A stretch of 51,596 bases of DNA, from positions 1-51,596 of IMG/VR virus record IMGVR_UViG_3300035144_000007, one strand, 5' to 3'. The position numbers were made by a program, and so were the translations under genes. Below the pieces are notes generated by a model, which saw only the letters and a list, made by a program, of their open reading frames with translations, ran no database searches and had not been told where the DNA came from. Source of the stretch: a virus (taxonomy: Duplodnaviria; Caudoviricetes). This document shows positions 1 through 51,596 of this stretch, one piece after another. Each line of letters begins with the position of its first letter. Within the stretch, counting starts at the first letter, position 1.

Positions 1-135
1 ACATTTTGATGTTCTCCTTGTATATGCCTGGCGGGTTGAGAGCGGGCAGGGGGTGGGATGGAGAGAACGAAAACTGGATAGATGCCTCCCCGCCAGGCGG
101 CAATTATCGAAAATCCTAATTTTTCGTAGGAGGGG
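1..135. repeat. Terminal direct repeat, left copy
   Basis: nt 1-115 are identical to 51464-51578; the following ~20 nt are similar but not identical (CTAATTTTTCGTAGGAGGGGG vs TTAATTTTTGCGGAGGGG). Confidence 0.95.
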
Positions 136-146
136 GAAAAGGCAGA

Positions 147-347
147 ATGCCACAAGAGGAAAGCGTTTTAGAGCAACTGCGTCAAATCTTCGGCGGTGCA
201 ACTTGGGATGGTGATTTGATCTCAAAGCGCATGAGAGACCGGCTCGTTAAAGAGAAAATGGTTGAGCAAGTGAAGGGATGGAATATCATTACAGCAAAAG
301 GTGCTTTATACTTGATTGACTTGAATCTTGTTCAACCACATAACTAG
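147..347 (+). CDS. Hypothetical protein (66 aa)
   Basis: Strong SD (AGGAGGGGG) before ATG; plausible small winged-helix-like sequence. Confidence 0.7.
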   Translation: MPQEESVLEQLRQIFGGATWDGDLISKRMRDRLVKEKMVEQVKGWNIITAKGALYLIDLNLVQPHN

Positions 348-364
348 AAAGCAGGAGGGGAAAC

Positions 365-673
365 GTGTCTACTGACGAACTGAGTTTAATCGTTGGTACG
401 GTATTGTCTTTGTTCTTCTCGTACTGCCCAGGACTGAAAACGTGGTATGATAGGCAGAGCGGAGAGGTAAAGAGTCTCATCATGGCGGCGGCACTGGTTG
501 CCGTCGTTTGTGGTATTTTCGCCGTTTCCTGCTGGGGATTGTTCGATTGGGTGCAATGCTCCAGGGACGGGGCGAAGGGTCTGGCAGTGACGCTTATCCT
601 GGCACTCATTGCAAACCAACCAACCTACCTCATCACCAAGAATATCGGACGCGACTCGGCGGTCACGCAGTAG
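365..673 (+). CDS. Holin-like small membrane protein (3 TM)
   Basis: GGAGG SD and GTG start; three hydrophobic segments; PGLKTWY...K..IM pattern resembles phage holins. Confidence 0.6.
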   Translation: MSTDELSLIVGTVLSLFFSYCPGLKTWYDRQSGEVKSLIMAAALVAVVCGIFAVSCWGLFDWVQCSRDGAKGLAVTLILALIANQPTYLITKNIGRDSAVTQ

Positions 674-1139
674 TGGCCGATCTTGTCTTCTCTCCTAACG
701 TAGGCCCGTGGCGGTTTTTCTCCTTTTCACGCCACGGGCCGGAGAGGGGGAATAGGGGGGAAAAATGAACTTCGATGAGCAAGTACGACGATGGCGAAGT
801 GAGTACAGCCGTGAGGAGTGGCGACGGGCTGTCAGGTATATAGCCGGGCTTCTCAAGGAGGATAGGGCGCATGAGGCCCTTCTTTTTGCCAGGGCGTTGG
901 TGGGACACTCCTAGAGGCCGTAATGCCTGACCGCCTTTCGTCACGGAGAGGAGGGGGAAAGGGGAACTGATTTTTGATGAGTGATAAACCACTTCGGAAG
1001 GAAGGGGATGTGCGGCATTTTTGATTTGTAGCAATCCAGTTCTGGTGATGAGTCCGCCAATCTCTACCGTTTTTGGAACGTGGAGAGTAAGCGCGGCCTG
1101 GATTGCGCGGTCGTAGTCTGAGAGGTTATAGTGTTTCAT
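663..1139 (-). CDS. Hypothetical protein, weakly JAB/MPN-like
   Basis: VEIGGLI...IKNAA N-terminus recalls JAB domains, but the HxH motif is degenerate (SHQRP). Confidence 0.35.
   Translation of the reverse strand: MKHYNLSDYDRAIQAALTLHVPKTVEIGGLITRTGLLQIKNAAHPLPSEVVYHSSKISSPFPLLSVTKGGQALRPLGVSHQRPGKKKGLMRPILLEKPGYIPDSPSPLLTAVLTSPSSYLLIEVHFSPLFPLSGPWREKEKNRHGPTLGEKTRSATTA
703..740. terminator. 11-bp GC-rich hairpin between convergent genes
   Basis: GGCCCGTGGCG (703-713) / CGCCACGGGCC (730-740). Confidence 0.5.
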
Positions 1140-1368
1140 TCTTTAGTTTCCTCGCAGAATTGGCATAGAGTCGGTAGCCGTAACCGTGCTCATTGTCCCA
1201 CACGGTTACGCCGCTACGGCCTCCGCAGGCCACCAATGCGGCCTGTTCTGCCAGGCGCGGCGTCAAGCGCGTGTCCGGCATTATACCGCGCAATTGGACG
1301 ATTTCTGGCTCTCGGCCAGTTATGGCGCGGTATGTTACGCGAAGTTTTTTCCACGGATCGTTCATCAT
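1126..1368 (-). CDS. Hypothetical protein (80 aa)
   Basis: AGGAGGT SD immediately upstream. Confidence 0.75.
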   Translation of the reverse strand: MMNDPWKKLRVTYRAITGREPEIVQLRGIMPDTRLTPRLAEQAALVACGGRSGVTVWDNEHGYGYRLYANSARKLKNETL

Positions 1369-1430
1369 ACCTCCTAAGAAAAACGATGCCGCGATTGAGG
1401 CTCGCAGCGGGCCTTGGTGCTATTCGGTTG

Positions 1431-1598
1431 TCATCCTGCCTTCTGCGCGAGGTCGTGAATCTCCTGCGCGAGATCTCGAACATCAACCTCTGGCTCGACT
1501 CCGATGGCCTCGACTCCATCGGCGATCTCCTCGACGGTCATTTCTGCGACCTTCTCTACCGGCATTTCGTTTCCTGTAAACCACTCCAAGTTATTCAT
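1431..1598 (-). CDS. Small acidic hypothetical protein (55 aa, MNNLEWFTGNE...AQKAG), not in ORF track
   Basis: Translated manually; SD block AAAATTAAACAGGGAGG is shared with the 1629-1892 gene. Confidence 0.75.
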   Translation of the reverse strand: MNNLEWFTGNEMPVEKVAEMTVEEIADGVEAIGVEPEVDVRDLAQEIHDLAQKAG

Positions 1599-1628
1599 TT
1601 CGTTACCTCCCTGTTTAATTTCCGCAAA

Positions 1629-1892
1629 TTACTCGATGTATTCTTCAATCGCACTAAGATCAACGTCGGCATATTTGCGGTAGGAAACTCCGCCTCCATC
1701 GGCCTCGAATCCTCCGTCAAAGCGGTCGCGTACCGTGACCACCGGAACGGATTCGCGACCTACACGCTTACTGGAAACCGTGATACCGAGGCTATCGAAA
1801 ATGCGCTCGGCATCTGCGTATCCCGTTGCGGTCTTGCCGAGCCTTTCCAGAATTTTCTCTTGAGCTTTTCCTACCGGATAATCTCTACCCAT
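1629..1892 (-). CDS. Hypothetical protein (87 aa)
   Basis: GGGAGG SD; directly downstream of a consensus promoter. Confidence 0.8.
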   Translation of the reverse strand: MGRDYPVGKAQEKILERLGKTATGYADAERIFDSLGITVSSKRVGRESVPVVTVRDRFDGGFEADGGGVSYRKYADVDLSAIEEYIE

Positions 1893-1930
1893 TTTCTGTT
1901 GCCTCCCTGTTTAATTTTTGCTACAGTATG

Positions 1931-1959
1931 ATTATACCACATCTGTTCAGATTTGTCAA
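1931..1959 (-). promoter_or_regulatory. Sigma70-type promoter
   Basis: TTGACA-17 nt-TATAAT with extended TG. Confidence 0.9.
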
Positions 1960-2059
1960 CAGTTTTGATGTATTAGTTATTAGTCTAAAAGAAACTGTAA
2001 CTCTTTGTTCTAGTTTTGTTCTATAGAGCATTTGTGATAGTTTGGGATAAGATTGGGAT

Positions 2060-2707
2060 ATGACTGACCGACCGTGGAACTGGGATAATCCACTACAACG
2101 CTGCCCGGAACTCGGAGAGAGTCGGGCGGCGAACCAGGGCCTCCGTGATTACGCGATGATGGGGGCGCGTCGGTCGTTGCGGTCATTATTGGATAGGTAT
2201 AAAAAACAAAAAGACAACAGTCCGTCAACAAGACCGCCTACGTGTAAATTCAACACAATCGGCAGGTGGTCACAAAATTATGATTGGGTCGCCCGCGTCA
2301 ATCGCTGGCAGGAACTAGAGCAAGAACGGACACAGAGAGAATGGCGCGACCGTCACGACGAGATTCGAGAGCAGGGGTGGGGCGCTGGACAGTCTCTCAT
2401 TGACCGCGCTGAAAAAATGTTAGCCTTTCCTCTAAGTACGCAAAAAGTCACGAAAGAGGAGATGTCACCGGACGGCACTCAGATAATCCAGCACATCACG
2501 ATTGAGGCAACAGACTGGACCAATAATACAATCTCTACGATGCTCAAGACAGCGATTGACCTGTGCCGGATGGCAACGGGCTTGGAAACAGAGCGCGTGA
2601 AAATGGATGCGACTGTTACTCAGCTAACCGCCGACGACCTGGCCGTCGCCTCTGCCAATGCAGAGGATTGGGAAAAAGAACAGTTTGGGAATGACCAGAA
2701 TGAGTGA
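2060..2707 (+). CDS. terS: Terminase small subunit-like protein
   Basis: GES.AA...DY.MMGA.RSL and WS..Y.WV.R motifs; helical C-terminus; first gene of the packaging module. Confidence 0.6.
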   Translation: MTDRPWNWDNPLQRCPELGESRAANQGLRDYAMMGARRSLRSLLDRYKKQKDNSPSTRPPTCKFNTIGRWSQNYDWVARVNRWQELEQERTQREWRDRHDEIREQGWGAGQSLIDRAEKMLAFPLSTQKVTKEEMSPDGTQIIQHITIEATDWTNNTISTMLKTAIDLCRMATGLETERVKMDATVTQLTADDLAVASANAEDWEKEQFGNDQNE

Positions 2708-2770
2708 CGGAATGGCTAGAAAATGAGATTGACCGCTTCAACGAGGAGCAGTTTGAGAATGGAGGGGAAG

Positions 2771-3190
2771 ATGTCGAGATATAGAATTCATGAGCCGTTA
2801 TTGCTAGGTGAGGAGTCGGGGCATATCAGATTCAGGGAGGCGGCGATTGAGACGGCTCTCAAATCTCTGGATTGGTGCCCAGTTTTTATTTGTGATGGCA
2901 GTGTCCCAAACAGGCCGGGGGACATGCTTGTGGGATATGCCCGTGCGCTTAATAGCGGAGTTGTATTCTACACACTCCGAGAGTTGGATCATGAGAATTT
3001 GCGACCGTGGTTTAGCATGCTGTCTCAGATAGATATTGAGGAAAATCGAGATGTTGAGATTGACGGCAGGCTCGACAGTCGCCTTCACAAAATAGCCTAT
3101 ATCGGATTATTGTCGAGAGAGAACTGGGGTGGCTGGCTGGAAAAACTGAACGATGGCAATCTAGCCACTGATGGGTTGGAAAATGACTAG
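2771..3190 (+). CDS. Hypothetical protein, paralog 1 of a tandem triplet
   Basis: MSRYRIHEPLLLGEE...GWLEKL; GGAGG SD. Confidence 0.8.
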   Translation: MSRYRIHEPLLLGEESGHIRFREAAIETALKSLDWCPVFICDGSVPNRPGDMLVGYARALNSGVVFYTLRELDHENLRPWFSMLSQIDIEENRDVEIDGRLDSRLHKIAYIGLLSRENWGGWLEKLNDGNLATDGLEND

Positions 3191-3575
3191 ATATAGAATT
3201 CATAGTCCGTGGCTAAATGGTGAGGAGGCGAATGGTATCAGTCTATTGCCACCGGCAGTTGAGCGACTGAAGGCTGTTTCTATAAGTATCCCCGTTTTTT
3301 TGGGCGAAGTATCCATAAATGAGATTCCGCCAGAAAAATCTTACGGGAGAGTCGTCGACTATGAGGGCGATCTGGCGATTGAATTTGCACAACCAGTACC
3401 AGATAATATTGACAATCTCGCACCGTCTTTTTCTATCCGGGCACAAACTGGGGTGGGGGAAAACGAGGCCAACGTTGTCGAGAACGGGAAGTCATGTAGC
3501 CAATTCCTGGGTGTTGATTGTTTGTGTCTTGTTAACCAAGATAAATGCAATGGATGGCTGGAGAAGATGAGCTAA
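3183..3575 (+). CDS. Hypothetical protein, paralog 2
   Basis: MTRYRIHSPWLNGEEANGI...GWLEKM. Confidence 0.85.
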   Translation: MTRYRIHSPWLNGEEANGISLLPPAVERLKAVSISIPVFLGEVSINEIPPEKSYGRVVDYEGDLAIEFAQPVPDNIDNLAPSFSIRAQTGVGENEANVVENGKSCSQFLGVDCLCLVNQDKCNGWLEKMS

Positions 3576-4039
3576 TGCCGACATATAGGATACATAGTCC
3601 GTGGCTTTCTGGCGAGGAGGCAAATGGTATCAGGTTGCTACCATCAGCCATTGACAAACTGCGAGCAAGCGTACTTGGCAGGCCAGTCGCTGTGGGAGAT
3701 GGCAGGCAGCGCATTAACGAGAGTGATGTGGTTGGATGGGTACAACTATTTAAGGGCATTCCTGAATTTGAGACCGTGCCCGTTGTATTGATAATCTGCA
3801 ATCGCTGCGGATCGCCTTTACCAGTGATGAATAATTGTATTAGGTGCCACAATCCACTAGATGATCCCCTGGTGAATTTAAGGCCAGTATTTTGTATTGA
3901 GGTGAGAGTCTGTGAGCAGGATTCTGAGGACGCGAATGTTCTACAGGATAATATACTAGATGGCGAATTCATACGAGTGAGACACGTTTTACTTATTGAT
4001 AGCGCTGATTGCGCTGGTAGGCTAGAACGAATTGACTAA
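3575..4039 (+). CDS. Hypothetical protein, paralog 3, with Zn-ribbon insert
   Basis: MPTYRIHSPWLSGEEANGI...CNRC...CIRC...GRLERID; TAATG coupling at both ends. Confidence 0.85.
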   Translation: MPTYRIHSPWLSGEEANGIRLLPSAIDKLRASVLGRPVAVGDGRQRINESDVVGWVQLFKGIPEFETVPVVLIICNRCGSPLPVMNNCIRCHNPLDDPLVNLRPVFCIEVRVCEQDSEDANVLQDNILDGEFIRVRHVLLIDSADCAGRLERID

Positions 4040-5463
4040 TGTCCCGGCTGACTAATGAGCAACAAGAGTACCTAAAATGCAAGGCAAATCCAGTTTACTT
4101 CATTTTCAACTACTGCAAAATCCTAGACCCTGTGGCCGGAGAATGGATACCGTTCAAGTTGTGGCCGGAGCAACGGGATACTGTCAATGCGCTGAAAGAG
4201 AATCGGCTTATCATCATCCTCAAGGCGCGGCAGCTGGGGCTGACGTGGCTATGTCTGGCCTATGCTCTGTGGTTAATGGTTTTTCAACCGATAGCGGTAG
4301 TACTGTTGTTTTCACGGAGAGATACAGAGGCAATGGCGTTGTTGGGTCGGATGAAGGATATGTACAAACTTCTACCGACCTGGGCGCAGGCGAGAGAGAC
4401 GGAGATGGATAGCGCTCACGTGTTCAAATTATCTCTCGGCTCGGAGGCGCGGGCGTTCCCAACAACGGCGGGCGACTCATACACAGGGACATTTGCACTG
4501 GTAGACGAGGCTGATTTAGTGGGCAATTTGAACTGGCTAATGCGGGCAGTGAAGCCGACAATTGACGGCGGTGGGCAGATGGTGCTCCTCAGCCGGTCAG
4601 ACAAGACACGCCCCGCATCAGAGTTCAAGCGAACGTTTAGGGCGGCGCGGAAAGCCCAAGTCCCCTGGCATCCGATCTTCCTCCCCTGGCACGTCCATCC
4701 GAACCGTGGCCAGGCCTGGTATGAGGAGCAGAGGCGTGACATATTTGCACGAACCGGTTCACTGGATGATTTGCACGAACAGTATCCTGCCACTGAGGAT
4801 GAGGCTCTATCGGCGGCAGAGAAGGGGAAGCGATTTGCCAAGGCGTGGTTAGAATCTTGCTACAGAGAGAGTGAGCCAATAGAGCAGCATAACGGGCCTT
4901 CTATTCCTGGGATGGAGGTCTACGTTACCCCGAAGCCCGGGCGACGTTACGTCATCGGTGCGGACCCGGCGGAGGGCAATCCATCATCGAATGATAGCGC
5001 GTTCACGGTGATGGAGGAACAGTCAATGGAGGAGGCCGCGGCATTATCGGCAAAACTAGAGCCATCTGAGTTCACCGCTGCTATTGACAAAGCGGGGCGA
5101 TGGTACAATAATGCCAACGTTTTGGTAGAGCGCAATAACCACGGCCACGCTGTACTCCTGTGGCTGGCGCAAATATCGCCACTGAGAATCCTGACCGGCC
5201 TAGACAACAAGCCCGGCTGGCAAACGAACGTCCACAGTAAGTCGCTAATGTATGACCTGGCCGCCGACTGCTTTCGGGACGGCGCAGCGAAAATCCACTC
5301 GCTGGAGACCTACCTGCAACTATCCAGTATCGAGGCGTCGACGCTCCGTGCACCAGAGGGGGAACTTGACGACCGCGCTACCTCCTACTGCCTCGCGCAA
5401 CTAGCGACGATGGCGATTGATGATCAGGTGATCTACGACAACTCAATTCGGGTGAATCTGTAA
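4039..5463 (+). CDS. terL: Terminase large subunit (T4 gp17-like)
   Basis: LKARQLGLT Walker A, LVDEA Walker B, IGADPAEG / VERNNHG / DD nuclease motifs. Confidence 0.95.
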   Translation: MSRLTNEQQEYLKCKANPVYFIFNYCKILDPVAGEWIPFKLWPEQRDTVNALKENRLIIILKARQLGLTWLCLAYALWLMVFQPIAVVLLFSRRDTEAMALLGRMKDMYKLLPTWAQARETEMDSAHVFKLSLGSEARAFPTTAGDSYTGTFALVDEADLVGNLNWLMRAVKPTIDGGGQMVLLSRSDKTRPASEFKRTFRAARKAQVPWHPIFLPWHVHPNRGQAWYEEQRRDIFARTGSLDDLHEQYPATEDEALSAAEKGKRFAKAWLESCYRESEPIEQHNGPSIPGMEVYVTPKPGRRYVIGADPAEGNPSSNDSAFTVMEEQSMEEAAALSAKLEPSEFTAAIDKAGRWYNNANVLVERNNHGHAVLLWLAQISPLRILTGLDNKPGWQTNVHSKSLMYDLAADCFRDGAAKIHSLETYLQLSSIEASTLRAPEGELDDRATSYCLAQLATMAIDDQVIYDNSIRVNL

Positions 5464-5470
5464 GGAGAAA

Positions 5471-5899
5471 ATGGAACTAGATATAAAGGATTTCTCACCA
5501 CCAAGAAGCTCGGACGTAGATATTAGTGAGATAGTTGCAGTCCAATGGGTGAAACTCGACAGATTGATGAGACTGCCTATAATTGATACTCACTGTGTCA
5601 GTGGAAGACCCGGGCTGGTTGGAGTAAATTCCAGGCAGGGATATTGTATTACAGTAGACGAGCAAGGCATTCCTCTTAGTGACTATATTGACAGCCTGGG
5701 AATTGGATTCGCCAGCGGTGGATTTCGTATTCTGGTACGCGCATACCAAACCATTGATCCTGAATACCAACCGGAACGTCGATTTCGCATAATCGTTGTG
5801 GTACATTTGGAGGATAGGCAGGGGTTACAGTTCGCAGCCAGGGCTGGGATTGCTGGCCCGTCGATGGTGGCGATAATGGGCTACCTGGAGAGCCTGTAA
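5471..5899 (+). CDS. Hypothetical protein
   Basis: AAGGAG SD; in operon. Confidence 0.7.
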   Translation: MELDIKDFSPPRSSDVDISEIVAVQWVKLDRLMRLPIIDTHCVSGRPGLVGVNSRQGYCITVDEQGIPLSDYIDSLGIGFASGGFRILVRAYQTIDPEYQPERRFRIIVVVHLEDRQGLQFAARAGIAGPSMVAIMGYLESL

Positions 5900-6142
5900 A
5901 TGAGCGGTCTTGACGATGCAGCTATACCATTGCTCAGCGCAGAGTGGACAAAAGCCAGAAAGGACACATATGCATTTTGTCACGGATGCAATTCTATTTA
6001 CATTGACGATCTGCCAAATTATGGCAGCATCATATGTCCTGTATGTTCTTTGGACGTGGATTATATGCGCTGCGTCAGACGTAGATTGAGCGAAGAAGAA
6101 GCGGCGCAACTTTTGGAGAGCAGCAAGGATGTTACTGACTAA
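5900..6142 (+). CDS. Zn-ribbon protein
   Basis: CHGC...CPVC; abuts the upstream stop. Confidence 0.65.
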   Translation: MSGLDDAAIPLLSAEWTKARKDTYAFCHGCNSIYIDDLPNYGSIICPVCSLDVDYMRCVRRRLSEEEAAQLLESSKDVTD

Positions 6143-6161
6143 TCGCCAACTTATCCTAATC

Positions 6162-6190
6162 TTGCTAAAAGCCCTACATCGTGGTATAAT
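6162..6190 (+). promoter_or_regulatory. Sigma70-type promoter
   Basis: TTGCTA-17 nt-TATAAT with TG extension. Confidence 0.7.
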
Positions 6191-6238
6191 GCAGTTTGTG
6201 AAAAGCGGCCTGGTAGTCGTAATTGAGGAGTTGGAGAG

Positions 6239-6502
6239 ATGCTAAACAAGGTGCTCGAATCCGAAATAGCCGCAGTTCTCCAGCAACATGGCGTAAAATC
6301 CCTGCTAGAGCAAAATCTAATAATTGAGATTGCGCTTATTGAAGGACAGAATGAGGAACATCAATACAAATTATTAGCCCGACTTTTCTCGGTTGAAAAA
6401 GATAGTCATCAATGGCATAACTCAATAAAAGAGCATCTTGCAGGAATGAGAATTCTTGGTCGTTCATTGAAAGACATTTCCGAAAAATTAGAATATTGGT
6501 AA
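6239..6502 (+). CDS. Hypothetical protein (moron-like)
   Basis: Has its own promoter, SD and downstream terminator; lower GC. Confidence 0.65.
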   Translation: MLNKVLESEIAAVLQQHGVKSLLEQNLIIEIALIEGQNEEHQYKLLARLFSVEKDSHQWHNSIKEHLAGMRILGRSLKDISEKLEYW

Positions 6503-6568
6503 AATCAAATAGCTAGTTTCTGGCCCGCGCTTAACGCTCCGGTCGAGAACGAGGCCGCCGTCGAATTT

Positions 6569-6617
6569 GACGCCCGCCTGATTCGCAGAAATGCGAGTTG
6601 GGCGGGCGTTTTGGTTT
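6569..6617 (+). terminator. Long hairpin with U-tract
   Basis: GACGCCCGCCTGATTCGCA-GAAA-TGCGAGTTGGGCGGGCGTT then TTGGTTT. Confidence 0.7.
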
Positions 6618-6852
6618 ATGATTATGATAGGTATAGTCGTAGAAAAAATAGCGGATGCACTGGGGGTGAATGGTACTACTACTCCGCAGCCCTGTGCCGA
6701 TCTATGTCGCTTTGAGTGCTCAGAGTGTGGTGGGATGGCTACGCTATTGATATGCGGAAAATGTCGAGACTGTGCTTCAGAATTGCACGAATGGGCCTAT
6801 GAGAAAATCAAACTCACGGATAACCAGAGACGCGAAATGAGGAGAGTCACCA

Positions 6853-8538
6853 GTGCCAACTCTCAGAGAAAGACTGTTTAACGCACTAATGCCGTCTGGC
6901 GTCAGGCGTGTGCTGGAGAGTGTCGAGGCGCAATTAGCTGAGCCAGGATGGATTCGTCTTTCTCCCTACGGGACTACTGACCTATCTGACGATCCGATTG
7001 TCCGTGAAGATGCGCTAGTCGCCAGTCGTCAATATCGCCAACGAGACCCCCTCTATAGTCGTGCAATCAGACTGACCAGAAATTACACGTTTGGTCGCGG
7101 CATATCCTGGCGGGCGGCTGATGATAAGGTCGGCGAGGTTATCCAGAAATTTTTGGATGATAAGGACAATTCTATCCTTGCGCGGGCCTCCGGCCAGTGG
7201 GAACTAGCTGACCGGCTGCTGGAGGACGGCGAACAGTTTTTCCCTCTCTTTGTCAATGCCTATGACGGCTCTGTGAAAATCTCCATTGTAGAGCCAGAAG
7301 AAATTCAGCGCATAATCACCCATCCCGAAAGCAAATATACCCCGCTCTATTATGAGCGGCAATGGACGTTACAGCCGTTCGATTGGCAAGCGAAGCAGTA
7401 CAGCGGGACTCGAATCATCACCGACTACTATCCTGATTGGTCAGTGCCAGAGACACAATTGCCGGAAACGGCAGAAGCGAGGCGGGCAGGGGCGCAGATT
7501 GCGCTAATGTCGTGCGAGCATTGCGGTGTAGCATTGCGCGAGGCCGTTCGCGAAGATTGCCCGAATTGCGGAGCAGAAATTACAGAGTCTCACGGTAACG
7601 ACCAAGACCCCAGCGGCACGCGGTACTCCACCGTCGCTGTATTCGGCGACACAGGCGAGCCTCTCACCTATGTCTACATGACGCAGTTGAAAGCTGGCGG
7701 TCGTGGGCTTAGGTCATTGCCGCCGTTTTACTCAGGCATCACCTGGGTTAAGGGCTACAAGGGATTTATGGAGGATAGGGCCACGCTAACGCTAGCCGGG
7801 GCGACGTTTGCGTTCGTCGCAAAAATCAAGGGCAATCTTGCTGCGGTGCGCCGAATGGCGTCGCAGTGGGGGAGCGCGACATTAGGGCGGTATGGCGGGA
7901 CTGGTGGGCGCGTGCGGAGAGAGGGCGCGCAAACGTTGATGGGGAACGAGGCATTCGACTTGCAACAAATGCAGTTTGATTCACGCGCCGGGAATGCCTA
8001 CCAGGATGGCCGAATGCTCCGCCAACAGGTAAGCGCGGCAACTGACATTACTGAGCCGGACCTGACCGGCGATCCGTCAGTAGGCAATCTTGCTTCGATG
8101 ACGGCGATGAATGGCCCTCAGCTGAAAGGATTTGAATCCTGGCAGCAGCTATTCAAAGATTTTTACACAGATGTTTTCGATTTCGTCATCCGAATGGCTT
8201 TGCTCCATGGTGACCTGACATTGATAGACGAGAATGGCAATGAGCGCGACTTGGCCGTCGAGGTTGACTTTCCTCCTATTATCCAAAAAGACCTTCCGCA
8301 AATTATCAGCGCAGTCGCCTCCCTCGTAAACGCGCAGGCCGCCTCCGGCAGAGAGTACGTCCCGCCGAAACGACTGGCGGCCTATATCCTCGAAGCGTTT
8401 GGGGAAACGGATGTGCAAATCGCACTTGAGGAACTGAACTTCGGTAAATTGCCGGAGATTCAACAGCTACCGGACGGGGCAGCAGATGCGCTTGATAATC
8501 TAGCAGCGGCATTGCAGGAGGCTGCCAATGCTCAGTGA
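6853..8538 (+). CDS. Portal protein
   Basis: 561 aa after terL; DGEQF and GD...GNLAS..AMN.P motifs; VEVDFPPI; AGGAG SD and GTG start. Confidence 0.85.
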   Translation: MPTLRERLFNALMPSGVRRVLESVEAQLAEPGWIRLSPYGTTDLSDDPIVREDALVASRQYRQRDPLYSRAIRLTRNYTFGRGISWRAADDKVGEVIQKFLDDKDNSILARASGQWELADRLLEDGEQFFPLFVNAYDGSVKISIVEPEEIQRIITHPESKYTPLYYERQWTLQPFDWQAKQYSGTRIITDYYPDWSVPETQLPETAEARRAGAQIALMSCEHCGVALREAVREDCPNCGAEITESHGNDQDPSGTRYSTVAVFGDTGEPLTYVYMTQLKAGGRGLRSLPPFYSGITWVKGYKGFMEDRATLTLAGATFAFVAKIKGNLAAVRRMASQWGSATLGRYGGTGGRVRREGAQTLMGNEAFDLQQMQFDSRAGNAYQDGRMLRQQVSAATDITEPDLTGDPSVGNLASMTAMNGPQLKGFESWQQLFKDFYTDVFDFVIRMALLHGDLTLIDENGNERDLAVEVDFPPIIQKDLPQIISAVASLVNAQAASGREYVPPKRLAAYILEAFGETDVQIALEELNFGKLPEIQQLPDGAADALDNLAAALQEAANAQ

Positions 8539-9412
8539 TGCCAGCCTAGCCGTTAGGGATATGCGACCGCTGACCTACAGGTCGCAGGCGCATAGGTTAT
8601 TATACGAGGCATCCGGTCACCAGGGCAATGCTGGCAAATTGGTTCTCCGAATAGTCCAGCTAGGATGGTGGGCCGGTGGTGGTGTTGGCATACCTCCACT
8701 ACAGTCAATGAATCTATCTCGGCGTGAGGGACAGTCTACTATTGATTTACTCCACGAGATCTACGTGATGGGCCACGACTACGCCGTTCTATTGGAGCAA
8801 TTGACGACGCCACAGCCGGCATTGAAAAAATCAGAGACCAACTTCGGTATCGGGTTGCGGAAAACCGCAATCAGATTGTGGCGAGGCCAGACGACGAAGG
8901 CGGAGTTTATCAACGCTTTTTGGTTCGGGGTTGAACGCGGATTGTGGCGGGCCGCGCTGGAGGGCATTGGTTCTCTTGGCTTCGCAGAGGATGAGTTGTC
9001 ACCAACTGAGGTAGCCAAGCTGAATTCTATCATTGACGCAACGCGAGCCTATATTCCCGGCCTGGCAGATTGGATCGAGCAGAATAGTCAGGCTAACGGT
9101 GGTGTATTCCAGTCCGTCACGAATCGAGTAACGCAGAACTGGGTCAATCGCTATCAGCAGGTTTTCCAGCAGGCCCAGGCGTTAGTCGGACGGGACCTGA
9201 AGGCAATGTGGACTTTAGGAATTGCAGAGCACTGCAAGAGTTGTCTAAAGCTGGCCGGGAAAATCCGCCGCTGGTCGTGGTGGAATGAACACGGGATTTT
9301 GCCGCGCGTCCCTGGGGCTGAGTATTTGGAATGTCGAGGTTACCGTTGACAATGCAGCTTGAAACCGACGACTGGTCAGTTGTCGCCGGGCAAAATGCCG
9401 AGACTGCCATAG
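8528..9412 (+). CDS. Head morphogenesis (MuF/gp7-like) protein, probably read through TGA 9347-9349 as selenocysteine
   Basis: W.LG.AEHC.SC motif and ECRGYR*QCSL; frame stays open 20 codons to TAG 9410-9412, just before the next gene's SD. Confidence 0.75.
9366..9385 (+). promoter_or_regulatory. Candidate bacterial SECIS hairpin
   Basis: CGACGACT-GGTC-AGTTGTCG; apical loop starts with GGU 24 nt after the UGA. Confidence 0.65.
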
Positions 9413-9419
9413 AGGAAAA

Positions 9420-10280
9420 ATGACGACGATAAATGCCGAGTCGTTATTAAAGATGATCGCCTGGATGCCAGGCGGATTTGCTATTGGTGAATTATATCCC
9501 GCGATAGATTTTAGAGCCGCCTCTGGTAGAGTACTCACAAGTCAAACGAACTGGCGAACTATTTGGCCCGCGAATAGTCTATATACATTTTCTACAACTC
9601 CAGAGAATATGTATGTATCATCATCATCCGCTGCTGATATTGGCCGTATTATATTTGTTGCTGGACTTGATGGAGAGTTTGGGAGAATATCTGGCTTTGG
9701 TATCACAAATGGACAAAATCAATCCATTGTCACTAGTCTGCCAGGGGCCGGTATCCCGCTAGAATTTTTTAGAGTTAATTTGGCCCTCGATGTTACCCTA
9801 GCCTTGAATAAGGCTACTGCCACAGGCAATATGTATATTGCTGCGCTAACCACGCCAGTTGGAGGCGTTCCGCCCGTGGCAGATACGAGGGCAATAATTA
9901 GCCAGGGAGAAAGCCGCTCATCCGCGATTGTGTATACCACACCGGCGGGATATATGTTTTGTCCGCAGTTTATTCTTTCACAGGATGGCAGCCAACAGAT
10001 ACAGGTACGGATCACTTCCTCTCCCATGACATTTTCTGGTAGTACATTATTGTATGCGCCAACGAGCGTGATACCGGTAGCTGTTACCATACCAGGTGTC
10101 ACGCGGACAGAATTTACTCCCCCGGCTCCAATAATAGCACAGCAAACAGATATTACTCTGGACGTTTTGGGCACGAGTCCGGTTAGCGGGACCTGTCTAT
10201 GTATCATGTCTGGCACACTCATTGATTATAGATATATCAAGAATTTGCGACTAGGTGGGGAGTCGCCATTTTTACCATAG
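9420..10280 (+). CDS. Putative virion structural/decoration protein
   Basis: Beta-rich, Ser/Thr/Gly-rich; located in the head module. Confidence 0.55.
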   Translation: MTTINAESLLKMIAWMPGGFAIGELYPAIDFRAASGRVLTSQTNWRTIWPANSLYTFSTTPENMYVSSSSAADIGRIIFVAGLDGEFGRISGFGITNGQNQSIVTSLPGAGIPLEFFRVNLALDVTLALNKATATGNMYIAALTTPVGGVPPVADTRAIISQGESRSSAIVYTTPAGYMFCPQFILSQDGSQQIQVRITSSPMTFSGSTLLYAPTSVIPVAVTIPGVTRTEFTPPAPIIAQQTDITLDVLGTSPVSGTCLCIMSGTLIDYRYIKNLRLGGESPFLP

Positions 10281-10292
10281 GAGGATTACATA

Positions 10293-12230
10293 ATGGAACT
10301 GAACGAAGTTGTCAGGAAAGAGGGGAATGTCATTGTTCTGTATTCTAAAGATGAATCGAAGGTGCTCGGTCGCTTCCCGTTTGGAGAGGGCGGGGAATAC
10401 GCCAGTGAGGAGACAGCGAGAGAGGCCGCCGAGAAGCGCGAGCGACAGATTCAATTTTTCAAGACGGCGGAGGGGAAACAGATGCTCCAGGAGAAAAAGC
10501 ACACGGCAAAGTGGCATCGTTGTTGGGATGCTGTGAAGAAAAAGGGATTCGCTCCTCGTAATGCGGCAGCTATCTGCACCTGGAGCCTTCAGCGCACAGG
10601 GAATGTTTACGAATCGCTGGGACTAAAATCTATGGAGGTGGCCCTTACGCTGGGCGATGCTCACGAAATTGATGAGACATTGGCAGCGCAAATGGAACTG
10701 GATAATATTGCCGCCCTGATTATTGATACCGATACCTGGCAGATACGCGAAGTGCCGGAAGGCAGCGATGAGGCATTGGCATTTGTGGTTGAGCCGGAAC
10801 TATTGACGACCGAGCCAACTGGATTGCCGGGAGTCTTGGTATCCGCTCAGGAGAGTGATACTCGGCAATTGACAGAGACGTGGGACCGCACAGACACGCG
10901 GGCAGAGATTGACGACGCGGGGAATCTTCGCGGCATTGTCGTTGTCGAGGGACTGAGTGCCAATGGCAACCATTACACGCGAGAGGCCCTGGAGAGTGGC
11001 CCCACAGTTTTTGCAGGCCGTCCGATTTATGCCGACCATCCGACGTTGACAGAGGAGCGCGACCGGCCAGAGCGGTCCGTTAGAGACCTCGTTGGACGAC
11101 TGCCAGAAGCGGCGTCTGATTTCTACGTCGAGAAAATTACAGAAGGCAAATTTGCAGGACACCACGCGCTCTATTATCGCAATGCAAAATTGAGCGAGAC
11201 CGCAGACTGGTTGCGAACGCTCATTAAAGAGGGGATCGCAGGAGACCAGTCGATAAACGCTGAGGGCCGTGGGCGGCCCGATGAGAACAGATTTGTTGTT
11301 GAGGCGTTCACCGCTGCTAGATCGTTGGATTTCGTCACGCAGGCGGCAGCGGGAGGACGTGGATTTGTGGAAGCGGAACGAAGCAATCAAGATGATACCG
11401 CTATGGATTCTCTGACTTTTGAACAGCTATGCGAAAGCCGACCAGATATCGTAGACGCAATAGGGCAACGGGAACGGCGCAAGGCATATGGTGAGAAGAC
11501 AGAGCTAAAGAAATTACAACAGGAGGTAACGATGAGTACGGAACTCATCAGAACAATGGAGGCGCGGTTGCGGACGCTGAAAAAGGAACAGCGGAAGGCC
11601 GACGCCGAGAAAGTCTTGGAGGCTGGATTGAAGGGCCAGCCCACGGCCGTTCAGAGTTACGTGCGGCAGCTAGTAGAGGCCGACGTTAAGCGATTCGTAG
11701 AACAGGAGGAGGAAGTCGCTCCGATGGAGCGACCTGGTGAACTCGCGCCAGTGGCTACGGACCTGGAACGCGGCGATGCGCCCAAGCTGGAGCTTCCGCC
11801 TGACGTGGGAGCACTGCCAGAGGAAGCGCAGGCGTTGTGGTTGGAGGCGTATACCGCTAATCTCCCCGACGGCGAGGAGACCGCAACCATCAAGGCGTGG
11901 GCGGCGGTATTCGATGCTGGATGGAAGCAGGACGAGGCAGGCGTATGGGTGAAAGCCAAGGTCGCTACTATTGCGCCAGTTGAGCCGGTAGAGCCAGAGA
12001 TGGTCGAACCGATGATGACAGAGGCGCAATTGAGCGGGCGCATTAACTCACTGATTCGTCAACGACGCGCCGAACTCGCTACCCTGACCGCAGCCGGACA
12101 GGTTCGCGGGATGGGCGGACAGGCTTCTACTGAATCGCAACAAAAAATCACAGAGGCGCGGCAAAAGCAGGCCTTCCTCGACATGGGACTGACAGAGGAA
12201 CAGGCCGAAATTGCTATGCGCGGGAGGTAA
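10293..12230 (+). CDS. Prohead protease/scaffold with internal ChaB-like domain
   Basis: G.S.NG..Y, YADHP, R.VRD.VG, SIN.G, SLDFV...AAGG protease motifs; coiled coil; LPEEAQALW...AWAAV ChaB-like segment. Confidence 0.8.
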   Translation: MELNEVVRKEGNVIVLYSKDESKVLGRFPFGEGGEYASEETAREAAEKRERQIQFFKTAEGKQMLQEKKHTAKWHRCWDAVKKKGFAPRNAAAICTWSLQRTGNVYESLGLKSMEVALTLGDAHEIDETLAAQMELDNIAALIIDTDTWQIREVPEGSDEALAFVVEPELLTTEPTGLPGVLVSAQESDTRQLTETWDRTDTRAEIDDAGNLRGIVVVEGLSANGNHYTREALESGPTVFAGRPIYADHPTLTEERDRPERSVRDLVGRLPEAASDFYVEKITEGKFAGHHALYYRNAKLSETADWLRTLIKEGIAGDQSINAEGRGRPDENRFVVEAFTAARSLDFVTQAAAGGRGFVEAERSNQDDTAMDSLTFEQLCESRPDIVDAIGQRERRKAYGEKTELKKLQQEVTMSTELIRTMEARLRTLKKEQRKADAEKVLEAGLKGQPTAVQSYVRQLVEADVKRFVEQEEEVAPMERPGELAPVATDLERGDAPKLELPPDVGALPEEAQALWLEAYTANLPDGEETATIKAWAAVFDAGWKQDEAGVWVKAKVATIAPVEPVEPEMVEPMMTEAQLSGRINSLIRQRRAELATLTAAGQVRGMGGQASTESQQKITEARQKQAFLDMGLTEEQAEIAMRGR

Positions 12231-12236
12231 TAAAAA

Positions 12237-12632
12237 ATGGCTACAGATTACATCGACGCAGGTGGTAAAAATTCTGGTTGGATTGAGCAGGCGTTGCCAA
12301 TCGTGCGGAATTTGCCAGTTCCGGCAGGTGTAGAGGCGGGTGATCCAGTTCTCCTAGAGGAGATGGTCTGCTATGCTCAAAAGGACCGCGACGCAGATGG
12401 TTATGCGCCTGTAATGATCCCCGCTGATTTCGTTCAGGTTGTATCGGTGACTGGCAAGGATGCGCTTGATTCCGATGCTCCTATCGCAATTGGCAATAGG
12501 TTGTATTACGATGCCGCCCCTACTCCATCGGAAATCAATCTCGACGTAACCAATGGCGAGCCGTTTGGTTACGCACTGGAAACGGTAACGTCCGGTGCGA
12601 CGGCTAATATCGAAGTCGCATTTGGACTGTAG
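12237..12632 (+). CDS. Capsid cement/decoration protein (DUF2190-like)
   Basis: AGDPV, IGNRLYYD and FGYALE motifs; immediately before the major capsid gene. Confidence 0.7.
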   Translation: MATDYIDAGGKNSGWIEQALPIVRNLPVPAGVEAGDPVLLEEMVCYAQKDRDADGYAPVMIPADFVQVVSVTGKDALDSDAPIAIGNRLYYDAAPTPSEINLDVTNGEPFGYALETVTSGATANIEVAFGL

Positions 12633-12645
12633 GAGGTAGAATACA

Positions 12646-13860
12646 ATGTCTGAGTTTATGCAATTAGTAGAAAGTTACAATGCGGCGGACGCCAGTGCCC
12701 AGGCTTTGTTTGGGGGGCGCGATCTGCGTGGCTATGGCAATCTGACGCAGAAAAAGCGAACGCTGGAGAGCCATCCAAAAGTCGGGCCGGCGTTGCGCGA
12801 GTTTCGCACGATTTACGGCGATGCATGTGCGGGCGATCCGCAAGCGTATCGAATCCTAAAAGAGGCGATCACCACCAGCGACTTTCCGCTGCTTTTCGGT
12901 GACACGATTGACCGGTTGTTACTGGCAAAATATCGAACACATCCCGCAACCTGGCGCGACTACGTGAAGGTCAGCGACGTTTCCGACTTCCGTAAGGCGA
13001 AGCGGTTCAAGGCATCCATCGGTCGCGGGTATCTTCCAGAGGTCAAGGAACTCGAGAGCTACAAGAGCGACAAACCATCCGAGAGCTACTACGAGTTTGC
13101 TGTTCAGAAATTTGGTGGCGTGCGGAACATCTCTTGGGAGGCTCTCATCAATGACGACCTTGGCTCACTGCGCGATACCCCCGATGATCTTGCGGCCCAG
13201 GCAGCCAATACGGAGTGGTATTACGTTACGTCGCTTTTTGCCGCCAATACCGACCTCTACAAGACTGACCATGCCGTACCAGGTGGGACGGCTTCTAACA
13301 AACTCACTGTCGCACTGACCCCCGACAATCTCGCGCTTGCTATCGGGCAAATGGCCGATTTCCCCTCCGACGACGACGATGGTACTCCCATCATGAACGA
13401 CCCCATCTATATCGTCTGTGGCTCGAAGACCACCGAGTTTAAGGCGACTCAAATTCTCTCATCCACTACCGTTGCCTATACTGGAGGTTCTGGCGCGGCA
13501 GATAGAGACAACCTCCCAACCATGATGATCGTTCCTCAAGAGGTACGCAACCGCATGTTCGTGCGTTACAATCCGTGGATTAGGCTCTTTGATCCTACAA
13601 ACTATGACACGAGCTGGTATCTGTTTGCTGACAAAACCATGGGATGGGCTGTCGAGGCTGCTTTCCTCCGTGGATATGCTCAGCCGCAGATGTTCATGCG
13701 GGCCTCATCTCAAATGATGCTCGGCGGTTTGGCCGATCCGTTGGTTGGCGGATTCGATAATGACGCCGTTGACTACAAAGTCAGGCACGTCATTGGTGGT
13801 TCATCCACTGAGGCCGTTGGGGGCTGGCGATTCACTCTCTGGAGTGATGGCACGGCATAG
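12646..13860 (+). CDS. Major capsid protein (Mu gpT-like, HK97 fold)
   Basis: TTSDFPLLF, VSDFR, KFG...ISWEALINDDLG, FLRGY..P, YKVRH motifs. Confidence 0.9.
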   Translation: MSEFMQLVESYNAADASAQALFGGRDLRGYGNLTQKKRTLESHPKVGPALREFRTIYGDACAGDPQAYRILKEAITTSDFPLLFGDTIDRLLLAKYRTHPATWRDYVKVSDVSDFRKAKRFKASIGRGYLPEVKELESYKSDKPSESYYEFAVQKFGGVRNISWEALINDDLGSLRDTPDDLAAQAANTEWYYVTSLFAANTDLYKTDHAVPGGTASNKLTVALTPDNLALAIGQMADFPSDDDDGTPIMNDPIYIVCGSKTTEFKATQILSSTTVAYTGGSGAADRDNLPTMMIVPQEVRNRMFVRYNPWIRLFDPTNYDTSWYLFADKTMGWAVEAAFLRGYAQPQMFMRASSQMMLGGLADPLVGGFDNDAVDYKVRHVIGGSSTEAVGGWRFTLWSDGTA

Positions 13861-13869
13861 TTTCATCCC

Positions 13870-13897
13870 CGTGAGGCGGGAACTATCCCGCCTCACG
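13870..13897 (+). terminator. 12-bp hairpin after the capsid gene
   Basis: CGTGAGGCGGGA-ACTA-TCCCGCCTCACG; weak U tract. Confidence 0.6.
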
Positions 13898-13965
13898 ATG
13901 TTACTATTATGACTATCTTACAATTATCACCGAGGGATTTTTTACTGAGACTAAAAGGCGATGAT

Positions 13966-14251
13966 ATGATGACTACCAGGCCACGCGAGGTTATCGAGGG
14001 AGTACAGCGACAAGGGGAGGGTGAAAGGGTTATCTATACTCTCGATATATCTGAGTGGGGGTCTAATCCTACAAATGTCGTCATCAAAGTTTATGACCAG
14101 GATGGGACCGATGTTACCTCGACGGTTATACCAGGATCACCAACTATTAATCTCGCTCACCGCTGGCAATGAATATCGAGTAGAGACGACTTTTGAAACG
14201 GCGGAGGAACAAACGTTGACAGGCTGGTTCTCTGTAATAGCGGAGGCATAG
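13966..14251 (+). pseudogene. Small Ig-like virion protein split by a frameshift near 14148
   Basis: Frame A ...GSPTIN joins frame B ISLTAGNEYRVETTF...IAEA, which stops adjacent to the next gene. Confidence 0.55.
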
Positions 14252-14252
14252 A

Positions 14253-14684
14253 ATGGCATACTGTACGGTGGAAAATGTCCAAGCGGTTATGCAAACGACG
14301 TTTAGTCATAGCTCCGGGTTCCCTCTCTATGATGACGTGCAAGAATATGTGGATACCGTCTCCTCTAACCTGGATGGAGTTCTACAGGCCGCCGGATACA
14401 CTGTTCCAGTTACAGCAGCCGATGCCGTCGCCCTCCTGAAACGTTACAACACATTCGGTGCGGCTTGCCAGGCGTACCACGCAGGATACCGCACTGAGGA
14501 CATTTTACCGCCACACGCTGAATACTGGTGTCAGGAGTACCGCGACTTTCTCTCTCGAATTCGCAAGGGCGAGCAGCAATTACCAGGGCTAGAGCCAGAG
14601 GGGGATATAGACCCTGTGTTTATGATCGTCCAAACACCACCCCGCGACCGATATTTTACAGGACAGGATGAATCACTAGAGTGA
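14253..14684 (+). CDS. Head-tail adaptor (Mu gp36-like)
   Basis: MAYCTVENV...LD..L...GYTVPVT...L.RI.KG pattern. Confidence 0.75.
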   Translation: MAYCTVENVQAVMQTTFSHSSGFPLYDDVQEYVDTVSSNLDGVLQAAGYTVPVTAADAVALLKRYNTFGAACQAYHAGYRTEDILPPHAEYWCQEYRDFLSRIRKGEQQLPGLEPEGDIDPVFMIVQTPPRDRYFTGQDESLE

Positions 14685-14691
14685 GAAGAAA

Positions 14692-14901
14692 ATGAAAAAA
14701 GAGTATGTCTTAGTTGACAAGGAATGGCTGCTTGAAATTGCAAAACAGATTCAGCAAACACGGCGATATGGGACAGATAAGGATGAGCCAGAAGGCACAC
14801 GCTATATACAGGTTAGTGATACGCTGGCGACAAACTTTTCTAATGCCTTGATTGAGTTGGCAGAAAATGGCGAGAGCAGTTTCTTTAACGCGCTTCGGTA
14901 G
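14692..14901 (+). CDS. Hypothetical protein
   Basis: R.G...DEPEG.RYIQ.SDTLA recurrent phage motif. Confidence 0.6.
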   Translation: MKKEYVLVDKEWLLEIAKQIQQTRRYGTDKDEPEGTRYIQVSDTLATNFSNALIELAENGESSFFNALR

Positions 14902-15406
14902 ATCGCAGGGCCGTCTCACCGTCGTCAAGGTAGCTGGTGGGGAATTGGTCATCCGCTACGGCAGTATTGACAAAGACGATTTCGCTGCCTACCTGAAAGA
15001 TATCGGTCTGAGGATGCAGGACATAAAGCCGGTGCTAGACCGCTACGGTGATTACATCGTCAACGAACACATCCCGCGACAGTTTGCGGCACAAGGAACG
15101 CCGCGAAGGTGGCGTGGACTGAAAGAACCATACAAATCATGGAAAGCCAGGCATTATCCGGGAAGGCCTATTCTGGTACGAACAGGACGAATGAGACGAG
15201 GCTTTCGGTGGGAGGCTAGACCACGCAGCTTGAGAATTATAAATCGTGTAATGGCTGGACAGAGAGGACGTGGACGACCGCGATGGCATTATCACCAGGA
15301 GGGCACAAGTAAAATGGTCGCTAGACCGATGCTACAATTTACGGATGCAGACCGCGACAAATTGCATGAATTTGCAGAGGAACATCTAAGAGGCGCGAAT
15401 GACTGA
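14852..15406 (+). CDS. Virion morphogenesis / tail completion protein
   Basis: F...G.P..W, ILVRTGRMR, HQEGT..M.ARP.L motifs. Confidence 0.8.
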   Translation: MSWQKMARAVSLTRFGRSQGRLTVVKVAGGELVIRYGSIDKDDFAAYLKDIGLRMQDIKPVLDRYGDYIVNEHIPRQFAAQGTPRRWRGLKEPYKSWKARHYPGRPILVRTGRMRRGFRWEARPRSLRIINRVMAGQRGRGRPRWHYHQEGTSKMVARPMLQFTDADRDKLHEFAEEHLRGAND

Positions 15407-15929
15407 ACAAATAATGAGCCAGGCAATAGCTGATTATATCATAGAAGTGCTTGGTAGCACGACCGGTCCCTTAGATGAAGTCAAATTGTTTGTCCGAGGC
15501 GCATTTCCATCGGGGATGGTTAGGCAAGACCACTACCCAATGATCGAGGTATTTGTTGGGACAGAACTGGAGGGACCTGAAGGGACCGGTGGTCATTATG
15601 AACAAACTTACGTTGGTGTTATCGCCGTATCTATTACGCTGGCACATGGAGTATCCGGCGGTGACCAGATCGTAAAAATAGGCGAGCGCGTGGCTCACGT
15701 TCCGAGCTATGATCTGGCAAAGTCTCTGGTCCACGCGATTGAATTCGAGTTACAGAAACACATCCATCGCGATATGAGCAGCCTCGGCGTCGTTGATGAG
15801 GTCGTTATACGATTCACCGTCTCGGCTCCCCGCGAGTTAGGGATGGACCGAGAATTGAGGAGTAACAACTGGGACAATTTCGCACTTATTCCATTCGAGG
15901 TAGAAACAGAGCGCAGGAGGTACGAATGA
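15399..15929 (+). CDS. Putative tail terminator
   Basis: Position before the tail tube gene; YP.I.V motif. Confidence 0.55.
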   Translation: MTEQIMSQAIADYIIEVLGSTTGPLDEVKLFVRGAFPSGMVRQDHYPMIEVFVGTELEGPEGTGGHYEQTYVGVIAVSITLAHGVSGGDQIVKIGERVAHVPSYDLAKSLVHAIEFELQKHIHRDMSSLGVVDEVVIRFTVSAPRELGMDRELRSNNWDNFALIPFEVETERRRYE

Positions 15930-16117
15930 GTAAAACATTGGAAATTAGGGTTATCGCCACTACAGGGAGGCATATCGTTGGCTATGGTAGTAGAAGGCGC
16001 GGCGAGATCATTACATTGCCAGAGGAACTTGCCAACGATTTACTGAGAAATCAGCCTGACGCATTTGAGGCGGTCAAAAAGAGCCGGGCAGCAGAGGAGG
16101 TAGACAATGGCGACTAA
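15926..16117 (+). CDS. Small hypothetical protein
   Basis: Overlaps both neighbours; GE.I.LPEELA..LL pattern. Confidence 0.65.
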   Translation: MSKTLEIRVIATTGRHIVGYGSRRRGEIITLPEELANDLLRNQPDAFEAVKKSRAAEEVDNGD

Positions 16118-17144
16118 ACATTTCCTATACTCAGCAGAATCAGCATTCGGGACGTGGGTAACACCAGCGAAGGCGATAGAGGTTAACAGTGTCGATATAG
16201 GCAGCGAGCGCGAGGTTATCGACCTCCGTCAAACCGGGGCAATGAGGGGAATCAAGCAGCGCGTCCTTGGCGCGAAGGGGGTTGGGGGTTCTATTTCTAC
16301 GCCGTGGCACGTCGATGGAATCAGTACGATCCTCAAGCAATTTCTTCGTGACACTGCCACGACAACAAACGACGGCTATATCCACGGATTTCTAATAGAT
16401 GAGGAAAATCCGCTCTTGGGTCTCAGCATACAGAAAGTGTACCGGGAAGGAGCCACCGCGCTAAACATTCTTTCGGCCATCGTGAATACCTGGACGATTA
16501 CTGCGGCCAGTAAAGAGATCGTACAGCTAGAATTTGCGATGCTGGCAAAAGATGAGGCTCTTGTCGGTGACAACTGGGACTATGACGGTAGTGCTACGCC
16601 GACGTATGTCTCGAACCCTGGCACTCTATATCCAGCATTGAATCGTCCATTTATTTTCTCCGACGGTCAAATCTCACTCGGAGGAACTCCCTCTCTAAAC
16701 GCGACGACGAAAATCATTTCCTTATCCGGCGCGACTGCCTATGCTAAAGTCCTAACGGCAACTATCACGCTGGACAACGGTCTGGATGCCGAGGGATATG
16801 GAATTACACAGGACCCAACGCGCCAGGAAATTTGGCCAGGCAATCGAGAGATCACAGTCACGTTCGACATTTCGTGGACTGACTACTCGGAGACATTCTA
16901 CGATGCGGCAAGGGCAGGCACCCCGCTGGCATTCGAGTTTGCGATGGTAGGTCCGGAGCTGAACGGCACAACTGCAAAGGCAAACGTTGTTATTCCATCA
17001 TTATTTTTCGATATCAACAAACTACCGCCGATTTCTGGTGAGCAGGGGCGGCACATCATCACGGTTTCCGGCAAGGCACAAGAGGATACCGTGACCGGGA
17101 AGGACTTTAACGTCTGGATGGAAAACGACGAGGCAACTATCTAA
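16107..17144 (+). CDS. Tail tube (major tail) protein
   Basis: ESAFGT, ITLDNGL and G.REIT motifs of phage tube proteins. Confidence 0.8.
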   Translation: MATKHFLYSAESAFGTWVTPAKAIEVNSVDIGSEREVIDLRQTGAMRGIKQRVLGAKGVGGSISTPWHVDGISTILKQFLRDTATTTNDGYIHGFLIDEENPLLGLSIQKVYREGATALNILSAIVNTWTITAASKEIVQLEFAMLAKDEALVGDNWDYDGSATPTYVSNPGTLYPALNRPFIFSDGQISLGGTPSLNATTKIISLSGATAYAKVLTATITLDNGLDAEGYGITQDPTRQEIWPGNREITVTFDISWTDYSETFYDAARAGTPLAFEFAMVGPELNGTTAKANVVIPSLFFDINKLPPISGEQGRHIITVSGKAQEDTVTGKDFNVWMENDEATI

Positions 17145-17166
17145 AAACTGAGTAGAAAGGGGGAAA

Positions 17167-17535
17167 ATGAACAACAACACGACAACAGTAGAAATTGAGG
17201 GGACAGAGTACCAACTAAGACAACGACTATCTTGGTACGAACAAGAAAAAATAGACGAAAAGGAATTTCGTATGTTCGTCGGTGGCCGTGCTCTGAGCCA
17301 AACCGATAACCTCGCTGAGTTGGACGAGATAGAGATAAGGATGAACACGGCGGACCACAACCTCGCCAGATTACAGGCGCGGCTTGTCGGTCTCAGTGCC
17401 GGGAAAATCCGCGGCCTCCCACCACATCACGTACCTATACTCCTAGCAAAAATTGACGAACTGGAGCAGGAAGAAAACTCAGAGGTACGCGAACTCCGCG
17501 AAGGAAACCCTATCGGGACACAATCGAGCGGCTAA
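17167..17535 (+). CDS. Tail assembly chaperone (gpG-like)
   Basis: Between tube and tape measure genes; ends EGNP. Confidence 0.75.
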   Translation: MNNNTTTVEIEGTEYQLRQRLSWYEQEKIDEKEFRMFVGGRALSQTDNLAELDEIEIRMNTADHNLARLQARLVGLSAGKIRGLPPHHVPILLAKIDELEQEENSEVRELREGNPIGTQSSG

Positions 17536-17768
17536 TCTGGAATGCCATCGTTCACGATATTACACCGACGGCTTCACCACTGAAAACGAGGCAGGAATTA
17601 CAGTTAGAGAATAGAGCATCGCGGGCGATCGCAGAGTATAGGCTAGTGAAAGACGGGGTAGTCAGTTATCACGGATTAGGCTATGGGAATGCAAGAACAA
17701 AACTCCTTGAGTACCTGATGATTGACTCTGCTTTTAGCAATGCACTAGAGGAAAAAGCAAAGCGATAA
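17502..17768 (+). other. Programmed -1 frameshift site and gpGT-like extension
   Basis: A GGA AAC at 17502-17508; the -1 frame (KPYRDTIERLIW...KAKR) is open to TAA 17766-17768, overlapping the tape measure ATG. Confidence 0.7.
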
Positions 17769-19258
17769 TGGCGAGACCAGTTGAAGACGCTTATAAACTG
17801 ACATCCACTGCCGACACCAGTGGGATAGATCAGGGGACGCAGGCAGTACAGAAAAATGCTACAGCCATCACGCGAGCTGGGCAGGCAGCCACGCGCGCCT
17901 CTGGTGGTCTTGGTGGATTTATTCAGCGCCTTGGCTCAAGGCTTCCCAAAGCGTCTGATATCGCACGGAAGGCAATTAGTGGCCTCGCCATTAGTTTTGG
18001 CGCATTGCTGGCCGGTGGTATTTTCGCCGTCTTTAACGCCATTCGGGGACTTCCCGCATTTTTGACGGGGATGAGAGAGACACTAGAGGGGACCAGAGAG
18101 GCCGCTGGCGGTGCTGGCGGTGCTCTAACCGAAGCGTCGGAAGATGCCGTGGGAGCCTCTGAGAATTTCGCCAAAGCTGCGAATACGATAGACTCAGCAC
18201 AAAAGAAAATCCGTGGCGAATTCGGCGCGTTCGGTCGTGTTGGTGAGGGATTTATACAGCGAGCAGGCCGTGTGATTGAACAAGCCACTGATACAGCAGA
18301 GCGGGCCGGGCAAGCGGCGAAGGATGCAGTTAGTAGCCTAGATGATGCGGTCGCAGGACTAGGTGTGGCAGAGAGAGCAAGCACCAGATTCGGCAGAGCA
18401 CTGGACCGCCTTGGGTCTGCCTGGCAGAATATCCGCAAGATTTTCTTTGCTGCGCTAGAACGTGGACTTACACCGCTGTTAGAGGCCGCCGCCGAATTGA
18501 TGGAGGATGAGCGGTTCCAGGAATTTGTCGAGCTATTGGCTGAAGATTTGGCCGATGCCATTCTTTTAGTGGCCGATTTTCTAGTAGAGGAAGCGATACC
18601 GGCCCTACTTGATTTTATGGACCGCGTGAATAAGGCCGGTGGTCCAGTTGAATTTATAAGACGGAAAATAGAGGAGTTCAGACGAAAGGCCGAGAGTGCA
18701 TTTGATGGCATCATTCTCTTTGTTAGGCGATTCCAGGAGAAAATTAGAGAAACAGCGCGAGACCACGCTAGACGTATTAAGGATATAATCGGAGATATAA
18801 ACAACTTGCGTGACAAGGCGGTGGGGTGGTTCGCTGAGATTGCATTGGTAGCAGCGGAGAAAATGGCCGACCTTCGTGAATTTCTGCGTGATCCATGGCG
18901 CGGCTTGGCTGATTTTATCGCCGGTGTATGGAACAGTATACAGCGTGTTTTTGCTGACAATATCAACGTCGTTATTGATACGCTAAATGCTCTCATTCGT
19001 GCATATAATGCCATCGCCGGCACAATCGGTGTGCCGACAATCGGTGAGATTGGCCGCATAGGAGCACCCGCACCGGTGACACCGCCAACTCCGCCGCCCG
19101 GAGCATTGGCCGCGTTGCCTGCGGGGGCCGGGGCTGGCATGAATGTGAATATCAATGTCGGCATTGCTCCTGGAGGATTCGCCACACCAGAGGAGGCCGG
19201 AGAGAGAGTGGCGCAATCGTTCCTTAGAGAAATGCGAGCGCAGGGGGTGAGGCTGTGA
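17768..19258 (+). CDS. Tape measure protein (short, 496 aa)
   Basis: Ala/Gly-rich helical protein with periodic W/F; position in tail module. Confidence 0.85.
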   Translation: MARPVEDAYKLTSTADTSGIDQGTQAVQKNATAITRAGQAATRASGGLGGFIQRLGSRLPKASDIARKAISGLAISFGALLAGGIFAVFNAIRGLPAFLTGMRETLEGTREAAGGAGGALTEASEDAVGASENFAKAANTIDSAQKKIRGEFGAFGRVGEGFIQRAGRVIEQATDTAERAGQAAKDAVSSLDDAVAGLGVAERASTRFGRALDRLGSAWQNIRKIFFAALERGLTPLLEAAAELMEDERFQEFVELLAEDLADAILLVADFLVEEAIPALLDFMDRVNKAGGPVEFIRRKIEEFRRKAESAFDGIILFVRRFQEKIRETARDHARRIKDIIGDINNLRDKAVGWFAEIALVAAEKMADLREFLRDPWRGLADFIAGVWNSIQRVFADNINVVIDTLNALIRAYNAIAGTIGVPTIGEIGRIGAPAPVTPPTPPPGALAALPAGAGAGMNVNINVGIAPGGFATPEEAGERVAQSFLREMRAQGVRL

Positions 19259-20106
19259 GAATATCTGGCTACGGCCCCAATGGCCCTATTTCTGGTGGCT
19301 CACAGGACTACATATTCCCCGACACCGAAGATCGAGACGACTGGCTAACAGAAATGCCGCCAGTCGCTACACAGATTGGCGGTGCTTCTGGCACATTCGA
19401 TTATTACGACGATGAAGTGTATCCGATAGCCGCCAAAACTGTAACAAAACGCTATCGGATTACGGGGACTTATACATTCTGTCAAACACACTGGCGGGCT
19501 GCATTGCGGCAGATGCTATCAAACTCTGGTAACTGGAACAACATGCGCTTGTGGGGGACACCAAGAGGAACGACGGTAGAAAGCAATCTCTTGTGGTCAT
19601 ACGCTAAATTGATACGAGCGCGGGCCGTCGAGATTGCAGGCGAGGGGCAACTTGCCTGGCCTGCCGAACTGATATTCTATCTTCCTGAAGGCATTTGGTA
19701 TCAGAGACTCCTCAACAGCACGAATATAACGGCAAACGGAACCTATACGTTATACAACCTCGGAGACATAGCGTCGCCGGTAAAATTCACGTTGACGCCA
19801 GTATCATCGGCGGTAACGAAAGTCGTTATCAATATCGGCTCGATTCTGAGCCTAACCTGGGATGATTCTGGCGGCTCTGGAGTACTGCCGGGGAATTCGC
19901 TTGTCATTGACTGCGAGCAATACAGCGTTCTAAACAATGGCGTTGACGCCTATGATAAATTATCACTCAGTAGCGGGCAGGTAGTTTGGTTTGCGCTGCT
20001 ACCAGTTTTCCCAGGTGGTGATAATCAGGTCACGGTAACTGTGACTCAGTCGGGTGGGACTTTCACGCTCAACGCACAATGGAAGACACCATTTATGGGG
20101 GCATAA
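19255..20106 (+). CDS. Distal tail protein (Dit-like)
   Basis: NLGDI.SP, L.IDC...V..NG, WF.L.PG.N motifs. Confidence 0.75.
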   Translation: MRISGYGPNGPISGGSQDYIFPDTEDRDDWLTEMPPVATQIGGASGTFDYYDDEVYPIAAKTVTKRYRITGTYTFCQTHWRAALRQMLSNSGNWNNMRLWGTPRGTTVESNLLWSYAKLIRARAVEIAGEGQLAWPAELIFYLPEGIWYQRLLNSTNITANGTYTLYNLGDIASPVKFTLTPVSSAVTKVVINIGSILSLTWDDSGGSGVLPGNSLVIDCEQYSVLNNGVDAYDKLSLSSGQVVWFALLPVFPGGDNQVTVTVTQSGGTFTLNAQWKTPFMGA

Positions 20107-20107
20107 G

Positions 20108-20386
20108 ATGAAGGGGAAAATTAAAGAGAAAATCAAGAAAAAGAAGGGATATATTCTACTTGGTGTAATTATCACCATTGTGCTTACGCTAATTTCGGCT
20201 TGCCTTATTTTATCAAGGTCGCCGATACCAGAAATAACCACCTCTGTTCTTCCGCCGGTACAGGATACAATATTCGTCTCGCCATTGATAGAGACACAAG
20301 TATATACCACATTTAATGGATATATACCGAATGTGCAACGATACCCACTCCTGACTGGCATAACGCCAACTCCTGTAGAGAAATGA
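20108..20386 (+). CDS. Small N-terminally anchored membrane protein
   Basis: Lys-rich N-terminus, one TM segment, Pro/Thr-rich tail. Confidence 0.6.
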   Translation: MKGKIKEKIKKKKGYILLGVIITIVLTLISACLILSRSPIPEITTSVLPPVQDTIFVSPLIETQVYTTFNGYIPNVQRYPLLTGITPTPVEK

Positions 20387-20389
20387 CCG

Positions 20390-21889
20390 ATGCCGTCATT
20401 ATCGTCTCCGGTTTTTAACGTTGACGTTCTGGACGGGTCTGGTAACATCATAGGTCCCGGCCCGCTCGAAAATGTCCTGGCCGTAGAGATTACGGAGGAG
20501 CTAGACAGAGCGGGCCTCGTTACTGTCTCTATTCCTGCTACCTACCAGAGAGCACAGGATTTGCTCGGAGCGGAGAAGAGGTTACAGGTCCGCGTGCTGA
20601 ATGAGGACATAGTTGCCACTTGCTTGATCCAAAACCTCAACGTTGTAGCAAGTGGGCAACAACCCATCTATCAAATTTCCGGCCCTGATCTGTTGGGTGA
20701 ATTAGTCTACCTCAATACAGGATATAATCGCACCTATGACAACCGGCTAATCGCCAACGTCATAATCGGCACATCAGCAACGGCGGCTTCTCTCCTCGGC
20801 GGTACTGGATGGACACAGGGCAGCATTGTGATTGACCCTGGTGTTGGTACTCGCTCTACCATCTCATTCGATGGACAAACGCGGTTACAGGCACTCATCA
20901 CGTTAGCTGAACAAATAGGCCACCACCTACGCCAGGGAACCACGGCCAGAACGCTGGACTTTGGTCTATTCGGGGCGGATAGCGGATTGCGAGCAATGAA
21001 CGTTCATCACGCGCTTGTTAAGCAGCAAGAGGTATCTCCTGGACTAGCATACATCGCTGATGCCGAGATAGGGAAAATTAGCGCAGAGATAGAGAACCGC
21101 CTTTATCCGCTCGGCAAAGACAGGTTTGACTTACAAGACGCTTCTACCTCCATCACCGACATAAAAGTCGCAGCTAACACCGGCCCAGATGGGGCAGAGA
21201 CGACATTGACGGCGCAGGCGAACCCGACTGACACAACACTAACTGTTACCAGCACAACGGGATTCGTGGCGAATGAATACATTTGGGTAGGGAATAAGGC
21301 CAATTGGACGGCCAATCACGAGATGCTACAGATTCAATCTATAGGCGGGCCGACAACGATAAATCTGGTATCTGCCGTAACGGTCACGCTAGCAAATGGC
21401 TCTAACGTGATTCAGCGACCGCAGTTTTATGTCGAGGATACAGCAAGTCAAGCGGCCCTTGGCGGCGGAGCATCATCTATTAGAGAAAATACACCACAAT
21501 TCGCGTGGATAGGACCGATAGACCCGACTAGCTCAACCAGCCGCCAGCAAGCCGCCGATGTTTTATACCACGCAGCAAAGGCGCGGCTTCTACGTTATTC
21601 GCTACCATACGAGACCTACGTGCTGACGCGGGTGCTGAATCTGCCTACATCACTCAGAGTTGGCGATAAAATCCGCGTTGTGTATCACGGTGCGGTGAAA
21701 GCCTACGGTGGTAGCTACTACGTTGACATTGATGACGATCTATTTGTCACGCGCATAACGCGCACCTGGCAGGGGAATGGTGAAGCCTCTGCTTCACTCG
21801 CGGTGTCAGATGTGGACAGACCAACACCTAACAATTCTTTGCTTGTAATTTTCAACTTAGATAATCTGCGTTGGTTGATACCAGGATAG
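20390..21889 (+). CDS. Tail hub/Tal-like protein
   Basis: After Dit; NRLYPLG and LRVGDKIRV motifs. Confidence 0.75.
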   Translation: MPSLSSPVFNVDVLDGSGNIIGPGPLENVLAVEITEELDRAGLVTVSIPATYQRAQDLLGAEKRLQVRVLNEDIVATCLIQNLNVVASGQQPIYQISGPDLLGELVYLNTGYNRTYDNRLIANVIIGTSATAASLLGGTGWTQGSIVIDPGVGTRSTISFDGQTRLQALITLAEQIGHHLRQGTTARTLDFGLFGADSGLRAMNVHHALVKQQEVSPGLAYIADAEIGKISAEIENRLYPLGKDRFDLQDASTSITDIKVAANTGPDGAETTLTAQANPTDTTLTVTSTTGFVANEYIWVGNKANWTANHEMLQIQSIGGPTTINLVSAVTVTLANGSNVIQRPQFYVEDTASQAALGGGASSIRENTPQFAWIGPIDPTSSTSRQQAADVLYHAAKARLLRYSLPYETYVLTRVLNLPTSLRVGDKIRVVYHGAVKAYGGSYYVDIDDDLFVTRITRTWQGNGEASASLAVSDVDRPTPNNSLLVIFNLDNLRWLIPG

Positions 21890-21966
21890 ATGCTCTCCCT
21901 GGGCGGGTGGCTCCTTTTTCCCCGGTCGTCCGCCTGGGGAGGGTGAAAAGAAAGGGGAAAAATGAA

Positions 21967-22255
21967 ATGAAAATCTTGGGCTATGACTATCGCATTGTTT
22001 TGACAGACGCAATAGTCGGCGCAACTGGTGAATGGATTGCCAAGACACAAACGGTAAGGATAGCTGCCGATCAGGTAGAGCAACAGATAGAATCCACATT
22101 ATTGCATGAGATTATAGAGGTTATAAACTATCATCTTGAGCTTGGGATAGAACACAAGGCAATAATGGCGATGGAAGCGGCGCTATACCAGGTTCTGAGA
22201 GACGCAGGTGTGGATTTTGAGCCGCTTGTCTCACAAATAGAGAGGGGAAAAGAAA

Positions 22256-22263
<8 letters not shown>
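21967..22263 (+). CDS. Small HExxH-like metallopeptidase-family protein
   Basis: MKILG.DY...STLLHEIIE motif. Confidence 0.6.
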
Positions 22264-26078
<3,815 letters not shown>

Positions 26079-26079
<1 letters not shown>

Positions 26080-26150
26080 TGAGAATCCTACAAATCATAA
26101 CCAACCTCTGGCTATTCGGTATCAGAATGGCAGAGGAAAACGGGAGGTAA
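26079..26150 (+). CDS. 23-aa peptide, copy 1 (MRILQIITNLWLFGIRMAEENGR)
   Basis: TAATG coupling; paralog at 26427 differs by many synonymous changes. Confidence 0.7.
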
Positions 26151-26151
26151 G

Positions 26152-26430
26152 ATGGAACTGACAGAAAATCAACTGGCGTTTGTGAATGCTGCGCTGGCAT
26201 GTGAGGACGTGCAGCGATTTATCAATGATGTATGGTGGCCACTCTATGACATCTGGCGTGAGGAAGGTAAGCTGCCCCAGGTAGAAGGAAATCCGCATGC
26301 ACCGACGTTGCTATTTGCACTGTGTGGCTATCCATTTGCAGTCAGGGACGGCCTTGAGGAAATGCAGAACGACCTCGACGGCGTGATTGAAAAACTGCGC
26401 GATGATACGGTAGACAATCCGTGGCTATGA
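26152..26430 (+). CDS. Hypothetical protein (92 aa)
   Basis: GGAGG SD. Confidence 0.75.
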   Translation: MELTENQLAFVNAALACEDVQRFINDVWWPLYDIWREEGKLPQVEGNPHAPTLLFALCGYPFAVRDGLEEMQNDLDGVIEKLRDDTVDNPWL

Positions 26431-26498
26431 GAATCCTACAGGTTATAATTGACTTTCTGCTCTTTGGTGTCAGAATGGCAGAGGAGAATGGACGATAG
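26427..26498 (+). CDS. 23-aa peptide, copy 2 (MRILQVIIDFLLFGVRMAEENGR)
   Basis: ATGA coupling; same length and stop position as copy 1. Confidence 0.7.
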   Translation: MRILQVIIDFLLFGVRMAEENGR

Positions 26499-27072
26499 AA
26501 CAACGACGCTGATGCTGGCCGGTGTTCCATTCGTGATATTGGTCGGCATTGCATCACAGGCCGCCTCAATATGGTTGTGGGGGCCAGCACATCAATTCTC
26601 CTATTGGTACACAGGCTTAATGGTTGTGCTACTTTTCATAAACTTTGCCGCCTTGATTCTACATTGTAGGGGGAGAACGAAGGCCGGAGTTCTGATAGCA
26701 GCCTGGGCCGGTCTCCTCTGTATATTCGCGATGGTTGTCATAGATGCCATAGAGAATACAAGCGACGGCTATCCCTGGGTGATTCTCACTCTCTATCTGG
26801 CGACCTATGCGGTAGGTGAGGTGGTTGGCGGCAGAATGTCCCTAACCTACTCGCTCGCCTGCGGCATTGCGCTATTGGCAACGGGGATAATGCAACGTAG
26901 AATAGATGACACACTGCCGCTCCTGCTCGTTCTCCTGCTCGTTACTGTGTGGTCGCGGCGGTCTCATAACGTAAGCGAGCGGTTACGTGATACAAGCGAG
27001 CGACTACAAGAGTATAGAGAGGCAATCCAGGTAGTAACTGATGGCAGACGGGGACATTCAAGAACTGACTAA
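26488..27072 (+). CDS. Polytopic membrane protein (~6 TM) with C-terminal coiled coil
   Basis: GAGGAG SD before ATG 26488; alternating hydrophobic helices. Confidence 0.8.
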   Translation: MDDRTTTLMLAGVPFVILVGIASQAASIWLWGPAHQFSYWYTGLMVVLLFINFAALILHCRGRTKAGVLIAAWAGLLCIFAMVVIDAIENTSDGYPWVILTLYLATYAVGEVVGGRMSLTYSLACGIALLATGIMQRRIDDTLPLLLVLLLVTVWSRRSHNVSERLRDTSERLQEYREAIQVVTDGRRGHSRTD

Positions 27073-27574
27073 AGCTATTCGGCATGACAAAAACCTTCGC
27101 GTTGCCGAGGTAAGAGCACAGCGGAGAGTAGCCGACATGCTACAGTCATTGCTTGAGGCATTTGAGAAAAGTTGCCAGCAAGACAATGGAACCACCGAGG
27201 AACTTAGGAGAATACGAGAACAGCACGCGGAGATAATAAGTGGCATAAAGGCGGTACTGCTTTACATCGCCGCTGATAATGCCGAGGAGAGGCGAGCAGC
27301 AGAGAGATACAGGGAGAAAATCAACGGGCTGGCATTCGGAGAAAAATCGCCCAAGTCCCCGCCGCTATCCCCCGCGCAAATCCGCCGCGAGTTGACCGAC
27401 CGCGTAGACGAGGAGGAGTTGAGGACACTTTGCTTTGATTGGGGGATAGACTACGATAGTCTGCCTGGTAAGGGGAAGGCAGCAAAAGTCAGGGAACTGG
27501 TAGCACAGGAACAGAGACGGGATGGGGTGGGGCGGTTGCGTCAGTGGCTAGAAACGCAAAAAGCCCCGGACTGA
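27041..27574 (+). CDS. Coiled-coil protein with C-terminal effector-associated domain (EAD7-like)
   Basis: EEELRTLCFDWGIDYDSLPGKGKAAKVRELV motif. Confidence 0.75.
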   Translation: MADGDIQELTKAIRHDKNLRVAEVRAQRRVADMLQSLLEAFEKSCQQDNGTTEELRRIREQHAEIISGIKAVLLYIAADNAEERRAAERYREKINGLAFGEKSPKSPPLSPAQIRRELTDRVDEEELRTLCFDWGIDYDSLPGKGKAAKVRELVAQEQRRDGVGRLRQWLETQKAPD

Positions 27575-27595
27575 GCCGGGGCTTTGTTATTTATT
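27558..27595. terminator. Bidirectional intrinsic terminator
   Basis: AAAAAGCCCCGG-ACTGAG-CCGGGGCTTTGTTATTT at the convergence of the two genome arms. Confidence 0.85.
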
Positions 27596-27935
27596 TAATT
27601 GTCCTTTCCTTTAACTCTGAAATGAAGTGATTCATAGTTTGCTTGACTGCTAAAGCAAATAAATATGAAGTATCGTAATTCTCCTCCTCTTGCCAGATTT
27701 TGTATCTGGCCTTACTAACTGTGAATCCCCACGCCTCGTCAAATTCGACGAGTTCAGGAGATTCACCGCGTTCCATCTTCTGTCGTGCGGCCAGGTCGGC
27801 CTCGCATTCTGGACACCCGCAAGAATACGGTGTCCACGATGGCTCGCCACCGCCCACCCGAAAGATGGTCACGAGTCCGCTTTTGCGACGTTGCCACATG
27901 GTGGCGTGTATTGGCACTGCATTTCTTTCGCGCAT
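27591..27935 (-). CDS. Hypothetical protein
   Basis: AAGGAG SD; CGCPEC motif. Confidence 0.7.
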   Translation of the reverse strand: MRERNAVPIHATMWQRRKSGLVTIFRVGGGEPSWTPYSCGCPECEADLAARQKMERGESPELVEFDEAWGFTVSKARYKIWQEEENYDTSYLFALAVKQTMNHFISELKERTIK

Positions 27936-27960
27936 CTCTCTCCTTCGCCCCGTGGGGCTT

Positions 27961-28101
27961 TTACCTTCCTACCAAGGGCGTCTCCAATGGAACGCGGAGA
28001 ATCGCTTTCAATGCCAGTACAATCACAATGACAACAAATTCCACTGCAATCGTACAGAAGATAATCCGGCAAAGTAAAAGAAGCGCGTCTCTTTCTTTCA
28101 T
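27961..28101 (-). CDS. 46-aa single-TM peptide (MKERDALLLLCRIIFCTIAVEFVVIVIVLALKAILRVPLETPLVGR)
   Basis: Translated manually; AAGGAGG SD. Confidence 0.65.
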   Translation of the reverse strand: MKERDALLLLCRIIFCTIAVEFVVIVIVLALKAILRVPLETPLVGR

Positions 28102-28259
28102 CTTAAAGACCTCCTTTTCTCTCTATCCACTCGCGGTGCTCTGTGGGCCACGTGCTATCCCAAAGAGCGGCAGTTTCATTCCCGCTCTGCTCACAATCCA
28201 GACTACACAAATACCACACACCCGCAGAGCGGGCAACCAGAAGCGTACTCTGCTCCTTT

Positions 28260-28472
28260 TCAAATTTGGAGGATTCGGCTTCTCTCCTTTTCTTCTATTG
28301 CCGCGAGAAGTACAAGCGTCCTCCCGCGGCAGGTGGGGAATGCAGCCCGGATTCTCTGCCACTCCGCCTCGCCCTCCTCGTTGGCAGGATAGGCAATACG
28401 GAGGTTGCCGAATTTGAGTTTCACGCAACCTGTACACTCCACAGAGCCGCCGCAGTGGGGACATTTACTCAT
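28260..28472 (-). CDS. Zn-finger hypothetical protein
   Basis: AGGAGG SD; CPHC..CTGC. Confidence 0.7.
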   Translation of the reverse strand: MSKCPHCGGSVECTGCVKLKFGNLRIAYPANEEGEAEWQRIRAAFPTCRGRTLVLLAAIEEKERSRILQI

Positions 28473-28548
28473 AGTTCACCTCCTAAAATTTTCTTTCTCT
28501 CTCTAAAGTGGGCCGGGTTGTTACTGGCGGGAACGCCGAAGCGTTCCG

Positions 28549-28731
28549 CTATTCAGTTGTCAGTTCTTTGGTGTCAGGATCGTAGTAGAAGATTTCGCCA
28601 TCCTCAATATCTTCTGCTTCTCGCAGAATACAAGGACAAGCTACCCCATCTCTCCCCCACCTGTACGCGTTGCAATGTAGCGCATCTTCTCGGTTGTAGC
28701 AATCATTTTTGATATACGCATTCTTGCTCAT
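28549..28731 (-). CDS. Small Cys-rich protein (MSKNAYIKNDC...)
   Basis: GGAGGAG SD before ATG 28731. Confidence 0.65.
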   Translation of the reverse strand: MSKNAYIKNDCYNREDALHCNAYRWGRDGVACPCILREAEDIEDGEIFYYDPDTKELTTE

Positions 28732-28780
28732 TTCTTTTCTCTCCTCCCGCGTGTAGGATGCGCGGCCCCCGTTGGTGGCT

Positions 28781-28924
28781 TTATCTGCCACCATTGAGCC
28801 ACCGAACCCGCTCGGCGGCTTTCTCTGAACTATCGTGGTCACTCTCTGGTACCCATTTGTTAGTGCCTGGCTCGTAGTATCCAACAGTCCACAGGTTTGG
28901 CTCAGTTCGTTTGTAAACATACAT
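28781..28924 (-). CDS. 47-aa phage protein (MYVYKRTEPNLWTVGYYEPG...RVRWLNGGR), not in ORF track
   Basis: AAGGAG SD right after the hammerhead-like element; recurrent phage motif WTVG.Y...W.PESDH...AA.RV..LNG. Confidence 0.85.
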   Translation of the reverse strand: MYVYKRTEPNLWTVGYYEPGTNKWVPESDHDSSEKAAERVRWLNGGR

Positions 28925-28940
28925 TGTCTTTCTCTCCTTT

Positions 28941-29005
28941 CGAGGTTTCGCTCTTGCTTTTCACACGCCCCGTGGGGCGACCCGGACTTTTACCGGCCGA
29001 CCTCG
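28941..29005 (-). ncRNA. Variant type III hammerhead ribozyme
   Basis: CGAGGUC/GGCCGG-UAAAAGU-CCGGGU-[CGCCC-CACG-GGGCG]-UGUGAAAA-GC-AAGA-GC-GAAACCUCG; homologous to 30722-30769. Confidence 0.6.
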
Positions 29006-29031
29006 GCGGGGTTGCCCCCGCCTTGGAGATT

Positions 29032-29433
29032 CTACTCTATTACCTCCCATTGCGCTTCATTGTATCCAGGGAGGGCCTTGATTGCCATTTCTCTGAGCAC
29101 CTGTACAATTGCGTATGCCTCGGATTCCTGCCAGTCTGGCGACTCACAACTCTGATAAATGTAGCAATCACACGCCTTGATGATTTCTACTGGCTCAATT
29201 TTGCGGTTGAAAATCTTGCGCGTAAATTGGCGCGGCTCATTGTCGCTCTCATAGCGAGAATTTACCGAGCGGTAGTTTTCGTCTACCAGTTTCTGCCCAA
29301 TCACCTGGATATTGCTCAGAAAGGCCGTTCCTTCCCCATTCCAATAATATGACCTGCCACCACCGGGGCCGCAGAGATTCGCGGCTTTTAGCATTGCACT
29401 AATATGTTCATCACCAACTATAAAAGCGGACAT
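29032..29433 (-). CDS. Conserved-looking phage hypothetical protein
   Basis: MSAFIV...HI, EN.RSV..RY, YQSCE..DW..SEA motifs; AAGGAG SD. Confidence 0.85.
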   Translation of the reverse strand: MSAFIVGDEHISAMLKAANLCGPGGGRSYYWNGEGTAFLSNIQVIGQKLVDENYRSVNSRYESDNEPRQFTRKIFNRKIEPVEIIKACDCYIYQSCESPDWQESEAYAIVQVLREMAIKALPGYNEAQWEVIE

Positions 29434-29457
29434 TTTTTTCTCTCCTTTTCTGTTAGT

Positions 29458-29549
29458 TTAGAAACTCCCACCAGGGTCTGGAATCATAGGCAATTGAGAA
29501 CCTGCGTTCCCATCTCCCTACAACCCCCGACCCTGGTGGGAACTTCCAA
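29458..29549 (-). ncRNA. 92-nt rod-like RNA hairpin
   Basis: 44-nt arms, GCAG loop, 41 of 44 positions paired including 9 G-U pairs on the - strand, no bulges. Confidence 0.8.
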
Positions 29550-29608
29550 GCTCGCGCTCGGTTGTTCCCCCGCCAACCTCGGCGGCTATGCTCTGCCGCC
29601 TTGGAAAT

Positions 29609-29899
29609 TTACTCTTGCGCTTCCTCTTTTATCCAATCCTCAACGGCCTGGAAGAAAGCCGCGCTTCCCCTTACCGTAACTATATCCTCATTTGGCCCCA
29701 CGGCCCTGCGGGATTCAACCCGCGCCGACTTATTCGGCATTGGTGCAGGACCGTAGATACTCTCGTATTGGTACAGGAGGTCCGATCCTCTATTCTCGCT
29801 GATGATGTTGTAAGCCGCCCGCGCGACTGTTTCTTCCTGCGGGATACGGTCCCGTCCATCGTAGGCGGGATATTTTACATCGTGGAATTTCTTGTACAT
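29609..29899 (-). CDS. Hypothetical protein (MYKKFHDVKY...)
   Basis: AAGGAG SD directly after a hammerhead. Confidence 0.8.
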   Translation of the reverse strand: MYKKFHDVKYPAYDGRDRIPQEETVARAAYNIISENRGSDLLYQYESIYGPAPMPNKSARVESRRAVGPNEDIVTVRGSAAFFQAVEDWIKEEAQE

Positions 29900-29919
29900 T
29901 TTCTTCTCCTTTTTGATTT

Positions 29920-29974
29920 GAGGTTTCGGCTCTCCTGGAGCCATCGTCAGGCCGTGCGCTTCTCCGGCGACCTC
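29920..29974 (-). ncRNA. Type III hammerhead ribozyme
   Basis: GAGGUC/GCCG-loop-CGGC-CUGACGA-U-GGCUC-CAGGA-GAGCC-GAAA-CCUC; intact core and three stems. Confidence 0.9.
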
Positions 29975-30010
29975 CGCGCGTTTTGTCCAGGTCGCGCCCC
30001 CTGGGGAGGA

Positions 30011-30214
30011 TTACTTCCTCGCATAGTGGACGCGGCCAGACTGCGCCACATCCACCACATGATAGAGCCTGCCGAATGCGGGGTTATTCTCATTTATTGG
30101 AATGACCCAATATTCGGCGGTTGCCGCCGCGACAATCTCCTCGTAGGTGGCTCCCATCATATCCACTGGCTCAATTGAATCAACCAGATTTGGATTGTAT
30201 GCTCTATTTAACAT
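30011..30214 (-). CDS. Hypothetical protein
   Basis: GGAGG SD; overlaps the upstream gene. Confidence 0.65.
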   Translation of the reverse strand: MLNRAYNPNLVDSIEPVDMMGATYEEIVAAATAEYWVIPINENNPAFGRLYHVVDVAQSGRVHYARK

Positions 30215-30521
30215 TTTCCCTCCTCTTTTTGTATTGCGCGTCTTGATACTCGCGCATCCTACGTTCCATTCGCTCCTCTTTCGTTTCCTCACGTCTTCGT
30301 CGTGGTTGGCGTGGCATTTCTTCCGCCTCGCCTACCCATCGACCGCTGTTCGGGGAACAGGAGAATCCCATCTTCTCCAGGATCCCTTTCGTCCGCTCCC
30401 AATTGGCAGTCTTGTGGAATTCCCCCACCTCGATAATTGGTCGGTTGGGGTCTGCCCACACGTCGAGGCCGTTTAACTCCTCACTCTCCGCTATTGCCTG
30501 TAGGATTCCCTGCCTATTCAT
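30204..30521 (-). CDS. Hypothetical protein with basic C-terminus
   Basis: AAGGAG SD. Confidence 0.75.
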   Translation of the reverse strand: MNRQGILQAIAESEELNGLDVWADPNRPIIEVGEFHKTANWERTKGILEKMGFSCSPNSGRWVGEAEEMPRQPRRRREETKEERMERRMREYQDAQYKKRRENVK

Positions 30522-30546
30522 TGTCCGTTTCTCCTTTTCTATTTGC

Positions 30547-30702
30547 CTACTCTATGTAGTCCCACTTTAGTTCACAGAGTTGATTGAGAAGTTCTTGGTT
30601 ATTGGTGTGATTTGCGGCTACCTGTAGCAGTGTGATGATTTCCAGTTCTGTCTTGCCTTCATCCTGCGCCATTTTTTCAATTTTTGCCTTTAGGCTGTCC
30701 AT
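30547..30702 (-). CDS. 51-aa protein (MDSLKAKIEKM...)
   Basis: AAGGA SD directly after a hammerhead. Confidence 0.75.
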   Translation of the reverse strand: MDSLKAKIEKMAQDEGKTELEIITLLQVAANHTNNQELLNQLCELKWDYIE

Positions 30703-30721
30703 TGTTTTTTCCTTTTGATTT

Positions 30722-30769
30722 GAGGTTTCGCTCTTGCTCATCAGGGCCGGACTCTTACCGGCCAACCTC
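30722..30769 (-). ncRNA. Type III hammerhead ribozyme (minimal stem II)
   Basis: GAGGUU/GGCCGG-UAAGAGU-CCGGCC-CUGAUGA-GC-AAGA-GC-GAAA-CCUC. Confidence 0.88.
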
Positions 30770-30942
30770 GGAGGGCTTCTATTCCCTCCTCCGCTCCCTA
30801 TTTCCGTCTTCCATTTCGGTCAGAGTTTCCGGTGTCCTGGGGTTTCCTGTTCCTTCCTCCCATTTCCTTCACCCTCCTGTTGGGCTACTTCCGCTCTGTG
30901 CCTACTCTGGTTCTGGTTTTTAATGTCCCCGTTCTCTCTCTC

Positions 30943-30983
30943 TGCTACACTACTATTGTAGCATAAAAGTGTAGCATTGTCAA
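30943..30983 (-). promoter_or_regulatory. Early promoter with overlapping TGCTACA operator-like repeats
   Basis: TTGACA (30978-30983)-17 nt-TACAAT (30955-30960); TGCTACA occurs three times in direct and inverted orientation. Confidence 0.85.
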
Positions 30984-31103
30984 GCACTTCTTATCTATTT
31001 AATAGTTTAGGAGATTAAATTGGGGGTATAAGAAGATTGATTCAATCGCCTACGTTATCGCTACAAATGGGCTACCTATGCCCTACCTCCTCCTACCTAT
31101 AGC

Positions 31104-31125
31104 AAAAAGCCGCCCGGAGGCGGCT
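31104..31125 (-). terminator. Intrinsic terminator
   Basis: AGCCGCC-TCCG-GGCGGCT-TTTT. Confidence 0.8.
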
Positions 31126-31149
31126 CCTGGGACTTTGTGATTTTTTCAC

Positions 31150-31398
31150 TCATTCTGCTACGCAATGCCGGCACAGAATGATATCGTGCCGCGATAATGC
31201 AATGCCACATCTCTGGCAGCGGCGAAGCCGCTCTCTACGACCAAATGATTCCTGGCGGTGGCGTTCACGCGGATAGTGTCTGCCTGCGAGCCTAAATCCA
31301 TCGGAAACTGGAATGTGCTCGCCGCGCCTATCGCCGTGGTAGTAGCACAGCCGTACATAGTTTCCGGCGCGAGATTTATATATCCTGCACATCATCAC
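31150..31398 (-). CDS. Zn-finger hypothetical protein
   Basis: CQRC...CRHC; followed by a terminator. Confidence 0.55.
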   Translation of the reverse strand: MMMCRIYKSRAGNYVRLCYYHGDRRGEHIPVSDGFRLAGRHYPRERHRQESFGRRERLRRCQRCGIALSRHDIILCRHCVAE

Positions 31399-31475
31399 TC
31401 TCTGCTGGTATCTGGCCGGAGAGACCTAGCCACCATTGTAGCGCGAGAATGAGAAGCGTAACGACTAGGTACAGG

Positions 31476-31802
31476 TCAATCGGGATTGTCCGCTCCATCA
31501 TCCGCACTATCCTCACGCACAAACAGCAGCGGCTCGCCCCTGTCTCTTGCCGCTATTTCGTGGATACTAAAAAACTCGCTCCCGCTATCTGCTACTCTGA
31601 GCATTTCCCTGACGTATGGTCTGGCGTCCACTAATTCAGCGACTGGGCACATAATGCGTTTTTCCTCACCGCTCTCATTCTCAATAATCAAGCAGAGATA
31701 GTGACCAGCCATTATGCGCGTCTCTGTTTCAATGACCTCAGCGGCCTTGATGAATGTGCCCGTTCTCAATTCCTGATAGCCATACAGTGGCTCTACTGAC
31801 AT
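31476..31802 (-). CDS. Hypothetical protein
   Basis: AGGAGG SD. Confidence 0.75.
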   Translation of the reverse strand: MSVEPLYGYQELRTGTFIKAAEVIETETRIMAGHYLCLIIENESGEEKRIMCPVAELVDARPYVREMLRVADSGSEFFSIHEIAARDRGEPLLFVREDSADDGADNPD

Positions 31803-31951
31803 TATTTTTTACCTCCTATCAACTGGCAAAAGTGCCAGTGGAACCATAGCCAGGCATACTCAATAACTCGCAGACGCCCTCCGCATTGCCCAAGGCCGAG
31901 CCGCTCGTCGAACCTATGCCACGCTTCATCTATTCGCTGCAAGATTGTCAT
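31802..31951 (-). CDS. 49-aa Trp-rich protein (MTILQRIDEAWHRF...)
   Basis: Translated manually; TAATG coupling to the next gene. Confidence 0.5.
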   Translation of the reverse strand: MTILQRIDEAWHRFDERLGLGQCGGRLRVIEYAWLWFHWHFCQLIGGKK

Positions 31952-32061
31952 AGTACCCTACCCCACAGGCGGGCGGGGGGCGAAAAACCCACCCCCGTCA
32001 CCCACCCAACCCAACCCGACCCACCCGAACTACTGCCGCTCAAGCAATTTTGCCCGCATTA

Positions 32062-33024
32062 TTATAGATTAAATGAGGGGTGCGATACATGTGCCAGGGC
32101 TTCCTCAACACTACATATCAGATTCGTCTTGCCCGCGACTTTGCTCATAATATTAGCTCGCTCTAATCCCTGTGTGAATTCCACCCACATCTTAGAAGTC
32201 ATTTTTGCCCCAGTTGCTTCCAGAACGGTGCCTCCGCTCTCTGCCCACACTGCGCGGGTATATCCAATTTTTTGCCCACGTCTAATGAATTCTACCAGGG
32301 CAGCGGTTTGTATCTCGCCCGGTGTTCGCGCTTGCCGTCGAGCAACACTGGGTGATTTGTCTCGGTCTGAATTTCTCCGATGATTTATGATGGGTGGATC
32401 ATATACCCACGCTCTTGCCGATTGGAGACCGAAACTCTTTATAATTTCCCCTAGAGCCTCCCATACGTGCATCTCCTGGAATGGGGACCGCTGCCATAGC
32501 TCCTGCCCGAACGCCAATAATACAAATGCCGCTAACACCAACGCCATCGGCAATTGAGCAATGCCGAGAAGCCGCCCGTTCCCTTCAATAACCCACCGCA
32601 ACCAGAACGGCGGCACAAATTCGATGTACACCAGGACTTTGTGAAAACAGAGCGCGATACCACCGACCATCAGGGACATTATTACACCTGATGCTGCCTC
32701 CATCCACATTAGTGAGTTGCATACCTGATCGTCAAATTGCTCAACTATTGGTTTGCGGTCCTCAGTTACCAGATTCCCGCATCGCCATAAGAACCACATA
32801 AACGTGGCCGTCATACAAATACCAGTGAATAGCCAGAAAACAGCAAGACCAGCGGAGAGAACGGCGATGAACGGGGCGACGAGGAGGGCATAGGCAAATG
32901 TGACAGCGATAGCAATAGCCTGGAGTATAGGTAGGCCAAACTCTGTGCGCCAGTTAAACTCCCGTGTTTCCCTGAGTTCTACTGGCGTTCGTGAACCCCA
33001 CTCTCCTCCCCTAGCTCCCCACAT
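32062..33024 (-). CDS. Membrane protein with C-terminal winged-helix-like region
   Basis: Four TM segments; overlaps the upstream gene; GGAGG SD. Confidence 0.75.
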   Translation of the reverse strand: MWGARGGEWGSRTPVELRETREFNWRTEFGLPILQAIAIAVTFAYALLVAPFIAVLSAGLAVFWLFTGICMTATFMWFLWRCGNLVTEDRKPIVEQFDDQVCNSLMWMEAASGVIMSLMVGGIALCFHKVLVYIEFVPPFWLRWVIEGNGRLLGIAQLPMALVLAAFVLLAFGQELWQRSPFQEMHVWEALGEIIKSFGLQSARAWVYDPPIINHRRNSDRDKSPSVARRQARTPGEIQTAALVEFIRRGQKIGYTRAVWAESGGTVLEATGAKMTSKMWVEFTQGLERANIMSKVAGKTNLICSVEEALAHVSHPSFNL

Positions 33025-33637
33025 TTTCCCTCCTCGCCGGCAATGCCTCCAAAACTCTAACCGCCTCTTGCGGTGGCTCTAATCCATTATCTCTGAGCGT
33101 TGCCGCCACCACTGGCAATGCCTGAATAGCTAAGAATCCCAGGCGCGTCCATTTGTCCCGCTCTGTACTCCTGGCAATAGCGTAAGCCTCAGCGTGTACG
33201 AGTGACGGCTGCTGCGGTATTCCAACTGGCGTTTGCATTCCTGTGTATCGATCATAGAATGCACCGCCTGCCATCACAAGTCCATCATCAATTTTCTTTG
33301 TTGGTGGTAGCTCTGAGGCTCGACGAAGCAATGTTCGACCGCACCAGAAGCCACCGCCGACCAACGCAAGACTGGCCCCGACTGCACCGCACCAAGTCAC
33401 AACGCGCCAAGCCGCTGCCCGTGTCGCCTCCGTTCGTGGCGCCTGTCTTTTTTTCTCTGCCAGTTGCGCCTCGTACTCTGTCTGTTGCCACAATCGCCGC
33501 TCGATTATCGCCTCTGCCGCCTCCCACCGCTTGATTTCTGCATTGGCACTCATAATCGGTAGCAGCGTCTGAGACAGAAAAACCAGGCCAATGACGACAA
33601 CGGCCAGTATTGTGAATGTGGTCTGCGGTCCTTTCAT
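33011..33637 (-). CDS. Membrane protein (2-3 TM)
   Basis: Hydrophobic segments and coiled coil. Confidence 0.75.
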   Translation of the reverse strand: MKGPQTTFTILAVVVIGLVFLSQTLLPIMSANAEIKRWEAAEAIIERRLWQQTEYEAQLAEKKRQAPRTEATRAAAWRVVTWCGAVGASLALVGGGFWCGRTLLRRASELPPTKKIDDGLVMAGGAFYDRYTGMQTPVGIPQQPSLVHAEAYAIARSTERDKWTRLGFLAIQALPVVAATLRDNGLEPPQEAVRVLEALPARRENVGS

Positions 33638-33768
33638 TACAACAACTCCAATTGCTCTGGTTCCTCTCGTCTCTCTACCGGCATCGGTAGCGGCTTCTGT
33701 GCTCGCACCTTCGCCAGCCGCCTCTCCGTCATCTCCAGATAGTCACCGAGCAACAGTTGAATAGTCAT
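33637..33768 (-). pseudogene. 43-aa internally deleted DNA methyltransferase remnant
   Basis: MTIQLLLGDYLEMTERRL...EQLELL joins a typical MTase N-terminus directly to a typical C-terminus. Confidence 0.6.
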
Positions 33769-34526
33769 GCCGCCTCAAAGTAGTCAATCTGTAGCAGTGG
33801 GTCTACCACCGTCCCCGCCCGCCATCCCATCACACAAAGCGACCGCTTCCAATACGGCGGGGTCCAGGCCACTAACGTCGGATTCTGTAACCACGGCACT
33901 CCTGTCGATTCGCTGGCGGCAGAGGGGGTATTTCTAATGAGCGCATCGTCGTCAATGAAAATGTCGTGCCCTGTCCAGTCGGCGGATTCGATCTCCCAAC
34001 GATCAACTTGCCCGAATCCGATGGAGCGATTTTTGCCCATAAATTTTATGCCGCCTAGAAGCCTCTCGATCCACTCTGCGTTACCGATGATGCGCGCTTG
34101 CCATCGGTCACAAACTGCGTTAGGTACTGGTATGCGCCGGTCTTTCCACCGCCCCTGCGACGGCCTGTTCTGTCGCCCGCTAGACCACCACCCGTCCAGC
34201 GTCCGCTTGTGACGGTATGTTACATCCTCGACAATCTCCGCATCTGGTAGAAAAACGGAGGAGTACCAAAGCGGCCGACCGTCCTCGGAGAACCAGGCTG
34301 CCTTCAGCGGCACCGGCAACCAGTATCCTTCGTTCGAGTTCGGCAATCCTCTGTTGTGGCCAAATGCCATGTCCACGACGGCACGGGACAGAACACTATC
34401 CAAGTGAATCGGATCGTAATTGACTACCCGCGCGTTTTTCACCATCACTGCGGTAACGGTAAGCGGCTCAAATGCCAATGCTCCAAATGCGGCGGTATAC
34501 TGTTCCAGTTCCGGTAACCTTATCAC
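33765..34526 (-). CDS. csf3: Type IV CRISPR Cas5-like RAMP (Csf3)
   Basis: PL.VTA, IHLDSVL, PVPL, G..K..R.P, G...I..LL..I..MGK.RSIGFGQV..W.IE G-loop; GGAGG SD and GTG start. Confidence 0.85.
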   Translation of the reverse strand: MIRLPELEQYTAAFGALAFEPLTVTAVMVKNARVVNYDPIHLDSVLSRAVVDMAFGHNRGLPNSNEGYWLPVPLKAAWFSEDGRPLWYSSVFLPDAEIVEDVTYRHKRTLDGWWSSGRQNRPSQGRWKDRRIPVPNAVCDRWQARIIGNAEWIERLLGGIKFMGKNRSIGFGQVDRWEIESADWTGHDIFIDDDALIRNTPSAASESTGVPWLQNPTLVAWTPPYWKRSLCVMGWRAGTVVDPLLQIDYFEAA

Positions 34527-34527
34527 G

Positions 34528-35151
34528 TTAACCTCCGTATGCCTCAAGAAATGATTGTGATTTTCTTCTGCCGTATCTATGATTAAGTAGGCTATCTGTA
34601 TCTCTATGCTGAACCTGCGATGGTACAAAAACGAGGATTTTTTTCTTGAGCATAGATATACAAGAGCCAATCATTAGATCGTAGGCGTCATGGTGCTCTG
34701 GATGTTCCGAGTACCATGAGGGAGCATAATCTAAAAATGACTTGACGATGTGTGGTTTTATCGCCAGGCAGCATATTCCATAAAATTGCTTTGGGGCAAC
34801 TGTTCTAAAGTAGAAATTTTCTTTTACCACATCTTTCTTACTATTGCTGTAAAATGTAACCGCTGCCACTTTTTCAGAATTCGCATCATCTGATTGCAGT
34901 GCATTGGATACACACTGACCGAACTCCGGCGATAGCATAATGTCATCTTCGAGATATAAAATCCATTGCACGGCGTGGTTGATAACCATACCGAAAATGC
35001 GATCTCTATTTTGCCTTGCGGTTTCGTTTTCGCGCTGCAATCCGAGTATAACTGGGGCCGGGAATTGCTGTTGTAATTGCATTAGTAACTCGCATAGTAT
35101 TTTCCCGCGTTTTTCAGGTACGGTTGGTATTACAATGAGATAGTCGTTCAT
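34528..35151 (-). CDS. GT-A glycosyltransferase-like protein
   Basis: IVIPT, WILYLEDD, D..IG, PSQVQH...S motifs. Confidence 0.75.
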   Translation of the reverse strand: MNDYLIVIPTVPEKRGKILCELLMQLQQQFPAPVILGLQRENETARQNRDRIFGMVINHAVQWILYLEDDIMLSPEFGQCVSNALQSDDANSEKVAAVTFYSNSKKDVVKENFYFRTVAPKQFYGICCLAIKPHIVKSFLDYAPSWYSEHPEHHDAYDLMIGSCISMLKKKILVFVPSQVQHRDTDSLLNHRYGRRKSQSFLEAYGG

Positions 35152-35903
35152 GTGAATCTCCTTACTTCTGGGAAGCGATATGCAAACTCATTGAATAACT
35201 CTGGCCATCCGCGTCTCAGGATTGCCCATCGTCCCCATCGGTGCTTTGTCTCTCCGGCCCAGTACGAGAGACGGCAATCCTCAAGCGGCAGTCCCATCTC
35301 AAACTGTTTATCGTAGGCAGCACAATAGTCAATACTATTGCTCAGAATATACGCCCACACATCCTCAAATGTCAAATGACCAATAGGCCAAAAGACATGT
35401 ACTCCATGTTGTTTCGAGAAATGAATAGGGCCGCGCACTCTCAAGTTCAAATGACGACCGCCGCTTTCCTCTGAGCGCAAGCCAACAAATGAGCCATCAA
35501 AACTATATCGCTCTAGGAGTGCCTTTATTGGTCTATAGACCGTACTTCTCATTGTCTCCATTTCGCAAGCAGGAGAAGTTGGCCCTCCCATCCTCTCCAT
35601 TGTGTCAAGAATAGGCTCTGTTTCAAAGATGATTATATTTTTGTGCTCGCCATATCGCTCCAGTAAATCTTTGCTCTCAGGAAAAACTGCTGCTGCATCA
35701 AAATAAACTGCCGGTATCTTTGGCGATTGTCTCCATATCAAATCAGCCATTACTACACTGTCTTTGCCGGTTGAAAAAGCAATATATGGACTTTGAGACA
35801 CTCCTAATGCTTCGGCAATGGTTTGTTGTGCTCTCTCAATCCGTCTTTGATATGCCGCAGACATAGAATGTGACAAATAGGCCACTTTGTCAATTTGCTT
35901 CAT
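35148..35903 (-). CDS. cysH: PAPS-reductase-family (CysH-like) protein of type IV-B loci
   Basis: AFSTGKDS PP-loop, GLRSEES..R, PI......DVWAYI.....Y..YD. Confidence 0.9.
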   Translation of the reverse strand: MKQIDKVAYLSHSMSAAYQRRIERAQQTIAEALGVSQSPYIAFSTGKDSVVMADLIWRQSPKIPAVYFDAAAVFPESKDLLERYGEHKNIIIFETEPILDTMERMGGPTSPACEMETMRSTVYRPIKALLERYSFDGSFVGLRSEESGGRHLNLRVRGPIHFSKQHGVHVFWPIGHLTFEDVWAYILSNSIDYCAAYDKQFEMGLPLEDCRLSYWAGETKHRWGRWAILRRGWPELFNEFAYRFPEVRRFT

Positions 35904-36178
35904 TACAAAAGAATCCTTCTATATCTATAATCATCTATATTTTGAATCACTAATCCACCATTTTGACGGTATGGATACAATCGCCCCTTCTCGTCCTCCC
36001 ACAACAACAATGAGAAATGCTCCAATGTTGGTAGTAGGCGGTGAACTACTGTCCTACTGAAGCCTGTTATTCTAGCAATGTCTGCCTGTCTAAGCCCAGG
36101 ATTATCCTCTACGATTGAATACATGTATCGTGCTTTTTGCCTGGTCATAGGCCAGTAGTTCCCCCACCTGCTACCCAT
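35903..36178 (-). CDS. Winged HTH regulator
   Basis: NPGLRQADIARITGFSRTVVHRLLPTLE. Confidence 0.8.
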   Translation of the reverse strand: MGSRWGNYWPMTRQKARYMYSIVEDNPGLRQADIARITGFSRTVVHRLLPTLEHFSLLLWEDEKGRLYPYRQNGGLVIQNIDDYRYRRILL

Positions 36179-36182
36179 TGCT

Positions 36183-37619
36183 TTACGTCACCACAACTGA
36201 ACTGGACCCCAAAGTCCCGCTGATTATCCACTCTCGCAGTTGCTCGGCATTCTCGGTCACATAGTCGATGTATTGTTGCTCCTCGCCGTTATCGTCCAGT
36301 CGTGTGATCCATTCTGCCGTGACGTGGCCGTGACCACGTGCGGATTGACCGGCAACGACGGAGATACCATTAAGATAGGTGCTTAGAGCAACCATCAACG
36401 CACCCTTGGTCATCACCGTCGCCGTTGGCCTTAGGGAAAAACGGGTAAAAATCTGCGTGCCCTGGGCCAGCGTCTCGTAGTTGTAAATCATCTGCCCCGC
36501 TTCCTTTTTCTCCCCCTGACTGATTGCCTGGCGCGTTCTCGTAGCATCATCCAGCATGTCAAACGCGCTCATTCTGGCTCGCGCCGTATCCTGTAACGAT
36601 TCTGGTAGATTCTCTGCATTCTCCTTGCATACCAACCACGCTGATACTGAGAGGCTAGATTCGCCAATGTCGAATTTGTCAGTGCAGCCTCCGACCAGAT
36701 CGAGGTGCGGGAATGCTTCACGGATTTCTCCAGCTAATTTCCACGCATTTGAGGGAGCCTTCGCACCAGATTCGATATTCCCACCGTTATCAAAGATGCC
36801 CTCCGCCCCCTGGCTGATTTCTCCCTTGTTCCGTTGCGCTGGCGCAATGCTCAGGGCATTTGCAAGGAAAATCCACCCTGGAGCACGTACCATCTGATGG
36901 CGGATCGTATTTGCCGAGATTGCGGGGACCTCAATGATCATCACGTCATCAGCGACCGCGAGACCATCGGCTCTGTACTCTGCCACCGTTTCAACCTGCG
37001 GATTGAATACGCCATCAAATGATAGTACATAATCCTCTGACTGATTTTTCATTTGTCCATGCCAAATGTAGGCGATGCTTACCAATGATGTGACATTATC
37101 GGCAATCGTTTGCAGAATTGAATACTGGATTGAGCGGGGGAACAGCCAAAACATGGCTATGGCTTCATTGTCTTTCATAAAATGCAATGGGACATTCATG
37201 TTCGTTGTTAGCGACGACCAAAACGAATGCAATGTCGAATGTGATATAGCTGCATTTTTGGCGCGATCTCTTAGCATACCGTATCGACCAACACCGGAGA
37301 ATAGCCCAGCCCCGTCTTTGCTATTGTATACATCTATGAATTGCCGGAGAACCGCCGTGGCGATAAATTCAGGCAGTGTCAGTTGTTTCGCCAACTCTCC
37401 AACCATCTCTGTCATTGGATTGGCGGCAAGAAGCGCATCAAGGAGCTTGGGACTGATAGGCTGGTCGTCAACCTCTCGCCTGACCATTTGTTTCTGACGA
37501 TTGAACGTCAGGCGGTTGGAGCCGTCGCCCGTGGCGGGGTCGTGGTGGCTGATAGGCTCCGTTGCCGTCAGCAAAAGATCGGCGGATTCAACTTGCGGAT
37601 AAACTATTACTTTTGTCAT
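36183..37619 (-). CDS. csf2: Type IV CRISPR Cas7-like backbone (Csf2) with ~180-aa internal insertion
   Basis: A.EPISH, VPAISANTIRH, F.NGG, R..FP.L.L.GG, TR, QMIY..E.L..G, G.SARGHG motifs. Confidence 0.9.
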   Translation of the reverse strand: MTKVIVYPQVESADLLLTATEPISHHDPATGDGSNRLTFNRQKQMVRREVDDQPISPKLLDALLAANPMTEMVGELAKQLTLPEFIATAVLRQFIDVYNSKDGAGLFSGVGRYGMLRDRAKNAAISHSTLHSFWSSLTTNMNVPLHFMKDNEAIAMFWLFPRSIQYSILQTIADNVTSLVSIAYIWHGQMKNQSEDYVLSFDGVFNPQVETVAEYRADGLAVADDVMIIEVPAISANTIRHQMVRAPGWIFLANALSIAPAQRNKGEISQGAEGIFDNGGNIESGAKAPSNAWKLAGEIREAFPHLDLVGGCTDKFDIGESSLSVSAWLVCKENAENLPESLQDTARARMSAFDMLDDATRTRQAISQGEKKEAGQMIYNYETLAQGTQIFTRFSLRPTATVMTKGALMVALSTYLNGISVVAGQSARGHGHVTAEWITRLDDNGEEQQYIDYVTENAEQLREWIISGTLGSSSVVVT

Positions 37620-38344
37620 TTTTCCCCCTCATATTTTTGTGCGATTATCATCGCGATTTTGAACTCGTTTGTGTTTCTGACTCGCTGTAGATATTTCTCG
37701 TAATCTGTTGTCGCTTGCGCCCCAATCACCTCTATAGTTTTGTGGTCGCTATAGAGACAACTGGCAATAATCGGCTTTACAAATCCATAGGTATATACCT
37801 CCTCGAAAACGTCAAGAATCTTTAGCAATTTCGGCCACCAGTTGACTTGTAACACGTCAAAAATGCCTTGTTTCATATCGTGAACCAGAATCTCTGTGCT
37901 CTCACCTAGAACACCAACACGACCACGCGGCCAGATTCGCTTCTTGAAGTCGGTCGTGAGAATCATCACCAGCCGCTGACCTTCCCGCTCCGGCCATATC
38001 TCGCGCACCAGATCAGACCAGCAAGCCCGCTCTTGTTTCTGCGCCTCTTTCCTGGCTACAAGAGGATGATAGTTAGTACCATCCTCAAAAATGAGGCGGC
38101 TACCCATATTCCAGGAGCCTTTGAACGCCCTCGCCGCTGATTCTGATAGCCATTCGCTAGAATAGCCTTCGAGTAAGTCGAGATATTCCCCCGTCGATTT
38201 GCTGATAATATCCTGGACGGGATAGCCTTCTTCTATCGCTGCACCAGTGATAGCACAGGTTGCTCCGCCATCAATCTGTTGTGGTGGATTGTCCAACTCT
38301 GGCAATCCGATACCGTAAGTGAGGAAATCCGCTATGTTATTCAT
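37616..38344 (-). CDS. csf1: Type IV CRISPR Cas8-like large subunit (Csf1)
   Basis: N-terminal degenerate Zn-finger (CAITG...LSESAA), T..KK.IW motif, C-terminal R....F.IA..IAQK; first gene of the csf operon. Confidence 0.65.
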   Translation of the reverse strand: MNNIADFLTYGIGLPELDNPPQQIDGGATCAITGAAIEEGYPVQDIISKSTGEYLDLLEGYSSEWLSESAARAFKGSWNMGSRLIFEDGTNYHPLVARKEAQKQERACWSDLVREIWPEREGQRLVMILTTDFKKRIWPRGRVGVLGESTEILVHDMKQGIFDVLQVNWWPKLLKILDVFEEVYTYGFVKPIIASCLYSDHKTIEVIGAQATTDYEKYLQRVRNTNEFKIAMIIAQKYEGEK

Positions 38345-38390
38345 TGAACAACTCCAATTGTCTCGGCTTGCTCTGTTCGTGTTGCCCTAT

Positions 38391-38951
38391 CTAGTATTGA
38401 CTAATATCAATGCCATCGACTTCATTGCCCCAGGTATCCCATCCCTCTCTTTTCCTGCGTGCAAACAATTCGAGGTAAGGGCCTGGAAGTGCCTCGGCAT
38501 ACTCATAAAGATGTTCTGGTTTTCTGCTATGGTAGAGGTTGGGAGAAAGTATCCCCACAAATCCATTTTGTGGCGGACTGACTTTCCCACGTCTGCCAAT
38601 CAAGACCATCTCGGTGCAGCCACGCGCCCAAAACCCAACGCCGTACGGAACTTTGATTTCCATTTTTCCCCACAGGGTGGGGGCAATGCTTGTGATTTTT
38701 ACCCAAGGGAAACCAGTCACGTAATCAAAGCCCCATTCTTTCATTAGTGGCAGGCATGCCTCATTTAATTTTGGCCAAGTAGCCCACAATAATAGGATGC
38801 TATTTTCTGCCGCAAGTTTTGGAATTGGCAGTATAGACAGTTCTTCTAGTGACATTGTTGAATATTCTCTTGCCGCTGCTCCCTCGATATGTGATTGTTC
38901 ATAATCCCATGGGGGATCTGCTATAATTACGCCGTATTTTTTAGGCATCAT
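38391..38951 (-). CDS. MT-A70 family adenine methyltransferase
   Basis: IIADPPW, Y.TM, LWAT, WGF.Y, HSRKP, LELFAR, GW..WGNE. Confidence 0.95.
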   Translation of the reverse strand: MMPKKYGVIIADPPWDYEQSHIEGAAAREYSTMSLEELSILPIPKLAAENSILLLWATWPKLNEACLPLMKEWGFDYVTGFPWVKITSIAPTLWGKMEIKVPYGVGFWARGCTEMVLIGRRGKVSPPQNGFVGILSPNLYHSRKPEHLYEYAEALPGPYLELFARRKREGWDTWGNEVDGIDISQY

Positions 38952-39018
38952 ATCTATTCTCTTCCAGTGTCGGGAGTATCTCCAGGCAGTCACCGAGTAA
39001 CAGTTTAACCTCTGGCAT
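38941..39018 (-). pseudogene. 25-aa N-terminal fragment of a beta-class N4/N6 DNA methyltransferase
   Basis: MPEVKLLLGDCLEILPTLEENRYDA stops just before the expected DPPY. Confidence 0.65.
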
Positions 39019-39352
39019 CGCTCCTCATCGCCGCCTCAATAAGCTCGTCAATATCAAAGTAAACGTGTTTACCTAGCTCCCTCGCCCGTTGCACTTCCGC
39101 ATCAGCCCCTGGACTATCCCCAGGTAGCCGGAGAAGAACATCACACACCGCCAGCCATTCCAGGTCGTGCGCGAGCCAGAAGTTATAGTCACGCGGGAAG
39201 GCTGTGTCTTGCACAACATTCCAATGAGGCACGTAGACTGCGAAGCCCAAGCCTAGCAGTTCGTCAGCTATCATAGCGGCCTGATGGACATTTTCTGTTA
39301 CTCTGCCACTGGACGTGAGCGGCCCGGCAATGTAAACCTTTATTTTAGCCAT
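39005..39352 (-). CDS. DUF4406 / nucleoside 2-deoxyribosyltransferase-like protein
   Basis: VYIAGP, L..CD..L.LPG.S.GA..E. Confidence 0.85.
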   Translation of the reverse strand: MAKIKVYIAGPLTSSGRVTENVHQAAMIADELLGLGFAVYVPHWNVVQDTAFPRDYNFWLAHDLEWLAVCDVLLRLPGDSPGADAEVQRARELGKHVYFDIDELIEAAMRSDARG

Positions 39353-39634
39353 CGACTCTCTCCACGACAATAATGAGAATAAGTACCACAATAATAACAA
39401 CCAAGAACCATTCCATGGCCTATATTCTCCCTACTATGTCATCTAAAATGCTGCATCCGCAATCAGCCAACTTGCCACCGCGCCATTGGGGTCTATATTC
39501 TCCGCTACCCCCGCAGATTTTGCAATCTGGATTAGGCAATTTTGCCAGTAGCTCCCAGGCACAATTAGCACAGACTGGCGACTCTTTCCCGCTTGGCATA
39601 ATCAACGTATGCTCTCCTCCACAATCTCGGCAGA

Positions 39635-40066
39635 TCATAGCTCCTCCCAAAAGTCTGCCTCTCCTGCCTGCTTCTCTATCACTGGAATGATGTAATCATC
39701 GCCTTTCTCACATGCCCGTCTTAGACATTCCTCTATAGGAGTATTCACAATCCTAAAGCGAATTTCCCATCCATTCTCCTCAGCTATCTTTTGCCAACGC
39801 TTCCTGTATTCTCGTTTGTGGTGACAGGCGTCAACTATTACAATATTATAGCCGTAGAGGAAGTGCGCCGTAACCATTATTTCCTCTATAGCATTGACTT
39901 CCTCCTCGCGCTCGGCAATATACCGCTCGTCGTAGAGAGCACGGCGGATTGTGTCACGATTGACAACAACTGCCTGACTATATGCCAACTCTCGCCACAT
40001 TGCCCACGCCTGTGTCGTCTTCCCCGAATTGGAAAGCCCGACCATCGCAATGAGTGTTTTTGTCAT
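39635..40066 (-). CDS. P-loop kinase (AAA_33 / PNK kinase-like)
   Basis: GLSNSGKTT, NRD.IR, VIVDA, EECLRR. Confidence 0.85.
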   Translation of the reverse strand: MTKTLIAMVGLSNSGKTTQAWAMWRELAYSQAVVVNRDTIRRALYDERYIAEREEEVNAIEEIMVTAHFLYGYNIVIVDACHHKREYRKRWQKIAEENGWEIRFRIVNTPIEECLRRACEKGDDYIIPVIEKQAGEADFWEEL

Positions 40067-40485
40067 CTCTCCTTTTCCCTCCATTCTAGCAATGCCTCTC
40101 TGCATTTATAGCACCCACACCGCCTCACAAACCAGTTAAGCACACTACCAGCCGTGTAGGCTACAATGACCGGCCTGCCTGCTGTATTTTCTGGAGGCCA
40201 TTCGTCCAGGCTCCTAAAATATGCAATCTGTCCTGGCCGCCAAGGGGCATCAAAGTCCCGTTTCACTTCTACCTGCACAATGTGCATCCAGCAGAGTGAC
40301 AGTGCAAAGAAGTCTAGCGCGTCTTCTATATGGTCGTTTGGTCGCACCATAATAGCGTCGGCCTCCTCGACCTGGTGGCCGGGCAATGACGCTGTGATGA
40401 TGACGCGACAACCAGCGGCCCGGAGGTCTGCAACTATCTCGGCCTGATTTGAGTCAGGCTTTGCGTGTTGCGGTCGTGGTGTCAT
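40063..40485 (-). CDS. VRR-NUC-like PD-(D/E)xK nuclease
   Basis: D.NQ.EIV..LR..G..V, VEVK, Q..F. Confidence 0.75.
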   Translation of the reverse strand: MTPRPQHAKPDSNQAEIVADLRAAGCRVIITASLPGHQVEEADAIMVRPNDHIEDALDFFALSLCWMHIVQVEVKRDFDAPWRPGQIAYFRSLDEWPPENTAGRPVIVAYTAGSVLNWFVRRCGCYKCREALLEWREKER

Positions 40486-40631
40486 CGATTCGCCTTTTTA
40501 GTTCTGCGTTTTCTCGCTGCATTTTCTCTAGCTCGCTGAGGGCCTGCCTTAGACCGGCGATTATATCGTCGCTAAAGTCGTCGCCCTCAAGCGCCACTCT
40601 CAGAAATAGCAATTCCTCTTTGTCCATCTGC

Positions 40632-41015
40632 TCACCTGTTAGAAAGTTCGATCAATATATCCCCGTGGCAAGACGCGCCTTCTGGACACCAGCAGTAGAG
40701 GTCTTTGCCTCTGAGCGGCTCTAGCCACTCTGGCTCTCTTGCCGCTCGCTCCTCTGCGTACTGACGGAAAAGCGCAAGCGATTTTTGGATAGCTTGTTTT
40801 TTTGTCCAATAACCATCATTCGGGGCAGTCCAGTTTTCGTACATTAGCCGTTCGCCATTACTGAATCTAGCATAAGCGGCGACAATGAAGCCGCGATTAA
40901 AGCCCCCATCTTCTACTCTGTAGAAATTCCCCCACCTACTAGGACGCCCAATCCCTCGACCATTCTCTGGCATCCGCCAGCCGCGCGTCCGTTTTTGTTG
41001 TAGTCGTTTAGGCAT
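40632..41015 (-). CDS. DUF4326 protein
   Basis: GRPSRWGN and LRGKDL.CWCP...CHGDIL. Confidence 0.9.
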   Translation of the reverse strand: MPKRLQQKRTRGWRMPENGRGIGRPSRWGNFYRVEDGGFNRGFIVAAYARFSNGERLMYENWTAPNDGYWTKKQAIQKSLALFRQYAEERAAREPEWLEPLRGKDLYCWCPEGASCHGDILIELSNR

Positions 41016-41363
41016 TTTCTTTCCCCTCGTCTTTTGCAGATTGCCACCCATCAATCCACGATTGTGATAGCACATCCCCATCACGATATGGATTCTCGTG
41101 CCTTGTTTTCCCAGCGAGAAAATCCTGGTATCCTAATTCAAATGCTTCATCAGGCCATTCTGGCAATCTGTCCATTTCTCAATAACTCCTCTATCTCTGC
41201 CGCTGGCATACTGCCCAGCAGGGCCGCCGCTAGCGTGAGCGGGTCTGAATACGTTGCTACGATCTGTGCCCCAAAGTTGATGTATCTCCAATTTCCCTTT
41301 TTACTAGTCTCGACGCCGCCGACTTTTTGGGCATCCATTACGAGTGTGACGGGATATCCCATC

Positions 41364-41951
41364 CTACTTGCACTTGTGCGCGTTCAGCGCATTGATTGCG
41401 CTACGCTCAGTTTTCCTCGGTCCCGTATCAAAGCTGCACTTTCTGCACTTCCGGAAAAACGTCTTTTGCTTTAGCGGCTTGGGTGTTTGCGCTGTCTTGC
41501 TTTTGCGTTCCTCGCGTTTTGCTTTTAGCGAATCATACAATCCCGCCGCAATTGCAGAGGAAACACAGAGCGACGGGAACAGCGAACCGAGCAAAATGTC
41601 ACCTTGGAATTCGTAGCGATTGGCAACCACAGAAACCCACACGGATGGGATGACCAGGGCCGTAATGAACGGGACCAGAATACGGGCCATCCGACGACGC
41701 TCTTTCGTCCGACCACTGCCAATGCTCCAGGTTGCAATCCGAACCTCATTGACTAGCATACCGATGATAAACGCTGAGAATAGCTCTATCAGGTAGGATG
41801 ATACCTCGTACCGTGGCGATGGATTCCTGGAGCGCGAGTTGAGATAGTCGGCCAGCGCGTGGACCGATGACCAGGAGAAGGCGACAATACCGAGATATGG
41901 TATTGCCCTCTTGATGTTTTCAGTCGTTAGGTATTTCTTGAGTTGTTTCAT
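41364..41951 (-). CDS. 4-TM membrane protein with C-terminal Zn finger
   Basis: Hydrophobic segments; CRKC...AH.C. Confidence 0.7.
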   Translation of the reverse strand: MKQLKKYLTTENIKRAIPYLGIVAFSWSSVHALADYLNSRSRNPSPRYEVSSYLIELFSAFIIGMLVNEVRIATWSIGSGRTKERRRMARILVPFITALVIPSVWVSVVANRYEFQGDILLGSLFPSLCVSSAIAAGLYDSLKAKREERKSKTAQTPKPLKQKTFFRKCRKCSFDTGPRKTERSAINALNAHKCK

Positions 41952-41966
41952 TCCGTGTGGTTTCTT

Positions 41967-42671
41967 TCATTGCGAGATATAAATTTTCTTACCGCAGTGC
42001 GGGCAGAGAAAGTCACTGCCAGAATTCAGTACACAGGAATCGGAAATAGAGCCAGGGGAAACCACCCGAAACCCGATACCGTCGCGGAAGAGGACGGGAG
42101 CGCCCCTGCCCCGAAAGGCGCAGCGGGCGATGAGACGATTGAGGTACCAAGGGCCGCCGCGCATCACGCGGCAAACTTCTCTCTCGTTGTACCAACTGCC
42201 AGTCCACTCCCATATATTGCCGGCCATATCTGAGCACCCGTAGGGGCTGTTCCCCTCCTGCGAATACTTACCCACTACCGTTGTGTTGCTGATGCCAGAT
42301 TCCCACGTATTGCACAACCCTTCTTCCCACTCATTGCCCCAAGGATATTCGCGCCCATCTGTCCCCCGCGCCGCTTTCTCCCACTCCTGCTCTGTCGGTA
42401 GTCGATATTTCTCCCCGGCCTTCTCACTCAGCCACGCGCAGTATGCTATCGCATCGTGCCAGGTGACGTAAGTTGCGGGATGGGTGGCAAATCCTGGATT
42501 CATCCCATTAGGCGATTCCCACTTCCTAAGTGTTTCCTCGACAAATATTAGGTACTCCGCGTTCGTCACCGGATACTTGCCAATGCTGTACGCAGGAAGA
42601 TATACTACCTCCTTCTTCTCCCCGTACAAGAATTCTCCCGCTGGAATTGTAACCATCTCTGGCAATTTCAT
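41967..42671 (-). CDS. FGE-sulfatase (C-type lectin fold) domain protein
   Basis: IPAGEF, YPVTNAEY, RLPTEQEWEKAARG, DMAGNIWEW, GFRVV. Confidence 0.95.
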   Translation of the reverse strand: MKLPEMVTIPAGEFLYGEKKEVVYLPAYSIGKYPVTNAEYLIFVEETLRKWESPNGMNPGFATHPATYVTWHDAIAYCAWLSEKAGEKYRLPTEQEWEKAARGTDGREYPWGNEWEEGLCNTWESGISNTTVVGKYSQEGNSPYGCSDMAGNIWEWTGSWYNEREVCRVMRGGPWYLNRLIARCAFRGRGAPVLFRDGIGFRVVSPGSISDSCVLNSGSDFLCPHCGKKIYISQ

Positions 42672-42889
42672 TCTATCTCCCCTTTTAACAACCTAGCCAG
42701 GCATTAGAGACAAGATAAACCTCGTGTATTACTCCGTTTGTGTTGGCCGCCTTCTCTATCTCCTCCCAGGTAGCGCGGTAGAATCCTGGCAAATTTGTCG
42801 TCACGCTAGCGCAGGGATTTTCGTACCCTGCAACAGTGGCTGTCTCCCCGTTGAATGTATATTGATAATTCTCCACAAGCTCTCGTCTT

Positions 42890-43147
42890 CTAATCTTGTC
42901 CATCTCCCTCCTTTTCCTTTACTCCGAGCCAAAAATTGTTTGGCCGTGTTGCCCTTCTGCCTATGATGATAATATCATTAACTCGTCCGATTCGTCCCTT
43001 TAGCATAGACGGATGGACGTGGCAGAGATTGGGCCATACTCCATATTTCCGACGATGTTTTGTTGCCGCTGCGAGTATCTTCTGCTTTAGCGGCCTATTG
43101 GAGTCATCGTAAATGAGCAGACCGTTTTCTAGTCTATCTGTCGCCAC
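42890..43147 (-). CDS. Hypothetical protein
   Basis: In operon; KYG..PN.C.VHP motif. Confidence 0.65.
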   Translation of the reverse strand: MATDRLENGLLIYDDSNRPLKQKILAAATKHRRKYGVWPNLCHVHPSMLKGRIGRVNDIIIIGRRATRPNNFWLGVKEKEGDGQD

Positions 43148-43608
43148 AATTTCATCGCCCTCTCTGGTGTTTCAGCCTCTGGTCCAGATGCCTGACACCA
43201 GTTGCACCAAATATAATGCTTGCTGTCTACTATCTCTGCTATCTCAAACTCCTCTGGCTCATTTCTGCCACACCATAGGCAAGCCCCCGATTTTCCACCG
43301 TGATTGTTCCACTCTTCGGTTATACTTCTACTCATCTCTGCCTCATCAATGTATTCTACCGATGGACCACAGGCCCCACAATTATCACAGCGGCGGCATT
43401 TGTAGCCCGGGATAGCGAGAATAATATATTCTGATGATTCTGTGCATTGGCAATACGGACACGGGAGCGGTGTATTATTCTCAATGAATTGCTCTAGTAG
43501 AGCAGCAGCGTCTTCACATCCGGCGACGACTGCGTTTAGTCCTGTGGCGCTTCTAAAAAGCGACAGCATTTCCGACATTAACGTTTCTGGTATCTCCAGT
43601 CTAGGCAT
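43129..43608 (-). CDS. Lar-like double Zn-ribbon protein
   Basis: PCPYC...CDNCGACGP...WN and CLWC...CNWCQASGP....A..W. Confidence 0.65.
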   Translation of the reverse strand: MPRLEIPETLMSEMLSLFRSATGLNAVVAGCEDAAALLEQFIENNTPLPCPYCQCTESSEYIILAIPGYKCRRCDNCGACGPSVEYIDEAEMSRSITEEWNNHGGKSGACLWCGRNEPEEFEIAEIVDSKHYIWCNWCQASGPEAETPERAMKLWRQID

Positions 43609-44013
43609 CTTCTCTCTCCCCCACTGCGATTTCTCGCCAGATATTGCGGTCAATCTGTTTTTCGATAGCGTTAGCCATCCCAGGGTTATTGATTCTAATA
43701 AACTCAACAATGCTATTGGCGACCTTCTGACACAATAGAGTATGTGTATTCTGCCCGATAATCTGCATAGACATTTGTAGCGTGTCTTTTTCCCGCTGCT
43801 CCAGAACTGTAGTGGCCTCTTCTGGAGTAAGTTGTATTTGTATCGTTATCATCTCTCAGTCTCCTTTTCTTTCGCCATCACCCGCAAGCAGTTTCGGCAG
43901 GTGACCCTGTCCGGTTTATCTGTATCCAATACGGCGGCAGTATATAGCCCACACGCTGTCGTAAAATTTCGCCTGTGCTTTTCCGTTGCGTAATGAACCG
44001 TGTCTCTCATCTC

Positions 44014-44826
44014 TTATCTCTCCGTCATATCGCCTTTGTCGCCCATCGAAGGCCGGAACGAGTCATCCCGATTGTGGAATATCAGATTCCTGCCGTCGGC
44101 AAGGCGACCATAAATGTAAGATGGCAATTCCTGCGGGTCCCAGTTCATTGCAAAGAGCGTGTGGCACTCACCCAGGCAGCCCCGCCGGTAGCGGTCGTCA
44201 AAGAAGCGGGTGCGGAACTCACTCGCCCAGTTCGTCATGTTGGCCTTGTCCACCTCGTCTACTGCGAGCACGGGCGCGGAGACAATCTGGTCATACCGTT
44301 GCCGTGCAGGGACATCGGCCTCTAGGTCGAAGCCTTCTCGGATGTAGTCCATTAGATCAACGAACGTGATATAGACACCAATGAGGCCGTACTTCCACCG
44401 CATTTCGTTCACCGTGGCCTGGAGTACCAATGTCTTCCCGTTCCCCTCGCCGCCCCAAAACGTGAGGATACCGTAGGGGGCAGTGACAAACTCACGGGCA
44501 ATCTCGACCATTTTAGTCGTATCGCCCCGGTCGATAACCTGGCTAAAACTGACCTCCATTTCGTCTTCGTGCATTCCACAGCGGGCCGCTAGCTGCTTGG
44601 CTATTTCCTCCGCCTTGCACACACAGGGAACTAATTGCCCGAAGCGGGGATGGCCGACGGGAACATCAAGCCGTAGTACTCCCATCCCCTGACACCTCCC
44701 GCATTCTGGCTTGATGCTCTGCGAGAAGTTGGCGGTTTCGTTCGACTTCTTCGGGGTCGTACCTTGGAGGGAGAGGCGTTGTAGTCTCTCCTGTTCTCGT
44801 CCTGCTATTTCTCTGACGTGTTCCAT
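44014..44826 (-). CDS. DnaC/IstB-like helicase loader ATPase
   Basis: CGRC..G...PCVC Zn site, GGEGNGKT Walker A, LAVDE Walker B. Confidence 0.9.
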   Translation of the reverse strand: MEHVREIAGREQERLQRLSLQGTTPKKSNETANFSQSIKPECGRCQGMGVLRLDVPVGHPRFGQLVPCVCKAEEIAKQLAARCGMHEDEMEVSFSQVIDRGDTTKMVEIAREFVTAPYGILTFWGGEGNGKTLVLQATVNEMRWKYGLIGVYITFVDLMDYIREGFDLEADVPARQRYDQIVSAPVLAVDEVDKANMTNWASEFRTRFFDDRYRRGCLGECHTLFAMNWDPQELPSYIYGRLADGRNLIFHNRDDSFRPSMGDKGDMTER

Positions 44827-45604
44827 CTCCACCTCGCTTTTGTTTTTCTTGCCACTTCGGAGAAGCCAACCAATTGACAAGCTTCCCCACCGCAGTGATA
44901 CCGTTCCCCAGGCCCGCGTCCAGGGCATACTCAAAACGACCATCCAGGCGGGCGACGGCGTTGATGAATTTCCGTTTCATTTCCAGAGACCCGAACTGTT
45001 TAGGCGCACGTCTCCCCTTCTGCTTTGCGTTAGCTGCTAGTTTGGCGAACATAACACGGGCCTCAGGTGTATCGGGCAGGATGGTCTCCGAGGGGGGCTT
45101 AGGGGGAGGAGGTTTCGGAGAGGGCGGGGCGGCAATCTCCGCCGTAGGCGGAGAAGATTCTTGTTCGTGTTCTTGTTCATGCTCATGTTCATGTTCGCTC
45201 TCGTTTTCCAGTTTAGGTATGGATACTGTATCTATACCCTTATGATACTGTATATAATCTGTCTTAATTTTAGAATCAGGTATCAATGCTATATCGTTCC
45301 TGATCCGTGTTCGCACCTTCGGGGAAGGATTCTCGTTGTACTTTCGTAGGTTCACAACCCACACAATCCCGTCCTGGTATCGGACCTTCCCTGCTTCCTC
45401 GAATCGCTGTAGCGCATCGGTCACGTAGTCAATGCCAAGACCGGTTTCAAATGCGATAACCATAACGGGTAGCTCATAGATACCTGCAATACTGGCTTGT
45501 TCGTTACTAAAGAGGTAAATAAAGAGAAGCTTGTCGTCAGGGGAAAGCTGGAGGAACCAAGAGTCTTTCCATATCTTCGTGTGTACTTGTCGGTAGTTAG
45601 CCAC
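44666..45604 (-). CDS. Replication initiator protein
   Basis: YRQVHTKIW.D.WF..L...KLLFIYL..N....AGIY winged-helix N-terminus; upstream of DnaC-like gene. Confidence 0.85.
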   Translation of the reverse strand: MANYRQVHTKIWKDSWFLQLSPDDKLLFIYLFSNEQASIAGIYELPVMVIAFETGLGIDYVTDALQRFEEAGKVRYQDGIVWVVNLRKYNENPSPKVRTRIRNDIALIPDSKIKTDYIQYHKGIDTVSIPKLENESEHEHEHEQEHEQESSPPTAEIAAPPSPKPPPPKPPSETILPDTPEARVMFAKLAANAKQKGRRAPKQFGSLEMKRKFINAVARLDGRFEYALDAGLGNGITAVGKLVNWLASPKWQEKQKRGGDGTRQRNSRTRTGETTTPLPPRYDPEEVERNRQLLAEHQARMREVSGDGSTTA

Positions 45605-45635
45605 TTATACCCATCCTTTTTTCCCCTTTAATGAG

Positions 45636-45763
45636 AAAGACCATCTCTTTCTCATAGGCCGGTCGTCAGGTCGGCAGGCGAGCAAGCGCGAACGCCCACG
45701 CGATTTACCGACCTATGAGAAAAAAATGGTCTTTGCGCTTGCTCTGCTATTCGCCCCTGACGA
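45636..45763 (-). ncRNA. C4-like antisense RNA with upstream a1/b1 targets
   Basis: Long closing stem 45636-45734 encloses GCGCUUGCUC and CCUGACGA, which are complementary to upstream GAGCAAGCGC and UCGUCAGG. Confidence 0.7.
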
Positions 45764-45786
45764 GGGCCATCTGTTAACGTGTACTC

Positions 45787-45815
45787 ATTGTACATTATTT
45801 CCCCTCGGTTGTCAA
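45787..45815 (-). promoter_or_regulatory. Sigma70-type promoter for the C4/rep unit
   Basis: TTGACA-17 nt-TACAAT. Confidence 0.8.
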
Positions 45816-46187
45816 GTCTCTCTGCGTGATGGCGATTGATATTTGTAGTAGAGGCAGAGCATAGTCTGATAGCCAATCAGTCAACAGATCGTAGTGGTTT
45901 ATCATATCATCCGCTTTTAGCTCCCTCGCTGCCTTGGCTAGATTGACTGGCAATATTAAGGGATAGCCACGCATTTTGTGATCATCATCGTCAGGGGTTA
46001 GGTTTATAACCTCGCGATCTTCAATTGCACAGTATTCTCTTGCATTTTCATTTGTATAGATATGCAAATATACTCCTGGGCTAGTGGTGCAGTATTCACA
46101 GCCAGGGTAGATTTCTACGGCAATTGTGTAATCGCCTATTCTTAGTATTTCTTGTGGGTCACAATTATTACAGCCACATTCGCCCAT
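45795..46187 (-). CDS. Hypothetical protein
   Basis: GGGAG SD; Cys motifs. Confidence 0.7.
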   Translation of the reverse strand: MGECGCNNCDPQEILRIGDYTIAVEIYPGCEYCTTSPGVYLHIYTNENAREYCAIEDREVINLTPDDDDHKMRGYPLILPVNLAKAARELKADDMINHYDLLTDWLSDYALPLLQISIAITQRDLTTEGK

Positions 46188-46603
46188 TGTCTATCTCTCC
46201 CTTAGTTTCATCCCCGCTTCCTCCGGCGTCACTGATTTCTCCTCGGTTGTCAAGGTCTCAGGTCAAATGTTATGCTTGTCATATTTGGCCTGTCTTCCAT
46301 CCAACAACGCACCCATTCAATCTCATTTGCTGTGGTCTTTTCGACTGTCTGTATAAATCCCTCAAAGCTACGGCACATTATTCCTCCCCGGTTGTCAAGT
46401 CTTTCGCGATTCCAATTCCAGCAATAGCCGTCGCAGGAATGCCGCGCATTCATCGTGCTCGACGGCGATGTAGCCGCGTATCTCGTTGAGTTCGGGATAA
46501 TCCTCGCGCTGCATAAATATAATGAAAGTGACGCAGTTATGTTCCACTGTCGCCTCCAATTCACAGCCGAAACCCGTTCCCTTCTTCCGTTCAATATGGT
46601 ATC

Positions 46604-47074
46604 TCATTCCGCCCTCAATTCAACCCAAGAATCCCTTGCGCCCCCCGGTCTATCTTGCGATAAACCACCTACGCTGATTTTTGATGGATCATTGAAAAGA
46701 GCGGCGTACAGGCGGCGCAGGCCATCTTTGACGCCCTGCCAATAAAAGGTGTCCCGCCCGCTCCCGGCCTCTCTAGCCTCATCCTGCATTATTTTGGCAT
46801 GTATTTCTAGCTGCTGGTATAATTCAAATTCATTGTCCATCTCTATTATCTCTGCCAGCAATCGCCGGATGAAACCCATACAGACGTTTCTTATTTCCTC
46901 GTCGTCCCGTATCATTGGTGTTGTTAGCCACCAGGACAGTGGCGGGATATGCTCAATTGGGAATTCGTCACTCTCGCCGTGGTCCACGCCATAGGCGCAG
47001 TGCGGACAACCTTCGTTGTCTGGTGCTAGCTCATCATTACATCCTGGACAAAAACATCGTTCTAAAAAGTCCAT
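46604..47074 (-). CDS. Zn-ribbon hypothetical protein
   Basis: AGGAGG SD; CPGC..CPHC. Confidence 0.7.
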   Translation of the reverse strand: MDFLERCFCPGCNDELAPDNEGCPHCAYGVDHGESDEFPIEHIPPLSWWLTTPMIRDDEEIRNVCMGFIRRLLAEIIEMDNEFELYQQLEIHAKIMQDEAREAGSGRDTFYWQGVKDGLRRLYAALFNDPSKISVGGLSQDRPGGARDSWVELRAE

Positions 47075-47419
47075 CTCTACCTCCTAAATAAAAACGCGCT
47101 CTAGGCTGTGCCGCTTGTCTCAGGATCATCATATTGATAATATGTACCCTTTTCCTGATCCCGCATATCAGGGACAGAGTACAACCCTCGTGTTTTTGTT
47201 TCGCAGAGCACATCGCCTAACTCCCCGCGCGTATATCTATCATTGAACTCCTGAAAAAAGTCTTCGCGATAGAAGCCCAATTTGCCCATATTTAGGGTTG
47301 TCTCAACCAGGTTTTCAAATTCTGTGTCTGTCATCCTCTACCCCCGCGCAGGAAACGGCCATAATAGCGATATAGTCTTACGTCATTCCTTTGGCATATC
47401 GAGCATTTGTGGTGTTGCA

Positions 47420-47704
47420 TTATTTCTCCTCGGTTGTCAAGTCCACTTTGTGCCACCAGGCCACCTCGTGGAGTAATTGATGTGGTATTACGCCGCCGTT
47501 GCGCTCGGCCCTGAGCCGCATGTATCGCTCGGCTTCCTCTTCTGTATCGGCTGAAGCAAATATGCGGTGCGCCCTGCCAACAGTGCGGTCAAATATACCG
47601 CATCTCCAGGGCAATGCGTCACCGTTTCCTTCCAGCCTCGCCATAAAATCATGTTCTTCTTGCAATCGCTCTCGTTCTCCTGAATCCATAATTCTCCTTT
47701 TCAA
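47420..47704 (-). CDS. Hypothetical protein
   Basis: AAGGAG SD before the MDSGER start. Confidence 0.6.
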   Translation of the reverse strand: MKRRIMDSGERERLQEEHDFMARLEGNGDALPWRCGIFDRTVGRAHRIFASADTEEEAERYMRLRAERNGGVIPHQLLHEVAWWHKVDLTTEEK

Positions 47705-48254
47705 ATAAAGCCGCCGGGGACGCGGGCGACGGCTACAGACATCCCAAGCTACACACTAGACTTTCAATAGTAGCGGCAAGGCCCTGTTGTCAAGCGATGT
47801 GCAAAGTAGGTTATATTTTAGATTTGCGTCCCGCCTTGACCGCCCGCACCGGCCACCACGGAGGTGATGACCGGGCCGGGATTGTCAAGAAGCCTTGTTG
47901 TTCTTATAGTCCTCCTTGGCTTCTGCGATGATTGCTGAGAGATTGCCCCATTTTGCAACGCCGACGGATTGCTCTTGAGAGCCTGTTATCTTTAACTCTG
48001 CCTGTCCGCTGTCGCCATCTTCGTCAATAATTCGTACTGTGATTATAGTTGTCGTTTTCATTACTCTCCTTTTGATTGTCAAAGATCGAACTCTCTTGGT
48101 ATTTGCTCATCTATCTCTGCGGTATCGGCCAGAATCTCGAAGCCGAGCCAGTCGCAGTTGCCCAGTGCATCCTCAATAACTAGCTGTGGATGCACCCCGC
48201 CCGAATCGTCTACTAATATGTAGAAGCGGACCACAATTTCTCTTTGCTTGTTCA

Positions 48255-48848
48255 TTAGTATACCTTTACCTCTACATTTTTCCACTGGTACTCACCGGCC
48301 TGTACCAGTTCGGCCTCGCCGTCAAACACGGGCTGGCGGCGGTCAGGCGCGGCAACTCCGTGATGTTCTTTGAACTCACGGAGGGACCATTGGTTGACAA
48401 TGGCCTCCTCTACCAGTTCTGCGAATTTGTCCAGGTCTACGTCGTCACCGTTGGAAGACATTCGCAGTGCTTGCCAGTATACGCCCAGTTGCAGATCGGG
48501 GCATTTTAGATAGTCTGGTAGGTTGTCGAGAACGGCGAGCCTATTGATAGTCTGTTTCGTGTATTGACGGTATTCGCATAGACTAGCTACCGCTCCAGGC
48601 CCACGCCGTTTTGCCTCGGCGCATAGCGCGATCCGATAGAGGAAGACGTTAAACTCTAGCTCCGTCAGGTCGGCGAACTGTTGTTGTAGGTCGTCGAGGG
48701 TGATGAAGTCACCTGACGGTCCAGCATATTTACACCGGCGGCATACCCACAAATCGCTGGTCCATCCTACATCCTCAGTGACAATGTGCCACCCACAGAT
48801 GGGGCAAATCCCATTTTCTGAAAGTTGCTCGTTAGTCGGCATTGTCAT
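48255..48848 (-). CDS. Hypothetical protein with Zn ribbon
   Basis: CPIC..CRRC; helical C-terminal domain. Confidence 0.7.
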   Translation of the reverse strand: MTMPTNEQLSENGICPICGWHIVTEDVGWTSDLWVCRRCKYAGPSGDFITLDDLQQQFADLTELEFNVFLYRIALCAEAKRRGPGAVASLCEYRQYTKQTINRLAVLDNLPDYLKCPDLQLGVYWQALRMSSNGDDVDLDKFAELVEEAIVNQWSLREFKEHHGVAAPDRRQPVFDGEAELVQAGEYQWKNVEVKVY

Positions 48849-49174
48849 CCTCCCCGCCGCTTTTTCGTCCGCACATCACGGAGCGGTTGCGCGGTCCGTT
48901 GTTCAAGTGTTTCAATCTCCTGCTCTTGGCGTATATCAGGAGAAATTACAGCACGTAATCTCGCCAATGCTCGAAGCTGACGCTGTCGCTTTCGTTCGGG
49001 AAAGTTTTTAGGTTTCATTGTCGTCTCCATCCATTTGTTTATTCAGCCACTCGATTTCTTCCTCTATCTCCTCATCTGTGGCATCAAGATGAAGATACTG
49101 GAAGATATCGTTCTCGTCCGTGAACCGTCGATAGAGCGCGTCGTATTTTTTCCACAAGCTAGTCGGCATTGTCG

Positions 49175-50491
49175 CTATCCTCCTATATAGTCAGTGTTGT
49201 CATCGACGCTGGGCTGTGTATCATCAAGGCCAATGTCCTCCAGCGCCAGAATCTCGGCGGCCTCGGCGGCCACGAAGGGGTTTGTCTCCCACGATCCCGG
49301 CTCCCTCTCTGCCCAGGCCAAAAGGGCCTGGACCTCTAGGGCAGTCAAATTCTCCGTTGATTCGTGGCCGAAAATGCGGGCGGTGACTTTGTAGCGACGT
49401 GCCTTAGTTTCTTCTTTGTCGTCTTCGACATGCAGAGCTTTGTTGAGTAAGGCAGCGGCACGTTGTCGCTCTTTCTCGACCGGGGAACCCGCTTCATTGT
49501 CTGGTTGTGGCCGCCATCCCATCTCTGTCTTTTCCCACCCCGCTGCGCGTCGTAGACCCTTATTTTTCTGGCTGCCATTTATGGCCCTATCTGCGGAATA
49601 GGGCCGCTCAGTAACCAGATAATCCTCCAGGAGAGTAACCGCCGCAGTTATTTCTGCCGGCGTAGCTCGGCTTGTATCCAACGGCTCAATGGCCATTCCC
49701 CTGTCGACGGCTTTGTAGTAGAGGTAGGAGTATTTGGCAATGAGTTCGTCGCGCTGTCGTTCGGGGTCTTGTTGTTGCTGCGGCTTTCGCGCCTTTTTCT
49801 TCTTTGCGGGTTTTCCTTCTTTCAACCAATCCGCCAGTGCCTTACCAAAGTCTTCTCCAGGTAACTCAATCATCTCATCCTGGTATTTCCCTGTGCGGTC
49901 CTTGAGTACGACAGCAACGTGGTCAGGTGATAGCTCCATTAGCATGTCAAACTCGTACTCAATACCCTTTCCCTGTTCTGGTGCAAGCCCAATGCGGACA
50001 GGCTTGATTTTGCCATTCTCGTCTTGTGTGGCCCACTCCGTCTTGCTTCGCATCGTGGCGATGATGTGACAGTTGCAAGAGAGTAGTGTGTCAATGAGTT
50101 CGTGTTGCATTGGCGTTCCATCTGACCAGGCAGACCACCGATTCCCTCGGTAGCGAGTTTTGGCGATCTTGTCAATGTCAGCGAGAAGCTCTTGCCAGGC
50201 GTGGGTGAGACTATCAATGATGAGTACATTGTATCCTGCTCGATTGGCGGCCCCGATTGCCTGGCAGTAGGTGGCGATGTTCCGGGTGTCAAGCTCCAGC
50301 ACGTCAAACTCGAAACGGTCAGCGTATTTCGATGCGCTTCCTCTCTCCGTGTCAATGACGGCGATGTTACCCCCCATCCCCGTTGCCATTCTCAGAGCGG
50401 TATAGGTCTTCCCCGCTCCAGAAGGCCCGAATAATGCAAGCCTTAGCTTAGCCTGCTCCTTCGTCGCTTTCGTGAATTGTAGTTTCGTCAT
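49175..50491 (-). CDS. Sak4-like (AAA_24) recombinase ATPase
   Basis: GPSGAGKT, IDTERGS, IIDSLTHAW, EYEFD, KDRT. Confidence 0.9.
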   Translation of the reverse strand: MTKLQFTKATKEQAKLRLALFGPSGAGKTYTALRMATGMGGNIAVIDTERGSASKYADRFEFDVLELDTRNIATYCQAIGAANRAGYNVLIIDSLTHAWQELLADIDKIAKTRYRGNRWSAWSDGTPMQHELIDTLLSCNCHIIATMRSKTEWATQDENGKIKPVRIGLAPEQGKGIEYEFDMLMELSPDHVAVVLKDRTGKYQDEMIELPGEDFGKALADWLKEGKPAKKKKARKPQQQQDPERQRDELIAKYSYLYYKAVDRGMAIEPLDTSRATPAEITAAVTLLEDYLVTERPYSADRAINGSQKNKGLRRAAGWEKTEMGWRPQPDNEAGSPVEKERQRAAALLNKALHVEDDKEETKARRYKVTARIFGHESTENLTALEVQALLAWAEREPGSWETNPFVAAEAAEILALEDIGLDDTQPSVDDNTDYIGG

Positions 50492-50523
50492 TCCCCCTTG
50501 TCTCCTTTTCTAAAATTTATCCA

Positions 50524-50937
50524 TCAACTGATCCCCACCGCGCCAACAGGATACCCTGCCGCATCCCGACGCCTGTAGTAGTCCTCATTCTCCTCATCGC
50601 AGGCCGGGCAGAGTGGTTGGCCATCGGTAGGAGTGTTGCATCGCATACACTCAACCTGTTCGAGGTGGTCGGCGTGGGACGGGTTAGAGCACCAGCAAGC
50701 GGCACAGCGGGTATCGGTCGGATTGTCGACAAAAAACTCTGTGCCGCAATCGTCGCAGGTTGCAGTGTGCATCTCGTTTACGCGAATGGTATATTGGACC
50801 TTTAGCACTTGTTGCAGTTGTGTTGCGAGAACATGTGCCGCATTGCTGTTATCGCCACCATCGATCTGCACTTTGACAGTAGTGCCCTCCATAATCTCTA
50901 TGAAGTATGGCATTATTCTTGCTCCTTCTATTTCCAC
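50524..50937 (-). CDS. Zn-finger hypothetical protein
   Basis: Four CxxC pairs. Confidence 0.65.
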   Translation of the reverse strand: MEIEGARIMPYFIEIMEGTTVKVQIDGGDNSNAAHVLATQLQQVLKVQYTIRVNEMHTATCDDCGTEFFVDNPTDTRCAACWCSNPSHADHLEQVECMRCNTPTDGQPLCPACDEENEDYYRRRDAAGYPVGAVGIS

Positions 50938-51152
50938 ATCCGATCTGAATCGAGGGAGTGGGGGGGGCGTTTGCGCTGAGAAGGCAGAAGTTCTACTCTC
51001 CGCTCGTTCTGCATCTCCTCCAGAATGCCAATGAGGGCGGCGGCGATGGATTGGAGAGCAAATTCTTGCGCATCGTCAGTTTGTGCTTTCCTGCTAGATT
51101 CCCAGGCATCCCTCGCTTTCTCCAGATAGTCATCCATTGGTAACTCTCCTTT

Positions 51153-51350
51153 TCAAAGTAGGCCGGCAATGACTCGCTCGGCCTGTTCCGGGTCGTCAAA
51201 AATCTCGTTGTACCTTGACCACTGACGACGAATGAATCGAAACGCACCAGAAAATGTATGGCCGTATCTCTGCGCTACCTCCTGGATAGCCTTAATGTCA
51301 TCATTCTGTAAGTAGACGTTCCGCGCTGTCCCTCTAGTTCCGTCTTCCAT
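51153..51350 (-). CDS. Ribbon-helix-helix-like regulator
   Basis: RNVYL...D...I..A...G..FSGA.R.I pattern; first gene after a strong promoter. Confidence 0.65.
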   Translation of the reverse strand: MEDGTRGTARNVYLQNDDIKAIQEVAQRYGHTFSGAFRFIRRQWSRYNEIFDDPEQAERVIAGLL

Positions 51351-51370
51351 TTCCTTACCTCCTGTGGCTC

Positions 51371-51399
51371 ATTATAGCACACCCTATCACATTTGTCAA
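51371..51399 (-). promoter_or_regulatory. Consensus promoter, leftward
   Basis: TTGACA-17 nt-TATAAT with TG. Confidence 0.9.
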
Positions 51400-51415
51400 T
51401 ACCCAATTTTGGTGG

Positions 51416-51444
51416 TTGACAACGGTGGTGCAATCTGCTATAAT
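51416..51444 (+). promoter_or_regulatory. Consensus promoter, rightward (back-to-back with the leftward one)
   Basis: TTGACA-17 nt-TATAAT with TG. Confidence 0.9.
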
Positions 51445-51463
51445 ATACATGTGCCGTTCTGGT

Positions 51464-51596
51464 ACATTTTGATGTTCTCCTTGTATATGCCTGGCGGGTT
51501 GAGAGCGGGCAGGGGGTGGGATGGAGAGAACGAAAACTGGATAGATGCCTCCCCGCCAGGCGGCAATTATCGAAAATCTTAATTTTTGCGGAGGGG
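51464..51596. repeat. Terminal direct repeat, right copy
   Basis: Matches nt 1-115 exactly, then diverges. Confidence 0.95.

Follow-up and report, generated by a model that had tools for sequence, protein, structure and literature searches.

An in-frame TGA codon in the predicted minor head gene of a tailed phage is probably decoded as selenocysteine by the host. The gene, of a MuF/gp7-like type, would encode a protein of 294 residues in which the TGA, at codon 274, supplies the first position of a UxC motif. Because this codon occupies the place of a conserved cysteine and is followed by both a conserved tail and a hairpin, the host likely reads UGA as selenocysteine. Such a reading had been put forward in a preliminary description of this DNA. 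It is now well supported, as a prediction from sequence, by the pairing of Cys and TGA among relatives, the recurrence of TGA, the tail and the hairpins of the SECIS type, and the protein is a candidate phage selenoprotein.

The gene, its surroundings and the kinship of its product

The window, that is, the whole stretch of DNA analysed, is an entire virus record of 51.6 kb with a terminal repeat of 124 nt, and it is siphovirus-like. Its late genes are of the siphovirus type and follow in the order terminase, portal, TGA-containing gene, a gene of unassigned function, protease, capsid, connector and tail genes (Table 1). The reading frame that begins at 8528 runs through LECRGYR to the TGA, continues past it for 20 codons (QCSLKPTTGQLSPGKMPRLP) and ends at a TAG (9410-9412), 7 nt before the ATG of the next gene. 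The preliminary description had reported this arrangement, the position of the TGA at the first Cys of a terminal CxC and an 8-bp hairpin with a GGUC loop beginning 16 nt past the TGA. The coordinates confirmed the frame and the gap, alignment with relatives confirmed the position, and the hairpin was found in its place.

Table 1. Positions of the gene, its features and other loci in the window
Feature	Position	Strand	Remarks
Portal gene	6853-8538	+	phrog_10963, E 2e-43; its TGA stop overlaps the start of the TGA-containing gene
MuF/gp7-like minor head gene (predicted), full length with TGA read through	8528-9412	+	294 aa; 273 aa if TGA stops
HCKSC motif (His235, Cys236, Cys239)	9230-9244	+	First half of the Cys cluster; no variation at Cys236 and Cys239 among 126 aligned sequences
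Cys269	9332-9334	+	One relative, L048, has TGA at this column
In-frame TGA, codon 274	9347-9349	+	First Cys of the terminal CxC; predicted selenocysteine
Conserved 20-codon tail with TAG end	9350-9412	+	Cys276 at 9353-9355; 12/20 residues agree with the consensus of 70 Cys-form tails
Hairpin, 8 bp	9366-9385	+	Loop GGUC at 9374-9377; -8.7 kcal/mol; meets the published bacterial SECIS model
Next gene, function unassigned	9420-10280	+	phrog_8198, E 1.1e-05; GAGG stretch resembling an RBS directly after the TAG
Csf3-like	33765-34670	-	E 2.9e-08, below cut-off
CysH/PAPS reductase	35148-35903	-	In the CRISPR-like cluster
Csf2-like	36183-37619	-	E 2.4e-07, below cut-off
Possible Csf1	37616-38344	-	In the CRISPR-like cluster

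Neither tRNA genes, including those for suppressor or selenocysteine tRNAs, nor Rfam matches were found in the window, and a Pfam scan of 56 of its ORFs revealed no selenium-pathway family. Several other loci were recorded. The head protease gene (10293-12230, plus strand) encodes a protein of 645 aa that has a ChaB-like domain and an additional region at its N terminus. A Type IV CRISPR-like cas cluster is carried on the minus strand (33765-38344), and no CRISPR array was present among the 20 largest repeat families of the window. The repeat loci at 45792-47447, 3182-3661 and 26079-26491 comprise a repeated motif of 20-31 nt near small early genes, and among them are two neighbouring gene pairs with duplicated 5' ends.

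The product of the TGA-containing gene matched no Pfam, NCBIfam or PHROG model, and the PF04233 and TIGR01641 models matched neither this protein nor 23 aligned members of its family. The gene lies directly downstream of the portal gene, and portal matches were likewise found upstream in L001, L002, L004, L034 and L180; gene position right after the portal is the basis on which the MuF superfamily was widened, according to PMC5576092. In an hhalign comparison with a six-sequence gp7 alignment whose members match TIGR01641, an E value of 5.5e-4 was obtained, with a probability of 30% over 46 columns. In this comparison, the CxxC and CxC motifs of the two sets coincided, and codon 274 fell on the first C of CRC. 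A structure model computed with Cys at position 274 had a mean pLDDT of 88.8, with values of 93-97 over the last 30 residues. Among its 50 viral fold matches, 27 carried a function name, and 23 of these 27 were minor capsid or head morphogenesis proteins (best named E 7.5e-4); no solved structure was matched by sequence or fold. Gene position, motif alignment and the fold matches of the model place the protein as a probable distant MuF/gp7 relative and a predicted minor head component, not as a member of PF04233. The earlier label "MuF-like" stands in the sense of distant kinship, but not in that of a match to a database model.

A role in virion assembly, which had also been proposed, found no support: SPP1 gp7, the studied relative, affects infectivity and is dispensable for assembly (PMC6316719). 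As described in PMC6316719 and PMC5576092, that protein binds the portal and has a copy number of one or two; of SPP1 virions without it, only some 25% are infectious.

In two relatives of the window protein, L205 (1474-3474, minus strand) and P0029, its domain is fused to the portal protein. Inteins were observed at the HC of the HCxxC motif in P0049, P0050 and P0084, and probably in P0047. Inteins often sit at functionally critical sites.

Alternation of Cys and TGA among the relatives

Two protein searches, one giving 22 matches and the other contributing the best 150 of 686 matches, provided 169 related proteins for comparison. In this best-match set, columns 274-276 were CxC in 136 proteins, 14 proteins ended exactly before column 274, and the remaining 19 differed otherwise at these columns. 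The stop codon is known from DNA for three of the 14 truncated proteins; one of the 14 is the window's own gene call, and two are L006 and L019. None of the 169 proteins stopped before Cys276, and one (P0156) stopped before Cys269. The Cys at column 274 was lost through deletion in two relatives, P0114 and P0165.

At the DNA level, codon 274 was TGT in 37, TGC in 30 and TGA in 5 of 72 rows (71 loci and the window, duplicates included), and pattern scans added two TGA forms, L094 and L350. There were six distinct TGA274 sequences: the window, L006, L019, L069, L094 and L350. In the 46-50 residues preceding the codon, the five others shared 38-63% identity with the window. Homologs with TGY and homologs with TGA at this codon, which the preliminary description had named as a check on its reading, were accordingly both found. 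Measured against the consensus of 70 tails of the Cys form, the tails of the TGA forms had 10-16 of 20 residues in agreement (12 in the window); the Cys forms themselves had a median of 13.

On a tree of 214 sequences and 175 columns, which was built without L069 and L350, the stop forms were scattered over about seven places, and parsimony required 8 changes for the stop state. A figure of some seven origins is an estimate, because the deep nodes of the tree are weak. All nine members of the window's clade (support 1.0; 75-84% identity) were stop forms, and stop and Cys forms were mixed in the sister group. The single-protein viral scan found no DNA of this close clade.

In L048, the TGA was found at Cys269 (2433-2435) instead of at 274, and it was followed by a passing hairpin with the loop AGUU. 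Together with the end of P0156, this makes Cys269 a possible second selenocysteine position. A viral pattern scan for TGA at Cys269 returned 19 matches, none of them real.

An alignment scan of genomes for homologs gave no match. A pattern scan of genomes gave 80 matches, and L180 was the only apparent real homolog among the matches listed, the other 79 being left out before counting. No TGA form turned up when the family was searched for in bacteria, namely in 145 genomes of Anaerolineales, 401 of Anaerolineae and 5 others that matched the terminase.

Classical gp7-type genes were also scanned. In five distinct genes (L243, L244, L266, L296/L317 and L298), TGA took the place of the first Cys of HPxCRC, and 2 of 9 and 4 of 66 matches of the two scans were real. 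In the matched control, TGA at the second Cys, 1 of 14 matches was real and had no hairpin; 2/9 versus 1/14 does not discriminate. L266 and L298 passed the hairpin test described below, and L244, whose frame runs for about 100 codons past the TGA, narrowly failed it. Counted without a Cys denominator, these genes are only suggestive of selenocysteine at the first Cys of classical gp7 proteins.

Hairpins behind the TGA codons and other readings of the codon

The consensus for bacterial SECIS elements given in PMC13188914 comprises a loop of 3-9 nt, a stem of 4-16 bp, a G in the first two loop positions, a spacing of 16-37 nt and an energy of at most -7.5 kcal/mol. The test used here was our own coding of that model and not bSECISearch. 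It was written, from the published model, after a looser hairpin score had separated the two forms weakly (P = 0.027, 4 versus 76), with one chance locus included and L094 missed.

In the window, the stem starts 16 nt and the loop 24 nt past the TGA, and the pair probabilities are 0.85-0.97 in a context of 140 nt. By itself this fold is ordinary (z = -1.64; equally stable in 14 of 200 shuffles), and the hairpin's weight comes from the comparison with relatives. Among 82 distinct sites, 3 of 5 TGA forms and 3 of 77 Cys forms passed the test (Fisher P = 0.002, an optimistic value because the TGA forms are related to each other); by the geometry criteria only, the counts were 4/5 and 9/77. L350, which was discovered once the test had been fixed, also passed, with an 8-bp stem and the loop GUC. 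TGA together with a passing hairpin was thus present in 4 of the 6 TGA forms, the window included; L094 failed the test, and L006 missed the energy limit (-6.3). As a positive control, the TGA-containing selD genes of Anaerolineales were used; 23 of 24 passed, with loops of the form A-GGUN-CUG, which the window loop, U-GGUC-A, resembles. In the window itself, 2 of 26 other TGA stops and 94 of 1628 TGA triplets passed.

Synonymous recoding (1000 trials) gave an equally good hairpin in 2.5% of cases for the window and in 0.8-3.6% across the window, L006, L019, L069, L048 and L350. L006 and L019 had identical codons at all six hairpin positions, whereas their upstream synonymous codons differed at 55 of 87. 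This silent-site conservation was seen in that one pair. Because the hairpin registers differ between lineages, the comparison gave no covariation evidence for the hairpin. The differing registers fit separate origins. Cys-to-Sec switches in phages of Sec-using hosts appear to have arisen repeatedly, each with its own hairpin.

The conserved tail is compatible with read-through of any kind. Cys or Trp might be inserted at the UGA, either because termination is leaky when a C follows or because a SelC*-type cysteine tRNA reads the opal codon. A C directly follows the TGA in 5 of the 6 TGA274 forms, and some anaerobes have opal-reading Cys-tRNAs that mimic tRNA-Sec (PMC5389517). However, the hairpins agree with the SelB-type model and look like the selD loops of Anaerolineales, and no suppressor tRNA was found in the phage. 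Moreover, the SelC* carriers listed in PMC5389517 are Firmicutes, Thermodesulfobacteria, Nitrospirae and Proteobacteria, Chloroflexota being absent from the list, and all of these genomes possess the complete Sec machinery. Trp would be unlikely to work at a Cys column. Decoding as Cys or Trp is considered unlikely.

If the TGA were a true stop, a one-base change from Cys would have been tolerated in a dispensable protein, leaving a product of 273 residues and a hairpin present by chance. One substitution turns TGY into TGA, SPP1 can assemble without gp7 (PMC6316719), P0114 and P0165 have dispensed with the same Cys, and a passing hairpin follows about 6% of the window's TGA triplets. The stops, however, cluster at one column, with none at Cys276 or in the tail; the tails are intact; a clade of nine sequences at 75-84% identity keeps the stop; and the hairpins are over-represented among the TGA forms and show silent-site conservation. 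True termination is therefore regarded as very unlikely.

Although the window comes from a metagenome contig and was compared with contigs rather than raw reads (a second contig, assembled separately from the probable source run at depth 13, was identical over 8400-9700, an agreement at contig level that is not independent), an error of sequencing or assembly, or genome-wide recoding of TGA, is extremely improbable, since the same stop occurs in independent records and TGA, the commonest ordinary stop of the phage, ends 27 of 65 hand-picked ORFs, including the portal gene that overlaps the next start, which rules genome-wide recoding out.

Possible hosts, proposed mode of action and known systems

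L180, a homolog of the Cys form, lies on an uncultured Anaerolineales contig; its genome has selA, selB and a TGA-containing selD, and tRNA-Sec was not found in it. In Anaerolineales, selD was over the cut-off in 65 of 145 genomes, mostly with one in-frame TGA. Among 401 Anaerolineae genomes, G466 has selA, selB, a TGA-containing selD and tRNA-Sec, and it carries a related prophage (capsid 50%, portal 46%, tail tube 41%). The post-portal gene of this prophage (L336, 12616-13350) had no detectable homology to the TGA-containing gene; it keeps only a stretch resembling W..E.CxxC and lacks the terminal CxC. DNA matches to the window at 65-91% identity, mainly in the terminase, were present in 12 of the 401 genomes, including the unpublished G479, and no CRISPR spacer-like matches to the first 20 kb of the window were found among the 401. 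The window also encodes a protein with the effector-associated domain EAD7 (27041-27574, plus strand; PF19960, E 2.1e-15), a domain common in Chloroflexota. Anaerolineae as the host class is a lead and not a result, because just this class was searched, with these queries, and binned phage contigs may be misplaced.

Under the selenocysteine reading, host SelB and Sec-tRNA would bind the hairpin during late-gene translation and recode UGA274, and decoding would yield a Sec-Gln-Cys motif in the 294-residue protein. Sec274 would join Cys236, Cys239, Cys269 and Cys276 in a cluster that, judged by conservation, probably binds a metal or forms a redox pair. Termination at UGA274 would remove two of the five cluster positions and the tail. 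By analogy with SPP1 gp7, the protein would enter the head at the portal, a few molecules per particle, and aid infection; so low a copy number would limit the selenium cost.

On the simplest view, selenocysteine is a functional stand-in for Cys and not a sensor. In hosts that use Sec, it may confer an advantage or be a near-neutral swap. L180 retains Cys at codon 274 although its genome has selA, selB and selD. The link to selenium status that the preliminary description had drawn was unsupported by any of the tests made here. A broader proposal is that selenocysteine at the terminal CxC arose repeatedly across the MuF/gp7 superfamily and is built into particles, the balance of Sec insertion and termination setting the share of virions with the full-length protein, so that infectivity would track host selenium; this proposal is rather unlikely.

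If the decoding of UGA274 as selenocysteine is correct, phages put the selenocysteine code of the host to use in their own structural genes. Full-length expression would then be tied to hosts with selABCD, which would provide a sequence marker for host prediction. Databases would truncate such proteins, as in 14 of the 169 of the best-match set. A likely non-enzymatic, virion-type family would be added to the 119 catalogued families, which mostly handle redox reactions or metals, and the repeated Cys-to-Sec switching at one ligand would point to a key residue of MuF/gp7 proteins.

No phage or virion selenoprotein is named among the 119 families in Table 1 of PMC13188914, and four deep-Sep supplements of PMC12013277 held no phage, morphogenesis, virion, capsid or MuF entry. 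The literature searched, which left subscription journals and bioRxiv supplements outside, likewise contained no phage selenoproteins. With the bacterial selenoprotein genes described in PMC13188914, whose SECIS lies in the coding region, the window gene shares an in-frame UGA at a Cys column with Cys homologs, a small G-containing apical loop 16-37 nt downstream, and the UxC motif, which occurs in two catalogue families. Unlike the catalogued bacterial genes, it is phage-encoded and stands in a head module. Viral UGA codons read as Sec by the host are known from the glutathione peroxidases of poxviruses (molluscum contagiosum and fowlpox; PMC8310308). Those are captured host enzymes of eukaryotic viruses, whereas the window gene would be a native phage gene with a SECIS of the bacterial type.

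With MuF/SPP1 gp7 (PF04233, TIGR01641), the window protein shares the gene position directly after the portal, the alignable pattern W..E.CxxC..L.G ... CxC and the occurrence of portal fusions in its family. It differs from them in having CxGxx in place of the HP of the HPxCRC motif, a distinct SxGxxPxLP tail and no toxin extension.
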